Below, one piece after another: positions 1 through 64,000 of a stretch of DNA of 64,000 nucleotides. How positions within the stretch are numbered: position 1 is the stretch's first letter; each line of letters begins with the position of its first letter. The translations under genes and the position numbers were made by a program. The DNA is from Methanomassiliicoccaceae archaeon (GTDB taxonomy: Archaea > Thermoplasmatota > Thermoplasmata > Methanomassiliicoccales > Methanomassiliicoccaceae), in the NCBI GenBank assembly GCA_963728405.1, contig CAVSJV010000007.1:192001-256000 (forward strand). Direction: 5' to 3'. A model generated the notes under the pieces. It made no database searches. It was not told the origin of the DNA and worked only from the letters and a program-made list of their open reading frames with translations.

Positions 1-89
1 GCCCTTTTCTTTCAGGTCTTTTCAGCCTATTTCTACATGGAATTTTTCCAATCCAGTTAATTATCTGTCTCGAGAAGCCAAACTCTTTT

Positions 90-290
90 TTACCGCTCTA
101 CATCGAAGTAGATCCGTACCAGTGCGTGGTACTCGGTTATGTGTCCCTCCCCGACCATGCAGTCAAGCTCCCTTACCCTGACCCACCGGATGTTCCTGAC
201 CGTCTTGGCGGTCTCGGTGACCGCATCATCGACCGCCTTGGCGAAGCTCTCCGGCGATATTCCAACGATCTCCAGTACTTTCTCAACCAT
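90..290 (-). CDS. Dodecin family flavin-binding protein
   Basis: 66 aa MVEKVLEIVGISPESFAKAVDDAVTETAKTVRNIRWVRVRE...ITEYHALVRIYF matches the dodecin pattern (ELVGxSxxS...AxxTxxxxxW). Start taken at ATG 290 rather than the ORF-track start 323. Confidence 0.85.
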   Translation of the reverse strand: MVEKVLEIVGISPESFAKAVDDAVTETAKTVRNIRWVRVRELDCMVGEGHITEYHALVRIYFDVER

Positions 291-323
291 GGTATCGTGG
301 AAGAACGTGGGCAGGAAGAACAC

Positions 324-779
324 TTATAAATTTGGTTTTCCCCGGGGGGTCAGCTGGGCAATGGTGTCCAGTTCGGTGTTCAATAATGCATCCGCCCGGG
401 TGATCATGGGGTTTTCGCGGGGTACGTGGCGGAAGGAGGCTTTCGTGAACCCCTTCATCAGGGCCCTCACCTCGGCAAGCAGGGGTTGTAGATTGGGGGC
501 CTTGCAAGAGTACTGGCCATTTACGTGTTTGACCACCAGTTCCGAGTCCATGACCATCTCGACCTCATCGGCTCCGAGGGCTTTCGCCTCCTTCAGGCCG
601 GCGATGGCCCCTTGGTACTCGGCTACGTTATTGGTATCCTTCCCCGCATAGCGGGCGAACTCCTTGAGCACCTTATTGGTGCCGTCTGTCATTATGACCG
701 CGTATGCCGAGGGCCCGGGATTACCGCGGGACCCACCGTCGGTGTAGACCGTGAGCTTAATGATGACCACCCTGCCCAA
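324..779 (-). CDS. rnhA: Ribonuclease HI (type 1, archaeal/Bacillus-like)
   Basis: Motifs YTDGGSRGNPG, TNNVAEY, DSELVV, HVPRE.P..RADAL; DEDD catalytic set present. Exact start uncertain. Confidence 0.92.
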   Translation of the reverse strand: MGRVVIIKLTVYTDGGSRGNPGPSAYAVIMTDGTNKVLKEFARYAGKDTNNVAEYQGAIAGLKEAKALGADEVEMVMDSELVVKHVNGQYSCKAPNLQPLLAEVRALMKGFTKASFRHVPRENPMITRADALLNTELDTIAQLTPRGKPNL

Positions 780-805
780 GAATGAAGAAGAGGATAATAA
801 GAGGT

Positions 806-1177
806 TCAGTCCGGATTGACGGACTCAAGGGTCTCGACATACTGGTTCTTTTCATTCACCAGGACGATCTTAGGAGTGATCGGCTTGTCCGTAAGCTCAA
901 AGGCCATGATGATCAGACGGTCCCCCGGTTTCACCAGCCGGGCCGCCGCCCCGTTCACACAGATCGTGCCGGAACCGGGCTCTCCCTCTACAGTATAGGT
1001 CTCGAACCTGGAACCGTTGTTGATGTCGGAGACGAGGACCTTTTCGCCCACCCATATGTCGGCCCTTACTAAGAGATCACGGTCGATAGTGATGCTACCG
1101 ATGTATTCTGTGTTAGCGTCAGTGACCACCGCACGATGGATCTTCCCTCTCAAGAGGCAACGCATAATATCGAGCAT
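806..1177 (-). CDS. panD: Pyruvoyl-dependent aspartate 1-decarboxylase
   Basis: [11 protein letters not shown]|SITID self-cleavage site, [24 protein letters not shown]. Confidence 0.95.
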
Positions 1178-1357
1178 AGTGCCCTAGTTCAAGAACCTTT
1201 CCTAGATGCAAGAACAACGAGCGGAAGCTCCTGGGGGTCGCCCCCAGGGTCACCATCGTTAAATCTGGATTGACATAACATTTTTATTGGTAGCTGCCTT
1301 TCTAAGGTCTGCGGAGGTCGTGACAAATCTCTGCATAATGAGACAAGGGGATTCAAA

Positions 1358-2449
1358 ATGAACAATAAAAAGTTATTAGCTGTAGCTGTAGTGGCCATAT
1401 TGGTCGTCGCTAGCCTGGCTGCGACACTTCTCATCATAAATGGTGGTAAGAGCGCCTCCGGGGTGTCCGCAGTAAGGGACAATGCCATATACTGGATACC
1501 TTCCGGCACACTCACCATCTCTCCCAAGATGGTGGGTGCCTTGGAAAACTTGGCGTACTGGATTCATCCCGAGCTTTTCACGCAGGGTGCGAATACAACT
1601 TCCCTGAACGTCAGTGGTGACGCTTCAGATGCCTCCGGTTCGAGCCTATATATCGTTGATGATCGGGGCGTGAACATCACTTTCACTAGCTCTCCACAGA
1701 GAATCGTCTCTCTCGGTTCATCCTTCACTGACATCATCGTGTCCCTTGGCGGGGGTAGCAGGATTGTAGGTGTAGACCAGTCGAGCGCTTCGGTCTCCAA
1801 CGTCTCTGGGGCGACCAACCTTGGACAGACCAGTTCTGTAAGCATTGAGAGCCTCTTGGCATTGACGCCAGATGTTGTGTTCATTTGGAACTTTGGGATG
1901 TATGGGAATATCATCTCCAACATGGAGAGCAACGGCCTGAATGTCGTGAGCCTGTATCCGAAGACGGTTAGCGATGGGATGAACACCATGGACCGAATAG
2001 GCTCGTTGATTGGTGGCAATGCCACGCAGCTGGTGGACACGCTGCAGGATAGAATGAATACTGTGATCAACAAGACCCAGAACCTGACTGCGGATCAGAA
2101 GCCGAGGGTCTATCTGGAGCTGGCCACCTATGGTGGACAGACTGTGTCCAATGGCACACTCTCGAACGAGCTCATTAAGCTGGCCGGCGGTACCAACATC
2201 TTCGCCAACGGGACCGGCAATTGGAAGGCCAGTACTGAATGGATTATCCAAAAGGACCCACAGGTGATCGTCTTCGAGAACTCGTCTAGCATGCTCAGCC
2301 AGCAGAAGACCGAGCTCGAGAGCCTGGGGTACGTTTGGCCAGCACAAACCAATGTTGCCATCCAGACGTCCTCTGGAGTGATTCTCAAGTATCGCGAGAT
2401 AATTTATGGATTTGAGAACACTGAGGGCTGTGGTCACCTCGATCTTTAG
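1358..2449 (+). CDS. ABC transporter substrate-binding protein, BtuF/iron-siderophore class, apparently circularly permuted
   Basis: N-terminal signal/anchor, DDRG...PQRIVSL, ESLLALTPDVVF, KPRVYLE, ELIKLAGGTNIF, EWIIQKDPQVIV; first gene of the ABC operon. Confidence 0.88.
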   Translation: MNNKKLLAVAVVAILVVASLAATLLIINGGKSASGVSAVRDNAIYWIPSGTLTISPKMVGALENLAYWIHPELFTQGANTTSLNVSGDASDASGSSLYIVDDRGVNITFTSSPQRIVSLGSSFTDIIVSLGGGSRIVGVDQSSASVSNVSGATNLGQTSSVSIESLLALTPDVVFIWNFGMYGNIISNMESNGLNVVSLYPKTVSDGMNTMDRIGSLIGGNATQLVDTLQDRMNTVINKTQNLTADQKPRVYLELATYGGQTVSNGTLSNELIKLAGGTNIFANGTGNWKASTEWIIQKDPQVIVFENSSSMLSQQKTELESLGYVWPAQTNVAIQTSSGVILKYREIIYGFENTEGCGHLDL

Positions 2450-2536
2450 TGGTTCCGGCCAAACCTTTTCGTTTCTTCCCATTTTTGACCGAGAGGGCAT
2501 GCTCTAATATCTGAAAATCATCATGGGGTCTCGGAC

Positions 2537-3577
2537 ATGGCATCATCGGACATAGCAGAGATACAGAGGGTCAAGGTCTTCCACTGGACGATGATCTTGT
2601 CCGGTCTTGTTCTGGGCCTCTTTGCTACCATCGTCATATGCCTAAGCATAGGTTCGGTCAGCATCCCCTTTGGAGAGGTGATCGATGTCCTCTTAGGTGG
2701 AGGGACCAGCCTCGAGCGTCAGATCCTCCTCAATCTGCGCCTGCCCAGAATTCTCCTTGCGGGCCTGGTAGGGGCGGCACTCTCGGTCGCCGGGGCGACT
2801 ATGCAGGGTCTATTCCGCAACCCCATGGCCTCCCCATCCATCATAGGCATCTCTTATGGTGCCGCCTTCGGAGCGGCGATGACCATGGTCTTGGGCATTT
2901 CCTGGTTGACTGGGGACATGGCCGTGCCAGCGATGGCCTTCCTGTTCTCCTTCGTCACTCTGTTCCTGGTCTACATGATTTCGCGCAACCGGAACGGGTA
3001 TGTGCCCGTGGAGACCCTTCTGCTGGCCGGTATAGCGGTCGGCTCTTTATTCTCGGCTTTGGTCTCGGCCATGGAGTACTTCGCTGGGGAGAAGCTCTCC
3101 GGGGTCGTGTTCTGGCTCATGGGCGGGTTCTACCAAACCACTTGGGTTCAGGTCGGAATATCTTTCTTTCCCATTGTGGCGGGGTGCGTGGTCATTATGT
3201 TCCTCGCCCACGAGCTGAATGTTATGATGGTGGGCGAAGAGCAGGCCGGTAACCTTGGAATAAACGTCAACCGGGTACGGATTATGCTGCTTCTTGCTTC
3301 CTCCCTGCTGACTGCCATAGCGGTTTCCTTCTGTGGGATAATAGGTTTCGTTGGCCTGATAATCCCCCACGTCGTCCGCATCATAGTGGGCCCAGACCAT
3401 CGCATCCTGATCCCATGCTCGATAGTGGGTGGGGCGCTGTTCATGATATGGACAGACATGGTTGCCAGGACCATAATCGCCCCCGCAGAGCTGCCGGTGG
3501 GGATTATCACGTCCCTCGTGGGCGCGCCGTTCTTCATCTACCTGCTGATGTCCCGTAAGCGGTCCATGGGGTGGTAG
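2537..3577 (+). CDS. FecCD/BtuC-family ABC permease
   Basis: LRLPRILLA, QGLFRNPMASP, GEEQAGNLG, GIIGFVGLIIPH, ELPVGIITSLVGAPFF. Confidence 0.95.
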   Translation: MASSDIAEIQRVKVFHWTMILSGLVLGLFATIVICLSIGSVSIPFGEVIDVLLGGGTSLERQILLNLRLPRILLAGLVGAALSVAGATMQGLFRNPMASPSIIGISYGAAFGAAMTMVLGISWLTGDMAVPAMAFLFSFVTLFLVYMISRNRNGYVPVETLLLAGIAVGSLFSALVSAMEYFAGEKLSGVVFWLMGGFYQTTWVQVGISFFPIVAGCVVIMFLAHELNVMMVGEEQAGNLGINVNRVRIMLLLASSLLTAIAVSFCGIIGFVGLIIPHVVRIIVGPDHRILIPCSIVGGALFMIWTDMVARTIIAPAELPVGIITSLVGAPFFIYLLMSRKRSMGW

Positions 3578-3590
3578 GACGAAGCTCTCG

Positions 3591-4373
3591 GTGCGCGGCA
3601 TCTGTTTCCGGTACACTAGCTCGCCGGTGCTCTCCGATGTTAGTATGGAGGCGAAGGATGGAGAGATAATCGGCATCCTCGGCCCCAATGGCTCTGGGAA
3701 GACCACTCTGCTGAAGTGCCTCAATCGATCGCTTACGCCAAGGGAAGGGACCGTTCTCATCGACGACAAGGATTCCAAGGACCTGAGCCGGAGGGAGATC
3801 GCCACTCGCATCGGGGTCGTGCCCCAGGGGGCGAACATCAACTTCCCGTTCAAAGCGCTTGACATCGTCATGATGGGGCGGACCCCCGAGATCAAGAGGT
3901 TCGAGTCTGAGACCAAGAGGGACATCGAGATCGTCAAGGAGGCCATGGTGATGACCAACATCGAGCACCTTGCCAACCGATCGATGGACCAGATCAGTGG
4001 CGGAGAGAAGCAGCGGGTCATCATCGCTCGGGCGCTGGCTCAGAAACCTCGCATCCTCCTTCTGGACGAACCGACCCTCCACCTGGACGTCAACCACCAG
4101 CTGGACATCCTGGACCTCATCACCGGCCTGGCGCGAAAGGAAAAGCTGGTGGTGATAATCGTCACTCATGACCTGGCACTGGCGGCCCGCTACTGTGACA
4201 AGGTGATCCTCATGCAGAACGGTCGGATCCAGGCCGCTGGTGACATCACCGATGTGCTGACGACCGAGAACATGAGGAAGGTCTTTTCCATCGAGGCCAC
4301 CATCTACTTCGACGAACGGATCGGCGCCCATGGCGTATCGATCATCCGTTCGACCAAGGGAGACGATATCTGA
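3591..4373 (+). CDS. ABC ATP-binding protein (FecE/BtuD type)
   Basis: Walker A GPNGSGKT, signature ISGGEKQR, Walker B LLLDEPT, H-loop VTHD. The true start may be ACG at 3579 (see findings). Confidence 0.95.
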   Translation: MRGICFRYTSSPVLSDVSMEAKDGEIIGILGPNGSGKTTLLKCLNRSLTPREGTVLIDDKDSKDLSRREIATRIGVVPQGANINFPFKALDIVMMGRTPEIKRFESETKRDIEIVKEAMVMTNIEHLANRSMDQISGGEKQRVIIARALAQKPRILLLDEPTLHLDVNHQLDILDLITGLARKEKLVVIIVTHDLALAARYCDKVILMQNGRIQAAGDITDVLTTENMRKVFSIEATIYFDERIGAHGVSIIRSTKGDDI

Positions 4374-4448
4374 GGCGCGGGTACTTTTTTACAAGGGCCG
4401 GGACAGTTATATTACTTATGTCCTACACTTATAATGTGAGGAGGGGCC

Positions 4449-5546
4449 TTGAGCGGCACCACCGCGTTCCTGTATAGCGAGGATTTTCTGCTCTATCAGT
4501 TCGGTCCAGGTCATCCCTTTCAACCGATCAGGGAGAAGCTGACGTTGGACACCCTGGCCTCCCTCGGCGTCTTCGAGGACTGCTCCTCCCAGGTCGTGGT
4601 ACCGACCCCGGTGGATATGGAGCACTTGAACCGTGTGCATCCGTCGGAGTTCGTCTCCCTGGTCGAGAAGACCTGTATGGAAGAAGGGGAGCTAGATCAG
4701 GGCGATACGCCTGCCAACCCCGGCCTGTTCAAAGGAGCGCTCTCGGCGGTCGGGGCGACCTTGCGGGGGGTTAAAGGGATCATGGAGGGTGAGTTCGATC
4801 ATGCCTTCAATCCCGCGGGAGGACTGCATCACGCCCACCCCACTCGTTCCTCAGGCTTCTGCGTATTCAATGACATCGCAGTGGCGGTGCGAGCATTGCA
4901 GAAGGACCATGGTCTCCAGCGCATCGCTGTGGTGGACATCGACGGCCATCACGGTGACGGAACTCAGGACATCTTCTACGATGAGAGCGTGCTGACGATA
5001 TCCCTTCACCGTTATGGGCGGGGTTTCTTCCCTGGTTCAGGAGGGACGGAAGAGCGGGGAGCGGGTGAGGGCAAGGGTTACAATGTCAACATCCCGCTGC
5101 CGGCCGGCACGGACGATAATCTGTATCTGCGGGCCTTCCGGGCCATTGTGATCCCGGCATTGCGCTCCTACCAGCCGCAGCTCATCATCCACCAGTTCGG
5201 GGTCGACGGCCACCACCGTGATCCCCTGGTCGGCCTGGGGCTGACCACGCGGGGGTTCGAGGAGATGTCCAGGATGACCCATGATGCTGCGCACGAGCTC
5301 TGCGATGGCCGGTACATGGTCGTGGGCGGCGGAGGCTACGACATCGACGCGACCAGAAGGGCCTGGTCGATCATGTTCGCCTCCCTGTCGGGGGCCTATC
5401 CTCTGGGCAGTGGCAGGATCGCCGCTCTGCATGATCGGGAGGAGCTGTTCTCGGACGAGCGTAATGCAACCGAGGTCAACAAAGTCATCGATAAGCAGGA
5501 AGAGGCGTCCCTCCCGATGTTGGAGCGGGTGATACGGTACGCTTGA
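4449..5546 (+). CDS. Histone deacetylase/AcuC-family Zn deacetylase
   Basis: GPGHP, GGLHHA, SGFCVFND, VDIDGHHGDGTQ, FFPGSG, GVDGH..DPL, GGGGY; TTG start after GAGGAGGGG. Confidence 0.93.
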   Translation: MSGTTAFLYSEDFLLYQFGPGHPFQPIREKLTLDTLASLGVFEDCSSQVVVPTPVDMEHLNRVHPSEFVSLVEKTCMEEGELDQGDTPANPGLFKGALSAVGATLRGVKGIMEGEFDHAFNPAGGLHHAHPTRSSGFCVFNDIAVAVRALQKDHGLQRIAVVDIDGHHGDGTQDIFYDESVLTISLHRYGRGFFPGSGGTEERGAGEGKGYNVNIPLPAGTDDNLYLRAFRAIVIPALRSYQPQLIIHQFGVDGHHRDPLVGLGLTTRGFEEMSRMTHDAAHELCDGRYMVVGGGGYDIDATRRAWSIMFASLSGAYPLGSGRIAALHDREELFSDERNATEVNKVIDKQEEASLPMLERVIRYA

Positions 5547-5564
5547 AGATAGAAGAAGAGCGAT

Positions 5565-5640
5565 TGGCGCCCTGGTCGGGATTTGAACCCGAGTCGAAGC
5601 CTCGACAGGGCTTCATGATAGGCCGCTACACTACCAGGGC
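5565..5640 (-). tRNA. tRNA-Asp(GTC), CCA encoded
   Basis: Reverse complement GCCCTGGTAGTGTAGCGGCCTATCATGAAGCCCTGTCGAGGCTTCGACTCGGGTTCAAATCCCGACCAGGGCGCCA folds into a cloverleaf with anticodon GTC and discriminator G. Confidence 0.97.
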
Positions 5641-5667
5641 GTGCTTTTGACCCAAATATGTAAGTCC

Positions 5668-5682
5668 TATATATGGGTTTTC
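5668..5682 (-). promoter_or_regulatory. BRE/TATA promoter of tRNA-Asp
   Basis: Minus-strand GAAAACCCATATATA about 28 nt upstream of the tRNA 5' end. Confidence 0.6.
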
Positions 5683-5865
5683 TAACGCTCTGGTTGCTGG
5701 GGGGGTCTCAATAATAAGAAAACGAACGATTATGGTCATGTTAAGACATAGTATTTTGATGGGCCAGCTATGAATGGTGGTCTAAGGGGTCTGTTAATTA
5801 CCAATACTTGGTAGTTGCATCAGGTTTAAGTGGAGGGCCCATAATATTAGCCCTGGAAGGCCACC

Positions 5866-6684
5866 ATGGACGGCAAGCTGAGAGTAAGCGACTACATGGT
5901 CAAGGAAGTTGTTTCCATACCTCCAGACTTCACTGTAGAACAGGCCAGGCAGAAGCTCATCAACACCGAGTTCCACGGGCTTCCCGTGGCCGAAGATGGC
6001 CGGATCATCGGGTTCGTCACCTCCAAAGAGCTGCTGAGGGCCATCGACCGGCCGAACGTCAAGGTCCGGGACATCATCAAGGTCGGGACCATCACCGTCT
6101 CACCGGAAATGGACATCGATGACGCGTCGAGGATCTTGTTCCGGTACGGCCTGCGAAACGTGCCTGTGGTCGACGAGAACGGCCTAGCGGTGGGGATGCT
6201 GTCCAACATAGACATCATCCGCTCCCACATCGAGAAGGCCACTCCCAACAAGATCAACATGTTGAAGACCTTCCTGGAAAAGAAGCACGGGATCAGGATC
6301 ACGGTCAAGCGACGAATAATCCCCATCGAATCGATCAGACCGACCCAGCATGAGGTGTTCGCCGACGAGCTGCGTGGAAGGCAATATGAGATTAAGAGGG
6401 GACTGGTCGAACCGCTCATCGTCATCCAGAAAAATAGTCACTACGTACTGGTGGATGGGCACCACCGCGTTCTCGCGGCCAGGGACATGGGTGTGCGGCA
6501 GTTCCAGGCTTTCGTTCTGGAGCCGGACCGCGAGGTCGAGCTGGGCATGGAGCGGTCCGCCGATGAGATGGGCGTCCGCACCCTGGATGATGTCAAGATC
6601 CTCCAGGGGTCGCATCACCCGCTCGTCCAGGTCTATACGAGATTATTAAAAGACGAGATACCGGCGAGCACCACTAGGCAGTGA
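5866..6684 (+). CDS. CBS-pair plus ParB/Srx-like domain protein
   Basis: Two CBS repeats (VSDYMVKEVV...GLPV; VRDII...NVPVVDE) followed by IRPTQ...PLIV...LVDGHHRV. Confidence 0.9.
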   Translation: MDGKLRVSDYMVKEVVSIPPDFTVEQARQKLINTEFHGLPVAEDGRIIGFVTSKELLRAIDRPNVKVRDIIKVGTITVSPEMDIDDASRILFRYGLRNVPVVDENGLAVGMLSNIDIIRSHIEKATPNKINMLKTFLEKKHGIRITVKRRIIPIESIRPTQHEVFADELRGRQYEIKRGLVEPLIVIQKNSHYVLVDGHHRVLAARDMGVRQFQAFVLEPDREVELGMERSADEMGVRTLDDVKILQGSHHPLVQVYTRLLKDEIPASTTRQ

Positions 6685-6706
6685 CGCCCACCGGTCGTTT
6701 TTCTTT

Positions 6707-9013
6707 CTACTTCTTGCGTATGGCTTCGAGGATCATCCTCTGTTCCGCGGCGGCCACATGGTTCATGGTCTTCTGTACGGTGTCAGCGTTCAAGCTGATG
6801 GAATCTATCCCCGCCCGTACGAGGAACTCACAGAATTCGGGATAGACCGAAGGCGCTTGGCCGCAGATGCCCACCGGGACGCCCTTGTTGTGGGCGTGCT
6901 TGATGAGGTGGGCGATGGCCCGCTTGATCGCTAGGTTCCGCTCGTCGAAATAACCCATGCGGCCCAGGACGTCTGAGTCTCTGTCCGCGCCCATGGTGAG
7001 CTGTGTCAGGTCATTCGAGCCGATGGAGAAGCCATCGCAAACCTCGGCGAACTCTTCGGCCATGAATACGATGACCGGCACCTCGGCCATGAGATAAAGT
7101 TTGAAGTCGTCTCCGCGGTACAGACCGACGCCGTTCATCATCTGCTCGATCTTCTTGACCTCGTCCACCGTGCGGACGAAGGGCAGCATGACCCAGATGT
7201 TCTTCAGCCCCATCTCATCGCGAGCTTTCTTAACGGCCTTCAGCTCCGCCAGGAATGCATCGCGGTACGAGTCCGAGACGTACCTCGAGCAGCCACGCCA
7301 GCCGATCATGGGGTTCTGTTCCTTCGGCTCGTACTTGGAGCCGCCCTTCATGTCGTGATACTCGTTCGTCTTGAAGTCGGAGGTACGCAGGATGATCGGG
7401 CGGGGATAGAATGCCTTCGCGACCATCGAGATGCCCTGAGCGAGCTTGTCCACGAGCTCGCTCTCCCGTCCCTGCTCAATGAGGGAGCAGGGGTGCTCCT
7501 GGATGTAAGAGGTGAAGAGGAACTCGATGCGCATCAGGCCGACGCCCTGAACCGGCAATTGGGCGTACTCTTCAGCCTTCTGCGGCACGCCGACGTTCAC
7601 CATGATCTTGGTAGCGGTGATCGGCGCGGCAACGGAGGTGGCGATGGCTGCCACAACGGTCGGCTTGTCCCCCTTCTTCTCCATGCCCTCGTACACCACG
7701 CCCATCTGGCCATGGACGGTGACGCCCATGCCGTCCTTGAGCACCTTGGTTGCTTGCGTTGCACCGACAATGCACGGTATGCCCAGCTCGCGAGCGACGA
7801 TAGCTGCATGGCAGGTCATTCCGCCCTCGTCAGTGACAATGGCCACTGCCCTGCTCATGGCTGGGACCATGTCCGGGGAGGTCATCTGGGTTACCATTAT
7901 ATCGCCCTGCTTGACCACGTCCAGGCCCATGCATTCTTCGTAGATGCGCACCGGTCCGCAGGCGATCCCAGGGCTTGCTCCCAAGCCCTTCACCAGGATG
8001 CTCCTAGAGGCTTCCATCTTCTCTTCCTCCTTCTTGACTTCCTTCCCGCCGTTCTTGTCCTTGGAAAGGGTGGTGACCGGGCGGGCCTGCACGATGAACA
8101 TTTCGTCGCCCTCCTTGGCCCACTCGATGTCCATTGGGCGATCGTAATGCATCTCGATCTGGTTGCCGATCTCAGCTAAGTCCAGGATCTGTTCGTCGGT
8201 GAGCTTCTGCTTGTTGGCAAGGTTCGCGGGTACGTCCTTCTTCATGCACTCTCCGCTTTCACCCCGGACCAATTTCCAGGTCTGGTTGGAGATGCGCTTG
8301 TTGAGGATCTTGCGGTGGAATTTGTCCACGACGTAGGTGTCTGGAGTTACCTTTCCACCCACTAGCGCCTCTCCCAATCCGTACCCTGCCTCTATGATGA
8401 TGTGGGGAAGCTCGGAGTTGGGGTCGATGGTGAACATGATGCCAGAGTATTCGGAGTTGACCATGCGCTGGATGACCACCGCCAGCTTCACCTTGTCGTG
8501 TTCGAAGTTCTTCGATACGCGGTAGGCCAGGGCCCTGGGGGTGAAAAGGGAGGACCAACACTTCTTGACGCTCATTATTAGCGTCTTAGGCTCGGACACG
8601 TTCAGGTAGGTGTCCTGTTGTCCGGCGAACGACGCCGTCGGCAGGTCCTCGGCGGTTGCGGAGGACCGGACCGCCACTAGCGGGAAGGTGCCCTTGCCTA
8701 GCTTCCTATATTCCTCCACGATGGCGTCCTCGAGGTCCTTGGGCACTTCGCCCTGTTCGAACGCCTTCCGGATGCTGCTTGAGGCCTCCTGCAGCGCAAC
8801 ATCCGAGGACACATCGAGCGTGGCGAGAACGGTACTCAGGACCTCTTCTAGATTATTGTGCTTGAGAAAATAGTCATAAACTTCAGTGGTGAGCACGAAT
8901 CCCGGCGGTACTTCGAAACCCGCGGAGGTAAGCTCGCCAAGGTTCGCGGCCTTGCCGCCTGCGATCGGTATATCGTTCACTCCAAGGTTCTTGATGCTCA
9001 TTATCCGTTTCAT
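6707..9013 (-). CDS. ppsA: Phosphoenolpyruvate synthase
   Basis: GGKAANLGEL, VRSSATAEDL...SFAGQQDT, phospho-His motif GGMTCHAAIVARELG, NPMIGWRG, FSIGSNDLTQL, GICGQAPS. Confidence 0.97.
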   Translation of the reverse strand: MKRIMSIKNLGVNDIPIAGGKAANLGELTSAGFEVPPGFVLTTEVYDYFLKHNNLEEVLSTVLATLDVSSDVALQEASSSIRKAFEQGEVPKDLEDAIVEEYRKLGKGTFPLVAVRSSATAEDLPTASFAGQQDTYLNVSEPKTLIMSVKKCWSSLFTPRALAYRVSKNFEHDKVKLAVVIQRMVNSEYSGIMFTIDPNSELPHIIIEAGYGLGEALVGGKVTPDTYVVDKFHRKILNKRISNQTWKLVRGESGECMKKDVPANLANKQKLTDEQILDLAEIGNQIEMHYDRPMDIEWAKEGDEMFIVQARPVTTLSKDKNGGKEVKKEEEKMEASRSILVKGLGASPGIACGPVRIYEECMGLDVVKQGDIMVTQMTSPDMVPAMSRAVAIVTDEGGMTCHAAIVARELGIPCIVGATQATKVLKDGMGVTVHGQMGVVYEGMEKKGDKPTVVAAIATSVAAPITATKIMVNVGVPQKAEEYAQLPVQGVGLMRIEFLFTSYIQEHPCSLIEQGRESELVDKLAQGISMVAKAFYPRPIILRTSDFKTNEYHDMKGGSKYEPKEQNPMIGWRGCSRYVSDSYRDAFLAELKAVKKARDEMGLKNIWVMLPFVRTVDEVKKIEQMMNGVGLYRGDDFKLYLMAEVPVIVFMAEEFAEVCDGFSIGSNDLTQLTMGADRDSDVLGRMGYFDERNLAIKRAIAHLIKHAHNKGVPVGICGQAPSVYPEFCEFLVRAGIDSISLNADTVQKTMNHVAAAEQRMILEAIRKK

Positions 9014-9396
9014 GATTGATCCCCGGTCGGACTCCAGTCTTTACAAGGAGCGAGGGTCACATGATATGTTCCCACCTGATCGTGGGCTTCCCGCTCCTGC
9101 TACATGGCGCATCGTTCCTGCATCGTCCACCGCCGCCGCGAGGGTCTTACGCGATGTCCCGCCTCGTCCCTGAAAGGAGGTCATCGGATCAATGCAGGCG
9201 TGACTTCGGGCCGGTCCGGCCCTAGTGATTGTGGAGTAGGTCAGGGAACTATATCCCACTTTCGGGTTGGTCTTCGAAAAAATATATAATTTGCTTATTT
9301 TCCGACACATTTCTATTAGGGATATCGATATATGCAAAACCATCCCCTCTATACCAATGGCTTTGGCCAGAGTATGATATCTCGCACAAATGCCGA

Positions 9397-11097
9397 CTAG
9401 ATCACCAGGTTGGGGGCGAGTTCAAAGCCTTCGGTGATCCCGTTCTCTCTGAGGCAATTCGCGAGATCAGAGGTCAACTGCCCCATATCGGCGGCTGAGA
9501 ACGTGGTCCCGGGGCTCTTCTTCTCCATGATGATGAAGAAACGGCGAAGGGTTTCCGCGGTCACCAGCTCGGCTGAGAAATTCACGCAAATCACGATCTC
9601 CCGCGCTCCTGCGATCTGGCACGCTTCCACGGCCACTGTGATGCTGCCCGCATCGATGCGGTCGTCGGTCGCTTTTATTAGGAAAGCGAAATATGGTCCG
9701 ATCATCAGCCCCGCGTAGTTCGGCCCAGCCAGGTTCAGTCGCCTGAGGCCGCCCCGGCCCGCCAGCGCTTTCATCATGTTCCGATATTTGGGGGGCCAGG
9801 TGCTCCGGGAAGGGACGCTATTCTTTAGCGATTCCATCATTCGTATGATCGTCTCTGGCGATATCCCCTGCTCCTGAACATGGGACATGAACCTCAGGCT
9901 ACCAAGACCGCTGTCGTTGAGCGTGGGTAGGGGGCTTCCACCCTCCTGCGTGGGCGTAGCCCTGCGAGCCTGGCGGGAGAACCATTCCTTAGTGGAGGAG
10001 CTCAGGACCTTCCATTCCTCATCGCAGCAGATCAGGAGCTCCTCGGCCATCGGGACCTTCTTTTCCACCACTTCCTCCACCACCTTCCGTTTGACCGCAT
10101 CCATGGTGTTCCAGGATCCCAGGACATGGCGCTTGGCGTAAGTGGACTGGAAATGGGCGGCCAACAGGTTGACCAGCTCGGTCTGGGCCAACATGGAACG
10201 GTTGCCGCCACCGCCCACCATGGTGGCCCACCGCCTGGACTCGTTGCCGGATATGGCGGCATCATTGGCCAGCTTTCGCAGATGCGCTTCATGCATGTCC
10301 TGGGCCCGGCCGGGGGACGGCTCCAGTGTGGCCATGATACGCAACTGGGCCATCCTCAGGCGGCAGACCAAATAATGACAGATCATGTGGACCTCGGGGT
10401 CCGGCTGCCCGGTGTTCTCTTGCACCCTCCTCAGGCCTTCCACCTGGTCGGTGATGGCTTGGATGTGCTCGACCCGCAGCTCCATCAGGAAATGGCTCTG
10501 CACCATCCTAATATAATGACGTTGCAGCATGATGCGGACGAACTCGATCACCACCTTCCCGACCGCCTCCTGGGCCACGGGGTCGGGATGCTCCTTGAGC
10601 ATCAGGTTGAGGCGGGCCGAGAAGCTGAAGAACCCTACCGTGGCGCTGTTGATGTTGAATCCCATGGTCTGATGGAGCTGCCCTACGGTCCCCTCGTAGC
10701 GTTCCATCATCTGGCCGAACTCCTTCACCGCATAGGGCTGAACGCCCTGGCGTTCCATGAGCTTGCCTAGCGATTGCACTAGGACCATGAACGCCCCGTT
10801 AGGGTCATCGTCCGCCCTTTGGCGATATTTTAGCCAAAGATAATTGTGCTCCATGTGTAGGCTGGAACCTCGGTCCTTGTTGTCGGTGAAGAACGACAGC
10901 ATCCGGATGTACTGCTCATCGATCCTCTTCATGAGCGTAGCGGCCAGCGTTCCACGGGGGTCGTCGTTCAACGCCCTGTTAGCCTCTTCATACAAGGCTC
11001 CGAACTCACGCTCTTGTTGGGTGAGAGCGTTCTGACCTCCGCTGATGAAGTAGTTGCGGGTGAGGCGGGCCGAGCTGACGCGGTCCTTTTCATTCAT
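9397..11097 (-). CDS. Hypothetical protein, 566 aa, no recognised family
   Basis: Long open frame filling the gap between ppsA and porC; helical N-terminal region, alpha/beta C-terminal region. Confidence 0.75.
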   Translation of the reverse strand: MNEKDRVSSARLTRNYFISGGQNALTQQEREFGALYEEANRALNDDPRGTLAATLMKRIDEQYIRMLSFFTDNKDRGSSLHMEHNYLWLKYRQRADDDPNGAFMVLVQSLGKLMERQGVQPYAVKEFGQMMERYEGTVGQLHQTMGFNINSATVGFFSFSARLNLMLKEHPDPVAQEAVGKVVIEFVRIMLQRHYIRMVQSHFLMELRVEHIQAITDQVEGLRRVQENTGQPDPEVHMICHYLVCRLRMAQLRIMATLEPSPGRAQDMHEAHLRKLANDAAISGNESRRWATMVGGGGNRSMLAQTELVNLLAAHFQSTYAKRHVLGSWNTMDAVKRKVVEEVVEKKVPMAEELLICCDEEWKVLSSSTKEWFSRQARRATPTQEGGSPLPTLNDSGLGSLRFMSHVQEQGISPETIIRMMESLKNSVPSRSTWPPKYRNMMKALAGRGGLRRLNLAGPNYAGLMIGPYFAFLIKATDDRIDAGSITVAVEACQIAGAREIVICVNFSAELVTAETLRRFFIIMEKKSPGTTFSAADMGQLTSDLANCLRENGITEGFELAPNLVI

Positions 11098-11269
11098 CGT
11101 CTTTCCCGGGGCAGCCCTTCTTTTTCTTCTTCCTCTCCTCGGTCCTTCTGAATCTCATCCAGCTCCGGTTCTTCAATAATCGATCGACCAGGAGCACCAC
11201 GACTACCATCAGCAGGAGCAGAACGAGCAGATTAACTATGAAATCCTCAGGGCCTGAAAGCGAGGCCAT
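11090..11269 (-). CDS. Small single-pass membrane protein (59 aa), absent from the ORF track
   Basis: Manual translation MASLSGPEDFIVNLLVLLLLMVVVVLLVDRLLKNRSWMRFRRTEERKKKKKGCPGKDDE*; overlaps the start of the 566-aa ORF by 8 nt. Confidence 0.6.
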   Translation of the reverse strand: MASLSGPEDFIVNLLVLLLLMVVVVLLVDRLLKNRSWMRFRRTEERKKKKKGCPGKDDE

Positions 11270-11499
11270 CAGCTAATGCATCTCGGGCGGCGATGCACTG
11301 CAGGCATAATAATGGTGGCGACACCGCTCGGTACGGTCAGGAGTATCGCTAAAAAGGAACTTGTTACGATATCCTTCAACCATTTCCGGATATCAAAGGA
11401 TATATTTTGATTATTCGCAGAAATGTGTGCCTAAAAAAGCTGTTTTTAAGATAGAGTTAAATATTTTCAAGAATACACGGAGCCCAGCGAGGGAATAAG

Positions 11500-12060
11500 T
11501 TGAGGACATTGGAGATCAGATGGCACGGCAGGGGTGGACAAGGCGTCGTCACCGCGAACGAGATCCTGGCCGGAGCCGCGCTCCAGGAAGGCAAGTATAT
11601 GAAGGCCTTTCCGGAGTTCGGCCCTGAGCGTATGGGAGCGCCCATCCGGGCCTTTGCCAGGGTATCGGACGAACCGATCCGGGTGCACAGCCAGGTGTAC
11701 TTCCCCGACTATGTGATCGTGTTGGACCCTACCCTCATTGGGAACGTGAACGTGCTCGAGGGGATGAAGAAGGAAGGCGCATTGGTGGCCAACTTCCCCG
11801 ATGGGAAGGAGAGTCTTCGGAGAGCCCTGGGCACTGACCTGGATGTCCATGCCGTGAACGCTACCAAGATCGCGTTGGAGACCATCGGCAAGCCGTTGGC
11901 CAACACGGCCATGTTGGGCGCCCTGGTGAAGGTATCGGGCGTCTTGGACCTTGATAGCGTCAAGGTCGAGCTACGGTCCAAGCTGGGAGGAAAACTTCCA
12001 GAGAAGGTCGTGGAGAAGAACATCCTGAGCGTTCAAAGAGCGTACGAGGAGGTGGACTGA
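11500..12060 (+). CDS. porC: Pyruvate/2-oxoacid:ferredoxin oxidoreductase gamma subunit
   Basis: EIRWHGRGGQGVVTA, FPEFGPERMGAP, NTAMLGA; TTG start. Confidence 0.95.
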   Translation: MRTLEIRWHGRGGQGVVTANEILAGAALQEGKYMKAFPEFGPERMGAPIRAFARVSDEPIRVHSQVYFPDYVIVLDPTLIGNVNVLEGMKKEGALVANFPDGKESLRRALGTDLDVHAVNATKIALETIGKPLANTAMLGALVKVSGVLDLDSVKVELRSKLGGKLPEKVVEKNILSVQRAYEEVD

Positions 12061-12323
12061 TGTCGGCCAAGACCTCGGTCATTATGGACCCCGGCACCGC
12101 CAAGGCTTACCAGACCGGTTCCTGGAGATCCAAGCGCCCGGTGGTGGACAAGGAGAAGTGCATCAACTGCCTGGTCTGCTGGATGTATTGTCCGGATAAC
12201 TCGATCCTTGTGGAGAAGGGAGAGATGAAAGGTATAAAATTGTCACACTGCAAGGGCTGCGGCATATGCGCCCACCAATGTCCAAAGGACGCCATAACCA
12301 TGGTCGAGGAGGGAGAGAAGTGA
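12060..12323 (+). CDS. porD: Pyruvate:ferredoxin oxidoreductase delta subunit (2x4Fe-4S)
   Basis: TGSWR..RP, CINCLVCWMYCP, CKGCGICAHQCP. Confidence 0.95.
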   Translation: MSAKTSVIMDPGTAKAYQTGSWRSKRPVVDKEKCINCLVCWMYCPDNSILVEKGEMKGIKLSHCKGCGICAHQCPKDAITMVEEGEK

Positions 12324-13481
12324 AGCGGATAGCCGTCAATGGTGACCAGGGGGTCGCCCTGTCCTGGAAGCAAGTGAACCCAGACGTCTGCGCATCATAC
12401 CCCATCACCCCGCAGACCATCATCGTGGAGGCGTTCTCGGACTATGTCGCCAATGGCGAGGTGGACACCGAGTACGTTTGCAGTGAATCAGAGCACAGCT
12501 CCATGAGCATCTGCATCGGCGCCACCGCGGCCGGGGCAAGGTCCGTCACCGCCACCGCATCAGCCGGGCTAGCTTACATGTGGGAGATGCTGTACATCGC
12601 CGCATCGATGCGCATGCCCATCGTCATGACCGTGGCCAACCGTGCGTTGTCCGGTCCGATCAACATCCACTGCGACCACTCCGATGCCATGGGCGCGAGG
12701 GACAGTGGGTGGATCCAGATATTCGGAGAGAATGTGCAGGAGGCCTACGACAACTCGCTTATGTCCTTCCGCATCGCCGAGCACATGGATGTCCGCCTGC
12801 CGATCATGAACTGTCTAGATGGCTTCATCGTTACCCATGCCATCGAGTCCCTGACCCCGCTGGACGACGATGTGGCCAGGAAGTTCGTGGGTGAGTTCAA
12901 GCCGATCCATCCTCTTCTGGACTACAAGAACCCGCACAGCTTCGGGCCGTTCGACATGCCTGAGTACTATTACGAGCACAAATACCAGCAGGCCATGGCT
13001 ATGAACAATGCCCTGCCAGTGATCAAGGAAGTGTTCGGGGAGTTCGAGAAGCTCACCGGGCGCAAGTACGATTTCATCGAGACCTACCGGACCGAGGATG
13101 CCGACTATGTCGCGATATCTATGGGTTCGACCGCTGGGACCATGAAACAGGTGGTCGACGACATGAGGAAGGAAGGGCACAAGGTCGGTTGTATCAAGGT
13201 GCGGGTGTTCCGTCCGTTCCCGTATGCGGAAGTGGCCAAGGCCCTAGGAGGGCAAGAAGGCCATTGCAGTCATGGACCGGGCTATCAGCTTCGGGGCCAT
13301 GGGGCCGCTGTTCGCAGACGTCCGCTCGGCGGAGTTCGATAACCGCAGCCACCCCCGTACCGTCAGCTACGTCTACGGTCTAGGGGGAAGGGATGTGGGC
13401 GTCGAGGACCTCAAGGTCGTGTTCAGGGAGCTTGAGTCTGGAAAGGCCAAGACCATCAACTATCTGGGGGTGAAGCAATGA
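12320..13481 (+). CDS. porA: Pyruvate:ferredoxin oxidoreductase alpha subunit; one +1 indel near 13247
   Basis: YPITPQT, ESEHS, ANRALSGPINIH, RVFRPFP. The C-terminus (MDRAISFG...YGLGGRD) continues in another frame after gccctaGGag. GTG start at 12320. Confidence 0.93.
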
Positions 13482-14419
13482 TATCGATCAAGGAAATGGC
13501 CGAAAGGCCGGTCCGGCTCACCGAAGGGCACCGCCTATGCGCCGGTTGCTCCGAGCCGATCATCGCCAAGCAGGTGCTACTGGGGACCGATAAGCCAGTG
13601 ATCGTTTCCAACGCTACCGGTTGTTTCGAGGTCTCCACATCGGGGTTCCCATATTCGGCTTGGAACGTCCCATGGATCCACAGTGCTTTCGAGAACGCCG
13701 CGGCCACCATATCGGGGGTCGAGGCCGCCTACCAGGTCCTGAAGAGGAAGGGCAAGGTCCAGGACGATATGCGGTTCGTGGCCTTTGCCGGCGACGGGGG
13801 CACATACGATATCGGGTTCCAGGCACTGTCGGGAGCCATAGAGCGGGGCCATCAGTTCATGTTCGTCTGCATGAACAACGAGGCGTACATGAACACCGGC
13901 ATCCAGAGAAGCGGAGCCACCGGAAGGGGAGCGTCGACCACCACCTGCCCGTCGGGTTCATGCATTCCGGGAAAGAAAGAGTTCCCCAAGGACATCACCA
14001 AGATCATCGCCGCTCACGAGCTACCCTATGCGGCGCAGGCGTCCCCGCACAACTATAAGGACCTCATCGAGAAGGCCGGCAAGGGCTTCGAGGCCAACGG
14101 CCCCGCCTTCCTGAACGTGATAGCCCCCTGCCCCCGTGGCTGGAGGTACGATTCGCCCCAGACCATCGAGATCGCCCAGCTGGCGGTGGAGACCTGCCTA
14201 TGGCCCCTCTACGAGTACGACCGCGGAAAGTGGGTGCTCACGGCCGAGAGCAAGCGCATCGCCGAGGGTAAGAAGGAGAAGCGCCCAATCTTGGACTGGC
14301 TCAAATCCCAGGGACGTTTCAAGCACCTCCTCGATCCTAAGTGGAAGAGCGTGGCCGATGAGATCCAGGCCAACGTGGACCGCAAATGGGATGAGCTGCT
14401 CCGCCTGGCGAAGCAGTAA
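13478..14419 (+). CDS. porB: Pyruvate:ferredoxin oxidoreductase beta subunit (TPP-binding)
   Basis: GHRLCAGC, NATGC, FENAAA, GDGGTYDIG...NNEAYMNTGIQRS, PCPRGW. Confidence 0.96.
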   Translation: MISIKEMAERPVRLTEGHRLCAGCSEPIIAKQVLLGTDKPVIVSNATGCFEVSTSGFPYSAWNVPWIHSAFENAAATISGVEAAYQVLKRKGKVQDDMRFVAFAGDGGTYDIGFQALSGAIERGHQFMFVCMNNEAYMNTGIQRSGATGRGASTTTCPSGSCIPGKKEFPKDITKIIAAHELPYAAQASPHNYKDLIEKAGKGFEANGPAFLNVIAPCPRGWRYDSPQTIEIAQLAVETCLWPLYEYDRGKWVLTAESKRIAEGKKEKRPILDWLKSQGRFKHLLDPKWKSVADEIQANVDRKWDELLRLAKQ

Positions 14420-14617
14420 GTCTAAACAACTTCCCTCGATTTTTCCTTTTTTCCTTGTCCATTGCGGACGGTACGCATCGACCTGTACCCGACCCCCTAC
14501 TTCAGACCGTCGATCAGGTGAGAACCGATATCTCTGAAGGACCGCTCATTCATCATTCCGTCTTTCAGAGCTTCGCTCGTGAGTGAGGGGAACATGACCC
14601 CCCGCCGCTAGAAGAAA

Positions 14618-15331
14618 TTAAGCGGCTGGTTTTTCTCGGCAGGACGGGATCGCCCTTTCTTTCAGCTTCTCCAGTATCTTAACGGTCCTTTCTAGCGTAT
14701 CGGCGCGGAACCCCAGCAACATCTCTTCAGGCGCAATGTCGGTGGCCTTCCTGCATCCGTAGCAGCCGAGGGAGAGATTGGGGACACCAGTGGTATAGGG
14801 TAGGATGGTGGAATCGGCGCAGCTCGCTTGGAACGATGCGGTCTCGATCGTCACCCTTCCGCCCTTCTCATAGGTTGCTACGGCTGGCATTAGCCAGTAC
14901 AGCTGTTCTGGGGTTCCCGTGACAACAATGACATCCGGGTCGATCTTCACTTTGCTCAAGGGGCACACCAGCGTCCCTTCCAAGCTCTCTGGTTCCAGGG
15001 CCGGTCGGACATCCATGGTATGCTTGGCCGCCTCCTCGCTCTCGTACATCCCCAATGTAAAATGGAACTTACCCGAAGCGACCTTTTCGGGGATGGGCAT
15101 AAGACCAAGGGCGGACGCCCCCACCGGACATGCATGTTTGCTGGCCGGAAGAAGCAAACATTCTCCCTTTCTCGCCCTCATAATAGATTGGCAATGTCTG
15201 ATGCTCTTAACTGGCTCTGGATAGCCGGTGGGGAGCGGCTCCCCCTTCTTGATCAGTTTGACCGCTACGGGCTCATATTTCAGTCCAAGTATCTCGACGA
15301 TCTTCCTTGAGCACTCAGCATAGTCTATCAC
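14618..15331 (-). CDS. DUF169 family protein
   Basis: LGLKYEPVAVK, RHCQ, CPVGA.ALG, PDVI, QASCAD, SLGCYGCR. Confidence 0.85.
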   Translation of the reverse strand: MIDYAECSRKIVEILGLKYEPVAVKLIKKGEPLPTGYPEPVKSIRHCQSIMRARKGECLLLPASKHACPVGASALGLMPIPEKVASGKFHFTLGMYESEEAAKHTMDVRPALEPESLEGTLVCPLSKVKIDPDVIVVTGTPEQLYWLMPAVATYEKGGRVTIETASFQASCADSTILPYTTGVPNLSLGCYGCRKATDIAPEEMLLGFRADTLERTVKILEKLKERAIPSCREKPAA

Positions 15332-16182
15332 AGTAACGCCGTTAAATGGAGGTCAATTTCACGTATTAATACATCATTCACGAGCTATCGATGAGTTACG
15401 ATTCTGTCAGGTCCAATGAGCGTCGACCTCTGGTCAGGATAAAATCGCCCCCTTCCTGAGCATGATGCGGTAGGGGCCGCCAAGAACTGACCGCCGCGGA
15501 CAATGTCACCTCGCTGGGAAGGCGAACCCGGCACTACTGTTGAGGCCGATATCCCAAGGTTATGGTGCCGTTGGCGGGGCCGGGATGGACTGGTAGGAAC
15601 GGCCTCTCGGCACCCCATGGCATGGGCCTCGAGCAAGGATTGGGACCATGCTGACCGATACATCGAAAACTGCCTCATGCGGGCTCTAAAACGCTCACTA
15701 GCTTTCCAAGACCATCTAGGAGAACGAGAAGTGGGCATCGACAGGGCCAAGCATGGTAAGCGCTAGAATACATTGATCGGTGACGGTTCCCGCCTGAGGC
15801 GGCATGAGGTAGGTGCATAGCTACCTGCCCGGGGCCTTTTCCGGCCTCGGGTCAATGGCAATGGCCTTTGGAACAGAAGGGTCCAGGTATAAGGATACTA
15901 AATATGGAGCAAGGGCGCTTGGAAAATCTTTTCCAGTAACTGGCGAGGCGATGTCCCCGATCGTGGTAATGGCAAGACGGCCACCACTGTTATCGTTATC
16001 TTACGAGATCCGAGACGGAGAGCGATGGCGTCTTGCGATCGCGGTTCAACCTCTCCTATTCCATAGGTATCGAACACGAACAGGATTGTATGAGGGATTA
16101 CATTTATCCTGGATTAAGGACATGACCTCGGGCAAAGAACATACGAGGATCGATTTGAAAAAATCGAAACACGGGTGAACTA

Positions 16183-16830
16183 ATGAATTTTCCGAGATGT
16201 GATAGATGCGGCGATGCTGGCTGTAAGGTCGGCGAGCCAGGCAAGTTCAAGGACTGCCCCACCAATGTTTCTGACATAAAGCGTGAGGAGATCATCGAAC
16301 GCTATAATGACCCTGAGACCCAGAAGGTCATGCAGACCGCTGCCAAGGTGGAGAGGGGCACCATGCAGCCAGTTAACGGTGTGATGACGCCGATCCGGCC
16401 GCGCATCTCCGAGATCATGGTCTTCGCGGACCAGATGGGCTATAAGAAGATCGGAGTGGCCTTCTGTTTGGCCGCGAGGGATGAGGCCATCAAGCTGACC
16501 AAGGTCCTGGAGGCCCGCGGCTTCGAGGTATGCTCGGTCATCTGCCGCAACTTCTCAATGAAGAAGGGAGAGTTCGGTATTGCCAAGGAGGACTGCATCA
16601 AGAGCGAGAATGAAACTGTCTGCAATCCGGTCTATCAGGCTGAATTGCTGAACGAGGCAGGGACCCAGCTCAATATCGTCGTCGGGCTCTGCGTCGGGCA
16701 CGACATGCTGTTCTCCAAGAACTCCAAGGCCTACGTGACCACATTGTCAGTGAAGGACCGCATGACTGGGAACAACGCCATTGCGCCGCTGTACTCCGGG
16801 TTCTTCACCGAGATACTCAAGAAATACTAA
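16183..16830 (+). CDS. DUF1847 family metal-binding protein
   Basis: CDRC...C...CP, YKKIGVAFC, SVIC, CNPVYQAELLN, GLCVGHD, VKDR. Confidence 0.9.
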   Translation: MNFPRCDRCGDAGCKVGEPGKFKDCPTNVSDIKREEIIERYNDPETQKVMQTAAKVERGTMQPVNGVMTPIRPRISEIMVFADQMGYKKIGVAFCLAARDEAIKLTKVLEARGFEVCSVICRNFSMKKGEFGIAKEDCIKSENETVCNPVYQAELLNEAGTQLNIVVGLCVGHDMLFSKNSKAYVTTLSVKDRMTGNNAIAPLYSGFFTEILKKY

Positions 16831-16866
16831 AAAACAAGGGGGGGCGGACCCCTTTACTTTTCTTCT
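16829..16866. terminator. Hairpin flanked by A and T runs between convergent DUF1847 and hypC genes
   Basis: AAAAAAC-AAGGGG-GGGCGGA-CCCCTT-TACTTTTCTT; could act in both directions. Confidence 0.5.
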
Positions 16867-17094
16867 CTACTCGATGAGTTCTTCCTGATCGAGCATCTCT
16901 CCCCACAGCTTCAACGTCTCCCTGGCCTCCTCCTCGTCCATCTTCTCGATGGCGAAGCCGGCGTGGACGACTACCCACTCGCCGACCTTGGCGTCAACCA
17001 GCGAAACGTTCACCTTTCTGAGCACTCCGCCGAAATCGACATTGGCCTGGCTACCTTCGACGGATATAACTTGACCTGGTACAGCTAAGCACAT
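16867..17094 (-). CDS. hypC: Hydrogenase maturation chaperone HypC
   Basis: MCLAVPG, VDFGG, VVHAGFAI. Confidence 0.96.
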   Translation of the reverse strand: MCLAVPGQVISVEGSQANVDFGGVLRKVNVSLVDAKVGEWVVVHAGFAIEKMDEEEARETLKLWGEMLDQEELIE

Positions 17095-17100
17095 GGTTCC

Positions 17101-17478
17101 TCACGATGACATCAGCTTGAGGATGGCTTCGGCCGGCTGGCCTCCGCACTCCTTGAGCGCCTTGACCGCCTGTTCCTTGGTGCATCCCGTCTGTCCCATG
17201 ACCAGTTCGATGTCCTCTTCGGGCATTTGGGGGGCTACCGCCGGCTTGTCCGTCTCTCCTTCCTTTCTCACCTGGACGGTGGCCTCTCCGATGACCTGAA
17301 AGGTCTTCTGGCCCTGCATGTCCATGACCGTGACCGCGGCATCCTTGATGACGTATTCCTTGTCCTTGGTCCGGATGATGACCTCTTCCACGCCGTTGAT
17401 ATCCTCGGTAGTGATACCCAGGCGCTTCATGGCCTGCTTCATCTGGCGAGGGTTGACCCCCCTCATACCTGGCATCAT
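17101..17478 (-). CDS. nac: Archaeal nascent polypeptide-associated complex protein
   Basis: NPRQMKQAMKRLGI, VEEVII, GQKTFQVIG; C-terminal UBA domain EDIELVMGQTG...AEAILKL. Confidence 0.95.
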   Translation of the reverse strand: MMPGMRGVNPRQMKQAMKRLGITTEDINGVEEVIIRTKDKEYVIKDAAVTVMDMQGQKTFQVIGEATVQVRKEGETDKPAVAPQMPEEDIELVMGQTGCTKEQAVKALKECGGQPAEAILKLMSS

Positions 17479-17562
17479 GGTAACAGCTTTGTGATTGTCC
17501 CTAGGTAGTTAAATGTTTTTGATGCAGGGCCGGTGGGAGCGGAAGGGGTTGGGCCAGGCCGA

Positions 17563-18900
17563 TCATTTCCTCTTTCTCATGCCCACCACCACTATCGCGA
17601 CCACGGCTCCGATGATTAGGACCAGGGGCAGTGCGTAATCCGCCGCGTTGTTCGAGGAGGAGGTTCCTCCGGAAGGTGTACCAGTGGTGGGAACCGTAAT
17701 GGTCACCACGTCACTCGAGGGACCTTCTCCCGAAACAAAGAGCGCGCTGACCCGATACGTATAGCTCTCCCCGGCCGTCAGATTGCTATCGACGTACCCG
17801 CTGGACGTAGTCGTGAACACATCGTTCGATCCCCCCGGACCGGTGCGATATACATTGTAACCGATGATCGGAATGTCCGATGTGCTGTTGATCATCGCCC
17901 GTGAAGCGGCCAGGTCTGCGGGGGTCAATGGGAGGAAACCATTCTCCGAAGCGATCTTCTGCCCCCGCTCCGGGCTCAGGACGTAATCGACCCACATCCC
18001 CACTGCCCCATCGGGGGCGCCGTTGGTGTAAAGGTAGTAGTTCCTGGCCAGCCTATAGGTGGAGTTGTAAGCGGCCTCGCGGTCAAGAGGCGATATGGCT
18101 GGGGCGTCGGGAGTGGAACGTATGCTCACCACTTGTACTCCAGAGGTCTGTTCCAGGTACCCGGTACGGATTATCCCTACTCCGCCACTGCTGTTGGCCA
18201 CAGCATCGGCGCAGGCCAGACTGTCCGCCACGAACTGGACGTTCGGGGAGAAGGTGCTGCCTACCATCAGTGAGTTATTGAAGAATAGGTAGGGCGGTCC
18301 ACCCGGCCCGGGGACGTAGGGATTCACGGCCAGATCGGCCCCGCCCACGTCCTTCCAGTTCGTCGCGCTGCCATTGAACACTGCCTTCAGCTGATCGGCG
18401 GTGAGTTCGGTGATGCCAGTCCCCGGGTTGACGACCACGGCAATGCTCTCCACGGCCACCTTGGTCTCTGTCACATTGAGGCCAGCGGCCTGGGCCAGTT
18501 GGGCCTCGTTCGCAGTGATCTTCCGGGAAGCCATGGCCACATCAGAGCGCTTGGCGGCCCATTCTGAGAACGCGATGTTGTTTCCGCCGCCTTTCAGGAC
18601 CATCTTAACGCTTGGATACTCGGGAGCGAAGGAATCATTGATGGCCGACATAAGTACGAACGAGGAATCACAGCCGGTCTGGTTGATCGTACCGGCCGAG
18701 GTGGTGGGCGCCCTCCAGGTGAGGTTGACGCTGCCATCCGCCGCCGCAGCTGAAACACTAACGGGGGTAGGAAGGGCCGGACCGCTCACGCCAAGCGCGG
18801 GAGCCGCCGTCATCAGCATGAATAGCACAACGATCGCTGCCGCCAAAAACGTCCCCTTTCTCACGAGTCTCACCGCTCCGTAAGGAACTACGTGAGCCAT
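17563..18900 (-). CDS. Surface-anchored PstS-like binding protein nested within an FN3 domain
   Basis: Signal peptide; DVAMASR, IAVVVNP...LTADQLKAVFNG..TNWKDVGG, Y.LAR.YYLYT; split FN3 motifs; C-terminal TM helix plus MRKRK. Start uncertain (18873-18915). Confidence 0.8.
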   Translation of the reverse strand: MAHVVPYGAVRLVRKGTFLAAAIVVLFMLMTAAPALGVSGPALPTPVSVSAAAADGSVNLTWRAPTTSAGTINQTGCDSSFVLMSAINDSFAPEYPSVKMVLKGGGNNIAFSEWAAKRSDVAMASRKITANEAQLAQAAGLNVTETKVAVESIAVVVNPGTGITELTADQLKAVFNGSATNWKDVGGADLAVNPYVPGPGGPPYLFFNNSLMVGSTFSPNVQFVADSLACADAVANSSGGVGIIRTGYLEQTSGVQVVSIRSTPDAPAISPLDREAAYNSTYRLARNYYLYTNGAPDGAVGMWVDYVLSPERGQKIASENGFLPLTPADLAASRAMINSTSDIPIIGYNVYRTGPGGSNDVFTTTSSGYVDSNLTAGESYTYRVSALFVSGEGPSSDVVTITVPTTGTPSGGTSSSNNAADYALPLVLIIGAVVAIVVVGMRKRK

Positions 18901-18942
18901 ATGTATAAAAAACAAGGGATGGGAAGGGGTTTGGAATGGAGT

Positions 18943-20289
18943 TCAGAGGAACTTCAGGTACCTCTGGACCTCCCAATCGGTGACGTAGGTCCGGTACTCG
19001 TCCCACTCTTTTCCCTTGATCTTCAGGTAGTGGCTGAAGATGTGGTCGCCCAGAGTCTGCTTGACCAGCTTGCTCTCGGACATGAGCGCGAGGGCTTCGC
19101 CGAGGTTCTCCGGTAGCGAGTCGATGTGGTTGCGGACCCTCTCCTCCTTGCTCATATGGTAGATGTCCTTCTCCACCGGCTCCGGCGGGGTCATTCCGTT
19201 CTCCATGCCCGCCATGCCCGAGGCGAGCATGACCGCGAACTGCAGGTAGGGGTTGCCAGCGGGGTCTGGGTTGCGCAGCTCGATGCGGGTGCGGCCGCCT
19301 CTTCCAGCGGGGACCCTAATAAGCGCGGAGCGGTTCATGTTGGCCCAGGAGATATAGCAGGGCGCCTCGTAACCGGGCACCAACCGCTTGTACGAGTTGA
19401 CGTGGGAAGCCAGAATGGCACAGTTCTCCTTGGAGTATGTTAGCAATCCGCCGAGATACTTGAACGCGTTATCGCTCAAGCCGAACTTTCCCGACGGATC
19501 GTCGAAGTTGTTCTTACCGTTGGTCAGGGCCAGGCTCTGATGGACGTGCATCCCGGAGCCGGACAGGCCATACATGGGCTTGGGCATGAAGCTCGCATAC
19601 AGCCCATGTTGGAGAGCGATCGTCTTCACCGCCAACTTGAAGGTCATGATGCGGTCGGCGACGGTCAAAGCGTCGTTATATCGCATATCCACTTCGTGCT
19701 GCCCAGGAGCAACCTCGTGGTGTGAGGCCTCGCAGTCGAACCCCATCTCATCCAGGTTGAGCATGATATCCTTTCTGACCTCCTCGCCCTTGTCTAGAGC
19801 CATGAGGTCGAAGTAGCCCGCCGAATCTGATGGCGCCGCCACCGGGTTTCCCTGGGCGTCGAGGTTGAAGAGGAAGAACTCGAACTCCGGACCCAGATTG
19901 CAGGTATAGCCCTTCTCCTTGGCCTTCTCCACGATCTTCTCCAATACCCACCGGGGGTCGCCTTTGAAGCGGTTCCCGGAGTGGTCGAAGATCTGGCAGA
20001 GCAGGCGGGCGGTCTTGATGCGTCCGGTGCAGGTCCACGGGTAGATCTGGAACGAGGATAGGATTGGCTCAGCCCGCATATCCGACTCCTCGATGGTTGC
20101 ATAACCGAGGATGGAGGAACCGTCGATATACACGCCCTCGTCCAAGGCCTTCTCGATATGCACCGCAGGAAGCGCTACGGTCTTCACTGCGCCAAGGATG
20201 TCGGAGAACTGCATCTCGATGAACTTGACGCCCTTCTCTCTGACCTCCTTGATGATCTCCTGTTTCCGATCTTCTACACTGACAGGCAT
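18943..20289 (-). CDS. glnA: Glutamine synthetase type I
   Basis: DGSSI, GPEFEFF, HHEVAPGQHE, FMPKP...GSGMHVH, NSYKRLVPGYEAP, NRSALIRVP, ELRNPDP. Start set at MPVSVED (20289). Confidence 0.97.
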   Translation of the reverse strand: MPVSVEDRKQEIIKEVREKGVKFIEMQFSDILGAVKTVALPAVHIEKALDEGVYIDGSSILGYATIEESDMRAEPILSSFQIYPWTCTGRIKTARLLCQIFDHSGNRFKGDPRWVLEKIVEKAKEKGYTCNLGPEFEFFLFNLDAQGNPVAAPSDSAGYFDLMALDKGEEVRKDIMLNLDEMGFDCEASHHEVAPGQHEVDMRYNDALTVADRIMTFKLAVKTIALQHGLYASFMPKPMYGLSGSGMHVHQSLALTNGKNNFDDPSGKFGLSDNAFKYLGGLLTYSKENCAILASHVNSYKRLVPGYEAPCYISWANMNRSALIRVPAGRGGRTRIELRNPDPAGNPYLQFAVMLASGMAGMENGMTPPEPVEKDIYHMSKEERVRNHIDSLPENLGEALALMSESKLVKQTLGDHIFSHYLKIKGKEWDEYRTYVTDWEVQRYLKFL

Positions 20290-20359
20290 AGGTGATGATA
20301 TTGCTCGGACGATAATGAGGTTTTCGAATGATCCTATTGGGCTGCTCGATCGTAAGCGA

Positions 20360-21553
20360 TCAGGTTCCGGGGGATTCCAGTGCCTTTCTAAGGGCCACGA
20401 TGGCCGCCACCATCGCCTCTTCCGCCCGGTCGGCCTCCGGTGCGCCCCCGGCAGCGAAACCGGGCTTGCCGCCACCCCTTCCTCCGATCTTGCCAAGGGC
20501 CTCGTTCATCACGGCCACACAGTCAACCCTTATCGACGGAGCGCACGCCACAATGAGCATGAACCTCTCTCCTATCGAGCCCAGGACACAGGCCGCGCCC
20601 TCATTGACGAACTCGTTGGCCGCGTCGGTAAGGGTCTTCCTGTCCATGCTCTCGAAGATACCCGAGTACAATCGTATCCCTCCGATCTCCGACGGTACCA
20701 GGTCGGCTAGGGCCCTGGTCCCGTAGCGCTTCAGCGCAAGCTCCTGCCTTTCCCGTTCCCTGGAGATATTGTCCAGCGCGTTCAGCAGGTCCTGCGGCCG
20801 TGCTCCCAACGCTTCGGCGGCCCGGAGGGCGGACACCGAAAGCTCGACCGCCCTCTGTTTGGCCTTCGGCCCGACCTCGAACTCCACCTCGAAGTCACCG
20901 GCCGGCCGGGCCGAAGTGAACTTAGTGACCAGAACGAGCTCCAGCTCTTTGGTGCTCCGAACATGGATGCCAGCACAGGCCGCCTTGTCGATGGACCCTA
21001 CCTCCACTATGCGGACCTCGTCACCATGGATGCGGTCCAGCTTCACCCGGGCCTCTTGTAGGATGGGGTCATTCCGGCTCACCCACTTCTCGCAGATCGT
21101 CAGGTCGGAATCGATCGCTTCCCTGACCATGGTCTCCGCCTTGGCCACCAGCTCCCAGTCGAGCGCCCCCTTGACCATGACGCTCTTCTTCTCAGGGGTG
21201 ATGGCGATCTTGACCAGTTCTAGCTCAGGAAAGAGCTTGGAGAGGCAGGAAAAGAGCAGGTGCTCGCCGCTGTGCCCCCTCATGAGATCATATCTCCTCT
21301 CCCAATCCACCTCCCCTCGGACCCGGTCCCCGACGATCATTCGGTGGCCGGGGACCTTGTGGAGCACAGCCTGCCCTTCCTGCTTGACCTCGACCACCGG
21401 TGTTCTGGAAAGAACGCCCCTATCGGGCTCTTGCCCTCCCCCGCCAGGATAGAAGGCGGTCTGGTCAAGCGCGACCCAGTCTCCTCGGACCTCGGAAACG
21501 ACGGCATCGAACTCGCGGCAGTAGGGATCGGTCTGGAACAAGCGCCTGGTCAT
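20360..21553 (-). CDS. alaX: AlaX-type alanyl-tRNA editing protein with C-terminal DHHA1/C-Ala domain
   Basis: LDQTAFYPGGGGQ..D, HSGEH and CAGIH zinc motifs, GGRGGGK...A.GG. Confidence 0.88.
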   Translation of the reverse strand: MTRRLFQTDPYCREFDAVVSEVRGDWVALDQTAFYPGGGGQEPDRGVLSRTPVVEVKQEGQAVLHKVPGHRMIVGDRVRGEVDWERRYDLMRGHSGEHLLFSCLSKLFPELELVKIAITPEKKSVMVKGALDWELVAKAETMVREAIDSDLTICEKWVSRNDPILQEARVKLDRIHGDEVRIVEVGSIDKAACAGIHVRSTKELELVLVTKFTSARPAGDFEVEFEVGPKAKQRAVELSVSALRAAEALGARPQDLLNALDNISRERERQELALKRYGTRALADLVPSEIGGIRLYSGIFESMDRKTLTDAANEFVNEGAACVLGSIGERFMLIVACAPSIRVDCVAVMNEALGKIGGRGGGKPGFAAGGAPEADRAEEAMVAAIVALRKALESPGT

Positions 21554-21768
21554 GCTCGATGTACCGCTCGTGCAATTAAAAAGATTAGCGGTGTTCGATC
21601 AGGGCGGATCAGAAAAGCAATCATCGCTGATACCTACTCCTCATTCCTTAAATAATCACATGGTATAAAATCACTCAGATTTAAAGGGGGCTTCCTACGG
21701 TAGTCGAGTTCAGCGATGGCCAGAGCTGGGATCTCTGGAAAGAGGTCATCGACCAGACCAAGGTCTCT

Positions 21769-24700
21769 ATGGCCCTGGTCGATGATGACCATACCATCCT
21801 GGCCACCAGCAGTCGGTTGGGCAATATGGGGGATGTGGTAGGCAAGAAATGCTGCCAGGTCTTTCACTCGCAAGGTGCTGCATCGAAGGATTGCGCCCTG
21901 CGCCGCGCGGCGGGTGGCCAGACTGCAGAAGAGGAGATATTCGATTCGTCAACGGGGAAGTGGTGGAGCATCAAGGTCATCCCCCTGCACTCCAATGGTG
22001 CCAAGAGATATCTGTATCTGATAGAGGATATCACTGCGACCCGCGGCCTGGAACATGGTCTGATGCAGAGCCAGGCAAATTTTCGAACGATATTCGACGG
22101 CGCCGCCGATGCCATGTTCATACTGGACGTCGACGGTACGGCTCTGGTGGTCAACGACGCCGCCTGCGCCATTTTGGGACAGGAACGAGGCGCGTTGATC
22201 GGTCAGACACTGGAGATGTTCGCGCCAAATGGCTCCTGCCCCCTGGTCGAGCAGCATGCCGATATCCTCACCAAGGGATCCGCCCGCATCGAGATGGCCT
22301 ATACCAACTTTGCCGGACGAACTCTCCAGCTGGAGGTCGACCTTCGAATGATGCCCATGGGTGGCCGGATGGTCCTGGTGACCTCGGCCCGCGACATCAG
22401 CGTCCGGAAGGAGACGGAAAAGCGGATGAAACTGAACGAGGAACGGCTCCAGGCACTCTTCGAACAAGCTGGCATGGCCATTGCTCAGATCGATCTGGAT
22501 GGCCGGTTCATGGAAGTTAACGAACAATTTCTGCGGCTGACCGGCTTCCGTCGTCAGGACCTGATCGGAGAGAAAGTTTTCCGTTTCCTCGTTCAGACCT
22601 CTGAGGAGGGGATCGATCGAAGCATCGAACGGTTGCAACGGTCCGAGATAGGGACCCTGGTAACGGAGCGTCAGCTACGAAGAAGTGATAGCAGTCACAG
22701 CTGGGTGAGGATAAACACCTCGGCGGTACGGGAATCGACAGATCGGATCAATTATATCGTATCGATCATCGAGGACATCGATCAAGGCAAGAGGGCGGAA
22801 GAGTCGCTGCGTCGAAGCGAGGCCCGATTCCGGTCCCTGGTGCATAACTCTATGGATATCACCGCGGTGCTCAGCTTGGACGGCGTCATCAGCTACATCA
22901 GTCCCTCATCCCTCCGGTTGCTGGGCTACTCTCCTGAGGAGGAACTGGTAGGTAATAGCCTGTTCTCGCTCCTCCACCCGGAGGACATCGCCAGGGTACG
23001 GTCGACCTTTGATCGCCTGATCAAAGACCCCCTGATCACCGCCGCCCCGGAGTTCCGCTTAAGGTGTGCGGATGGCAGGTACGCGTACTACGAGGGGGTC
23101 GGCACGAACCTATTGGCCGAGCCATCGGTGGCCGGACTGGTCATCAATGCCCGGGACATATCCGAGCGCAAGCGATCTGAAGAGGTGCTCAAGCGCAGGG
23201 ACGAGATCCTGGAAGCGGTCAGCCTGGTCTCCGAGCGATTGATTCGGGGGGCCTCCTGGGAGGACAACATCCAGGACGTCATCGAGACCCTCGGCGAGGC
23301 CACCCAGGTCCACCGGGCCCGCATCTATGAGATGCTGGAAGGTGACCATGGCTCCAAAAACGTATATCTAAGATATGAATGGACCATGCCCAGCTTCAGC
23401 GGAGGTAAGGGGCCGCGCGGGCCAGATGGGTTCGACCTCCGGAAGATGGGGCTCTCCAAGTGGGAGGACACCTTGCTCATCGGCGGCATAGTGCAGGCGA
23501 ACCTGATGGACTTGCACTATCCGGGCCGCGGCCTACTGGAATCACAAGGGGTCCAGTCCATGGTGGTCGTCCCCATCCTGGCCGGTTATGAGCTGTGGGG
23601 CTACATTGACCTGGAGGACATGCTCAGAGAGAGGAACTGGACATCCATCGAGATCGATGCGCTCCGGGCGGCCACCAGCACCCTGGGGTCGGCCATCCTG
23701 AGGGAACGGGCCTCCCGGGACCTGGAGACGGAGAAGGAACGGCTGGCCGTTACCCTCCGTTCGATCGCAGACGGAGTCATCACCACCGACATCCACGGAG
23801 ACATCGTTCTGATGAACAATGCCGCCGAGGAGATGCTGGGCTACACTCAGGCGGAGGTGGAGGGCCAGCCGGTGCGAAGGGTCTTCCGCCTGGTCAAGGA
23901 CGCCCGGACCGGCGAAGCAAACCCCGTCTATCGCGTTCTGAAGAGCGGGGAACGGGTGGAAATGGAATCTCATATAATACTGGGACGGGAACAGTCGAGA
24001 ACCACCATAGAGGATTCCGCCGCCCCCATCAGGGACCGTTCTAGTAGAGTGATCGGGGCGGTGCTGGTGTTCAGGGACGTAACCGCGCGTAAGGCCATGG
24101 AAGAGGAACTGGTCAAATCCCAACGCCTGGAATCGGTGGGGGTGCTGGCTGGAGGGATCGCCCACGATTTCAACAACATCATGACCGCGATCCTTGGCAA
24201 TATCGCTCTTGCCAAGTCCTGGTGCCGACCGGGGGACCGGGTCATGGATAAGCTGATGGAGACCGAGAAAGCGACTCTGCGGGCCAGAGATCTGACCCAG
24301 CAACTGCTGACCTTCTCCAAGGGCGGGGCGCCCATCCGCCAGGCCGCCTCCGTTTCCGAGATACTGCACGACACCATCGATTTCTCCCTAAGCGGTTCCA
24401 ATATACTGCCTCACTATGCTCTGCCGGTCGACCTTTGGGCGGTCAACATAGATCCTGGTCAGATCAGCCAAGTGCTCGACAACCTGATCGCCAACTCCAA
24501 GGACGCCATGCCCGATGGCGGCACCCTGGAGATAGTCGCCCAGAATGTGAAACTGGCCGAGGGAGAGAATCCCGCGGTCGGTTCCGGCAAATATGTAAAG
24601 CTAAGCCTGCGGGACCAGGGGGTGGGCATTCCGCACGAGAATCTCAACAAGATCTTTGAACCGTATTTCACCACCAAGTCCAAGGGGACCGGACTGGGTC

Positions 24701-25230
24701 TTGCAGTTGTATATTCGGTGATCGCCAAACATGAAGGCCACATCGATGTGGAGAGCGAAGTGGGCAAGGGAACGACCTTTCATATACTACTTCCAGCGAC
24801 CCCCGAGAGCGGAGCAGGGCGAAAGGATGGCAAGGAATCGATCATCAGGGGTCAGGGCCGGGTCCTGCTCATGGACGATGAGGAGTTCATCCTTGAGGTC
24901 ACCGGAGAGGTCCTTCGGACCCTGGGTTATCAGGTGGAGCTGGCCAGGGACGGGGAGGAGGCGGTCAGGATGTATCAGACCTCCCTGTCGGAAGGCCGAC
25001 GCTACGACGCGGTGATCATGGACCTCACAATCCCCGGAGGTATGGGTGGTAAGGAGGCGATCAAGGAGCTGTTGAAGATAGATCCCCTGGTTAAGGCCAT
25101 CGTTTCTTCAGGGTACTCCAGCGATGCCACCATGGCCGACCACTGTCGGTTCGGTTTCTCGGGAGTCATACCAAAACCATACAAGATCGAGGATCTGAGC
25201 AGGATAATGAGCGAGACCATCCGGGGCTAA
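21769..25230 (+). CDS. Hybrid sensor histidine kinase (multi-PAS, GAF, HisKA, HATPase, receiver)
   Basis: About five PAS repeats (RDISxRK ends), GAF region, GGIAHDFNN, NLIANS.DA, D.G.GI, FEPYFTTK, GTGLGL, receiver LLMDD...IMDL...KP. The frame is open upstream to ACG 21697. Confidence 0.95.
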   Translation: MALVDDDHTILATSSRLGNMGDVVGKKCCQVFHSQGAASKDCALRRAAGGQTAEEEIFDSSTGKWWSIKVIPLHSNGAKRYLYLIEDITATRGLEHGLMQSQANFRTIFDGAADAMFILDVDGTALVVNDAACAILGQERGALIGQTLEMFAPNGSCPLVEQHADILTKGSARIEMAYTNFAGRTLQLEVDLRMMPMGGRMVLVTSARDISVRKETEKRMKLNEERLQALFEQAGMAIAQIDLDGRFMEVNEQFLRLTGFRRQDLIGEKVFRFLVQTSEEGIDRSIERLQRSEIGTLVTERQLRRSDSSHSWVRINTSAVRESTDRINYIVSIIEDIDQGKRAEESLRRSEARFRSLVHNSMDITAVLSLDGVISYISPSSLRLLGYSPEEELVGNSLFSLLHPEDIARVRSTFDRLIKDPLITAAPEFRLRCADGRYAYYEGVGTNLLAEPSVAGLVINARDISERKRSEEVLKRRDEILEAVSLVSERLIRGASWEDNIQDVIETLGEATQVHRARIYEMLEGDHGSKNVYLRYEWTMPSFSGGKGPRGPDGFDLRKMGLSKWEDTLLIGGIVQANLMDLHYPGRGLLESQGVQSMVVVPILAGYELWGYIDLEDMLRERNWTSIEIDALRAATSTLGSAILRERASRDLETEKERLAVTLRSIADGVITTDIHGDIVLMNNAAEEMLGYTQAEVEGQPVRRVFRLVKDARTGEANPVYRVLKSGERVEMESHIILGREQSRTTIEDSAAPIRDRSSRVIGAVLVFRDVTARKAMEEELVKSQRLESVGVLAGGIAHDFNNIMTAILGNIALAKSWCRPGDRVMDKLMETEKATLRARDLTQQLLTFSKGGAPIRQAASVSEILHDTIDFSLSGSNILPHYALPVDLWAVNIDPGQISQVLDNLIANSKDAMPDGGTLEIVAQNVKLAEGENPAVGSGKYVKLSLRDQGVGIPHENLNKIFEPYFTTKSKGTGLGLAVVYSVIAKHEGHIDVESEVGKGTTFHILLPATPESGAGRKDGKESIIRGQGRVLLMDDEEFILEVTGEVLRTLGYQVELARDGEEAVRMYQTSLSEGRRYDAVIMDLTIPGGMGGKEAIKELLKIDPLVKAIVSSGYSSDATMADHCRFGFSGVIPKPYKIEDLSRIMSETIRG

Positions 25231-25317
25231 TGAGCAATTCTCCGGTCTTCCCTGGTTTCTCGTTCCGTAGGCGCCGGAAGGCCAATCGCTATGTACTATC
25301 TCTACCAACGTACTAGC

Positions 25318-25560
25318 ATGCCCTGTTGGAAATGGTTCAACGTGATGCTTGAGGAGGCCGGAGTGGAGGTCACGGAAGAGAACCGGGCGAGGATCGACGC
25401 GGCCATCCAGGAGTATATCAAGGATCGTTCCTCGGTGGGAGCGTGCTCGGTGGTGATGAGGGAGGCGAGCGGTCAGATCGCCAGTGACAAAGCCATGCGC
25501 CGAGAGCTCGTGGAGAAGCTTCAGGAAGCGGCCCGTCCCGTCCATACCATCATAGAATAA
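25318..25560 (+). CDS. Small conserved hypothetical protein
   Basis: MPCWKWFNVMLEEAGVEVTEENRARIDAAI... has a natural helical pattern and fills the intergenic gap. Confidence 0.6.
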   Translation: MPCWKWFNVMLEEAGVEVTEENRARIDAAIQEYIKDRSSVGACSVVMREASGQIASDKAMRRELVEKLQEAARPVHTIIE

Positions 25561-25673
25561 ATACAGGCTCGCCCATATCAGGATGCTCCAACTGATAGTG
25601 AGGCACTGTTCTCTAGATAAAATTACTTATAGTTAGCTGGTTATTAGACATTTGTCCAGTTTAGGTCGATATT

Positions 25674-26147
25674 ATGCTTGATGAGCTTGACAAACGTATC
25701 ATCGAGGAGCTCTGCATCTCCAGTCAGGGCTCTTACCGCCAGATAGCAAAGAGGTTGGGAGTGCACCCGACCACTCTGATCCAACGGGTGAAGAACCTGG
25801 AGGAACAGGGCATTATCAGGGGTTATCGGGCCAACGTAGACTATCTAAAGCTGGGCTATGAGTTCATGGCTTTGGTACACATCTATACCGAGGGGGATGT
25901 GCTGGACGTCCAAAGCAAGATCAGGGCCATGGATAATGTTCTGGCTATCTTCGATGTCACTGGGGAGTGCGACTCCATCGCTTGGGTGGCATGCAAGAAC
26001 CGGGACCAGTTCTCGGAACTGATCAAGAGGATGCTCACCATCCATGGTATCAAGAAGACCAACACCTATGTCGTCCTCAATATGATCAAGGACCCTTACC
26101 AGTTCATACCGGAACTTAACATAGCCGGCGAGCCCAGGGTGGAGTGA
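25674..26147 (+). CDS. Lrp/AsnC transcriptional regulator
   Basis: LDELDKRIIEEL...SYRQIAKRLGV...RVKNLEEQGII.GY, DVTGECD. Confidence 0.95.
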   Translation: MLDELDKRIIEELCISSQGSYRQIAKRLGVHPTTLIQRVKNLEEQGIIRGYRANVDYLKLGYEFMALVHIYTEGDVLDVQSKIRAMDNVLAIFDVTGECDSIAWVACKNRDQFSELIKRMLTIHGIKKTNTYVVLNMIKDPYQFIPELNIAGEPRVE

Positions 26148-26284
26148 GATGGCGGCCGGTCGATCGCCTTTGAATTCCACTGTTTCTTCAACGAGCTATC
26201 AAAATAATTGATGGCCCCACACCGAATGATTTATGATGGGGCCACATATTTGGACGATACCGCGACTTTTAGAGAGGTCTGTAA

Positions 26285-28113
26285 ATGATGAGGACACACA
26301 CCTGCGGAGAACTGCGAACCGATCAGCTGGGCAAGCATGTACAGCTGGCAGGCTGGATACGTTTCTCCCGAGACCATGGCGGAGTTCTCTTCTTTGACCT
26401 GGCCGACGCGTACGGCACCACTCAGGTGGTGTACGACCCTGAGGCCATGTCTAGGAAGGGCGACCGCGAGCGCTTGGAAAGGATGCTCAAGTCCTTCGGC
26501 CGAGAGTCTGTAATCTCGGTCGACGGGGTGGTCAGGAATCGTGTCCCTGGGACTGAGGACCCCCGCAACCCTACTGGGCACCTGGAGGTGCTCATCGAGG
26601 ACGCCAAGCTCCTCAACTCTTCCCGACCTCTGCCGTTCGAAGTGGCCGATCAGAAGGGCTCCCAATTGCCGTCCGAGGACCTCCGGCTCAGGTATCGGTT
26701 CCTGGACCTCCGGAGGACCCAAATGGCCAACAACCTGCGCTTCCGCCACCGAGTCATCGCCGCGGCCAGGAACGCGCTGGATTCCGAGGGCTTCGTGGAG
26801 ATCGAGACCCCGGTCCTATGCCGGCAGACCCCGGAAGGGGCGAGGGACTTCATCGTCCCGTCGAGGATCTCCCCGGAACGTTCTACGCCCTTCCGCAGTC
26901 TCCGCAGCTATACAAGCAGATGCTGATGGTCGGTGGAATGGACAAATACTACCAGGTGGCGCGGTGCTTCCGGGACGAGGACTCTCGGGCTGACCGCCAG
27001 CCGGAGTTCACTCAGTTGGATGTGGAAATGTCCTTCGTGGAGGACAAGGACATCCAGCTCTTGATCGAGAAGATAATGTCCAGTGTCTGGAAGTCAGTAT
27101 ATGGCAAGGAACTGATCACGCCGTTCCCACACATTACTTTCTACGACGCCATGCATAGCTACGGCACCGACGCGCCGGACATCCGTTACGATCTCAAGCT
27201 GAACGAGGTGACCGAGATCGTTAAGGTCGCTAACTATGAGATCTTCCAGAGGATCATCGGCAAAGGTGGAAAGGTCGTCTGTATGAAGGTCAAGGCGGAC
27301 CTCATGCGCCCCACCACCAACGATGACAGCGCGGTTGGACGCAACGAGGTTGACCGGCTCATCGACTGGGCCAAATCCCAAGGCATGGGTGGGCTGACCT
27401 GGATGCGCATGACCAAGGAGGGACTGCAGAGCAATATCGTCAAATACTTCCCTCCGAACGTGACCAAGGAGCTGGAGGTCAAGATGGCGGCAGAGGAGGG
27501 AGACCTGCTGCTCTTCCTGGCCGGTTCGGAGACCGCCGCGCTGAAGGCCGGCGGAGAGCTCCGCCGGAAGCTGGCCAAGGATCTGCGCCTCACCGAGGGA
27601 AAGGACCATCAGTTCGTCTGGCTGGTAGGATGCCCGCTCTTCCAGAAGGACAGCGTCACCGGCCAGCTGGAAGCATTCCACCACGCCTTCGTGAAGCCCG
27701 TGAAGGGCGACGTGGTGGAGGGCGAGGACCTCATGTGCATCGACGGCATGAGCTATGACCTGGTCATGGACGGTTCAGAGATCGGCTCCGGCTCGGTCCG
27801 ATGCCACGACCCCGAGGTCCAGCGCAAGGTGTTCAAGCTGATGGGCTTGTCCGATCAGAAGATCGACACCGACTTTGGGTTCTTCCTGGAGGCCCTTGGA
27901 TATGGCGCCCCGCCCCATGGTGGTATCGCCTTAGGCATCGATCGCTTGGTAGCTTTGATGCTGGGATGCGAGACCATCCGCGAGGTGATCGCCTTCCCCA
28001 AGAACAAGAAGTTCCAGTCCCCTATGGATGGGGCGCCTGCCAAGGTAGAGGAGGCCAAGCTCTCCGAGCTTCAGCTTCTATGCCTGGCCGAAGAGGAAGA
28101 GAAAAAAGACTGA
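26285..28113 (+). CDS. aspS: Bacterial-type aspartyl-tRNA synthetase (likely non-discriminating); one -1 indel near 26871-26874
   Basis: MRTHTCGEL, RDHGG, RLRYRFLDLRR, TPEGARDF, (P)GTFYALPQSPQLYKQ, RCFRDED.RADRQPEFTQLD, GAD insert, GAPPHGGIALGIDR. Confidence 0.95.
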
Positions 28114-28114
28114 A

Positions 28115-29458
28115 CTAAACCCTTTTCTCCAATTCTTTCCTCATTCTTTCTGCCACCAGCTTCGACGGATATTGTCCCCTGGTCTCCTTCATGACCTGGC
28201 CGATCAGGAAGTTGGCCGCCTTCTCGTTGCTCTTGAAGTCCTTGACCACTTCAGGATGTTGGTCCACCAGGCGGCCGATCAGTGCGTCCAGGTTCGGGTC
28301 CTGCACCGAGGGAGCGGACATCTCCTTCCCTCCTGACAGAGCACCGATGCGCATACGGGCCTCGCTGTCGGTCATCTCCCCTTTGCTCACCGATACTACT
28401 ATGTCCTGCAGCTGGACCATCAGTTCGGGGCTTCTTCGGGCCTGCAGCTCTTTCCAGTTCGAGCTCAGCGCCCCCAATGTCCAGCTGAGGGCCGCCTCGC
28501 TGCCTGCCTTCTTGGCCAGGGCCTCGAACATGTCCGCCAGCTCCCAGTCGGTAAGCACGATCTGTCGGGCGGCCTGGGCGGGGATGCCGTGTTCCCGAGC
28601 TAACCTTTCAGCCCTCACCAGGGGCGTCTCCGGCACGATGGTCCCCAGGGTCATCGGACCGATGCGATAGGTCCCAAGATCCGGTTCCCCTATGTAGCCG
28701 TAATCCTCTTCGAACTCCTTTTCCCGGCCGGGCATGGTGACGCCCCTCTCCTCATCGTAGTGGCGGGTCTCTCGGACAATCCTCTTTCCGGCGGCCAGCA
28801 TCTTGGTCTGCCGGGTCACTTCCGATTTAAGCCCCTTTTCGACATTGCGCAGTCCAGTGATGTTCTTGATCTCCACCCGTTCCTCGCCCACCGAGATGTT
28901 GGCATCGATGCGCATGGTCTGCTCTTCCCCGGTTACGCCGATCAGGTGGCGAAGCTCGATGATCAGGTCGGTGAGGAAGTCCCTGGCCTCGGCCGGAGAG
29001 GTAAGGTCGGGAGCGGTGACGATCTCGATCAATGGTATGCCCGACCGGTCATAATCCACCAGTGCTAGCTCCTCGCCGGCCCGGCCGACCCGCTTGATCC
29101 TGCCAGGATCCTCTTCGATATGCACCCGCCAGATGCCGATGCGTCTGCCGCCCACCTCGAAGTGGCCGTCAATCCCTAGGGGGGAATCGTATTGTGTGAT
29201 CTGGAAGTTCTTGGGCAGGTCGGGGTAGAAGTAGGTCTTGCGGGCGAACCACACCCGGTCGGCCATCTTGCAGTTCAGGAACTTGGCGATAAGCACCCCC
29301 ATCTCCAACGCCCTACGGTTGAGGAATGGGCGCGACCCCGGGAACCCCAAGCATACCGGGCACACCGAACTGTTGGGCGCCTCCCCTGAGGTCGAGCAGC
29401 CGCAGAACAGTTTCGAACGGGTGGGAAGCTGGACATGGATCTCAAGTCCGATCTTCAC
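28115..29458 (-). CDS. gatB: Asp/Glu-tRNA amidotransferase subunit B
   Basis: IGLEIHVQL.T.SKLFC, RKTYFYPDLPK, HIEEDPG, DY.RSG.PLIEIV, FLIGQVMK; GTG start at 29458 overlaps the gatA stop. Confidence 0.96.
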   Translation of the reverse strand: MKIGLEIHVQLPTRSKLFCGCSTSGEAPNSSVCPVCLGFPGSRPFLNRRALEMGVLIAKFLNCKMADRVWFARKTYFYPDLPKNFQITQYDSPLGIDGHFEVGGRRIGIWRVHIEEDPGRIKRVGRAGEELALVDYDRSGIPLIEIVTAPDLTSPAEARDFLTDLIIELRHLIGVTGEEQTMRIDANISVGEERVEIKNITGLRNVEKGLKSEVTRQTKMLAAGKRIVRETRHYDEERGVTMPGREKEFEEDYGYIGEPDLGTYRIGPMTLGTIVPETPLVRAERLAREHGIPAQAARQIVLTDWELADMFEALAKKAGSEAALSWTLGALSSNWKELQARRSPELMVQLQDIVVSVSKGEMTDSEARMRIGALSGGKEMSAPSVQDPNLDALIGRLVDQHPEVVKDFKSNEKAANFLIGQVMKETRGQYPSKLVAERMRKELEKRV

Positions 29459-30780
29459 AACGGCACCTCCGGGAAACGGTAATGGAACGACTCTTCCCAG
29501 GAACGAGCTAAGGAGATCAGTTTGCCCTCCTTCCAATGGGGCGCCACGGCCTGCATGCCGATGGGCATGCCCCCGGCATAACTGCAGGGTAGGGAAACAT
29601 GAGGGAGTCCGGCCAGGTTGGGTGGCACCGTCAGAAAGTCGGCCTGGTACATCTCCAGTGGTTTCATCCTGGCGATCTCGTCGAACCGGGGGGCCACGAA
29701 CGGCATGGTGGGTGTAAGGACCACATCATGCTCACTGAACACCTTGCGGTACTCTTGGATGATGAGCTGGCGGACCTGCAGGGCCTTGACGTAATAGCGG
29801 TTACGGAAACCTACCATGCGCGAGAACGTTCCCAGCAGGATCCTTCGCTTGGCCTCGGCCCCGAAATCCTCCGACCGGGTCTCCGAGAAGAAATCATTGA
29901 ACCCCTGATCGAACTCCTCATTCATCGCCCCGAAGCGCATGCCGCAGTAACGGGCCAGATTGGTCGACGCCTCCGAGGTCGCCAGGATATAGTATGAGGA
30001 TATGGCGAAGCGCAACGACGGCATGGTCACTGCTCTAATCACTATGCCGTTCCTGCGCAACTCCTTTACCGCCTCATCGAAGGCGGCCGCCACCTCGGAG
30101 GAGAGGCCGATCAGGGCCTCCTTGGGCACTGCTGCGCTCTTCACATCGCCTCCCATATCCAGGACCGGCTGTACCTGCGATGTGGGATCCTTTGGATCGG
30201 GGCCGGAAATGATCGGCAGGTATCTCTCCAGGTCCCGGACGGTCCTTGAAAGGATACCCACCTTATCGAGCGAATTGCCGTAATCGATCAGCCCCCAGCG
30301 CGAGACCCGCCCATAAGTGGGGGTCAGGCCTACCACGCCGCAGAACGAGGCGGGGCAGGAGATCGAACCACCGGTGCTGACGCCGAGGGCGATGTGCCCG
30401 GGAAGGAGGCAAGCGGTCGCAGCCGCTCCGCCCGATGAACCACCGCAGCTCCGCTCCAGGTCGAAAGGGTTCTTGGGAACGCCATAACCGGAGTTGGTGC
30501 TGAATGTGCCGAACCCAAACTCGTCCATGTTGGTCTTGCCCAGCAGCAGGCCCCCCCTCTCCCGCAACCTCCCGATAGGGGTGGCGTCGAAAGGGGGTCG
30601 ATATCCTTGGAGAATTCGGCTTCCTGCCCGGGCCTGGAAGTCTCGCGCGCATAAATTATCCTTGGCCGAGAAATGGAAATCTCCTTGGTCGAAGGCCAAG
30701 GGGTCCTCGAGGCGGTCGGCGAACAGGCAGTGCCGCTCGTCCAACGCTCGCAGGCGGTCCGCGGTGGGGAACGGGCTCAT
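29455..30780 (-). CDS. gatA: Asp/Glu-tRNA amidotransferase subunit A (amidase)
   Basis: KDN, GKTNMDEF, GGSSGG, STGGSI, PTYGRVSRWGL, EASTNLARY, KRRILLG. Confidence 0.96.
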   Translation of the reverse strand: MSPFPTADRLRALDERHCLFADRLEDPLAFDQGDFHFSAKDNLCARDFQARAGSRILQGYRPPFDATPIGRLRERGGLLLGKTNMDEFGFGTFSTNSGYGVPKNPFDLERSCGGSSGGAAATACLLPGHIALGVSTGGSISCPASFCGVVGLTPTYGRVSRWGLIDYGNSLDKVGILSRTVRDLERYLPIISGPDPKDPTSQVQPVLDMGGDVKSAAVPKEALIGLSSEVAAAFDEAVKELRRNGIVIRAVTMPSLRFAISSYYILATSEASTNLARYCGMRFGAMNEEFDQGFNDFFSETRSEDFGAEAKRRILLGTFSRMVGFRNRYYVKALQVRQLIIQEYRKVFSEHDVVLTPTMPFVAPRFDEIARMKPLEMYQADFLTVPPNLAGLPHVSLPCSYAGGMPIGMQAVAPHWKEGKLISLARSWEESFHYRFPEVPL

Positions 30781-31049
30781 GAAAGCCTAGGCCCCCTTAC
30801 CCAATCGTCCTTGGCCCTCATAACGTCCCGAAGTTCGGCCGAATCGCTGTCCCTGCACACCACGTCATCCCTCAGGATGTCCTCGACCTTGACTGGGCCG
30901 AGGTCGAAATCATCTATCGATGGCGCCTCGTCCAACACCGCGAAGGCTGTGAGGATGTCCTCTAGATCGGCAGCATATTGTTCTAGTTCGGCTTCAGTGA
31001 GCTTCAACCTGGCCACCTTGGCCACCTTGCGAACGGTCTCCTGGTCCAT
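30777..31049 (-). CDS. gatC: Asp/Glu-tRNA amidotransferase subunit C
   Basis: VRKVAKVARLKL, LRDD, VRGPR; first gene of gatCAB. Confidence 0.93.
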   Translation of the reverse strand: MDQETVRKVAKVARLKLTEAELEQYAADLEDILTAFAVLDEAPSIDDFDLGPVKVEDILRDDVVCRDSDSAELRDVMRAKDDWVRGPRLS

Positions 31050-31210
31050 AAAGACAACTTTCCCTGAGCTTAGAACGCCTTTGAGCATAAAACGCTGGAT
31101 ATATAATCCTTTGTCATTTTGTGGCAGGGTGCTTTCCGAGGGTGACGCGTGGTAGCACAGGTGCAATAAGATTTATCTGATACCCGGGCTTACATCACCA
31201 CGGTGCTTCG

Positions 31211-31714
31211 ATGGCAGAAGAGACAACTGACAAACTCATGAAACAGGCTTACCAATTGCTCAGCGAGGGCGAGTACCAGAAGGCCCTATCCAAGTTCGAC
31301 AAAGTTACCAAGACCGATGCGAACAATGCCGAGGCCTGGTTTGGAAAGGCCGAAGCGTCCGTGCTGGTCCCCAAGGTGAAGATCGAGGACATACTGGCCG
31401 CCTACAAGAAGGCTGCCGAGCTGGACCCCAAGAACCCCCTGGTCCATAGCTCCATGGGCTCGTTCTGTGTGGAGGCCGGACTGTTCAACGACGCCGAGGG
31501 TGCCTACAAGAAGGCCGCCGAAGAGGACCCGGAGAACGCTCCATACTACTATTCCGAGTTCGGAGTGGAATACTTCCGCCGGGCCCCGGTAGTGATGGAA
31601 GCGTACATGGACGACAAGACCGAGGAGATGGTCATGAAGAAGTCCCTGAAGTACCTGCTCCTTTCCATCGGCCTGGACGAGGCCGGAGCTCTGGAATTGC
31701 TCCAGAGAAAATAA
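31211..31714 (+). CDS. Tetratricopeptide repeat protein
   Basis: Repeated A..Y/F.KA..LDP.N pattern (AEAWFGKA, YKKAAELDPKNP, YKKAAEEDPENA). Confidence 0.85.
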   Translation: MAEETTDKLMKQAYQLLSEGEYQKALSKFDKVTKTDANNAEAWFGKAEASVLVPKVKIEDILAAYKKAAELDPKNPLVHSSMGSFCVEAGLFNDAEGAYKKAAEEDPENAPYYYSEFGVEYFRRAPVVMEAYMDDKTEEMVMKKSLKYLLLSIGLDEAGALELLQRK

Positions 31715-31726
31715 TCCTTTTTTATT

Positions 31727-32399
31727 TTATAGCAGTCCAAGCCGCCGCAGGCCATCGATGACCCCGTCGGCATGAGGATAGGGGCTCACGTACTTGGCTG
31801 CGTTCTTGGCCACTCCCGAGGCGTTCCCAACCGCTACGCTGAAACCACATTCTTTGAGCATACCTACGTCGTTGTCCGAATCGCCGAACGCGGCCACCTC
31901 GTCGAGACCGATGCCCATGATCTCGGCCATCTTCCGGACACCGACCACCTTGCCATGTCCATGGTCCATGATGTGGATCGCGAACCCGGTCGCCTCGATG
32001 GTCACGTTCCAGTCCTTCAACGCTTCCTTTACCTTCTCTAGGTCGGCACTGCGCCTTAGGGCGACCTCGGTACGCCGCCAATTGTCAGTGAACAGCCTCT
32101 CCACTGGCATCTTGGTCTTCAGATGCTCGTAGGCCCTTTCCGGCAGCAAGCCCTCGCACAACTGGTATATCTTTTCCTGATAGGAGACCACCCCGCCATT
32201 CTCGGCGATGATGGGGCCCTGCAGCCCGATATAGGTCGAAAGCCCATAGGCGACCGGTAGAAATGTTGCCGGAAGCGATGCTTACTGGTACCCCCCGTTC
32301 CTGGACCCTCCGCAGGGCCTCGATGGCCGAAGTGAACATCACTTTGTTACGGTCGGTCAGCGTGCCGTCGACATCCACCACCACTGCCTTTATGCTCAA
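31727..32399 (-). CDS. Archaeal phosphoglycolate phosphatase (HAD/Cof family); one +1 indel near 32261-32263
   Basis: DVDGTLT and IASGN, then after the frameshift IAENGG, K..G and AFGDSDND. Confidence 0.92.
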
Positions 32400-32729
32400 A
32401 TCGGTCCCTCGTCCCCCACGCCAATGTTGGGAGGGCCATAAATGATTATCTGCGACTTGCCAGGAACGGCAAACTTACCAACTCATTATATATGGTGACA
32501 ATGATTTTATACATGGCTGGTCAGTTCGGTCCTAGGAGGAAATGAACAGATGGTCAGAGGGGTCGACTCTCGACATTTCTGAACATATTTGTCCATTGAG
32601 CGATCGGATGACCGGAGCGAACGGGGGAGGTTCGTGGCCAGGGGCCCTATGTCCTTGGCCTGGACACTCCAGAATGAGCAGGGGCGGAACAGATGCCGCA
32701 ACCCAGCAAGCCGAATCGGGGGAGCGACC

Positions 32730-35087
32730 ATGAGCAGGATGGAGAGGGCCAGTAAGGGGGAGGATGGTGGAAGGAAAGACCATGGCGACAGTACGGTCAA
32801 GGTACTGATCGTCGAGGATAATCCAGGTGATATCTCCCTTATGGAAGAGATGCTCAGCGATTCACGGACCACTCGCTTCGAGGTCATCACCGCTGCAAGG
32901 ATGCAGGAGGGGATCGCCAAGATGGAAAACGACTCCCCGGACGTTGTGCTGCTGGACCTAGGGCTTCCAGATTCCTCCGGTCTTGAGACCTTGGAGGGAA
33001 CGGTCGGCCCTGCCGCCAAGGCGCCGGTTGTGGTTCTCACCGGTCAGACCGATGAGGATCTGGGCATCAAGGCCCTGAGCATGGGGGCTCAGGATTACCT
33101 GGTGAAAGGTCAGGTGGACAGCAGCACGCTGGAGCGATCGATACGATATGCCATCCAGCGGAAGAGGGCCATCGAGGAGCTCAAGGAGAGCAACGACCGC
33201 TATGTGAGCCTGTTCAAGGAGAACCACGCGGTCATGTTCCTGATCGATCCCGTGACCGCGCGCATCGTGGACGTCAATCAGGCCGCGGTCGATTTCTACG
33301 GCTACGACAGAGCCACCCTCATCGGTATGAACGTCAGCGAGATCACCTGCCTGCCCGTGGACAAGGTACTTGAGGACATGGGACGGGCCATATCCCGGAG
33401 CGAGGGGCGCTTCTTCTTCCAACACTGCCTGGCCGATGGTCAGCGCCGAGAGGTGGAGGTGCTAAGTGGGCCGTTGCACATCAAAGGTAAGATCTACCTC
33501 TACTCGATCGTCCATGACATAACTGATCGAAAGCAGGCCGAGGAGGAGAAGGCCAGGCTGACCGAGGAGGTGGCGGAACAGAAGAGCCTCCTACAGACGG
33601 TCATCGACAATGCCCCTTCAGGCATCGTGGTCATCTCCGGACTGGAGATGCGGGTCAAATGGGCCAACGACGCCTTTGTCAAGATAGTGAATATGGTCGA
33701 GATGGCCGAGGACATGGGTGGAAGGAGGCTTGAGGACATACCTGGTCCGCTCGGAACCAGCCTTGTAGAAAGGGCTCGAAACGCCCTGAGGAGCGGGATG
33801 CCGAGAATTGACATGGAAGTGGAAGCCCCCGCCGAACCAGGCCTGTTCGCCGTATATCACATAGCGGCCGTACCCATCCCCCTGAAGGGGGGTGAAAAAG
33901 GATGCATGATCATGCTCATTGATGTGACCGAGCAGGTGATGGCCCGACGGCGCATCGAGGAGCTGGCCGCCCGGTCGGATGCCGAGCGGCGGCGCATCAA
34001 GACCATCCTGGACAACCTGCCAGTAGGGGTCTTCGTGGCCGACAAGACTGCCAAGGTCATCGAAAAGAACGACATCGTCGATATCATCTGGGGGGGCCGG
34101 ACCCCCACGCCCACGTCGACCTCGGACTATCGGGAGTTCAAAGCCTGGTGGGCGGACACCGGCATGAGCTTGCGGCCCGAGGACTGGGCCATCATCAGGG
34201 CGATCAGGAAGGGAGAGACCTCGGTGGGAGAGGTCATCGACATCCTGCGCTTCGATGGCACGAGAGGGACCATACTGTACTCGGCCGCTCCCATTCGGGA
34301 CGCTGAGGGTAAGACCATGGGCGCAGTGGCGGTCATCCAGGACATCACGCGACAAAGGAAGTTGGAGCATGATGCCATCGAGGCCAAGGAGCAGGCCGAG
34401 CTGTACATCGATCTGTTGTCCCATGATATCAGCAACATGAACGCGGCGGTGTCCAGTTACCTTCAGATGGCCGTGGAGAAGATGGACATCGAGCAGAGGA
34501 ACATGCAGTATTTCACAAAACCGCAGGAGATACTGGAGAACAGTAATCGGCTCATCGAGAACGTCAGGAAGATCCAGCAGGTGGAGAGCCACGAATCCAA
34601 GCACGGCATGATGGATCTTGGCTGGCTGCTGGAGGACGTGCGCTCGGAGTTCGAGCACTATCCCGGTCGTGACATCAAGATCACCTATAGGACGGCCATC
34701 AAAAAGTTCGTCATGGCCAGTGACCTGTTGAAGGACGTCTTCACCAACCTAGTGAGCAACTCCATCAAGCATTCCACCGGTCCGGTCGAGATCTCGATCG
34801 TCCTGAACAAAGTGTTCGAGGGTGGAAGGGAGCACTACAAGGTGACGGTGGAGGACGACGGCCCGGGCATTCCCGACGATCTCAAGAGCAAGCTGTTCCA
34901 GAGAAAGCAACGGGGGCGGACCAAGACGACCGGCACCGGCCTCGGCCTCTATTTGGTCAAGAAGCTGGTAGAGGACGTCAACGGCCGGGTGTGGGTCGAG
35001 GATCGCGTGCCCGGTGATTCCAACAAGGGGGCGAGGTTCGTGGTCCTATTGCCGGCGGTGACGAACGATGCGAAGTCCGCGGTCTAG
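32730..35087 (+). CDS. Receiver-PAS-PAS-PAS histidine kinase
   Basis: VLIVEDN...LLDLGLPD...GAQDYLVK, PAS repeats, LSHDISN, NLVSNSIKH, DDGPGIP, GTGLGL. Start set at ATG 32730. Confidence 0.93.
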   Translation: MSRMERASKGEDGGRKDHGDSTVKVLIVEDNPGDISLMEEMLSDSRTTRFEVITAARMQEGIAKMENDSPDVVLLDLGLPDSSGLETLEGTVGPAAKAPVVVLTGQTDEDLGIKALSMGAQDYLVKGQVDSSTLERSIRYAIQRKRAIEELKESNDRYVSLFKENHAVMFLIDPVTARIVDVNQAAVDFYGYDRATLIGMNVSEITCLPVDKVLEDMGRAISRSEGRFFFQHCLADGQRREVEVLSGPLHIKGKIYLYSIVHDITDRKQAEEEKARLTEEVAEQKSLLQTVIDNAPSGIVVISGLEMRVKWANDAFVKIVNMVEMAEDMGGRRLEDIPGPLGTSLVERARNALRSGMPRIDMEVEAPAEPGLFAVYHIAAVPIPLKGGEKGCMIMLIDVTEQVMARRRIEELAARSDAERRRIKTILDNLPVGVFVADKTAKVIEKNDIVDIIWGGRTPTPTSTSDYREFKAWWADTGMSLRPEDWAIIRAIRKGETSVGEVIDILRFDGTRGTILYSAAPIRDAEGKTMGAVAVIQDITRQRKLEHDAIEAKEQAELYIDLLSHDISNMNAAVSSYLQMAVEKMDIEQRNMQYFTKPQEILENSNRLIENVRKIQQVESHESKHGMMDLGWLLEDVRSEFEHYPGRDIKITYRTAIKKFVMASDLLKDVFTNLVSNSIKHSTGPVEISIVLNKVFEGGREHYKVTVEDDGPGIPDDLKSKLFQRKQRGRTKTTGTGLGLYLVKKLVEDVNGRVWVEDRVPGDSNKGARFVVLLPAVTNDAKSAV

Positions 35088-35973
35088 TTCGGTCCCCTCA
35101 GTTCACCAAGGGTGGTCACCCTCTCGGCGAAGGCATTGTGCTTGTGGATGGATTCCTCGCTCTCGCTACGCACAGTGACCAGCAGCGTCGTTGGGCAGCT
35201 TCCCGTAGCGGTCCAATACCTTAGCCAGCATGGTCCTGACCACATCCTCCACGAACTTGGGCTGTTGATGGGCTTTGAGCACCACTTTGGCCTCATCCGA
35301 TCTCTTTCAGCACTTCGTAGGTCGGTGATGAGAACGACGCTTCCACCAGATCGATGAGATCGTTCGCTTCCACATCGTATTCCTCGGGCACCTCGATCAT
35401 CAAGGTGGCGATGTTGCGCTGGTTGTGAGAAATGACTGGCAGATCGTCCTCGAGCATCACCTTGTTGCCACGGTACTGCTCGCGCACCGTCTCCATGGCA
35501 CAGGGGCAGGCGGTCATGCCGATGACCTCCACGCCGATCATCTTCTTCAGCCCATCGGAGTTACGGCTGATGGCCGTGGCCATGATCTTGAACGCTTCCA
35601 GGTTCCTCTTTCCACTAGGTCCAGGCCTTTCCGCGAAGTAGTCGGCCACCAGGTTCACCTCGGCGTAGGTCGAGTACTCATGCTTCTCGCGCAAGGCCCG
35701 GCAGATCTCCGCCGCGATGACCTCGATGCCGGCGATGGAATCGCTCATGCTCCGGTTCACTGCCTCGTTGATCGCTTCCAGGTTCCTCGAAAGATGAGAG
35801 CCTTTCTGAGTGGAGGGCAGGTCCACGAACACATCTATGGAGCAGAAAAGAGTGGTATTCTTGCCGGCCCGGGTGACCCGGACCGGTTTCTTGACCCCGG
35901 TAACGCCTACGCGGGTGAGCATGAAACCATTGGCCAGCTTGCTGTTCTGAACGTCGGTCGGGATGGATATCAC
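35084..35973 (-). CDS. mptA: GTP cyclohydrolase MptA/FolE2 family; two +1 indels near 35306 and 35185
   Basis: DVQ, RVGV.GV, QKGSHLSR, TACPCA, HNQR, SSPTY.VLK(R)SDE, PKFVEDVVR, ESIHKHNA, spread across three frames. Confidence 0.9.
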
Positions 35974-36049
35974 CTTAATATCGAGCGGGTTGACTAATGG
36001 CTCGAAGTCAATAAAGATTTTGTAGCTACCTGCTTAAAGCGTATGTAGC

Positions 36050-37156
36050 TCATCGGACCCTTATTAGGTCGTACTCTCGCTCACCCAGCCCCAGTTCCTC
36101 GGCGTACTTCAATTGAGCTGTCCAGTCGGCATCTACCACCTGGCGGAACTTGTCATCGCCGGGGGCCAGGCCCCCCTTCAGCATACTGTTCTTGATACCC
36201 GGAGAGGCGTTCACCAGGTCGGCCGCGGCCTGGTCGATGGCCACGATGTCCCTCGAGGCTAGTATGCCGATGTTGGGAACTATGGGGGTGTCGCTGAAGT
36301 TATAGCAGTCGCACAGTGGGGTCACATCCATGATGAAGGTCATGTAACCGGTCTTTCCCCTCTTCGACCTCAGGATGCCGTAGCAGTACTCCACGATCCG
36401 CTCCTGGACCCCCGTGTAGTTCTCCCAGCTCCCTAGGTCGATGCCCTCGTTCTGGCAGGCAATGTTGCACTCCCCGCATCCGATACACCTCTCCGGGTCG
36501 ATCTGGGCCTTGCGCCCCTTCATTTTGATGGCATCTGCCGGGCATTGCACCACGCATCTCCCGCAGCCCTTGCAGTTCTCACCCCTGACCTTGGGCTTGA
36601 CCAGGGCATGCATCTCCATCTTCCCCCGCCGGGAACCGAGGCCCATGCCCACGTTCTTCAGCGCCGCACCAAAACCGGTGAGGCCATGGCCCTTGAAATG
36701 GGATATCGTGATAAGCGAATCGGCGTGCTGGGCGGCGGCCCCGAACTTGACCGTCTTGCAGTGCTTGAGGTCTACCCGTACTTCCACGTAGTCCGTCCCC
36801 CGCAATCCGTCGGCGATGATCACCGGTGCGTTTATTACCGGATAGGTGAAGCCGTGCCGGGCCGCCACCAGGAGATGATCGACCGCATTGGTCCTCATGC
36901 CCTTGTACAAGGTGCTGCTGTCGGTGAGGAACGGCTTCCCGCCGCCCTTGGCCACCAGGTCGACGACCTTGGATACGAGCTCCGGACGGAGATAGGTGGT
37001 GTTCCCATCCTCACCGAAATGGGTCTTGATCGCCACCAGGTCGCCCGGAGCGAAGGCGTTCCCCAGGCCGGCCCTCTTGTAGAGCCTCTGTATCTTGTTG
37101 GGCACGCTCCTGGAGGGCCGATCGGCCCGCAGGTCAGTGAAGTAGACCTCGGACAT
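36050..37156 (-). CDS. DUF362 domain protein with 2x4Fe-4S ferredoxin
   Basis: VAIKTHFGE, ISHFKGH..TGFGAALKN.GMG, CKGCGRCVVQCP, CIGCGECNIAC, CDC, DIVAIDQA. Confidence 0.92.
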   Translation of the reverse strand: MSEVYFTDLRADRPSRSVPNKIQRLYKRAGLGNAFAPGDLVAIKTHFGEDGNTTYLRPELVSKVVDLVAKGGGKPFLTDSSTLYKGMRTNAVDHLLVAARHGFTYPVINAPVIIADGLRGTDYVEVRVDLKHCKTVKFGAAAQHADSLITISHFKGHGLTGFGAALKNVGMGLGSRRGKMEMHALVKPKVRGENCKGCGRCVVQCPADAIKMKGRKAQIDPERCIGCGECNIACQNEGIDLGSWENYTGVQERIVEYCYGILRSKRGKTGYMTFIMDVTPLCDCYNFSDTPIVPNIGILASRDIVAIDQAAADLVNASPGIKNSMLKGGLAPGDDKFRQVVDADWTAQLKYAEELGLGEREYDLIRVR

Positions 37157-37257
37157 ATTATCACCTAATGGATGGCCCGAAGCCTTGATGAACCTTGCCT
37201 AGTTCCTCGGCTGGAAATGACGATATGACTATATACGGAGAGAAATTTGGTCTGGGC

Positions 37258-37905
37258 ATGTTCTGCGGGGTCGACGAGGCTGGCCGAGGCCCGGTCATGG
37301 GTCCGCTGGTCGTGGCGGCGGTCATGGTCCAGAGCGACCGCGCCCTGAAGAAGCTCAAGGTCAAGGACTCCAAGCTTCTGACCCGCCAGAAGAGGGAAGA
37401 GCTTGCCCCCCAGATAATGGCGCTGGGGCGGGTGGAAGTGATCATCGTCCCAGCCGATGACATCGACCGGTTCATGGCCAAGGACTCCCTGAACATGCTT
37501 GAGGTCTATCACTTCGCCACGCTGATCGAGATGCTTCGGCCGGACCGGGCCTATATCGATGCCGCCGATGTGGTGGAATCGCGGTTCGCCCAGAACATCC
37601 AGGACCGCCTGACCTGCCGGCCCGAGTTGGTGTGCCAACATAAAGCGGACGTCAAGTACCCAGTGGTCTCCGCCGCATCCATTATCGCCAAGGTGGTCCG
37701 GGACCGGTCCATGGATGCGATCCAGGAGCAGTTTGGGCAGGACATTGGCTCTGGCTATGCCCATGACGAGGTCACCCTGGATTTCATGCGCCGATGGTTG
37801 AAGGAGAAGGGCGAGCTGCCGCCTCATACTCGCCACAGCTGGAAGACAGCCAAGACATTATATTCGCTAAGCAAGGTACCGAAACTGACCAATTGGACGG
37901 ATTGA
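37258..37905 (+). CDS. rnhB: Ribonuclease HII
   Basis: GVDEAGRGPVMGPL, VKDSK, HKAD..YP.VSAASIIAKV.RD, GSGY. Confidence 0.97.
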   Translation: MFCGVDEAGRGPVMGPLVVAAVMVQSDRALKKLKVKDSKLLTRQKREELAPQIMALGRVEVIIVPADDIDRFMAKDSLNMLEVYHFATLIEMLRPDRAYIDAADVVESRFAQNIQDRLTCRPELVCQHKADVKYPVVSAASIIAKVVRDRSMDAIQEQFGQDIGSGYAHDEVTLDFMRRWLKEKGELPPHTRHSWKTAKTLYSLSKVPKLTNWTD

Positions 37906-38240
37906 TGATGACAGTTGAGCCTTTATTGCAAGACCTTGTTCGCAAGTTCAATGAGAAGGTGCAGACGGACGAGAAGCTTCAGAGTGAGCTCGATGGGATG
38001 AACAAGAAGGTCCTGATCGACCTGGAGAGCGAGAAATACAATTTTCATCTGCACGACAAGAAGATATCTGATCTCCAGACGGGGACCATCACCGACCCGG
38101 ACATCACCCTGGAGTCAGACCCGGAAACCATCCAGGGTCTTATCGAAGGAAAGATCAAACCCATGAAGGCGTTCGCCCTACGCAAGGTTCGGGTGAAAGG
38201 GGAGATCGACGATATCCTCCGCCTGAGGAAGCTGTTCTGA
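37905..38240 (+). CDS. SCP2 sterol/lipid-binding domain protein
   Basis: PDITLESD..T...LIEGKIKPMKAF...KVRVKG.I; start overlaps the rnhB stop. Confidence 0.85.
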   Translation: MMTVEPLLQDLVRKFNEKVQTDEKLQSELDGMNKKVLIDLESEKYNFHLHDKKISDLQTGTITDPDITLESDPETIQGLIEGKIKPMKAFALRKVRVKGEIDDILRLRKLF

Positions 38241-38338
38241 CAGTTCTCCTCCGTACACGATGCTCGACCAGGGCCAAGGGCTGATGAGACTCCGCGCCGG
38301 AAACATTCAGGATCAGGATATAATTGAAAGAACCCATC

Positions 38339-38352
38339 GGAAAGGTTTATAT
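38339..38352 (+). promoter_or_regulatory. BRE/TATA promoter of tRNA-iMet
   Basis: GGAAAGGTTTATAT about 26 nt upstream of the tRNA. Confidence 0.65.
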
Positions 38353-38377
38353 GGGGTCTTGTAATAGTGGCATTCAT

Positions 38378-38452
38378 AGCGGGGTGGGGTAGCCAGGACA
38401 TCCCGTCGGGCTCATAACCCGGAGACCGGTCGTTCAAATCGACCCCCCGCTA
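38378..38452 (+). tRNA. Initiator tRNA-Met(CAT)
   Basis: AGCGGGGTGGGGTAGCCAGGACATCCCGTCGGGCTCATAACCCGGAGACCGGTCGTTCAAATCGACCCCCCGCTA: A1-U72 pair and GGG/CCC anticodon stem, both archaeal initiator signatures. Confidence 0.96.
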
Positions 38453-38502
38453 CTTTTCCATTCATCAATAGGTTTATTTTGACCTAGATAAAATGCTTAG
38501 TA

Positions 38503-38871
38503 GTGGCCGTCGAGACCTTCAGCATCGCCGATCAGACATTCATCTTCTTCGAGACCCTTTTGGCCTACTTCGGCGCCGCGGTCATTGCCTATGGCGGGAT
38601 CATTGCCGTCTATCATACCCTTCGGCTGGAGCTCCGCCATCCCGCTAGCCTGAGCTACAAGATCATACGTGGCGGTTTCGCCGCCCGGATCATCCTGGGT
38701 CTGGACTTCCTTATCGCCAGCGATATCATAAGTACAATCGGTCATCCCGATCTCAACGAGGTTCTGATCCTCGGCGGCATAGTCCTCATACGGACGGTCC
38801 TCACCATCATCCTGTCTCAGGAGACCAGGGAAGTGGGGCCGGGTGAGATGGAAAGGGCCCCTCGGGCCTAG
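38503..38871 (+). CDS. DUF1622 membrane protein
   Basis: R......IILGLDFLIASDIISTI..P, LGGIVLIRTVL. Confidence 0.9.
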   Translation: MAVETFSIADQTFIFFETLLAYFGAAVIAYGGIIAVYHTLRLELRHPASLSYKIIRGGFAARIILGLDFLIASDIISTIGHPDLNEVLILGGIVLIRTVLTIILSQETREVGPGEMERAPRA

Positions 38872-39191
38872 CAACAACCTCCCTTTTATCGGCGGCCCAT
38901 ATGTCGGCATGAAGATTAGGATGGACAGGGTCTGCTGGTCGATCGCTGGGCGGTTCCCATCGGCTTCGTTCTGGCGCCGGCAGGCTACACCACCTTGCTC
39001 TCAGGGGGCGGGATCTTCAGTGCGATCGACCTTTACTGGCTTACCTGCCTGTAGTTGCTTGGTCTGGCCCTGATCGTTCTCGCCGTTATTATGGGGGCCC
39101 TAGCCGCCGTCATGGATGAATGGGACTCGCCCATAGGTAACGCGGCATCACCTGAAAACACTATATCGCACGAGGGCCTACCCCGACTAGG

Positions 39192-40745
39192 ATGCCGCGT
39201 TCCAAGGTGCTGAGACCCGAGGTCCTGGTGATCGGCGGAGGAGCGACCGGAGCAGGTACAGCAAGGGACCTGGCCATGCGCGGTTGCGACGTACTGCTGG
39301 TGGAGAAGGGGGACTTCTCGACAGGAGCGTCGGGAGCGAACCACGGCATGCTCCATTCCGGGGCGCGGTATGCTGTCAGGGACCCCTCTTCGGCAAGGGA
39401 ATGCGCCGATGAGAACAGCGTCCTGAAGAAGATCGCCTCCTTCTGCATCGAGGATACGAGAGGATTGTTCGTCTCTCTACCCTTCGATGATCAAACATAT
39501 CTATCCCACTTCCTGACCTCCTGCGCGTCGGCAGGGGTAAAGGCGACCGAGATCGAGGCCGATGAGGCCCGTAGGCTGGAACCGAACCTGTCCTCCGACA
39601 TCACCGCGGCCGTGGACGTCCCGGACGCTTCCATCGACCCTTTCTTCCTGGTCTGGGGCAACATCGAGTCGGCCCGCTCGGCAGGAGCGACCGTTCTCAA
39701 TCACACCCCCGTCCACTCGTTCGAGGTACATAATGGTCGCATCGTCGGTGCGGTGATCGGGGACCGCAAGGAGAGAAGGACGATACGGCCGGAGATGATC
39801 ATCAACGCCAGCGGGGCGTGGTCCGGGCAGGTCGCATCCATGGCCGGCCTCCATATGGACATGCAGCTGGACAAGGGTTCGATGATCGTGTTCAACGGCC
39901 GCATGGTCAACCGATTGGTGAACCGTCTAAGGCCCCCCTCCGACGGGGATATCCTGGTGCCGCACCGCTCATCGACCATTCTCGGCACCACGTCCGGAAC
40001 GGGGGACCTCGGTGACATGAGGTCGACCCGAGGAGAGGTGGACATGCTTCTGGACGAGTTCAGGGCCCTCCTTCCTGGCATTGATGGGGCCAGGATGATC
40101 AGGGCCTACGCGGGGGTCCGGCCGTTACTGGCCGGCCACAAGTCCGGCCGGGAGGCCTCTCGGGGCTTCCAGATCATCGATCACGCCCCGGAGTTGGACA
40201 ACATGATCAGCGTGGTGGGCGGTAAATTGACCACCTACCGACTGATGGCCGAGAAGACCTCAGACCTGGTCATGGCCAAGCTGGGCCCGAAGGGCTCCTG
40301 TCGCACCAAGCTGGAGGAGCTGGTACCCCCCGGCGGCGACGCAGAGGGAAATTTCCAGGCTGCGGTGATGAAACGCAAGTACGGCGCCCTGACAGAGGAC
40401 CTGCTCACCCCCGTATCCGACAGGGGCAGGGAAGAGGCCTGCTCCTGCGAATCAGTATCCTACGCCGAGCTCGAGCACTTCGCCGCGTCCAGAGATGTGT
40501 GCGCTCCGGGAGACCTCATGAGGCGGACCCGGGCCGGAATGGGCTTCTGCCAGGCCGGGTTGTGCGCGCTCCGGATGGCATCGGTGCTGGACGGAGATCC
40601 CGTGGGTCAAGCAGAACAGTTCCTTAAGGAGCGGTGGAAAGGCATCGAGCCGGTGCTTCGTGGAGAGCAGCTCCGTCAGGAGGCGTTCAAAGCCCATCTA
40701 TTCCGGGTCTACGGGATCGATCATACCGTGGGAGGGCGGGAATGA
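39192..40745 (+). CDS. glpA: Anaerobic glycerol-3-phosphate dehydrogenase subunit A
   Basis: VIGGGATGAGTARDLAMRG, NHGMLHSGARY, RAYAGVRPL, GGKLTTYRLMAE; BFD-like CSCE...RRTRAGMGFCQAGLC. Confidence 0.92.
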   Translation: MPRSKVLRPEVLVIGGGATGAGTARDLAMRGCDVLLVEKGDFSTGASGANHGMLHSGARYAVRDPSSARECADENSVLKKIASFCIEDTRGLFVSLPFDDQTYLSHFLTSCASAGVKATEIEADEARRLEPNLSSDITAAVDVPDASIDPFFLVWGNIESARSAGATVLNHTPVHSFEVHNGRIVGAVIGDRKERRTIRPEMIINASGAWSGQVASMAGLHMDMQLDKGSMIVFNGRMVNRLVNRLRPPSDGDILVPHRSSTILGTTSGTGDLGDMRSTRGEVDMLLDEFRALLPGIDGARMIRAYAGVRPLLAGHKSGREASRGFQIIDHAPELDNMISVVGGKLTTYRLMAEKTSDLVMAKLGPKGSCRTKLEELVPPGGDAEGNFQAAVMKRKYGALTEDLLTPVSDRGREEACSCESVSYAELEHFAASRDVCAPGDLMRRTRAGMGFCQAGLCALRMASVLDGDPVGQAEQFLKERWKGIEPVLRGEQLRQEAFKAHLFRVYGIDHTVGGRE

Positions 40746-41872
40746 ACCGTGATCCTCGTTCGTGCGATATCCTGGTGGTGGGACGAGGCGCGGCGGGCTG
40801 CATCGTCTCACTGCGCCTGGCCGAGGCCGGTTCCGACGTGATCTTGGTGGGAAGGGAGACCACCGCCACAGCGCTCTCCACTGGCCGTATCGACCTGAGA
40901 GGAACGGAGAACGAGGCCCTGCTCTCCACTATGCTAAGGACATTAGGCGTCGACCACGGACTTTATCAGGCTCCGATGGGGGTGAAGCGCACAGTCACCA
41001 ACTGCGGCACAATCGCCTGCCAGAGCCTCAGCTCTGGTCATGACTGGTGCGATCCGTTCGAGGGAAGCATCGCCGTGCTGGGCCTGAAGGGCAACCCGGA
41101 CCTCGACCCCATCCTGGTCTGCTCCGCTTTGAAGAGGAGGATACCACACCTAAGATGCAAGCCGTACTGGACTGACCTTGGCCTTCCGTGCAGCATTCCA
41201 TCGGGGAAAGGGGCCAGCCTCAGCGAGGAGGCCATTGCGGCAGTGGACCTGGCCTCCCGCGTCCTGGGGGACCTGGGCGAGGACAGGATAGTTTTGCCGC
41301 CGCTGTTCGCGGGGCCGAACTATGAACGAGCCCTGTCGTCGTTGGAGCGGTCCAGCGGGCGAAGGGTCGTGGAGCCCACCACCCCGCTGTCCAATCCCGG
41401 CGGCCGATTGCAGGCTTGCCTGGAAGATGGAGCTGTCACGGCCGGGTGCGCCCTATGGAGGGAGAGGGAGCTCTGCGGCCTGGAGATCGAAGGGGGCCGG
41501 GTCACCAGGGTCACGCTAAGGTCCGGTCTTCGCGAGATCGCCGTTCGACCGAAGGCCGTTGTGATGGCCACAGGGAATCTTGTGGCGGGTGGCTTGGCGG
41601 TCGAGGGCGAGGGCCCGACCGATCCTATGGGACAGTTCGCGTTGGAGCAGGCTCCAGAAAAAGAATTGAGCTCTCTGCCTTTGACCAGGGCCCTGTCCGT
41701 CGGCATAAGGAACGCTGAAGGGAAGGCGGTCCTTTTAGATGGTACGGTGATGGATAATGTCCTAGTGGCCGGCTCGGCCGTTCCCGGCCTGTCCTATCCA
41801 TTGGGCAAAGGTCTGGGACAGGTCATCGCCGATGCCTGGGGCAAGGCCGCGAGGATGCTGGAGGCACTATGA
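40742..41872 (+). CDS. glpB: Anaerobic glycerol-3-phosphate dehydrogenase subunit B (divergent)
   Basis: DILVVG.GAAG, ATALSTG.ID, E.PTT.LS.PG.RLQ, MATG....GL, NV..AG, G.GLG; ATGA-coupled to glpA and glpC. Confidence 0.8.
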   Translation: MNRDPRSCDILVVGRGAAGCIVSLRLAEAGSDVILVGRETTATALSTGRIDLRGTENEALLSTMLRTLGVDHGLYQAPMGVKRTVTNCGTIACQSLSSGHDWCDPFEGSIAVLGLKGNPDLDPILVCSALKRRIPHLRCKPYWTDLGLPCSIPSGKGASLSEEAIAAVDLASRVLGDLGEDRIVLPPLFAGPNYERALSSLERSSGRRVVEPTTPLSNPGGRLQACLEDGAVTAGCALWRERELCGLEIEGGRVTRVTLRSGLREIAVRPKAVVMATGNLVAGGLAVEGEGPTDPMGQFALEQAPEKELSSLPLTRALSVGIRNAEGKAVLLDGTVMDNVLVAGSAVPGLSYPLGKGLGQVIADAWGKAARMLEAL

Positions 41873-42912
41873 CCGTCCGCACCATCGACGGATGCATCAA
41901 ATGCGGGGCCTGCGTCCGCGAATGTCCGGTCCTGCGCCAGGAAGGACGAGAACGATTTCCCGGTCCCCGCCGACTCGCCGTGGAAGCCCCCCGCTTCAAC
42001 GCCGAACTGGCCGCGCTGCGCGATCCCCCTTTCCTGTGCACCACCTGTGCGCGCTGCAGCTCGGTATGCCCTTCGAGCTTGCCGTTGCCGGAGGCCCTGG
42101 TCCGAGTCCGCGCGCTCCAATGGGAAGGAAGCCGGCCAGAGGGCCAGCGGAGGCTGTTGGAGAACGTCGACCGGACCCTTCGGACCGTCCTGCTAGAGCA
42201 GGAGGGAGCGGCCGCTCCGGAAGAGGGGGACCTGGCCTTCTTCCCCGGATGCATCGCTCACGGCCGGCTTCCGGAGGAGACGGCGGCGTCCCTGGCTCTG
42301 TTGAGGGCATCGGGGGCCCGCCCCTATGTCCCGAAGGGCTGGGCCTGCTGCGGCTCCCCGCTGGAGAAGATCGGGGAGCGGGGCCGCCTGGAACGGGTCA
42401 GACAGACGAACCTCGAACTGCTCTCAGAAGTGGACGAGGTGGTAACCTCCTGTCCGGGCTGCACCGTCCAGTTGCGCAACGCTTACCACAAGGATGCTTG
42501 GCACATCCTGGAGTACCTTCACCGGACCGGGCTGCCAGATCGGGCCTTTGCCCCCCGCACCCCCCCGGTGAAGGTGACGCTCCATCGCCCCTGCCATCTT
42601 TCGAGGGTGGTCGGGCCCCACACCATGGACATGGCGCGGGAGCTGCTGGAGATGGTGCCCGGGGTCACCGTGGTGGAGCATGAGGGAGAGGACGAATGCT
42701 GCGGTGGGGGTGGGGGCGTGGCCTCATCCCGTCCCGAGGTGTCCGTGCGCATGGCCGAACGTAAATTGCGCTCGGCCAGGCGGTCGGGAGCGGACCTCCT
42801 GCTCGCCCCTTGCCCGTTCTGCGTTCTCAACCTCCGGCGGGCTGGCGGGATGGAGGTCCAGGAGTTATCGGTTTTCTTAGCTGGAATGCTCTTCCGGAGG
42901 GCTAAGTCATAA
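41869..42912 (+). CDS. glpC: GlpC/HdrD-like Fe-S protein (2x4Fe-4S plus two CCG domains)
   Basis: CIKCGACVRECP, CTTCARCSSVCP; FPGC...CCG...CPGC; HRPC...CCG...CPFC. Confidence 0.85.
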   Translation: MTVRTIDGCIKCGACVRECPVLRQEGRERFPGPRRLAVEAPRFNAELAALRDPPFLCTTCARCSSVCPSSLPLPEALVRVRALQWEGSRPEGQRRLLENVDRTLRTVLLEQEGAAAPEEGDLAFFPGCIAHGRLPEETAASLALLRASGARPYVPKGWACCGSPLEKIGERGRLERVRQTNLELLSEVDEVVTSCPGCTVQLRNAYHKDAWHILEYLHRTGLPDRAFAPRTPPVKVTLHRPCHLSRVVGPHTMDMARELLEMVPGVTVVEHEGEDECCGGGGGVASSRPEVSVRMAERKLRSARRSGADLLLAPCPFCVLNLRRAGGMEVQELSVFLAGMLFRRAKS

Positions 42913-42937
42913 ATACGTACATCGCCTGTGCGGACCG

Positions 42938-43150
42938 TTGAACAAAGACCAGTATCTATGTTTTTCCTGCTTGTATGTGGACAAGCGGCCCGAGGCCGGA
43001 GTGAACGAGGGCCTTATCTACTGCCAGAAGAAAAAGCTGGTAGTGAGGCCCAAGCTCCAGTGCGACGTCTATGTCCGCGCCACCGCCCAGAACCGTGAGA
43101 GCTTCAAGGCATCCATCTACGGGACCATCGAAGCTGAAGAATTCGAGTGA
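42938..43150 (+). CDS. Small Cys4 protein (70 aa)
   Basis: CFSC...IYC...QC; TTG start about 25 nt after a TAAATA element; acidic tail. Confidence 0.65.
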   Translation: MNKDQYLCFSCLYVDKRPEAGVNEGLIYCQKKKLVVRPKLQCDVYVRATAQNRESFKASIYGTIEAEEFE

Positions 43151-43151
43151 T

Positions 43152-43832
43152 CTAGCGCCATTCCAATAGTGACGGTCCGCCTCCAGTGTGGACCTGTTTG
43201 ATCTCGAAGGGGATCCACTGCGACGAGGTGATGCAGCCCCGCATGTTGCGTATGCGCATGCGCCGGTTCAGCTCCTCATCGAACCGTAGCTCCAGCACAC
43301 CGTCGGCGATGGCCATCAAGTGATTCACGGTCCGTTCGTCATGCACGCCCTCGTGAACGGTGAAGAAGGCCGTCCCGAACTCGGTGCGTATGCGCGAGGA
43401 CGAGATCTGGAAGAACTTCAGCACAACGTTGGACTGATTATAGAGGAACAACGTTGAAAGGGAGTGGACCACGATCTTCACCGGCCGGGTGGTGCTGCTG
43501 GCCAGGGTGGAGATGTTGAACATGATGCCCTCCAGGTCGGAGACCTTCCTGATCTCGGTCCCCTGGCAGTTGGTGGAGTTATCGAACGAGCCCAGGAGCG
43601 AGGAATGGTAGTCGATGATGAACATGTTCCTGCCCAGCACCTCACGGTCCACGCCGAACGAGGTCATAATATCCAAGAGATCGGACGGCAGCAGGTCCAC
43701 GGTGACGAAGATGACCAGATTGTCCGACTCCATCCAGTCCTTGGCGATACTGACCGCGAACTCCAGCATACCGATGCCGGGGCTGCCGATCATCAGCATG
43801 GACGAATACTCGGGAAAGGTGGCCTTTATCAT
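43152..43832 (-). CDS. RAD55/KaiC-like single-domain protein with degenerate ATPase motifs
   Basis: LMIGSPGIGMLEF (no GKT), IVVHSLSTL, ADGVLEL, MRIRNMRG. Confidence 0.85.
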   Translation of the reverse strand: MIKATFPEYSSMLMIGSPGIGMLEFAVSIAKDWMESDNLVIFVTVDLLPSDLLDIMTSFGVDREVLGRNMFIIDYHSSLLGSFDNSTNCQGTEIRKVSDLEGIMFNISTLASSTTRPVKIVVHSLSTLFLYNQSNVVLKFFQISSSRIRTEFGTAFFTVHEGVHDERTVNHLMAIADGVLELRFDEELNRRMRIRNMRGCITSSQWIPFEIKQVHTGGGPSLLEWR

Positions 43833-43841
43833 ATGGGCACC

Positions 43842-45320
43842 TCAGAGTATTGGGGTGAGGGAGACATTGCTTCCTGCCTCCTTCTTCTCAAAATGAAGGG
43901 CATAGCACTCGGTGAACGGCTCCTCGCCGTACAGCAGAATGGTCCCTCCGATGCGGTCGATCCTCAGGCGGGTGGTGGCCAGATCGGCCAACCTGCTGGT
44001 GGATGAACTGGACGGCGGGGTCATGGCCACGAATATGCCGTTGTTCCTCCTCACCAGCGCGAGGAAGTCCATCAGTTGGTCGCAGATATCGCTGCCGTAC
44101 AGCGATTGCATGGTATCGAAACCCATCATCGACAGGATCGGCTTCTTGGACGAGTTGAGCGAGAACTCGATGTTCTGCCACTTGAAGTCGAAGAAGGCGT
44201 TCGCCCCTTCGATCGGCAGCACGAACGGATCGCCCACAGAGGTCATCTGGTCCGCTTTCTCCGGTATCCGGACCAGGCGGTCGAACTCCTGCTCCGGCAC
44301 GGCCTTGGTGATCCTGGACCGGGCACTGTCCGCCGACGCTTTCCTTAGCGGGACCCACAGTACTCCTCTTCCCAGGGCGATGAAGTTCGTGACCAGGGCC
44401 GATTCCAGGGCGGTGCTGACGGCGGTGGGGACGCCATGGCCCAGTTCGATGAGCGTGATGGAACCTCGCTCCAACCCTCCGTTGAGCGAAAGGTCCAGGT
44501 CCCGGATGCCGCAGGAGACCCGGTCGTTGATGTCATCGATGGGCTTCCACATGGTCTTCTGTATCTGGGATTCCAGCACCCGCTGATAGCCGAAGGTCTG
44601 GATCCTCCCTCCGTCCAGGGTAAATATGTATTTAGGCTGCTGGATCTCGCATCCTCTTAACTTTAGGATCTCAAGCTCGCGCAGCCGGCGGCGATTGTAC
44701 TCGGTGCAGGAGAAGTTGATGACCCCGTCCCCGAGGTAGTCGAGGTCCATGTTGCTGTTCTCAAGTACGAACAGCACGTTGGAGCCGTAGCCCTCCACGA
44801 TGTCGTACTGGATGGTGGATAGTAATCTTGAGCAGGTTAGATTGTACTTCTCGGCAAGGGCGTCGATGGAATCGATCACGACCAAGCTCTTGTCCGGGAG
44901 GTTCTTCTCGATGCCTCTGTAAAGGCCTTCCAGCTCTCCTAGGTCTTTCCCAATGGAGATGGCCAGCTCGCCCCCTTTGGCAAACTCCAGAGGGGCGTTC
45001 TTTATGCCCTTGAGATTGCTGAGTCCGATACGGCGGACGGCTGGACCCTTGTTCTGGTGAAGGTCGGAAAAACTGTCGGAACGTTCGATGCTGTCCATCT
45101 TATCCTTGAGCCAGTCGAACTGGGTCAGCAGGGACATGTCCGATACTCGGGTGGAATGATAGAAGCTCTTCTCGATCGCCGAGAGCTCCTCGATGGTCTG
45201 CAGGGCGAACGTGGTCTTGCCGGTACCGGCGTTCCCCCGCACGATCAGGGAATGCCCGCCCGGATTGGTGAAGAACTGGTAGACCTCGGTCGGTATCTTT
45301 ATCTTAGGTTCCTTCTCCAT
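43842..45320 (-). CDS. GvpD-like/KaiC-like double RecA-fold ATPase
   Basis: GHSLIVRGNAGTGKTTF, VIDSIDAL, LDYLGDGVI, LEILKLRG; second domain SCGIRDLD..L.GG with degenerate P-loop. Start at MEKEPK (45320). Confidence 0.88.
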   Translation of the reverse strand: MEKEPKIKIPTEVYQFFTNPGGHSLIVRGNAGTGKTTFALQTIEELSAIEKSFYHSTRVSDMSLLTQFDWLKDKMDSIERSDSFSDLHQNKGPAVRRIGLSNLKGIKNAPLEFAKGGELAISIGKDLGELEGLYRGIEKNLPDKSLVVIDSIDALAEKYNLTCSRLLSTIQYDIVEGYGSNVLFVLENSNMDLDYLGDGVINFSCTEYNRRRLRELEILKLRGCEIQQPKYIFTLDGGRIQTFGYQRVLESQIQKTMWKPIDDINDRVSCGIRDLDLSLNGGLERGSITLIELGHGVPTAVSTALESALVTNFIALGRGVLWVPLRKASADSARSRITKAVPEQEFDRLVRIPEKADQMTSVGDPFVLPIEGANAFFDFKWQNIEFSLNSSKKPILSMMGFDTMQSLYGSDICDQLMDFLALVRRNNGIFVAMTPPSSSSTSRLADLATTRLRIDRIGGTILLYGEEPFTECYALHFEKKEAGSNVSLTPIL

Positions 45321-45500
45321 TAGATGGCCTCCCCGAATATCATCGAGACGATGGATAAAAATCCGATAGGGCTGGTTTATATCTTTGCCGCAGATTACGA
45401 TTAGTGATAACAGGAATGGGGCTGGCATAGAGATGTCTGGATGAAACCGGGACAAAAAGGTTATGAGGGACTAGTTAAATCGAGTATTGGAGGAAGCAGG

Positions 45501-46694
45501 TTGAAGGCGGTAGTGCTTGCGGCGGGAGAGGGGACCAGGTTACGCCCTTTTACGATGTCAAAGCCCAAGGGCATGATACCGGTGGGCAACCGGCCGATCC
45601 TCGAGTATATCGTGGAGGCCCTTGTTCAGAACGGGGTCAAGGACATCATAATGGTGGTCGGTTATCACAAGGACACCATACTTTCACAATTCGAGGACGG
45701 GCGCCGTTACGGCGCCCGCATCCAATATGTCACCCAGGACAAGCAGTTGGGAACTGCTCACGCCCTTAGCCTGGCGTCCAAGTACCTGGACGAGGAAGGA
45801 TTCGTGACCGTGGCAGGGGACAACCTTATCGATGCTCAGCTGATCGCTGATCTCCTGGAAAAGAAGGAAGGTCCCTCCCTGGTGGTGACCGAGAGTGAGA
45901 TACCATCCAAGTACGGCGTGGTTAAGATCGAGAACGGTAAGATATTGGACATCGTGGAGAAGCCGGACTGGAAGATGGGAAACATCATCAACACCGGGGT
46001 CTACTACTTCACCAGTGATCTCATGCGGTTCTTCAAGGACCAGGTGTTCAAGGCCGAGAGAGGCATCACCCAGACCCTCGCCCCGATCATTCGCAAGCTG
46101 GACTTCACGGCCGTACAGACCCGGGGAAAATGGATCGATGCAGTTTATCCCTGGGACCTCCTGGGAGTGAATGCGGCGGCTTTGGAGTTCCAGGGACAGG
46201 GCATCAACGGTACGGTCGAGAACGGGGTCACCATCAAGGGACCGGTGTCCATCGGGGCCGGTACTCGGATACGGTCGGGCTGCTATATCGAAGGGCCGGT
46301 GAGCATCGGAGAGGGCTGCGATATCGGACCTTACGTGACCATTCTCCCTTCTACCAGCATCGGTAACGGCGTTCAAGTGGAACCCTTCACCTATGTGGCC
46401 AACTGCCTGGTGATGAGCAGTGTGCGGATCGGTTCGCATTCTCATCTTTCTCACTCGGTCATCGATGACGGTGTGAAGACCAAGGCGGGGACCTTTGCCC
46501 CCTCGGGATGTTGCTATGCTCGGGTGGACCGGGAGCTGTTCAAGCTCTCCGATATCGGTGCGCTCATCGGGGCCGACACGACGATAGGCTCCCGAGTGGT
46601 CATAGCCTCGGGCTCCGTCATCGGCACAGGATGCCGCATCGAGGACGGCGTGAAGGTAAGCGGAAATCTGGACAATCGGAGCGTCGTGGTCTGA
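45501..46694 (+). CDS. glmU: Archaeal bifunctional sugar-1-phosphate nucleotidyltransferase/acetyltransferase (GlmU-like)
   Basis: LAAGEGTRLRP, PK, Q..QLGTAHA, IVEKP, YPWDLL, hexapeptide repeats; TTG start after GGAGG; coupled to glmS. Confidence 0.9.
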   Translation: MKAVVLAAGEGTRLRPFTMSKPKGMIPVGNRPILEYIVEALVQNGVKDIIMVVGYHKDTILSQFEDGRRYGARIQYVTQDKQLGTAHALSLASKYLDEEGFVTVAGDNLIDAQLIADLLEKKEGPSLVVTESEIPSKYGVVKIENGKILDIVEKPDWKMGNIINTGVYYFTSDLMRFFKDQVFKAERGITQTLAPIIRKLDFTAVQTRGKWIDAVYPWDLLGVNAAALEFQGQGINGTVENGVTIKGPVSIGAGTRIRSGCYIEGPVSIGEGCDIGPYVTILPSTSIGNGVQVEPFTYVANCLVMSSVRIGSHSHLSHSVIDDGVKTKAGTFAPSGCCYARVDRELFKLSDIGALIGADTTIGSRVVIASGSVIGTGCRIEDGVKVSGNLDNRSVVV

Positions 46695-46695
46695 G

Positions 46696-48486
46696 ATGTG
46701 CGGGATCATAGGGTATGCGGGCCCCCGGAACGCGGAGGAAGTGCTCCTCGATGGACTAAAAAGGCTGGAGTACAGAGGCTATGACTCAGCGGGCATCGCC
46801 ATAGCGGGCAGCAAGCTGGAGATATTCAAGGACAAAGGCGAGATATCCAAGATGGCTGCCACTATGCCCAGCTTGCGAGGGCACCTCGGGGTCGGCCACA
46901 CCAGGTGGGCGACCTGCGGAAAACCTTCCAAGCTGAACGCCCATCCCTTCCTCGATTGCACCGGTAAGATGGCGGTGGTGCACAACGGCATCATAGAGAA
47001 TTACCTGGCCTTGAGGAAGAAGCTCAAGGACGAGGGCCACGTGTTCACCTCCGAGACGGACACCGAAGTGCTGGTCCACCTGCTCGAGAAGCATTACCGG
47101 GGCGATCTGCATGCCGCGCTGGTCGAGACGCTGAAGGAGATCAAGGGAACCTACGCGGTGGTGGCCATCCGGGCCGACCGCAATGAACTGGTCGCCGCGC
47201 GGAAAGAGAACCCCCTGGTGGTCGGACTGGGCGTCGGAGAGAATATCATCGCCTCCGATGTCACGGCCATGCTCAACTACACCAACAAGGCCGTCTACAT
47301 AATGGACGGCGAGACCGTGGTTCTCGGCTCCGGCAAGGTCTCCATATATGATCGGCAAGGCGCGGAGGTCCGCCGGGAGCCGTCTATGATCACATGGACG
47401 GTGGAGGACGCTCAGAAGGGCGGGTTCGAGCATTACATGCTCAAGGAGATATTCGAGCAGCCGACCGCTATCCATAACTCCCTCCTGGGTAGCCTGGATG
47501 AGCTGGAATCAGGTAACTTGATGATCGATCAGGACGTCTCATCGGTAAAGTTGGTAGCCTGCGGGACTTCCTATCATGCGTCGATGGTGGGCAAGTACAT
47601 CATCGAGCAACTGGCCAAGGTCCCCACCACCGTGGAGCTGGCATCAGAGTACCGCTATTCGCCAGGCACTGGAGAGAACCCCCTGACCGTCCTGCTGACT
47701 CAGTCTGGAGAGACGGCCGACACCCTGGCCGCGGCCAGAGAGGCCCGCCGCAGGGGCTGCCGCACCCTGGCCGTCACCAACGTGGTCGGAAGCACCATCG
47801 CCCGCGAGGTCGACAGCGTGTTCTACACCAAGGCAGGCCCTGAGATCGGGGTCGCGGCCACCAAGACCTATACGACCCAGCTGATCTCCATGTATCTCTT
47901 GGGTATTCGCCTGGGACAGCTGCGTCACAAGATGGCCCGCGATGAGGTCCGGGAGCTGGCCTCCGAGCTCAGAGGCATGCCCCGCTACATCCGGAAGGTG
48001 CTGGACCTTGCCCATGAGGTGGATGCGGCCGCCGACATGCTCGTCCCTGCCAGGGATGTGTTCTTCCTCGGTCGGAACATCAACTATCCCACCATGTTGG
48101 AGGGCGCCCTCAAGCTCAAGGAGATATCCTACATTCACGCCGAAGGCTATGCCGCCGGCGAGCTGAAGCACGGCCCCCTGGCGTTACTGGACGCGTCCAC
48201 CCCAGTGGTGGCGGCGTGCGTTCGGGACCACACCTACGAGAAGATGCTGGCCAACATATCAGAGGTCGCCGCCCGGGACAGCCCCATACTTGGCATCGGG
48301 ATCGAGGGCGACACCGAGCTGGCGGCGGTGGCCGATTCAACGGTCTTCATCCCCAAGGTCTTTCCCATCCTTTCCCCGGTACCTCTGACGGTCATGGTGC
48401 AGCTGATCGCCTACTACACGGCCAAGAAGAGAGGATGCCCCATCGACAAGCCCCGGAACCTGGCCAAGAGCGTCACCGTCGATTAA
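46696..48486 (+). CDS. glmS: Glutamine--fructose-6-phosphate aminotransferase
   Basis: MCGIIG, LEYRGYDSAG, GHTRWAT, HNGIIEN, QSGETADT, ELKHGP, DKPRNLAKSVTV. Confidence 0.97.
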   Translation: MCGIIGYAGPRNAEEVLLDGLKRLEYRGYDSAGIAIAGSKLEIFKDKGEISKMAATMPSLRGHLGVGHTRWATCGKPSKLNAHPFLDCTGKMAVVHNGIIENYLALRKKLKDEGHVFTSETDTEVLVHLLEKHYRGDLHAALVETLKEIKGTYAVVAIRADRNELVAARKENPLVVGLGVGENIIASDVTAMLNYTNKAVYIMDGETVVLGSGKVSIYDRQGAEVRREPSMITWTVEDAQKGGFEHYMLKEIFEQPTAIHNSLLGSLDELESGNLMIDQDVSSVKLVACGTSYHASMVGKYIIEQLAKVPTTVELASEYRYSPGTGENPLTVLLTQSGETADTLAAAREARRRGCRTLAVTNVVGSTIAREVDSVFYTKAGPEIGVAATKTYTTQLISMYLLGIRLGQLRHKMARDEVRELASELRGMPRYIRKVLDLAHEVDAAADMLVPARDVFFLGRNINYPTMLEGALKLKEISYIHAEGYAAGELKHGPLALLDASTPVVAACVRDHTYEKMLANISEVAARDSPILGIGIEGDTELAAVADSTVFIPKVFPILSPVPLTVMVQLIAYYTAKKRGCPIDKPRNLAKSVTVD

Positions 48487-49457
48487 TCCAGCCTCTCGGG
48501 GCAAGCGTCCCTTCGTGAGCAGGAGCGGCATTTACCCGGCCGGTCGTGGTCGCGATGAGCCTCTCCGGATGATATCGCCATCCTCATCTCCGCCAGTTTC
48601 GTCAGCAGCAGGGACCGGAGGTTCTGGTCGAACTCGATGACGTGCTCGACCTCCCCGTACCTGAGGATGCCGTAGCTCACCCTGCCCTCCTGCTCCATGA
48701 GGAGGCAGTATGCAGCCAGCTGTATGATGTGCGAGAACAGCGGCCCGCGGGGGACCCGCCCGGTCTTCACCTCTACCGGGACAAGCTCGCCATCTATCTC
48801 CAAGATATAGTCCGGCCTGCCGGCCAGTTGGTGTTCCTCGGACCTAAGGGTCCGGGGCTCTCCGCCCTCCCCGATGTAGGCGATGCGTCCCTTGACATTG
48901 AAGGACTCCCTGATCTTCCTAGCTCCCTCCGCCTGCGCCTGGGACAGGTAAAGGGCCAGGGAGGCTGCCATCAGTAGCAGCAGAGCGACGGCCTCGGCTA
49001 GCAACCCCTGGTCCTGGCTGAACCCGAAGATAGGGACGGCGTTGAGGGCCAGGACCATCGCCAGGATCGCGAGGACACCGATCCACAGCTCGCTCTTCTC
49101 CCGGTCCCAGGGGGCCCTGGTCCGGGCCGAGTTGTAGAGAACGGTGATGGCCAGCAGGATCCATAGCAGAGCGAGAACGCTGAGGGCCCTGGCTCGAAGC
49201 AGAACATCGGTGGAAGCGAAGACGAAAAGCCCGATCAGGGCCAGGGCGGTGGCGACCACCGACGATGCGATGACCAGGCGCTCATACTGCGATGCCCGGC
49301 GCTCTTGGCGAACAATGCCCCGGAGCTCAGATGCCATCCGATCATGGCGTTGGCGGCCTTGGTCAAGGCCTTCCTCGCAGACCTCGTTGTCCCGAAGCTG
49401 CCAGCTCAGGGGACAGTAACAGAACTTTTCGAGGTCTCCCGCGGAGATTCCTGCCAT
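48483..49457 (-). CDS. cas4: Solo Cas4-family nuclease with four inserted transmembrane helices
   Basis: SAGDLEKFCYCP, G...H, four hydrophobic segments, GRPD, VEVKTG, HIIQLAAY, KCRSC-x5-C. Confidence 0.88.
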   Translation of the reverse strand: MAGISAGDLEKFCYCPLSWQLRDNEVCEEGLDQGRQRHDRMASELRGIVRQERRASQYERLVIASSVVATALALIGLFVFASTDVLLRARALSVLALLWILLAITVLYNSARTRAPWDREKSELWIGVLAILAMVLALNAVPIFGFSQDQGLLAEAVALLLLMAASLALYLSQAQAEGARKIRESFNVKGRIAYIGEGGEPRTLRSEEHQLAGRPDYILEIDGELVPVEVKTGRVPRGPLFSHIIQLAAYCLLMEQEGRVSYGILRYGEVEHVIEFDQNLRSLLLTKLAEMRMAISSGEAHRDHDRPGKCRSCSRRDACPERLD

Positions 49458-49521
49458 GGGGCGGGAATGGGGGCGAGCCTATCTATTGGTACCTACCTGA
49501 TATCGTCTGACCCGGAATAGC

Positions 49522-50328
49522 TCAGACCTGATCATTGATGATCTCTTCGGGGCAGAAGTCCCCGCCACCGGACGCCCGCTCGCAATCCATGTTGCACAGA
49601 CAGGCGTCGATGATCTCGATGCCAGGCGGACAATCGACCTCTTCGACATGCCCGAACCAGTAGACCACTAGGCCATGACCGAACATCTCAACATATTGGC
49701 TGAGCTGTCCGCGGATGTTCTTGTTGAACTCGATGCGGTCGCCGAAGGAGGCCTTGGACTCGATCCAGTTGAGCGTCCACCCATTGACCTTCAATGGCTC
49801 ATCGAGCAGGCAGTCGGGGGTCTTGGTGAACTTGCCCCGGAGGTCCTTCTCGGTGCGGTAGGTGATGTTGTGGGCGTTGAGCCACTCCTGAAGTTTGGTC
49901 TCTCCCCAGGTTCCTCGTTTGTACTGGACATCGTTCCCCCAGGGTGAGTAGATGGTATCGGCCTCGGTGATCTCGATGATCTCCCGCTTGGTGCGGGGAT
50001 TGGCGATGCACTCCGGCTCGCGGACATATTTCCAGAACTCCTTCTTGGAGTACCCATCCTCCTGGAACAGCAACAGGCCAGTGAGGATGGGGGGAAAATT
50101 CCACTTGTCGGAGATCTCCAGGAGACTGATCCCGGACCTCCAATCCCTCAGCAAACGGGGGGCGTTCCTTTTGACCACATGATAGTGCTTGGTAGCTTCA
50201 CGTACCGTCCTTTGGGTGTAGATGACGTTGAGAAGCTCTTCATCAAGACCGGTCTGTTTTGACAGGGCTTTCACATCTCTATGTGTGTTTAGCCGATCAT
50301 AAAGGGTCTTGAACTCTTCAAATTTCAT
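49522..50328 (-). CDS. TPD-domain protein, CDIN1/C15orf41-like PD-(D/E)xK nuclease
   Basis: N-terminal HTH-like region, G.WGE..L, TEKDLR...KTPDCLL, WIESKASFGD, Q...Y...FG.GLVVYWFG. Confidence 0.88.
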   Translation of the reverse strand: MKFEEFKTLYDRLNTHRDVKALSKQTGLDEELLNVIYTQRTVREATKHYHVVKRNAPRLLRDWRSGISLLEISDKWNFPPILTGLLLFQEDGYSKKEFWKYVREPECIANPRTKREIIEITEADTIYSPWGNDVQYKRGTWGETKLQEWLNAHNITYRTEKDLRGKFTKTPDCLLDEPLKVNGWTLNWIESKASFGDRIEFNKNIRGQLSQYVEMFGHGLVVYWFGHVEEVDCPPGIEIIDACLCNMDCERASGGGDFCPEEIINDQV

Positions 50329-50537
50329 ATGAACTTCGACCTATCGATTCGATTATGAGGTTCGTAAAACCTGCCATGTCTTAAATATATCGACAACAAC
50401 AACATGGACCACATGTTATCGGTATCTCCATAGATAATGTTTTTCTATAGGCATGACAGGTATGGATAGATTATATATCACGGAGGGGTATTTAGCGTCA
50501 TCCGAATTATTTATCCAGACTTGTGAAGAGGGATAGC

Positions 50538-51236
50538 ATGGCAGAATTACCATTCCTAGCAAACAGCAACGGGCCGGCCTGGCTACCGGGCGCGGCCAAG
50601 GAAGCCCGCCAGTTCGCCTACTGGGGGCAATTGATCCTGGTGGCGATGTTCATCCTCGCCATTGTGTTGGCCATATTGGCCTTCGCGGTCTCGTCCTGGG
50701 CCTCGGGCGTATATTTCGTCATCTCCGCTGTCGTGGACGTCATACTGCTGTACCTGATGAACAGTACGGTGTTCGAGCCCATGGATCAGGGCAAATTCCG
50801 CGAAGCGAGCGACCGTCTGTTGATCTGGGGCATACTGGGCCTTATCTTTTCCCTGGTGGTCCCGGGCATATTCCTGCTCCTGGCGTTCATTCGCCTGCAG
50901 GAGGTCTTCCAGCCTCAATATCAGCAGTACCCCACCCAGTACTACCAGGCGCCTCAGCAGTACCCGCCGCAGCAGGCCCCGCCGCCCGCTCAGCCTCAAT
51001 ATCAGCCGGCGCCGCCCCCTCAACAGTACCAGCAGCCTCCGAACCAGGCACCTCCGCCGCAGCAGGCCCCGCCGCCCCAGTACCAGCCGGCCCCTGCCCC
51101 CGCGCCAGTGCCTCCACCGGTCGCCCCTGCTGCCGAACCGCAGCAGCACAAGTCCGATATGACCAAGTGCAAGAGCTGCGGCGTGCAGTACCCCTCGTTC
51201 ATGAGGAACTGCCCCAACTGCGGCGCTCCGAGATGA
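50538..51236 (+). CDS. Membrane protein with P/Q/Y-rich linker and C-terminal zinc ribbon
   Basis: Three to four TM helices, about 75 aa of PQY low complexity, CKSC-x10-CPNCG. Confidence 0.85.
   Translation: MAELPFLANSNGPAWLPGAAKEARQFAYWGQLILVAMFILAIVLAILAFAVSSWASGVYFVISAVVDVILLYLMNSTVFEPMDQGKFREASDRLLIWGILGLIFSLVVPGIFLLLAFIRLQEVFQPQYQQYPTQYYQAPQQYPPQQAPPPAQPQYQPAPPPQQYQQPPNQAPPPQQAPPPQYQPAPAPAPVPPPVAPAAEPQQHKSDMTKCKSCGVQYPSFMRNCPNCGAPR
50910..51135 (+). repeat. Coding low-complexity direct repeats (QPQYQ, PPQQAPPP)
   Basis: CAGCCTCAATATCAGC at 50910 and 50991; 24-mer CCGCCGCAGCAGGCCCCGCCGCCC at 50964 and 51054. Confidence 0.85.
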
Positions 51237-51246
51237 AACGTCTTTC

Positions 51247-51501
51247 TCATTCTTCTTTTACATTCATGCCCCTGTCCCTATAGAGCACCTCTCCTCGCCT
51301 TTCTATCAGCCGGATCCGGTGGTATGGGATCTTACTGTCGGCGGTGACGAAGAATGATCGCTCCAGCTCCACGATATCCCTGCCTTTGATCGACATCATG
51401 TCGCCGGGAGCGCCGCGATGAAGGTAATAGATAACGACATCGTCCAGGCCTCGCTCCTCGGACCATTTCAGGCGGTTCAGTACCTCGCGCGGGAAGACCA
51501 T
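51247..51501 (-). CDS. DUF504/MJ1316 RNA-repair domain protein
   Basis: REVLNRLKW, Y.HRGAP, IPYHRI. Confidence 0.9.
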   Translation of the reverse strand: MVFPREVLNRLKWSEERGLDDVVIYYLHRGAPGDMMSIKGRDIVELERSFFVTADSKIPYHRIRLIERRGEVLYRDRGMNVKEE

Positions 51502-51557
51502 GATCGTTCATTCTATCCTCGAAAGTGCTTTCTATATTCCGGTCCGTAGCATTAATC

Positions 51558-53177
51558 ATGCATTTCCCCCCGTACGGCGACACCATCGGCTCGATAGTGG
51601 TAAAGCATGTGAACGGACAGCTCGTTGACGTGTTGAGCGGAACGATCTATCCCGCCTGTGTCAACTTCTACGAGGGCAAGGTCGTCCGGATCGAGCACAA
51701 GATCACGGCCCCCATGCAATATCTCCTCCCGGGACTGATAGACTCCCACGTACACGTCGAATCGTCGTCCCTCACGCCTTACCGTTTCGCCGAGCAGGCT
51801 GTTGCCCATGGGACCACCGCGGTGATCGCGGACCCCACCCCGATCGCGGCTGCCATGGGTATGGACGGGATCAAGTTCCTCATGGAGGATGGCCGGTCCT
51901 CGCCCCTTCGGTTCTACTATGCGGCGCCCTCGGAGGGGCATTCTTCAAACAGCATGGGCTGGCAGGCGGTCCGGGAGCTGATGGGAATGCCCGAGTTCGT
52001 GGCCCTGGGCGAGGTCACCGAGGTCGCCGATGTGCTGGCCGAGGAACCGGAGACCATGGCCAAGATGGAGGTCGCCAGGCAGAACGGCAAGCCCATCGAT
52101 GGCTTCGCTCCCGACCTTCGCGGCTATGACCTGGACCGATATATCATGGCTGGTGTATCGTCCGATCACGGCTGCTCTTCGGTGAGGGAGGCGATGGAGA
52201 AGCAGCGTCGAGGAATGACCATCATCGTGGAGGAGGGGGCGGGTGCCCAACAGCTGGATGCCCTGGCTGAGTTCATGAAGGCGAACCACTACCTGTTGGC
52301 CTCAGGGAACCTCGGTGCTCCTGATATCGTGGGAGGGCACATAGACGACCTGCTGCGCCGCTCCGTGGCGCTAGGGGTCGACCCCCTCCAGGCGATTCGA
52401 GCGGCGACGCTCTGGCCGGCCGAACGTTATAACCTGGCAGGCGGTTCGCTCTACGTAGGCGGGCCGGCCGACCTCATCGCGGTCAACGATCTCAAGGAGT
52501 TCAAGGTGCTGGAGACCTGGATCGGTGGCGAGCTCGTGGCCAAGGACGGGGCTCCGATGTTCCTTGGCAACCCCATGGGGGTGGCCGCTCCTTTCAGCAT
52601 CACCAAGGTCAATGCCGATGACCTGGAACCGCGCTCCAGCTCTCCGGTCGCCCACACCAGGGCGCTGGAGGTGAACTCTCAGGGCTTGGGGGTCGGCCGA
52701 GGAACGGTCGAACTGTCGGTCCAGAACGGCCGGGTGATGGCCGACCCCCGTCGTGACATCGCCCTCCTGGCCTGGGTGGATCCGTGGAGGGGAGGGAGCC
52801 CGAAGGTATCCTTTGTCAAAGGCTTCGGCCTGACCGCAGGGGCCATGGCAACCTCCTTCGTTATGGGTGCCGCGGGCATCCTGGCGGTAGGGGTGGACGC
52901 GGTCAGTCTGGCCGATGCGATCAACATGGTGGTGAAGGCTGGCGGAGGGAAAGCCGCAACCAAGGGCAGCTGCTGGACCATATTGGCACTCCCCGAAGGA
53001 GGGATGATGTCATCGCTGCCGGCGAGAGAGATCGCCGAGGGCGAGCTAGAGCTGCGTTCGTTGGTCAGGGAGATGGGCTCCCAGCTGCCCGATCCCCTAC
53101 TGTCCCTTTCCTACCTGGGCCGGGAGGTCCGGTGGGCTTTCGACCTGGAACCGGTGATGGAGATGCGCTCGGCCTGA
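51558..53177 (+). CDS. Adenine deaminase-like amidohydrolase with degenerate metal ligands
   Basis: PGLIDSHVHVESS, HGTT, LGEV, GHID, A..AT..PA, ADL, V.GFGL..GA.A, LP.GG.MS. Several catalytic residues are substituted. Confidence 0.85.
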   Translation: MHFPPYGDTIGSIVVKHVNGQLVDVLSGTIYPACVNFYEGKVVRIEHKITAPMQYLLPGLIDSHVHVESSSLTPYRFAEQAVAHGTTAVIADPTPIAAAMGMDGIKFLMEDGRSSPLRFYYAAPSEGHSSNSMGWQAVRELMGMPEFVALGEVTEVADVLAEEPETMAKMEVARQNGKPIDGFAPDLRGYDLDRYIMAGVSSDHGCSSVREAMEKQRRGMTIIVEEGAGAQQLDALAEFMKANHYLLASGNLGAPDIVGGHIDDLLRRSVALGVDPLQAIRAATLWPAERYNLAGGSLYVGGPADLIAVNDLKEFKVLETWIGGELVAKDGAPMFLGNPMGVAAPFSITKVNADDLEPRSSSPVAHTRALEVNSQGLGVGRGTVELSVQNGRVMADPRRDIALLAWVDPWRGGSPKVSFVKGFGLTAGAMATSFVMGAAGILAVGVDAVSLADAINMVVKAGGGKAATKGSCWTILALPEGGMMSSLPAREIAEGELELRSLVREMGSQLPDPLLSLSYLGREVRWAFDLEPVMEMRSA

Positions 53178-53270
53178 TCGATTAATTTTATAATAGATGG
53201 AAATGTTTTATTAGCCCCTGGCCGTTTTTACCGGACGGTTCCCCCGCCGTATCGGGGCGAAGTGATGCTC

Positions 53271-53945
53271 ATGGCAGATGTCGAGACATTCGTGTGCAAA
53301 TTGGTCACCTATGATGAGATAGCCAAGTGGGCCGAAAAACTGGCCAAGGAGGTCCGGGACTGTGGATGCAAGCCCACGGTCATCATCGGGCTCACGCGGG
53401 GGGGTTGGGTGCCTGCTCGGTTGCTTTGTGACGAGTTGGGCGTGAAGAAGCTCTATGCGATCAAGACCGAGCACTGGGGCGTGACGGCGAACCTGGACGG
53501 GAAAGCGCTGCTGACCCAGGAGCTGAACGCCGATGTGGAGAACGAAACCGTCCTCATCGTCGATGACATCACCGATACCGGCGAATCGCTGACGCTGGCA
53601 TTGGGGCACCTGTTCAAGAAGCGGCCCAAGGATATCAAGACCGCCACCTTACTGCACATCACCCACTCGAAGATGGAGCCGGACTTCTATGCCATCGAGG
53701 TCCCCAAAGAGCAGTGGGCGTGGTTCATCTTCCCCTGGAATCTGCATGAGGACCTGAGGACGCTCCTTCCGAAAACGCTGTACGAGCCGAGGACGGAGGT
53801 CGAGATAAAGAATGCGTTCAATGCCCAGTTCAAGATAAGCGTCTCACCGGCCCTGATCAAGGTCACCCTGAATGACCTAGCGGTAATGGGCAGGGTCAAG
53901 AAGGCCGGAAAGAAGTGGACGCTGGTAGAGCAGCCGGTGCTGTAG
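53271..53945 (+). CDS. Type I phosphoribosyltransferase (purine salvage) with C-terminal winged-helix-like tail
   Basis: IIGLTRGGWVPAR, VLIVDDITDTGES, WFIFPW. Confidence 0.9.
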   Translation: MADVETFVCKLVTYDEIAKWAEKLAKEVRDCGCKPTVIIGLTRGGWVPARLLCDELGVKKLYAIKTEHWGVTANLDGKALLTQELNADVENETVLIVDDITDTGESLTLALGHLFKKRPKDIKTATLLHITHSKMEPDFYAIEVPKEQWAWFIFPWNLHEDLRTLLPKTLYEPRTEVEIKNAFNAQFKISVSPALIKVTLNDLAVMGRVKKAGKKWTLVEQPVL

Positions 53946-54002
53946 CCCCGGCAAACTCGCAATCTGAACAAAGGATAAAATCGTCTAGGTCCTTCTCCGG
54001 GC

Positions 54003-54560
54003 GTGCTCGCCCGTTTCAAGAACAGCCTGGAGGCCGCCCCCATCATAAAGGTCGGCGACTACGATTATTTCGTTCATCCCATCACGGACGGCGTTCCCCG
54101 CGTGGACCCGGCCATTCTGGACGAGGTGGTGCAGACCATGCTTCGCCTGGGCAAGTTCGACTGCGATGTCATCCTCGGTCCCGAAGCGCTGGGCATCCCG
54201 CTGGCGGTGGCGCTGTCCCTGGAACTGAACATTCCCTATGTTATCATACGCAAGCGCAGCTACGGGCTCCCCGGAGAGATACGGATCGACCAGTCCACGG
54301 GGTATTCGAAAGGGCAGATGTTCCTCAATGATCTGAAGGCGGGGGACCGGGTGGTCGTTGTCGATGATGTCATCTCGACCGGGGGCACCCTGAAGGCCAT
54401 CATCACCGCCCTCAAGAACGCCGGGATCCAGGTCGTTGATGTTCTGGTCGCCGTGGAAAAGGGTGAGGTAGGTAAGGATCTGGAGAGTGAGCTCGGCATC
54501 AAGATCCGGACCCTGGTCAAGGTCGAGGTCCGCGACGGCCGCTTGGTCCTACTAAATTGA
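54003..54560 (+). CDS. hpt: Archaeal hypoxanthine/guanine phosphoribosyltransferase
   Basis: YFVHPITDGVP, EALGIP, IRKRSYGLPGE, TGYSKG, VVDDVISTGGT. Confidence 0.92.
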   Translation: MLARFKNSLEAAPIIKVGDYDYFVHPITDGVPRVDPAILDEVVQTMLRLGKFDCDVILGPEALGIPLAVALSLELNIPYVIIRKRSYGLPGEIRIDQSTGYSKGQMFLNDLKAGDRVVVVDDVISTGGTLKAIITALKNAGIQVVDVLVAVEKGEVGKDLESELGIKIRTLVKVEVRDGRLVLLN

Positions 54561-54566
54561 GCCAGC

Positions 54567-55371
54567 TTACTTTATTAATCGCTTCTTCATCAAGTAGATC
54601 GCCGGGATGAATGTCAGCAGGGTCGCGATGATGATGTATATGGTCGAACCCAGGTCGATCCAGTTCACCAGGCCGAGGCACATGTTCCGGACCAGGATGC
54701 TGACGTGGGTGAGCGGCAAAGCATAGGCGATCGGCTCGGCAGCTCCTAACTGGGTGACGGGGAAGAAGGTGCCTCCCAGCAGGAACATCGGGGTGACCAG
54801 CAGGAAGAACGGGTAGTTGAACGAGTCGATGTTGGGCACCAGTCCGGTGAAGATCATGGCGATGGAGGAGAACATCAATCCTCCCAGGAAGGCGATGATG
54901 GGGATCAGCAGCACGGTCGGAGCGGAGAACAGGACAGTTGGGGAAGAAAGTGATCCCCAGGACCTCGATCACCAACAGGACGATAGTGGAATTGACGAAG
55001 CTTTTCGTGGCCCCCCATAGTATCTCGCCGGTGATGACATCCTCGATGCTCGTCGGGGTGGCGATGATGGCATCGAAGGTCTTCTGATAGTGCATGCGGA
55101 CGAACGAGCCGTAGGTGCATTCGAAGAAGCCGCCGTACATCACCGAGATGGCGATCAGGCCTGGGGCTAGAAATCGGATATACTGGATGTCCTGGCCGGC
55201 ATACTGGAGGCCGACGATGAGGCCGCCCAGTCCGGCGCCCATCGCCACTAGGTACAACAAAGGCTCGAAGATGGAGGGCAGGAAGTTGGTCTTCCAGGTC
55301 TTGAAGAAGACATCCGCGTTCCGTCGCCAGACCAACAGTGCGCCGGAATCGATGTTCGAGAGCATGCTCAT
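54567..55371 (-). CDS. ABC-2 (NodJ-like) permease; one +1 indel near 54940-54943
   Basis: WRRN, EPLLYL, FLAPGL, R...QKTFDAI.ATP, GEILW, then TPMFLLGGTFFP...LPLTH in the next frame. Confidence 0.9.
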
Positions 55372-56282
55372 TCCTTCAACCCCCTGCCGGTGAGCTTCAG
55401 GAACACGTCCTCGAGCGTGGCGGGACGAACGGTCGAATCGACGTCGGGGTACCTCTTCTTGAACTCAGTCTGGACCACATAGCACTCTTTCGAATAGACA
55501 TAGATGCGGTCGGCCGAGCGCTCGATATGGTCGCCCGTCGATCCCAGGTACTTCTCGATCTCCGTCCCGTTGGGGTCCATGACCTCCATGACACAGGGGC
55601 CGACGACCTGCTGGATCAGTGCTTTGGGCGTTCCCTCTACCAGGAACTTGCCGCTCTCCATGATGACCAGGCGGTCACACAGCTGCTCGGCCTCGTCCAT
55701 GTAATGAGTGGTGAGGATGATGCTGGTCCCCCGCTTCTTGAGCTCCCGTATGCGATCCCAGATCAGGTGGCGCGCCTGGGGGTCCAGTCCGGTGGTCGGC
55801 TCGTCCAGGATGAGGATCTTGGGGTTGTTGATCAGCGCCCGGGCGACGATCAGGCGGCGCTTCATCCCACCTGACAGGCTCTCGATCATATTGTCCGCCT
55901 TCTCGGTAAGCTGCATGAACTCCAGCAGGTCCCGCGACCGCTTCTCCGCCTCGGCAGCGGGAATATGAAAGTAGCGAGCATAGGTCGTGAGGTTCTTAAT
56001 GACCGAGAAATCGGGATCGAGGTTCGATTCCTGGGGGGCCACCCCGATCAGTTGCTTGACCTCCTTGGGATGCTCGGTCACATCCATGTCCATCACATCC
56101 AACTTTCCAGAGGTGATGGGGGACACCGTCTGGATCATACGCATAGTGGTGCTCTTGCCCGCGCCGTTCGGTCCGAGGAATCCGAAGATCTCGCTCTGTT
56201 CGATCTGAAAACTTATGTGGTCCACTGCCGTCAGTTCGTCATACTTCTTTACGAGGTCCTTAGCAGCAACGACCACGGACAT
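55368..56282 (-). CDS. ABC exporter ATP-binding protein (NodI/DrrA-like)
   Basis: GPNGAGKST, LSGGMKRR, ILDEPTTGLDP, TTHYMDEAE.LCDR, TLEDVFL.LTG. Confidence 0.95.
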   Translation of the reverse strand: MSVVVAAKDLVKKYDELTAVDHISFQIEQSEIFGFLGPNGAGKSTTMRMIQTVSPITSGKLDVMDMDVTEHPKEVKQLIGVAPQESNLDPDFSVIKNLTTYARYFHIPAAEAEKRSRDLLEFMQLTEKADNMIESLSGGMKRRLIVARALINNPKILILDEPTTGLDPQARHLIWDRIRELKKRGTSIILTTHYMDEAEQLCDRLVIMESGKFLVEGTPKALIQQVVGPCVMEVMDPNGTEIEKYLGSTGDHIERSADRIYVYSKECYVVQTEFKKRYPDVDSTVRPATLEDVFLKLTGRGLKE

Positions 56283-56353
56283 GTAGCTCCCTAATCCAAC
56301 TTCTAGTTAATATATCATGAACGAAGCCTAAGCGTAGCCGGGTCCCTTTTCCC

Positions 56354-57958
56354 TTGGCCAGTGGAGGACGGGGGGTGGACCTTCCCTTGTTGCTGGCGGT
56401 GCTCTATTTCTCGTTCCTGGGAACCGGCCTGGGGTCTCTGACCGGCCTCACTCCCGGTGTCCACGTCAACACCCTGGCCCTGATCCTGGTGTCATCTTGC
56501 CCATTGCTCCTGCCCCTGCTGGAAGAGGCCGCTGCCGCCCTGGGGACGGTACGCGAAGCGGCTCCCCTGCTGATGGTCACCGTCATCGTCTCCGCGGCGG
56601 TGGCCCATTCCTTTCTCGACTTCCTTCCATCGATCTTCCTGGGCGCGCCGGAGGAGGGTACCGCCCTCAGCACCTTGCCCGGTCATCGGCTGCTACTGAG
56701 TGGTAAAGGGCTGGACGCGGTCCTCTGCTCCGCCTACGGCGGCCTGGTGGGCGCTACCGCCGCAGTGGTGCTGTGCCTGCCACTGTCCCTGGTTTTGGGC
56801 CCGCCCCTCGGCCTGTTCCCGCTGCTGGACCAGGCGACCCCGTTCCTGGTGGTGGCCGCCCTGATGGCCCTGGTGATCTCGGAGAAGGGAAAGAAGCTCC
56901 GGGTGGCGGTCCGGGTCCGCAAGGTCACACGCACTAGGGGGGCGGTAAGCCTGGTCCGTTCGGTCCCGGTGAACGGCCTGGAAGCGACCTTAGTAGGGAG
57001 AGTGGAGAGGGACCGGTATGGGAGAAAGTGGCTCCGGACCTCCCATGGCCGGTGGCGGCTGAAAGGGGCAAGCGTTCAGGGGGGTATGGTCAGGGTAGAA
57101 TGTGTCTGGCAGGTACGTCATTCCGCCATTCGTGAACGCTGCTATGCCGTTGCGCTCCTGCTCATCTCCGGCCTGCTAGGGCTCACCTGCATGGGATCCC
57201 GTCTACCGCTCACCGACATCTGGGAAGGCATGGACCAGAGCATACTCTTCCCGCTGCTCACCGGCCTGTTCGGCCTGCCGGGGATCATCAGCTCCCTCCG
57301 CTCCAGCACAATCCCCCCGCAGCTCGAGCCGTCCGCTTTCCAGGGTGAGCTGGGGCCCGGCCTGCGGGGAGCACTGTCCGGCGCGCTGGTCGGCTGGTTC
57401 CCCGGGATATCTTCTACCACGGGGGTAATCATTGCCTCTGCGTTCTCGCGCGACCGCGAGGATCAACTGGCCGGTTCGCGCCGCTATCTGGCCATGGTGT
57501 CGGCGGTGGGCACATCGTCCACCGTGCTCGGTCTCCTGGCCCTCTCCATCGCCTACAAGGGGCGCTCAGGGGCGATGCTGGCGGCCAAGGAGGTGCTGGG
57601 GCCGGAGGGGGTATCGCTGCTCTCCCTCCCCTCGCCGTGGTTCCCCCTTCTCCTCGCGGCGGCGCTCCTCTCCGCCGCGGTCAGCTACCTGCTCGCGCTC
57701 CGGTTGGGCCGGCGCCTGGCCCGCCTGGCGGCCGGGGCGGACCTCGGCCCCCTGAACAAGGTCATACTCATCCTTATCGTCCTTCTGGTCGCGGTGTTCT
57801 GCGGGCTGCCGGGGCTGCTGGTCCTTGTGGTGGCTACCTTCCTGGGCTTCCTGCCTCCGCGGCTTGGGGTAAGCCGCGTCCACCTGACCGGATGCCTCCT
57901 GCTCCCGACGGCACTGTACTTCCTCGGCCTAGAGGCAGGGCTCCTGTCGGTGCTTTGA
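56354..57958 (+). CDS. Archaeal TctA/DUF112 family permease with a basic soluble insert
   Basis: TGLTPGVHVN, H.FLDFLPSIFLGAP, LPGHRLL..G.G, FPLLTGLFG, PGISS, RSG, V.RVHL.G.LL.P. Start uncertain. Confidence 0.88.
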   Translation: MASGGRGVDLPLLLAVLYFSFLGTGLGSLTGLTPGVHVNTLALILVSSCPLLLPLLEEAAAALGTVREAAPLLMVTVIVSAAVAHSFLDFLPSIFLGAPEEGTALSTLPGHRLLLSGKGLDAVLCSAYGGLVGATAAVVLCLPLSLVLGPPLGLFPLLDQATPFLVVAALMALVISEKGKKLRVAVRVRKVTRTRGAVSLVRSVPVNGLEATLVGRVERDRYGRKWLRTSHGRWRLKGASVQGGMVRVECVWQVRHSAIRERCYAVALLLISGLLGLTCMGSRLPLTDIWEGMDQSILFPLLTGLFGLPGIISSLRSSTIPPQLEPSAFQGELGPGLRGALSGALVGWFPGISSTTGVIIASAFSRDREDQLAGSRRYLAMVSAVGTSSTVLGLLALSIAYKGRSGAMLAAKEVLGPEGVSLLSLPSPWFPLLLAAALLSAAVSYLLALRLGRRLARLAAGADLGPLNKVILILIVLLVAVFCGLPGLLVLVVATFLGFLPPRLGVSRVHLTGCLLLPTALYFLGLEAGLLSVL

Positions 57959-60121
57959 TCGGCCATTATCATCCCGCGCCCTCAACTCTTCAAAGCTCCA
58001 GCCGAACGGGGACAGCAGTTCGGACGCCCCCCGCAGCGCGAACTCCACGTACCGCTCCGCGTCATAGTGCTCGTCCCCGTCCAGGAAGGGCGCGGCCCTA
58101 ACCCGTTGCCAGGAGCTCTTGCTCTTGGAGTCGGTGATGAGGTACTCGACGGCCTGCCCGGGCTGCAGCTCGAACCCCTGGTCATGCAGCTGGCGGAGGG
58201 CGGCCACCGAATCGTTGAACTGCACGTACTCCTCCAGCCGCCGGGATATGCTCTTCCGCATGATCAGGCGGTCCCTGGACACCGTGCCGGAGCGCAGCTC
58301 CTCGGCGTAGCGGTCCAGGGCTCGGAGCGAGGAGGGCACCAGCTCCCGGAACTCGTCGGCGTCCTTGGCCCTAGAGAGGTGCTTGAGCATGTCCTGCTGC
58401 AGGTCCTCGATCAGGGTGGGGGTGTCCTTCCGGCGGACGGCAATGCCTCGTAACTTCAGCTCTCCGCTCTCGAACATGCCGTAGTATCTGTTGAGCGCCC
58501 CGATGCCAGTGGAAATGTTCGGAAGGAAGACGATCCAAGCGTATCTCCCTTCCAGGTTCAGAGGGATGCCCACCTCTCGGCTCATCTCCTCGCAGTACGA
58601 AGCGGCGTCCCCGTCCCCTTTCAACCACAACGAATCGACGATGCCGTGGAGGACCTCGAAGCCTCTTCTCTCCGCCAGGTCCGCGGAGCGAATGAGAATG
58701 TCCCTGCCGAAGGCGGTGATCGATTCATGGCATTCGATGCGCCCGAACCTAGCGTTGCGATAACCAGTGTAGCCAAAGCAGGTCACCAATACCCATTTGA
58801 GCGCCTTCGCTCGCTGATCATACATCTCCCCCTTCCGACCGCCCTGCTTCTTCAGCTGCTTGTACACCCGGCGGCGGTTGAGGAGGGGGACCAGCACCTT
58901 TGGTATGAGCCCCTGCCGCTTCTCACAGATGTGATATCCGAGTTCGGGAACGGTCCTGCCCGAGTGGGGACAGCATGAGCACAGCAGCGTCTCCGGGGAG
59001 ATGTTGTACTGGACCATGATGCTAGGGTAGAGGGAGAAGAAATCGACCTCCCAGACGTGGTCGTGGACGCCGACCTTGGGCTCGTAGATGAACCCCCCAC
59101 GGTCCGACACGATCAGCGCCCTGGCGGTCTTGAAGTCCTCGGGCAGGTTCTTCTTCCATAGGATGACATGGCCGGAGCGCACGGCCTCGTTCACTTGCAT
59201 GGCGCTGATGGCGCTGCCTGGCGACAGCCGGGAGAGGTCCTGCAGAGGGATCATCGACAGCCGGGATAGCTCGATGAGGCCGTGCAGCCCGCTCTCCATG
59301 AAGGTGAACGATGCCTCGCGGTCGATATGAACGCGCCCCCGTAGCTTATGGCCAGGCGGCTTGTACACGATGCGGCCGTAGGTGAAGAAGCTCTTGCCCT
59401 TAGAGGTAAGCTCGCCCTTCTCCCGGCCGAGCTCGAGCTGGAGCCCGTTGGCTTCCGCGCGCTTGTGCAGGTACGGCAGGTAGAACGAATCGCCCTTGCT
59501 GGTGTAGATGATGTCCGGGTCCCTTTCCGCGATGAGGGCCTGCAGCTCTTTGAGCACCTCATCCTCGGGACCATCCAGCACGACGTCGTCCGCGGTGATC
59601 GAGACGATGGTGTCCTCGAAGGTCGGTATCCCCACCCCGGCAGTCCTGATCTTGAGGTCCAGGGAGCTCAGGTCGGGGATAGGATAATCGATGCGCAGGT
59701 TGGAGTCCAGGGAGCGCAGGGACGGCGCCTCCACCAGCCCCATGGAGAAGATGCCCTTCTCCAGGAAGTAGCGCTGGTCCATGCGCAGGTCGACGTTATA
59801 GAGCAGGTGATGGTGGTAGTCGCCCCACGAGTCGATGGTGACCGCCAACGGCTGGATGGCGGCGTAATCGCGGACCGCGATCGAGAGCACGTCCCTCTCC
59901 CGCTCCCCCAGTCCGGTCCGCCGGCGCACTATCGCCGTGTCCCTGACCCCCAAGAGCGTGAGGTCCCTGACCAGCTTCTCCAGCCGCTCGCGGGAAGCGC
60001 GCACGTAGATGTGCGGCACGAAGCCCTCGATCACTCGCTCCACGCCCTGGTTGGTCTTGATCCAGGTGACCATGCGGTTCTCGGCCATGTCGGCGTAGCA
60101 GTCCAGCACCCAGCCCTTCAT
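57929..60121 (-). CDS. polB2: Archaeal DNA polymerase B2 (Dpo2 type)
   Basis: DRGG....P..G, motif A DFFSLYPSIM, CxCC...C zinc insert, motif B K..L...FGY.GY, motif C HGIVDS (variant of YGDTDS), NRYYG, RGI..RR.DTP; eroded exonuclease domain. Confidence 0.92.
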   Translation of the reverse strand: MKGWVLDCYADMAENRMVTWIKTNQGVERVIEGFVPHIYVRASRERLEKLVRDLTLLGVRDTAIVRRRTGLGERERDVLSIAVRDYAAIQPLAVTIDSWGDYHHHLLYNVDLRMDQRYFLEKGIFSMGLVEAPSLRSLDSNLRIDYPIPDLSSLDLKIRTAGVGIPTFEDTIVSITADDVVLDGPEDEVLKELQALIAERDPDIIYTSKGDSFYLPYLHKRAEANGLQLELGREKGELTSKGKSFFTYGRIVYKPPGHKLRGRVHIDREASFTFMESGLHGLIELSRLSMIPLQDLSRLSPGSAISAMQVNEAVRSGHVILWKKNLPEDFKTARALIVSDRGGFIYEPKVGVHDHVWEVDFFSLYPSIMVQYNISPETLLCSCCPHSGRTVPELGYHICEKRQGLIPKVLVPLLNRRRVYKQLKKQGGRKGEMYDQRAKALKWVLVTCFGYTGYRNARFGRIECHESITAFGRDILIRSADLAERRGFEVLHGIVDSLWLKGDGDAASYCEEMSREVGIPLNLEGRYAWIVFLPNISTGIGALNRYYGMFESGELKLRGIAVRRKDTPTLIEDLQQDMLKHLSRAKDADEFRELVPSSLRALDRYAEELRSGTVSRDRLIMRKSISRRLEEYVQFNDSVAALRQLHDQGFELQPGQAVEYLITDSKSKSSWQRVRAAPFLDGDEHYDAERYVEFALRGASELLSPFGWSFEELRARDDNGRSKHRQEPCL

Positions 60122-60357
60122 CTTGGACCCTTCAGCCGTCGGATCTCCTTTTCCTGCTCCAGGAGAATGGAGAGCAGCGCTCCCTCCACTGGGTCGGAGA
60201 ACGCCGCGTAGGTGGAGGCGGAGGAGTGCATCCGCGCGCGGTTGACCATCTGGTCGAACACGTCCCGGTCCTCCTTCGGCAGGGCCCTCCGAAAATCGTT
60301 CCAGCTCAGGATGATCGATTCCAGGGTCATCCGGTAGGTCGACACGGTGCGCCCCAT
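60118..60357 (-). CDS. Small helical PolB2-associated protein
   Basis: MGRTV..YR...W..FRRAL..EDR..FD...AR.H..A......P.E..LLSILLEQEK; ATGA-coupled to polB2. Confidence 0.88.
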   Translation of the reverse strand: MGRTVSTYRMTLESIILSWNDFRRALPKEDRDVFDQMVNRARMHSSASTYAAFSDPVEGALLSILLEQEKEIRRLKGPR

Positions 60358-60358
60358 G

Positions 60359-61096
60359 TCATCGCCCCAGGAACTCGTCCAGCGTGGTCTGGTTGTGCGG
60401 CACCGGATGGTACAGCATCGATTCCTGCTGGTTGGGGAGCGAGATCCTCAGGCACCGGGAGGCGTTCTCGATGCGCACGATGTCGTCCGCGGTCCCATAG
60501 AGGAGGTTCTTCAGGCTCTTCTTCTGCAGGAGCTTCATCAGCCCGCGGTTGGTGATCAGCGTCGCCACGCCTCTTTCCCTTGACAGATCATGAAGGCGGC
60601 CGACGCACCGTTTGATGAGCTGGTATGATTCAGACCAGTGCATCTCCTTGTCCTGGAACAGGTCGGGCAGGCAGGACACGATGACCATGCCCGCGTCGGT
60701 GAGACGCACCTCGTCCTCCAGCCGCTCGTCTATCAGGGAAACGAGCTGGTAGGCGGTGAACGCCCTGGCCACGTTGACGCTGTCCAGGACCTCCGCCCGA
60801 TCGAGGCCGAACCGCTTGCAGATGCGGCCCAGCTCATAGGGGTCCACCGAGTTCCCCCCGTCGACCCAAACGACGTCCCGGCCAAGCGAGCTGACGGCGT
60901 TGACGCACAGGATATGGGTGAGATCGAACAGCATGCGGTCCGAGGAGTCGATGAGCGTCACGTTGCCGGGCCGGACGCCGCGGAAGAACCCGTCCAGGGC
61001 CGGTATGGACGTGCGGACGGCCCGCTCGCCGGCCGGTGACGGCCCGATATCTGGTCTCGTGGCCAGCGTGTACGCTTCCCTGGTCGCTAGGCTCAT
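60359..61096 (-). CDS. Inactivated RadA/RecA-like protein (iRadA)
   Basis: TSIPALD....G, VWVDGGN..DPY, VARAFTAYQL, C-terminal QTTLDEF; Walker A absent. Start set at MSLATRE (61096). Confidence 0.85.
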   Translation of the reverse strand: MSLATREAYTLATRPDIGPSPAGERAVRTSIPALDGFFRGVRPGNVTLIDSSDRMLFDLTHILCVNAVSSLGRDVVWVDGGNSVDPYELGRICKRFGLDRAEVLDSVNVARAFTAYQLVSLIDERLEDEVRLTDAGMVIVSCLPDLFQDKEMHWSESYQLIKRCVGRLHDLSRERGVATLITNRGLMKLLQKKSLKNLLYGTADDIVRIENASRCLRISLPNQQESMLYHPVPHNQTTLDEFLGR

Positions 61097-61115
61097 GCTC
61101 TCCTTCTTCCCCTTG

Positions 61116-61214
61116 TAAATATAAATATAAGACGATGAGAGGGGGGAGGTGCCCGAAAGTAGCCCTTCGTTTCCAGTGGGATGGCCTCCAAAAAATGCAC
61201 CGAAAGCGCTTTCG
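61116..61214 (-). promoter_or_regulatory. Candidate promoter/operator region of the iRadA-polB2 operon
   Basis: TTATATTTATATTTA (61116-61130), ACTTTC on the minus strand (61155-61160), perfect palindrome CGAAAGCGCTTTCG (61201-61214). Confidence 0.45.
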
Positions 61215-61350
61215 ACAGCAATGTGCGATAAGGCCACTGTTGAAAAAGGGAGATATGGAGCCATCTGGGCAGATCTGACACCTCCTTGCGGAAAGGAAAA
61301 GGGTTGAGCCCGCATTGAGCTCTGACCGATCTTCGAAGATATCGAACGAA

Positions 61351-61719
61351 CTACATCCGGGGGTTCGGCACCGGTTGCATCAGGCCGTGCATGTTGCCCT
61401 CGGTGTCCAGGAAATAGGCCATGGTGCCTATGTTGGGAATGTCCATCTTGGGGACCGCGATCTTCCCGCCATTCTGCTCGACCTTCTTGATGGCCTCGTC
61501 GAGGTTGGTGACCCCGATGGTATTGACCACCGGAGCGCTATTGGGCTTCCTGGGCTGTATGGCCCCATTGATCCCCAGGCCCTCCTTACTCCCGGTCTCG
61601 GCCAACCAGTAGTCCTGGTCTGTCCACTTCTGGAACTTCCAGCCGAAGACCTTCTCATAGAATTCCATCGCCCTCTTGGGGTCGTCCGCGCTCAGCTCAA
61701 AGAACGTCACTTTTGGCAC
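61351..61719 (-). CDS. VOC/glyoxalase family protein
   Basis: FFELSADDP.RA..FY..VFGW, GINGAI, GG.I..PK..IP.IG..AYF.DTEGN; GGTGAT ribosome-binding site. Confidence 0.93.
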   Translation of the reverse strand: MPKVTFFELSADDPKRAMEFYEKVFGWKFQKWTDQDYWLAETGSKEGLGINGAIQPRKPNSAPVVNTIGVTNLDEAIKKVEQNGGKIAVPKMDIPNIGTMAYFLDTEGNMHGLMQPVPNPRM

Positions 61720-61875
61720 TCGATATCACCCTGAATGCATTTTCACCGCACCCATTTAATGTTATCAATTTCTGGATTGTGAGATATGGTTGTAAGATCG
61801 GGCCGGCCGTCCAAACCTGATAGGGGACTCTCCATTCTATGTTCCATACGCTGACCCGATGCCCGTGGGTGGATC

Positions 61876-62031
61876 ATGTGGCAGGAAAATCAGTTCATAT
61901 TGAGGTGCCGGAAGTGTGGGAAAACAATCGCCGCAGCTTCGGAGGAAGGGGGCAAGGAAAGGACGATGGCTCACGATAATGAGATCCATGAATGCTCCTA
62001 CCCGGTGGAATGTGAAAAAAGAAGTCTATGA
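61876..62031 (+). CDS. Small zinc-finger protein (51 aa), absent from the ORF track
   Basis: MWQENQFILRCRKCGKTIAAASEEGGKERTMAHDNEIHECSYPVECEKRSL*: CxxC...HxxxxH, preceded by GGGTGGA. Confidence 0.55.
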   Translation: MWQENQFILRCRKCGKTIAAASEEGGKERTMAHDNEIHECSYPVECEKRSL

Positions 62032-62156
62032 TCGATCGGACAGGATGGTGCTATTCTCTCCCGCTAATGATCTAGCAGGTCGAAAGATCAGATTCAGAGT
62101 GTTGGTGGCGGGTTAAACAGATACCTTTAACTACTCTCTCCAGCATCGAAACGGGG

Positions 62157-63135
62157 ATGCCAGGGAGAGCGCTGACAGTAAGGCTTGGTAATGGGGTGGA
62201 AGTGCTCGGAGAGGAGGAGTTCTACTTCGATGCCGATGTCATCGAATCGTCCGGTAAGTTCTGCATATCTCACAGTTCATTCCGATCACCTGCCTAAGCG
62301 GGTGGTCGGCGACAAGGTCGTCTGCTCTGATATCACTCTCAGGTGCATCGGGGGACGGACGAAGCACAAATTGAGCATGGGACATCATGACGAAATAACC
62401 ATGCACAACGCCGGCCACATGGCTGGTTCCCGCATGTTCCAGGTCGAGGTGGAAGGCCGAAAGGTCCTCTACACTGGGGACCTATGCCCTCGCGACCGCT
62501 TCGGGCAGCCGGGGGCGAGGCCGGTCAAGACCGACATCCTGGTCATCGAGTCGACCTACGGCCGCCCGGGCTACGTCTTCCCGCCGACCGAGGAAATGGG
62601 AAGCATTATGCACGACTGGGTCGAGGACACCATGTCCCAGGGCCGGTCGGTGGCGATGTTCGCCTATCCGTTCGGCAAGTCCCAGGACCTCCTCCGGATG
62701 CTGGGCGATCTCGATCCCCTGGTGGACCAGTCGGTGTTCAACGCCTCTTCGCTCATACGGTGTGAAGAGGACCCCCTGAACTTCCAGCTGTACACTGAGG
62801 AGCGGGCCAAGGATCCTTTTGTCATCGTGTGTACCTCCTGGTTCCGTAAGTCATCGCAGGCCGATTGCTGGCGACGGGATGGTATGAGGACCGCTGCGAT
62901 CTCCGGTTGGGCCTTGGATTCGGGCTACAAATACCAGATGCGGGTGGACGAGGCCTTTCCCTTCTCCGACCATGCCGATTTCGAGGAGCTGCTGGCGTTC
63001 ACCGAGGCTTGCGAGCCGTCCCTGGTGCTCACCCACCACGGCTCTGATGAATCGCTAGCCCACGAGATCAAGGGCAGGTTGGGCATCGAGGCCCGACCGT
63101 TGAAGAAAGGTCAGCGGTCCTTGGCAGAGTTCTGA
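62157..63135 (+). CDS. Metallo-beta-lactamase/beta-CASP-like nuclease; one +1 indel near 62274-62277
   Basis: Removing one base joins MPGRAL...FCISH to HSDH and restores the HxHxDH motif; AGHMAGS, LYTGD, IESTYG.P, FSDHADF, HG. Confidence 0.88.
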
Positions 63136-63158
63136 GTTGAACGATGTGGTCGGGCGGG

Positions 63159-63668
63159 CTAAACGACCTTGCTGAAATCCTCGGCCACCAGCCGGAATAG
63201 GAACCAGTCCAGATGCTTCCCGCCCATGCTCTCGTAGAAGCGGTGTGCAGGGTGGTTCCAGTCCAGGGCGGTCCACTCCATGCGTCCGCAGCTCTTGCTC
63301 TTCGCCTCCTGAACGCAGTAACGGAACAGCTCCTTTCCGACGCCTTTCTTGCGGTGCTCTTCGAGCACGAAGATGTCCTCCAGGAACAGGGTCGGCTTGG
63401 CCAGAAAGGTCGAGTAGGTGTAGTAAAACGCTAGGTAGCCGACGGGTACGCCGCCAAGGAGGGCGATGCGGGCCTGGAACATCGGCGGGTCGGAGGTGGC
63501 GTCCCTGATCAAACGGGCTTTGCTCTCTTCAGTGGGTGGGCTGAGCTTCTCGTAGTCGGCCAGTGCCTTAATCAACCCGACATACCGGTCGGCATTAGAG
63601 CGGTCTACCGGTACGATCTTCAAGCCCTCGGTCCCCGTGGCCATGTTGTCCTGTATCGGAACGGACAT
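63159..63668 (-). CDS. GNAT acetyltransferase (SSAT-like)
   Basis: LADYEK, YSTF, LFLEDIFV..HRKKGVG, R.EW.ALDWN..A..FY..MG. Confidence 0.93.
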   Translation of the reverse strand: MSVPIQDNMATGTEGLKIVPVDRSNADRYVGLIKALADYEKLSPPTEESKARLIRDATSDPPMFQARIALLGGVPVGYLAFYYTYSTFLAKPTLFLEDIFVLEEHRKKGVGKELFRYCVQEAKSKSCGRMEWTALDWNHPAHRFYESMGGKHLDWFLFRLVAEDFSKVV

Positions 63669-63683
63669 AAAATGGATTTTGTC

Positions 63684-63903
63684 TCACAACGCATGCCCGT
63701 TCTTGAGCTCGACCACATCGTCGAAGAAGAGGGCCATCGATCTCGGCCCTCAAGACCTGGCCACATCATGAGCGAGGCGGAGTGAGGGATCATACTTGCC
63801 CGTCTCCAAGAAGACGATCGTTCCCCGTCGCACCCCTGCCCTGTTTGCCAAGTCCACCGAGGTAATATCCGGGCGGGCGCGGTGCTCCTTGGTTGGCCCT
63901 CAT
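63684..63903 (-). pseudogene. Degraded XRE-family HTH regulator (COG1476 type)
   Basis: Internal frame [45 protein letters not shown]; frameshifts at both ends and a premature TGA. Confidence 0.75.
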
Positions 63904-64000
63904 TCCACACATCCCGTCCTCCCAGGTGCCAGTTGAACAGCATTATTGGGAGGGCCATGGAGTCAGAACGGCCCCACCACCTGGGACATGCCGACCATAT

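What the first reader, a model, noticed from the sequence alone, without database searches (positions are those of the whole stretch)
48483..49457. Membrane-embedded Cas4: four TM helices inserted within the Fe-S nuclease
Seen: the first Fe-S cysteine (YCP) and motif I (G...H) precede about 110 aa holding four hydrophobic helices (about 48945-49280). Motifs II/III (GRPD, EVK), QxxxY and the three C-terminal cysteines follow, all intact. An even helix number keeps both halves on one membrane face so the 4Fe-4S cluster can close, which argues the topology is under selection. No cas1/cas2 or array is in the window. Inference: a membrane-tethered exonuclease processing DNA at entry or exit (uptake, conjugation or antiviral defence). 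I know of no characterised example.
Basis: partly seen in the sequence, partly recalled or inferred. Interest (0 to 1): 0.8.

Follow-up and report, generated by a model that had tools for sequence, protein, structure and literature searches.

The report
Membrane-embedded solo Cas4 nuclease family
A Cas4-type DNA-cutting enzyme that passes four times through the cell membrane in the middle of its catalytic domain is a conserved, CRISPR-independent protein of a whole archaeal phylum, with two-piece versions elsewhere, and its job has not been tested.

Summary
ORF 48483-49457(-) encodes a 324-aa Cas4-family PD-(D/E)XK/Fe-S nuclease. Its fold is interrupted by about 110 aa of four very hydrophobic helices, between motif I and motif II. 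All catalytic and cluster residues are invariant in 26 of 26 aligned relatives. The AlphaFold model rejoins both halves into one Cas4 domain (Z 18.8 to a solved Cas4).

It is not a singleton. A profile matches 283 of 401 sampled genomes of the phylum and 1004 protein clusters at E<=1e-10. Variants carry 2, 4 or 8 helices. In Thermoplasmatales-like archaea and Chloroflexota the enzyme is split into two adjacent genes, each half keeping one helix. Loop charges place both nuclease halves in the cytoplasm.

The genome shows no cas1, cas2 or CRISPR array, and neighbours are housekeeping genes. No conserved partner, virus copy or full-length plasmid copy was found.

Best reading: a cytoplasm-facing, membrane-tethered solo-Cas4 acting on DNA ends at the inner membrane face. 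The biological role (handling incoming DNA, repair or RNA turnover) is open. I found no paper describing the membrane insertion or the split forms. I rate it a new variant of a known kind, interest about 0.68.

The parts
48483..49457 (-). Whole ORF, 324 aa plus stop: membrane-embedded solo Cas4 (P0001)
49323..49457 (-). N-terminal piece of the Cas4 fold, aa 1-45. It holds cluster Cys15 (nt 49413-49415) and motif I G34...H38 (His38 at nt 49344-49346).
   Evidence: Invariant in 26/26. The model range starting at residue 1 aligns to Cas4 chains. The separate N-half ORF of Chloroflexota hits Cas4 model positions 3-50.
49278..49322 (-). Stalk helix 1, aa 46-60, rich in Arg and continuous with TM1
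   Evidence: AF2 helix 28-81. Mean of 3.41 K+R in the 15 aa before TM1 in 133 relatives.
49218..49277 (-). TM1, aa 61-80 (hairpin A, first helix)
49137..49202 (-). TM2, aa 86-107 (hairpin A, second helix, invariant W99)
49089..49136 (-). Cytoplasmic loop, aa 108-123, positively charged
   Evidence: Mean of 4.44 K+R in loop 2, against 0.79 and 0.44 in loops 1 and 3
49026..49088 (-). TM3, aa 124-144 (hairpin B, first helix)
48948..49007 (-). TM4, aa 151-170 (hairpin B, second helix)
48900..48947 (-). Stalk helix 2, aa 171-186, continuous with TM4
   Evidence: AF2 helix 148-186
48486..48899 (-). C-terminal two thirds of the Cas4 fold, aa 187-324. It holds GRPD (48810-48821), EVK (48765-48773), QLAAY (48708-48722), the family signature HRxHxRxGK, and CxxCx5C (48501-48530).

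Best explanation
The gene encodes a CRISPR-independent ('solo') Cas4-family nuclease that is an integral membrane protein.

Architecture. Two tandem copies of a two-helix transmembrane hairpin are inserted into the catalytic domain at Cas4 profile position about 50-60, between motif I and motif II. The N terminus, the loop between the hairpins and the C terminus all lie in the cytoplasm. The N-terminal piece carries one cluster cysteine and the metal-binding histidine. The C-terminal piece carries D, ExK, QxxxY and three cysteines. The two pieces meet under the membrane and form one complete Cas4 domain with a 4Fe-4S site. That domain hangs on a two-helix stalk that continues directly from TM1 and TM4.

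Inferred activity and role. The enzyme would cut nucleic-acid ends, most likely DNA, that come close to the inner face of the membrane. The tether would keep it away from the bulk chromosome. It is an old, vertically inherited, single-copy cellular gene of Thermoplasmatota that streamlined lineages have lost. It is neither part of CRISPR adaptation nor a mobile defence island gene.

Shown: fold, motifs, hydrophobic helices, charge topology, family breadth, split forms, absence of cas genes, housekeeping context.

Inferred: Fe-S binding, nuclease activity, DNA as substrate, action at the membrane, biological role.
For: Family and fold:
- TIGR00372 scores 72.4 bits against a cut-off of 65, and Pfam PF01930 and PF12705 match.
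- A PDB profile search hits Cas4 4ic1 at 3.8e-7 and 8d3l at 8.1e-6.
- The AF2 model has pLDDT 79.7 and pTM 0.68.
- Foldseek's top hits are Cas4 8d3l_I and 7mi4_A.
- VIA-align gives 7mi5_A Z 18.8 (rmsd 2.6, 154 aligned) and 7mi4_A Z 18.2 (172 aligned, model 1..324 on chain 8..211). Both halves therefore sit in one Cas4 domain.

Residues: all motif and cluster residues are invariant in 26/26.

Membrane:
- There are four hydropathy peaks above 2.2, and AF2 helices 28-81, 85-112, 116-140 and 148-186 cover them.
- In 133 four-helix relatives, mean K+R is 3.41 before TM1, 0.79 in loop 1, 4.44 in loop 2, 0.44 in loop 3 and 3.44 after TM4.
- Of 165 proteins carrying all three motifs, 155 have 2, 4 or 8 helices at a strict threshold. 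One has none. The 9 odd counts become even at looser thresholds: 8 at 1.4 and all 9 at 1.2.
- Hairpin A against hairpin B by hhalign gives probability 98.2% and E 3e-14 over 58 columns.

Split forms:
- In 2 of 3 examined genomes of family f8, abutting ORFs encode an N-half with one C-terminal helix and a C-half with one N-terminal helix.
- The same arrangement occurs in 50 of 78 evaluable Chloroflexota loci.
- The N-half alone matches Cas4 model positions 3-50.

Breadth:
- 117 of the 120 best homologues are at least 302 aa.
- 283 of 401 phylum genomes match.
- 2391, 1004 and 197 representative clusters match at E<=1e-3, 1e-10 and 1e-30.

Not CRISPR:
- The own genome has one Cas4 match, no Cas1 and no Cas2, and no array.
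- Across the phylum sample Cas1 matches 97 of 401 genomes. Family f29 has the profile in 10/10 and Cas1 in 0/10. The figures for f28 are 5/5 and 0/5, for f22 50/53 and 11/53, and for f2 2/48 and 22/48.

Cellular housekeeping context:
- Window neighbours include glmU-like, glmS, adenine deaminase, a PRTase, ABC and TctA transporters and PolB.
- Elsewhere the neighbours include ribosomal proteins L15e and S2, FtsZ, Trm1, Dus, a class I (W and Y) tRNA synthetase, RNR and PurH.
- No neighbour cluster occurs in more than 9 of 41 loci.
- No match was found in IMG/VR or phage records, and only 4 partial plasmid matches.
Against: - No biochemical or localisation data exist.
- No dedicated transmembrane predictor was available. 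Helices rest on hydropathy, AF2 and charge bias.
- AF2 confidence is low at the cluster loop (aa 306-313 below 50), and I could not measure Cys-Cys distances because coordinates are not exposed.
- Some relatives lack the N-half. This holds for 28 of 78 Chloroflexota loci with none within 700 nt upstream and for the TRAM-fused forms of family f41. A complete four-Cys site is therefore not universal.
- TRAM fusions and a translin-like neighbour in Chloroflexota point as much to RNA as to DNA.
- dN/dS is uninformative. Synonymous sites are near saturation. The nearest pair gives 0.24 for the insert and 0.18 for the C domain.
- The 283 of 401 count includes weak matches in families f6 and f8. One of the five I examined was an ordinary Cas4-Cas1 fusion.
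Confidence: 0.6

Rival explanations
1. It is an antiviral or anti-plasmid effector. The nuclease would be gated by the membrane and switched on by membrane disturbance at virus entry, or it would degrade linear DNA as it enters. This is.
For: - The Cas4 family includes defence-linked members. PADLOC hits Cas4 models and, weakly, DruK.
- The catalytic histidine and one cluster cysteine sit on a helix continuous with TM1.
- In split forms the halves share only membrane helices. Helix movement could therefore control the active site.
- Some relatives carry a large insert in the first outside loop (P0183; L057).
- The gene is missing in 46 of 48 genomes of family f2, which more often have Cas1 (22 of 48).
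Against: - The gene is single-copy, and match strength falls with taxonomic distance.
- Neighbours are housekeeping genes in 41 loci, with no conserved partner.
- No PADLOC system partner is present among the neighbours.
- No copies were found in viruses.
- Hudaiberdiev et al. 2017 (PMC5704561; abstract and passages read) report that solo-cas4 genes evolve like ordinary cellular genes.
Confidence: 0.15
2. It is a membrane-tethered RNA-processing or RNA-decay nuclease. The analogy to bacterial RNase Y and RNase E, which act at the membrane, is recalled and not from a call.
For: - C-terminal TRAM domains occur in f41 forms (PF01938, 1.6e-15).
- A translin-like gene cluster occurs in 40 of 80 Chloroflexota loci. 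It lies upstream on the same strand within three genes in 26 of the 53 loci where the C-half was clustered.
- Frequent neighbours are translation genes: L15e, S2, Trm1, Dus and a tRNA synthetase.
Against: - Solved and characterised relatives found here (Cas4, AddB/AdnA, Dna2, MGME1, Exo5) are DNA enzymes.
- The translin match is below Pfam's cut-off (22.9 and 24.8 bits against 25.9).
- The translin link is absent from Thermoplasmatota loci. The own genome's translin gene lies on another contig.
- Housekeeping neighbours vary, so they are not evidence of an operon.
Confidence: 0.12
3. It is an ordinary CRISPR adaptation Cas4, as the database names say, working with Cas1-Cas2 encoded elsewhere.
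For: Sources name the homologues 'CRISPR-associated protein Cas4', and TIGR00372 scores above its cut-off.
Against: - No Cas1 or Cas2 match and no array in a 93.75%-complete genome.
- Whole families carry the protein without any Cas1 match, such as f29 (10/10 against 0/10) and f28 (5/5 against 0/5).
- It is never next to cas genes in the 41 loci read.
Confidence: 0.03
4. It is an artefact. Either the hydrophobic block is a soluble helical bundle, or the ORF is a misassembly or fusion of two genes.
For: The helical part alone gives middling structural matches to soluble four-helix proteins (Z about 8-9), and no dedicated membrane predictor was run.
Against: - The same architecture is present in hundreds of independent assemblies.
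- Hydropathy of 2.2-2.5 is sustained over 19 residues.
- Positive charges alternate between sides of the membrane.
- Split forms keep one hydrophobic helix at the cut end of each half.
Confidence: 0.02

Closest known systems
CRISPR-associated Cas4 (solved: G. sulfurreducens Cas4-Cas1 7MI4/7MI5, type I-C Cas4 8D3L, SSO0001 4IC1, Pcal_0546 4R5Q)
   Same: It shares the PD-(D/E)XK core, motifs I-III and QxxxY, and one N-terminal plus three C-terminal cluster cysteines. Structural matches are Z 18.8, 18.2 and 16.5. HMM scores are above the curated cut-offs.
   Different: - The domain is interrupted by a 4-TM insertion of about 110 hydrophobic residues plus stalks.
- No cas1, cas2 or array is present.
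- A family-specific HRxHxRxGK signature lies before the CxxC. It is not aligned to 4ic1 but is shared with the Chloroflexota C-halves.
Solo-Cas4 (Hudaiberdiev et al. 2017, PMC5704561; M. mazei Solo-Cas4, Rentz et al. 2025, PMC12501428)
   Same: The gene lies outside CRISPR loci and is mostly vertically inherited. The 2017 paper notes a monophyletic solo-Cas4 group in 'many Chloroflexi' (passages read). The M. mazei enzyme binds a 4Fe-4S cluster and cuts DNA in a metal-dependent way (abstract).
   Different: - Neither main text mentions a transmembrane segment. 'Transmembrane' occurs 0 times in both. 'Membrane' occurs once in a figure-legend abbreviation in the first and 0 times in the second. 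Supplements could not be seen.
- The M. mazei protein was purified as a soluble high oligomer (abstract).
- I did not test whether it is the orthologue of this family.
Fe-S nuclease domains of AddB/AdnA, Dna2, Exo5 and MGME1
   Same: They share the fold and, except MGME1, the cluster arrangement. Matches are Z 11.7-14.3.
   Different: Those are soluble domains, often fused to helicases. None among the listed matches has a membrane insertion.
Membrane-associated nucleic-acid systems: Kiwa (search listing only); RNase Y/RNase E, EndA/NucA and ComEC (recalled, no call)
   Same: They share the idea of placing a nucleic-acid enzyme or DNA binder at the membrane.
   Different: There is no sequence relation. 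In those systems the anchor is terminal or is a separate subunit, whereas here the membrane helices lie inside the catalytic domain. EndA, NucA and ComEC nucleases face outwards, whereas this one faces the cytoplasm.

Membership tests
Cas4 (TIGR00372 / PF01930 / COG1468) | Profile score above the curated cut-off | tested here: met
   TIGR00372 scores 72.4 bits against 65 and PF01930 scores 35.6 against 22.7. Only profile positions about 53-180 are matched in one stretch, because the insertion breaks the N-terminal part off.
Cas4 (TIGR00372 / PF01930 / COG1468) | RecB-type motifs I (His), II (Asp), III (ExK) and QhxxY | tested here: met
   H38, D216, E229, K231, Q246 and Y250 are invariant in 26/26.
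Cas4 (TIGR00372 / PF01930 / COG1468) | Four cysteines, C...CxxCx5C, for a 4Fe-4S cluster | tested here: met
   C15, C310, C313 and C319 are invariant in 26/26. Actual cluster binding is not testable here.
Cas4 (TIGR00372 / PF01930 / COG1468) | Cas4 three-dimensional fold including the N-terminal segment | tested here: met
   VIA-align gives 7mi4_A Z 18.2 with 172 aligned residues, model 1..324 on chain 8..211. Foldseek gives 8d3l_I at 2.7e-5.
Cas4 (TIGR00372 / PF01930 / COG1468) | Compact soluble domain of about 160-220 aa | tested here: not met
   An insertion of four hydrophobic helices plus stalks occupies aa 46-186.
CRISPR adaptation module (CAS-Cas4) | Encoded with cas1/cas2 next to a CRISPR array | tested here: not met
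   No Cas1 or Cas2 match in the genome, no array and no cas neighbour in 41 loci. The genome is 93.75% complete, so absence is not proven.
Solo-Cas4 (sense of Hudaiberdiev et al. 2017) | A Cas4-family gene outside CRISPR-cas loci and mobile elements, inherited mainly vertically | tested here: met
   The context is housekeeping. No virus copy was found. Match strength falls from genus to order to class to phylum. No formal tree-to-species-tree test was done, and the small tree was unresolved.
Known anti-phage defence systems (PADLOC-DB 2.0) | Match to a system-specific protein together with that system's partner genes nearby | tested here: not met
   Only Cas4 models and weak DruK matches were found for the nuclease half. 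The TPD neighbour has no hit.
Active nuclease / Fe-S protein | Metal-dependent cleavage of DNA, and 420-nm absorbance | not testable with these tools
   Requires purified protein.

The most novel reading that the evidence does not exclude
The transmembrane hairpins may be a switch rather than a passive anchor. The catalytic histidine and one Fe-S cysteine ride on a helix continuous with TM1. The rest of the active site hangs from TM4. In natural two-gene forms the halves are held together only by two helices in the bilayer. Membrane state (voltage, lipid packing, or disturbance by an entering virus or DNA-transfer apparatus) could therefore assemble or misalign the active site. That would make a nuclease gated from within the membrane. 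Copy-number changes of the hairpin (1, 2 or 4 units) and lineage-specific domains in the first outside loop would tune the sensor.
Probability: 0.15. Interest if true: 0.85.

Novelty: new variant of a known kind. Interest (0 to 1): 0.68.

Why it matters
1. Annotation. Thousands of database entries named 'CRISPR-associated protein Cas4' in Thermoplasmatota and Chloroflexota are integral membrane proteins, or halves of one, in genomes that often lack CRISPR. The annotation misleads.

2. Enzyme architecture. It would be the first membrane-integral member of the Cas4/RecB-like Fe-S nuclease group that I could find. The membrane helices lie inside the catalytic domain, which is rare for any enzyme.

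3. Split enzymes. The natural two-gene forms are a ready-made case of an enzyme reassembled through transmembrane helices. This is of interest for protein engineering and for studying how such inserts arise.

4. Function of solo-Cas4. That function is an open question, and a fixed address at the inner face of the membrane narrows the options. A cultured relative has an orthologue: a source names P0027, 61% identical, as from Methanomassiliicoccus luminyensis.

Tried and rejected
- TPD-domain neighbour as functional partner. It is adjacent upstream in 9 of 9 Methanomassiliicoccales loci but is not co-distributed. Family f2 has TPD in 48/48 and the nuclease in 2/48. The figures for f22 are 0/53 and 50/53, and for f11 0/14 and 14/14. 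I rejected it as order-level synteny.
- NurA replacement idea. NurA matches 94 of 401 genomes. It is lacking in f22 (0/53) and f25 (0/24), which have the nuclease. But both occur in f11 (13/14 and 14/14), and both are mostly lacking in f2 (4/48 and 2/48). There is no clean pattern.
- Conserved operon search. Clustering of ORFs in 41 archaeal loci found no neighbour cluster in more than 9 loci.
- Small tree of C-terminal domains (34 rows, quick method). 12 of 31 forks were open and only 4 starred. Three rows I had labelled 'canonical' turned out to carry a hydrophobic stretch (L074, L075) or to be very long-branched.
- dN/dS. Synonymous sites are near saturation.
- ESM Atlas search with the insert (aa 46-186). 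The best score was 0.77, below the usable range.
- Homodimer prediction with complex prediction. No verdict was returned.
- RNA evidence. No RNA holder was listed.
- Mobile-element searches. IMG/VR pattern scan: 35 pattern matches, none confirmed. Phage records by tblastn: no match. Plasmids: 4 partial matches to the C domain only, 27-35% identity.
- Weak Pfam hits of the insert (DUF7546 at 0.015, S_4TM at 0.032, and others) are all below their cut-offs.
- One search was an empty script.
- Literature. Six searches and passages of three papers gave no description of a membrane-embedded or split Cas4. Supplementary files, which hold the 2017 Cas4 trees, could not be read.
Full report
**The observation**

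The ORF 48483..49457 on the minus strand encodes 324 aa. Its C-terminal part, aa 203-320, matches NCBIfam TIGR00372 cas4 at 72.4 bits against a cut-off of 65, on profile positions 60-179 of 180. It also matches Pfam Cas_Cas4 and PDDEXK_1.

The N terminus carries YCPLSW (C15) and G34...H38. Between the two parts lie four 19-residue hydropathy peaks of 2.24-2.54, at aa 61-79, 89-107, 126-144 and 151-169.

In an alignment of 26 full-length relatives (43-89% identity), these residues are invariant: C15, G34, H38, D216, E229, K231, Q246, Y250, C310, C313 and C319. C13 and C27 are not invariant.

**Fold**

AlphaFold2 run on that alignment gives pLDDT 79.7 and pTM 0.68. The helices are 28-81, 85-112, 116-140 and 148-186, followed by a beta-sheet core. 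The cluster loop at 306-313 is of low confidence.

Foldseek ranks Cas4 chains first, with 8d3l_I at 2.7e-5 and 7mi4_A at 9.4e-5. VIA-align gives:
- 7mi5_A: Z 18.8, rmsd 2.6, 154 aligned.
- 7mi4_A: Z 18.2, 172 aligned, model 1..324 on chain 8..211.
- 8d3l_I: Z 16.5.
- AdnA, MGME1, SSO0001, Exo5 and Dna2 at Z 11.7-14.3.

The aligned range starts at model residue 1 and about 170 residues align. The model therefore puts the N-terminal piece back in its normal place in the Cas4 domain, with the four helices looping out. I could not read coordinates, so Cys-Cys distances were not measured.

**Membrane topology**

No dedicated predictor was available. Three lines of evidence agree.

1. Hydropathy peaks and AF2 helices coincide.
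2. In 133 relatives with four predicted helices, mean K+R counts are 3.41 in the 15 aa before TM1 and 0.79 in loop 1. They are 4.44 in loop 2, 0.44 in loop 3 and 3.44 in the 15 aa after TM4. This is the positive-inside pattern for N-in, C-in.
3. I examined 266 proteins, a mix of 90%-identity and 50%-identity cluster representatives that are not independent. Of these, 165 have the N-terminal Cys motif, GxPD and CxxC...C.
   - Of those 165, 10 have 2 helices, 133 have 4 and 12 have 8.
   - One has none, and 9 have an odd count (3, 7 or 1) at a threshold of 1.7.
   - Eight of the 9 become even at 1.4 and all 9 at 1.2.
   - 44 proteins that lack the N-terminal motif have exactly one helix.

So whenever both nuclease pieces are on one chain, the helix number is even. 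The outside loops are short, about 13 and 9.5 aa on average. The enzyme therefore faces the cytoplasm and has little exposed outside.

**The insert is a duplicated hairpin**

Profile-profile comparison of aa 46-113 with aa 114-186 gives probability 98.2%, E 3e-14, over 58 columns. A Glu before the first helix and the W...LYxS end of the second helix fall in register. Membrane-helix composition may inflate this score. Relatives with 2, 4 and 8 helices fit a unit that is gained and lost in pairs.

**Breadth**

- The 5.8-billion-protein search gave 365 hits among 8000 scored candidates. Of the best 120, 117 are at least 302 aa and cover the query nearly end to end. Where named, sources call them Cas4 from Methanomassiliicoccus, Methanomassiliicoccales or Thermoplasmata.
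- The exhaustive search of 1.84 billion representatives gave 2391, 1004 and 197 clusters at E<=1e-3, 1e-10 and 1e-30.
- In 401 sampled genomes of the phylum, 283 match at E<=1e-5. Best E-values fall from 1e-146 in the same genus, through 1e-97 to 1e-142 in the order, to about 1e-27 to 1e-120 elsewhere in the phylum, apart from one outlier at 2e-12 (G313).
- The count includes weak matches in families f6 and f8. Of five such genomes examined, two hold split membrane forms and one an ordinary Cas4-Cas1 fusion. The other two hold forms with a hydrophobic stretch before the nuclease half.
- The gene was mostly not found in family f2 (2 of 48), in genus g2 of the window's own family (0 of 4) and in much of f14 (11 of 36). 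In f14 the genomes without it are the smaller ones.

**Split forms**

In two genomes of family f8, from different genera, two abutting same-strand ORFs replace the single gene.
- The first ORF is 89 or 82 aa. It carries ISASE..YC, G...H and one C-terminal hydrophobic helix, then a stop.
- The second ORF is 172 or 171 aa. It starts with one hydrophobic helix followed by basic residues, then GKPD, EYK, QxxxY and CxxCx5C.
- In one genome the two are in different frames with a one-base gap. In the other an in-frame stop is followed directly by a start codon.

The second ORF aligns end to end with a large group of about 175-aa proteins. That group gave 3338 hits, named Chloroflexota or Anaerolineae where a name is given.

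The best 80 genomic loci are all Chloroflexota. Of these, 78 could be evaluated: one had too little upstream sequence and one had no recognisable C-half.
- In 50 of the 78, a separate ORF with ASE..Y.FC and G...H lies directly upstream. In 49 of the 50 it also ends in a hydrophobic helix.
- In 28 there is none within 700 nt.

This N-half alone matches positions 3-50 of Cas4 models. The cut lies in what would be the outside loop of a single hairpin.

Forms of family f41 have eight helices, C-terminal TRAM domains and no N-half.

**Not CRISPR, not mobile**

- The own genome (18 contigs, 93.75% complete) has one Cas4-family match, which is this gene. It has no Cas1 and no Cas2 match, and no array by an exact 18-mer scan.
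- Across the same 401 genomes, Cas1 matches 97. Families f29 (nuclease 10/10, Cas1 0/10), f28 (5/5, 0/5), f22 (50/53, 11/53) and f25 (23/24, 5/24) carry the nuclease largely without Cas1. Family f2 shows the reverse (2/48, 22/48).
- In the window the neighbours are glpABC-like dehydrogenase genes, KaiC-like ATPases, a glmU-like gene, glmS (convergent, overlapping by 4 nt) and a TPD-domain protein. Further along lie adenine deaminase, a phosphoribosyltransferase, ABC and TctA transporters and a family B DNA polymerase.
- In 40 further loci from many families, neighbour clusters are shared by at most 9 loci, all of them in the window's own order.
- Neighbours elsewhere include L15e, S2, FtsZ, Trm1, Dus, a THEP1-type NTPase and a class I tRNA synthetase. 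An IF-2B-like protein, phosphoglycerate mutase, ribonucleotide reductase and PurH also occur.
- There are no matches in IMG/VR or phage records and only four partial plasmid matches.
- PADLOC gives only Cas4 and weak DruK models.

**How it most likely works**

Shown:
- A complete set of Cas4 catalytic and cluster residues.
- A Cas4 fold split by an even number of membrane helices.
- Cytoplasmic orientation.
- Rigid helical continuity from TM1 into the motif I helix, and from TM4 into the C-terminal domain.

Inferred:
- The protein binds a 4Fe-4S cluster and a divalent metal.
- It cuts DNA ends that come within about 2-3 nm of the inner membrane face. I estimate this distance from 15-17 stalk residues in helices.
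- The tether keeps it off the bulk of the chromosome.

Which DNA it meets there is not known. It could be incoming foreign DNA, broken chromosome ends or DNA at the division site. The housekeeping context, the single copy, the pattern of descent and the loss in small genomes favour a general cellular role such as repair or innate clearance of linear DNA. They count against a dedicated defence island gene.

TRAM fusions and the translin-like neighbour in Chloroflexota keep an RNA substrate open.

**Comparison with what is known**

The protein meets the sequence and fold criteria of Cas4. It fails two features: the compact soluble domain and the CRISPR association. It fits 'solo-Cas4' as defined by Hudaiberdiev et al. 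2017.
- That paper's main text reports vertically evolving solo-Cas4 branches in archaea and a monophyletic group in many Chloroflexi. It contains no mention of transmembrane segments. Its supplements could not be read.
- The one biochemically studied solo-Cas4, from M. mazei, was handled as a soluble oligomer (abstract). 'Membrane' occurs 0 times in that text.

Six full-text searches found nothing on membrane-embedded or split Cas4. I therefore rate it a new variant of a known kind.

**Limits**

- There are no experiments and no expression data.
- The homodimer prediction gave no verdict.
- The tree was unresolved and dN/dS was saturated.

Noticed in passing
L073 1495..2284(-) and L072 1492..2256(-): In two genomes of family f8, from different genera, the membrane Cas4 is two abutting genes. 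One is an N-half of 89 or 82 aa ending in one hydrophobic helix. The other is a C-half of 172 or 171 aa starting with one. The cut lies in the predicted outside loop.
   Followed up: yes
L080-L159 (Chloroflexota), e.g. L093 2678-2929(+) and 2936-3454(+): The bacterial 'Cas4' proteins of about 175 aa are C-halves with one N-terminal helix. In 50 of 78 evaluable loci a separate N-half ORF sits directly upstream. In 28 there is none within 700 nt, and it is unknown where the N-half is, if it exists.
   Followed up: partly
L083 1934-2668(+), L088 2044-2772(+) and 38 other Chloroflexota loci: A translin-like gene lies upstream of the two halves on the same strand. Its PF01997 scores are 22.9 and 24.8 bits, just below the 25.9 cut-off. 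The cluster occurs in 40 of 80 loci. No such link is seen in the archaeal loci, and the window's genome has its translin gene on another contig (L160).
   Followed up: partly
L063 7548-9482(-), L054 7101-8843(+), P0187: Forms of family f41 have eight helices and one or two C-terminal TRAM domains. They have no N-terminal Cys/motif I piece, so they carry only three cluster cysteines.
   Followed up: partly
P0183 (aa about 100-200); L057 7989-9749(-): Some relatives carry an insert of 100-150 aa between the first two helices, in the loop predicted to lie outside the cell. It has no Pfam match. It could be an added extracellular domain.
   Followed up: no
window 49522-50328(-): A TPD-domain protein (PF14811, 9.3e-45), from the family of human C15orf41/CDIN1 (recalled), lies directly upstream on the same strand. 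The pair is syntenic in 9 of 9 loci of the order. TPD occurs in 226 of 401 phylum genomes independently of the nuclease.
   Followed up: yes
L074 and L075 (family f6): Weak profile matches that I first took for ordinary Cas4 also show a hydrophobic stretch before the nuclease half, within open frames of 288 and 307 aa. ORF calling is noisy in these high-GC genomes.
   Followed up: no
window 56001-58000: This stretch has a strong T-over-A bias (AT skew -0.239) and 64% G+C. It coincides with a TctA-family membrane transporter gene (56354-57958, +). A family B DNA polymerase gene follows at 57929-60121(-).
   Followed up: partly
whole genome G000: No NurA match was found in the window's genome or in any of the other 14 sampled genomes of families f1, f3, f4 and f5. 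Only 4 of 48 genomes in f2 have one. The order seems largely to lack this end-resection nuclease.
   Followed up: partly
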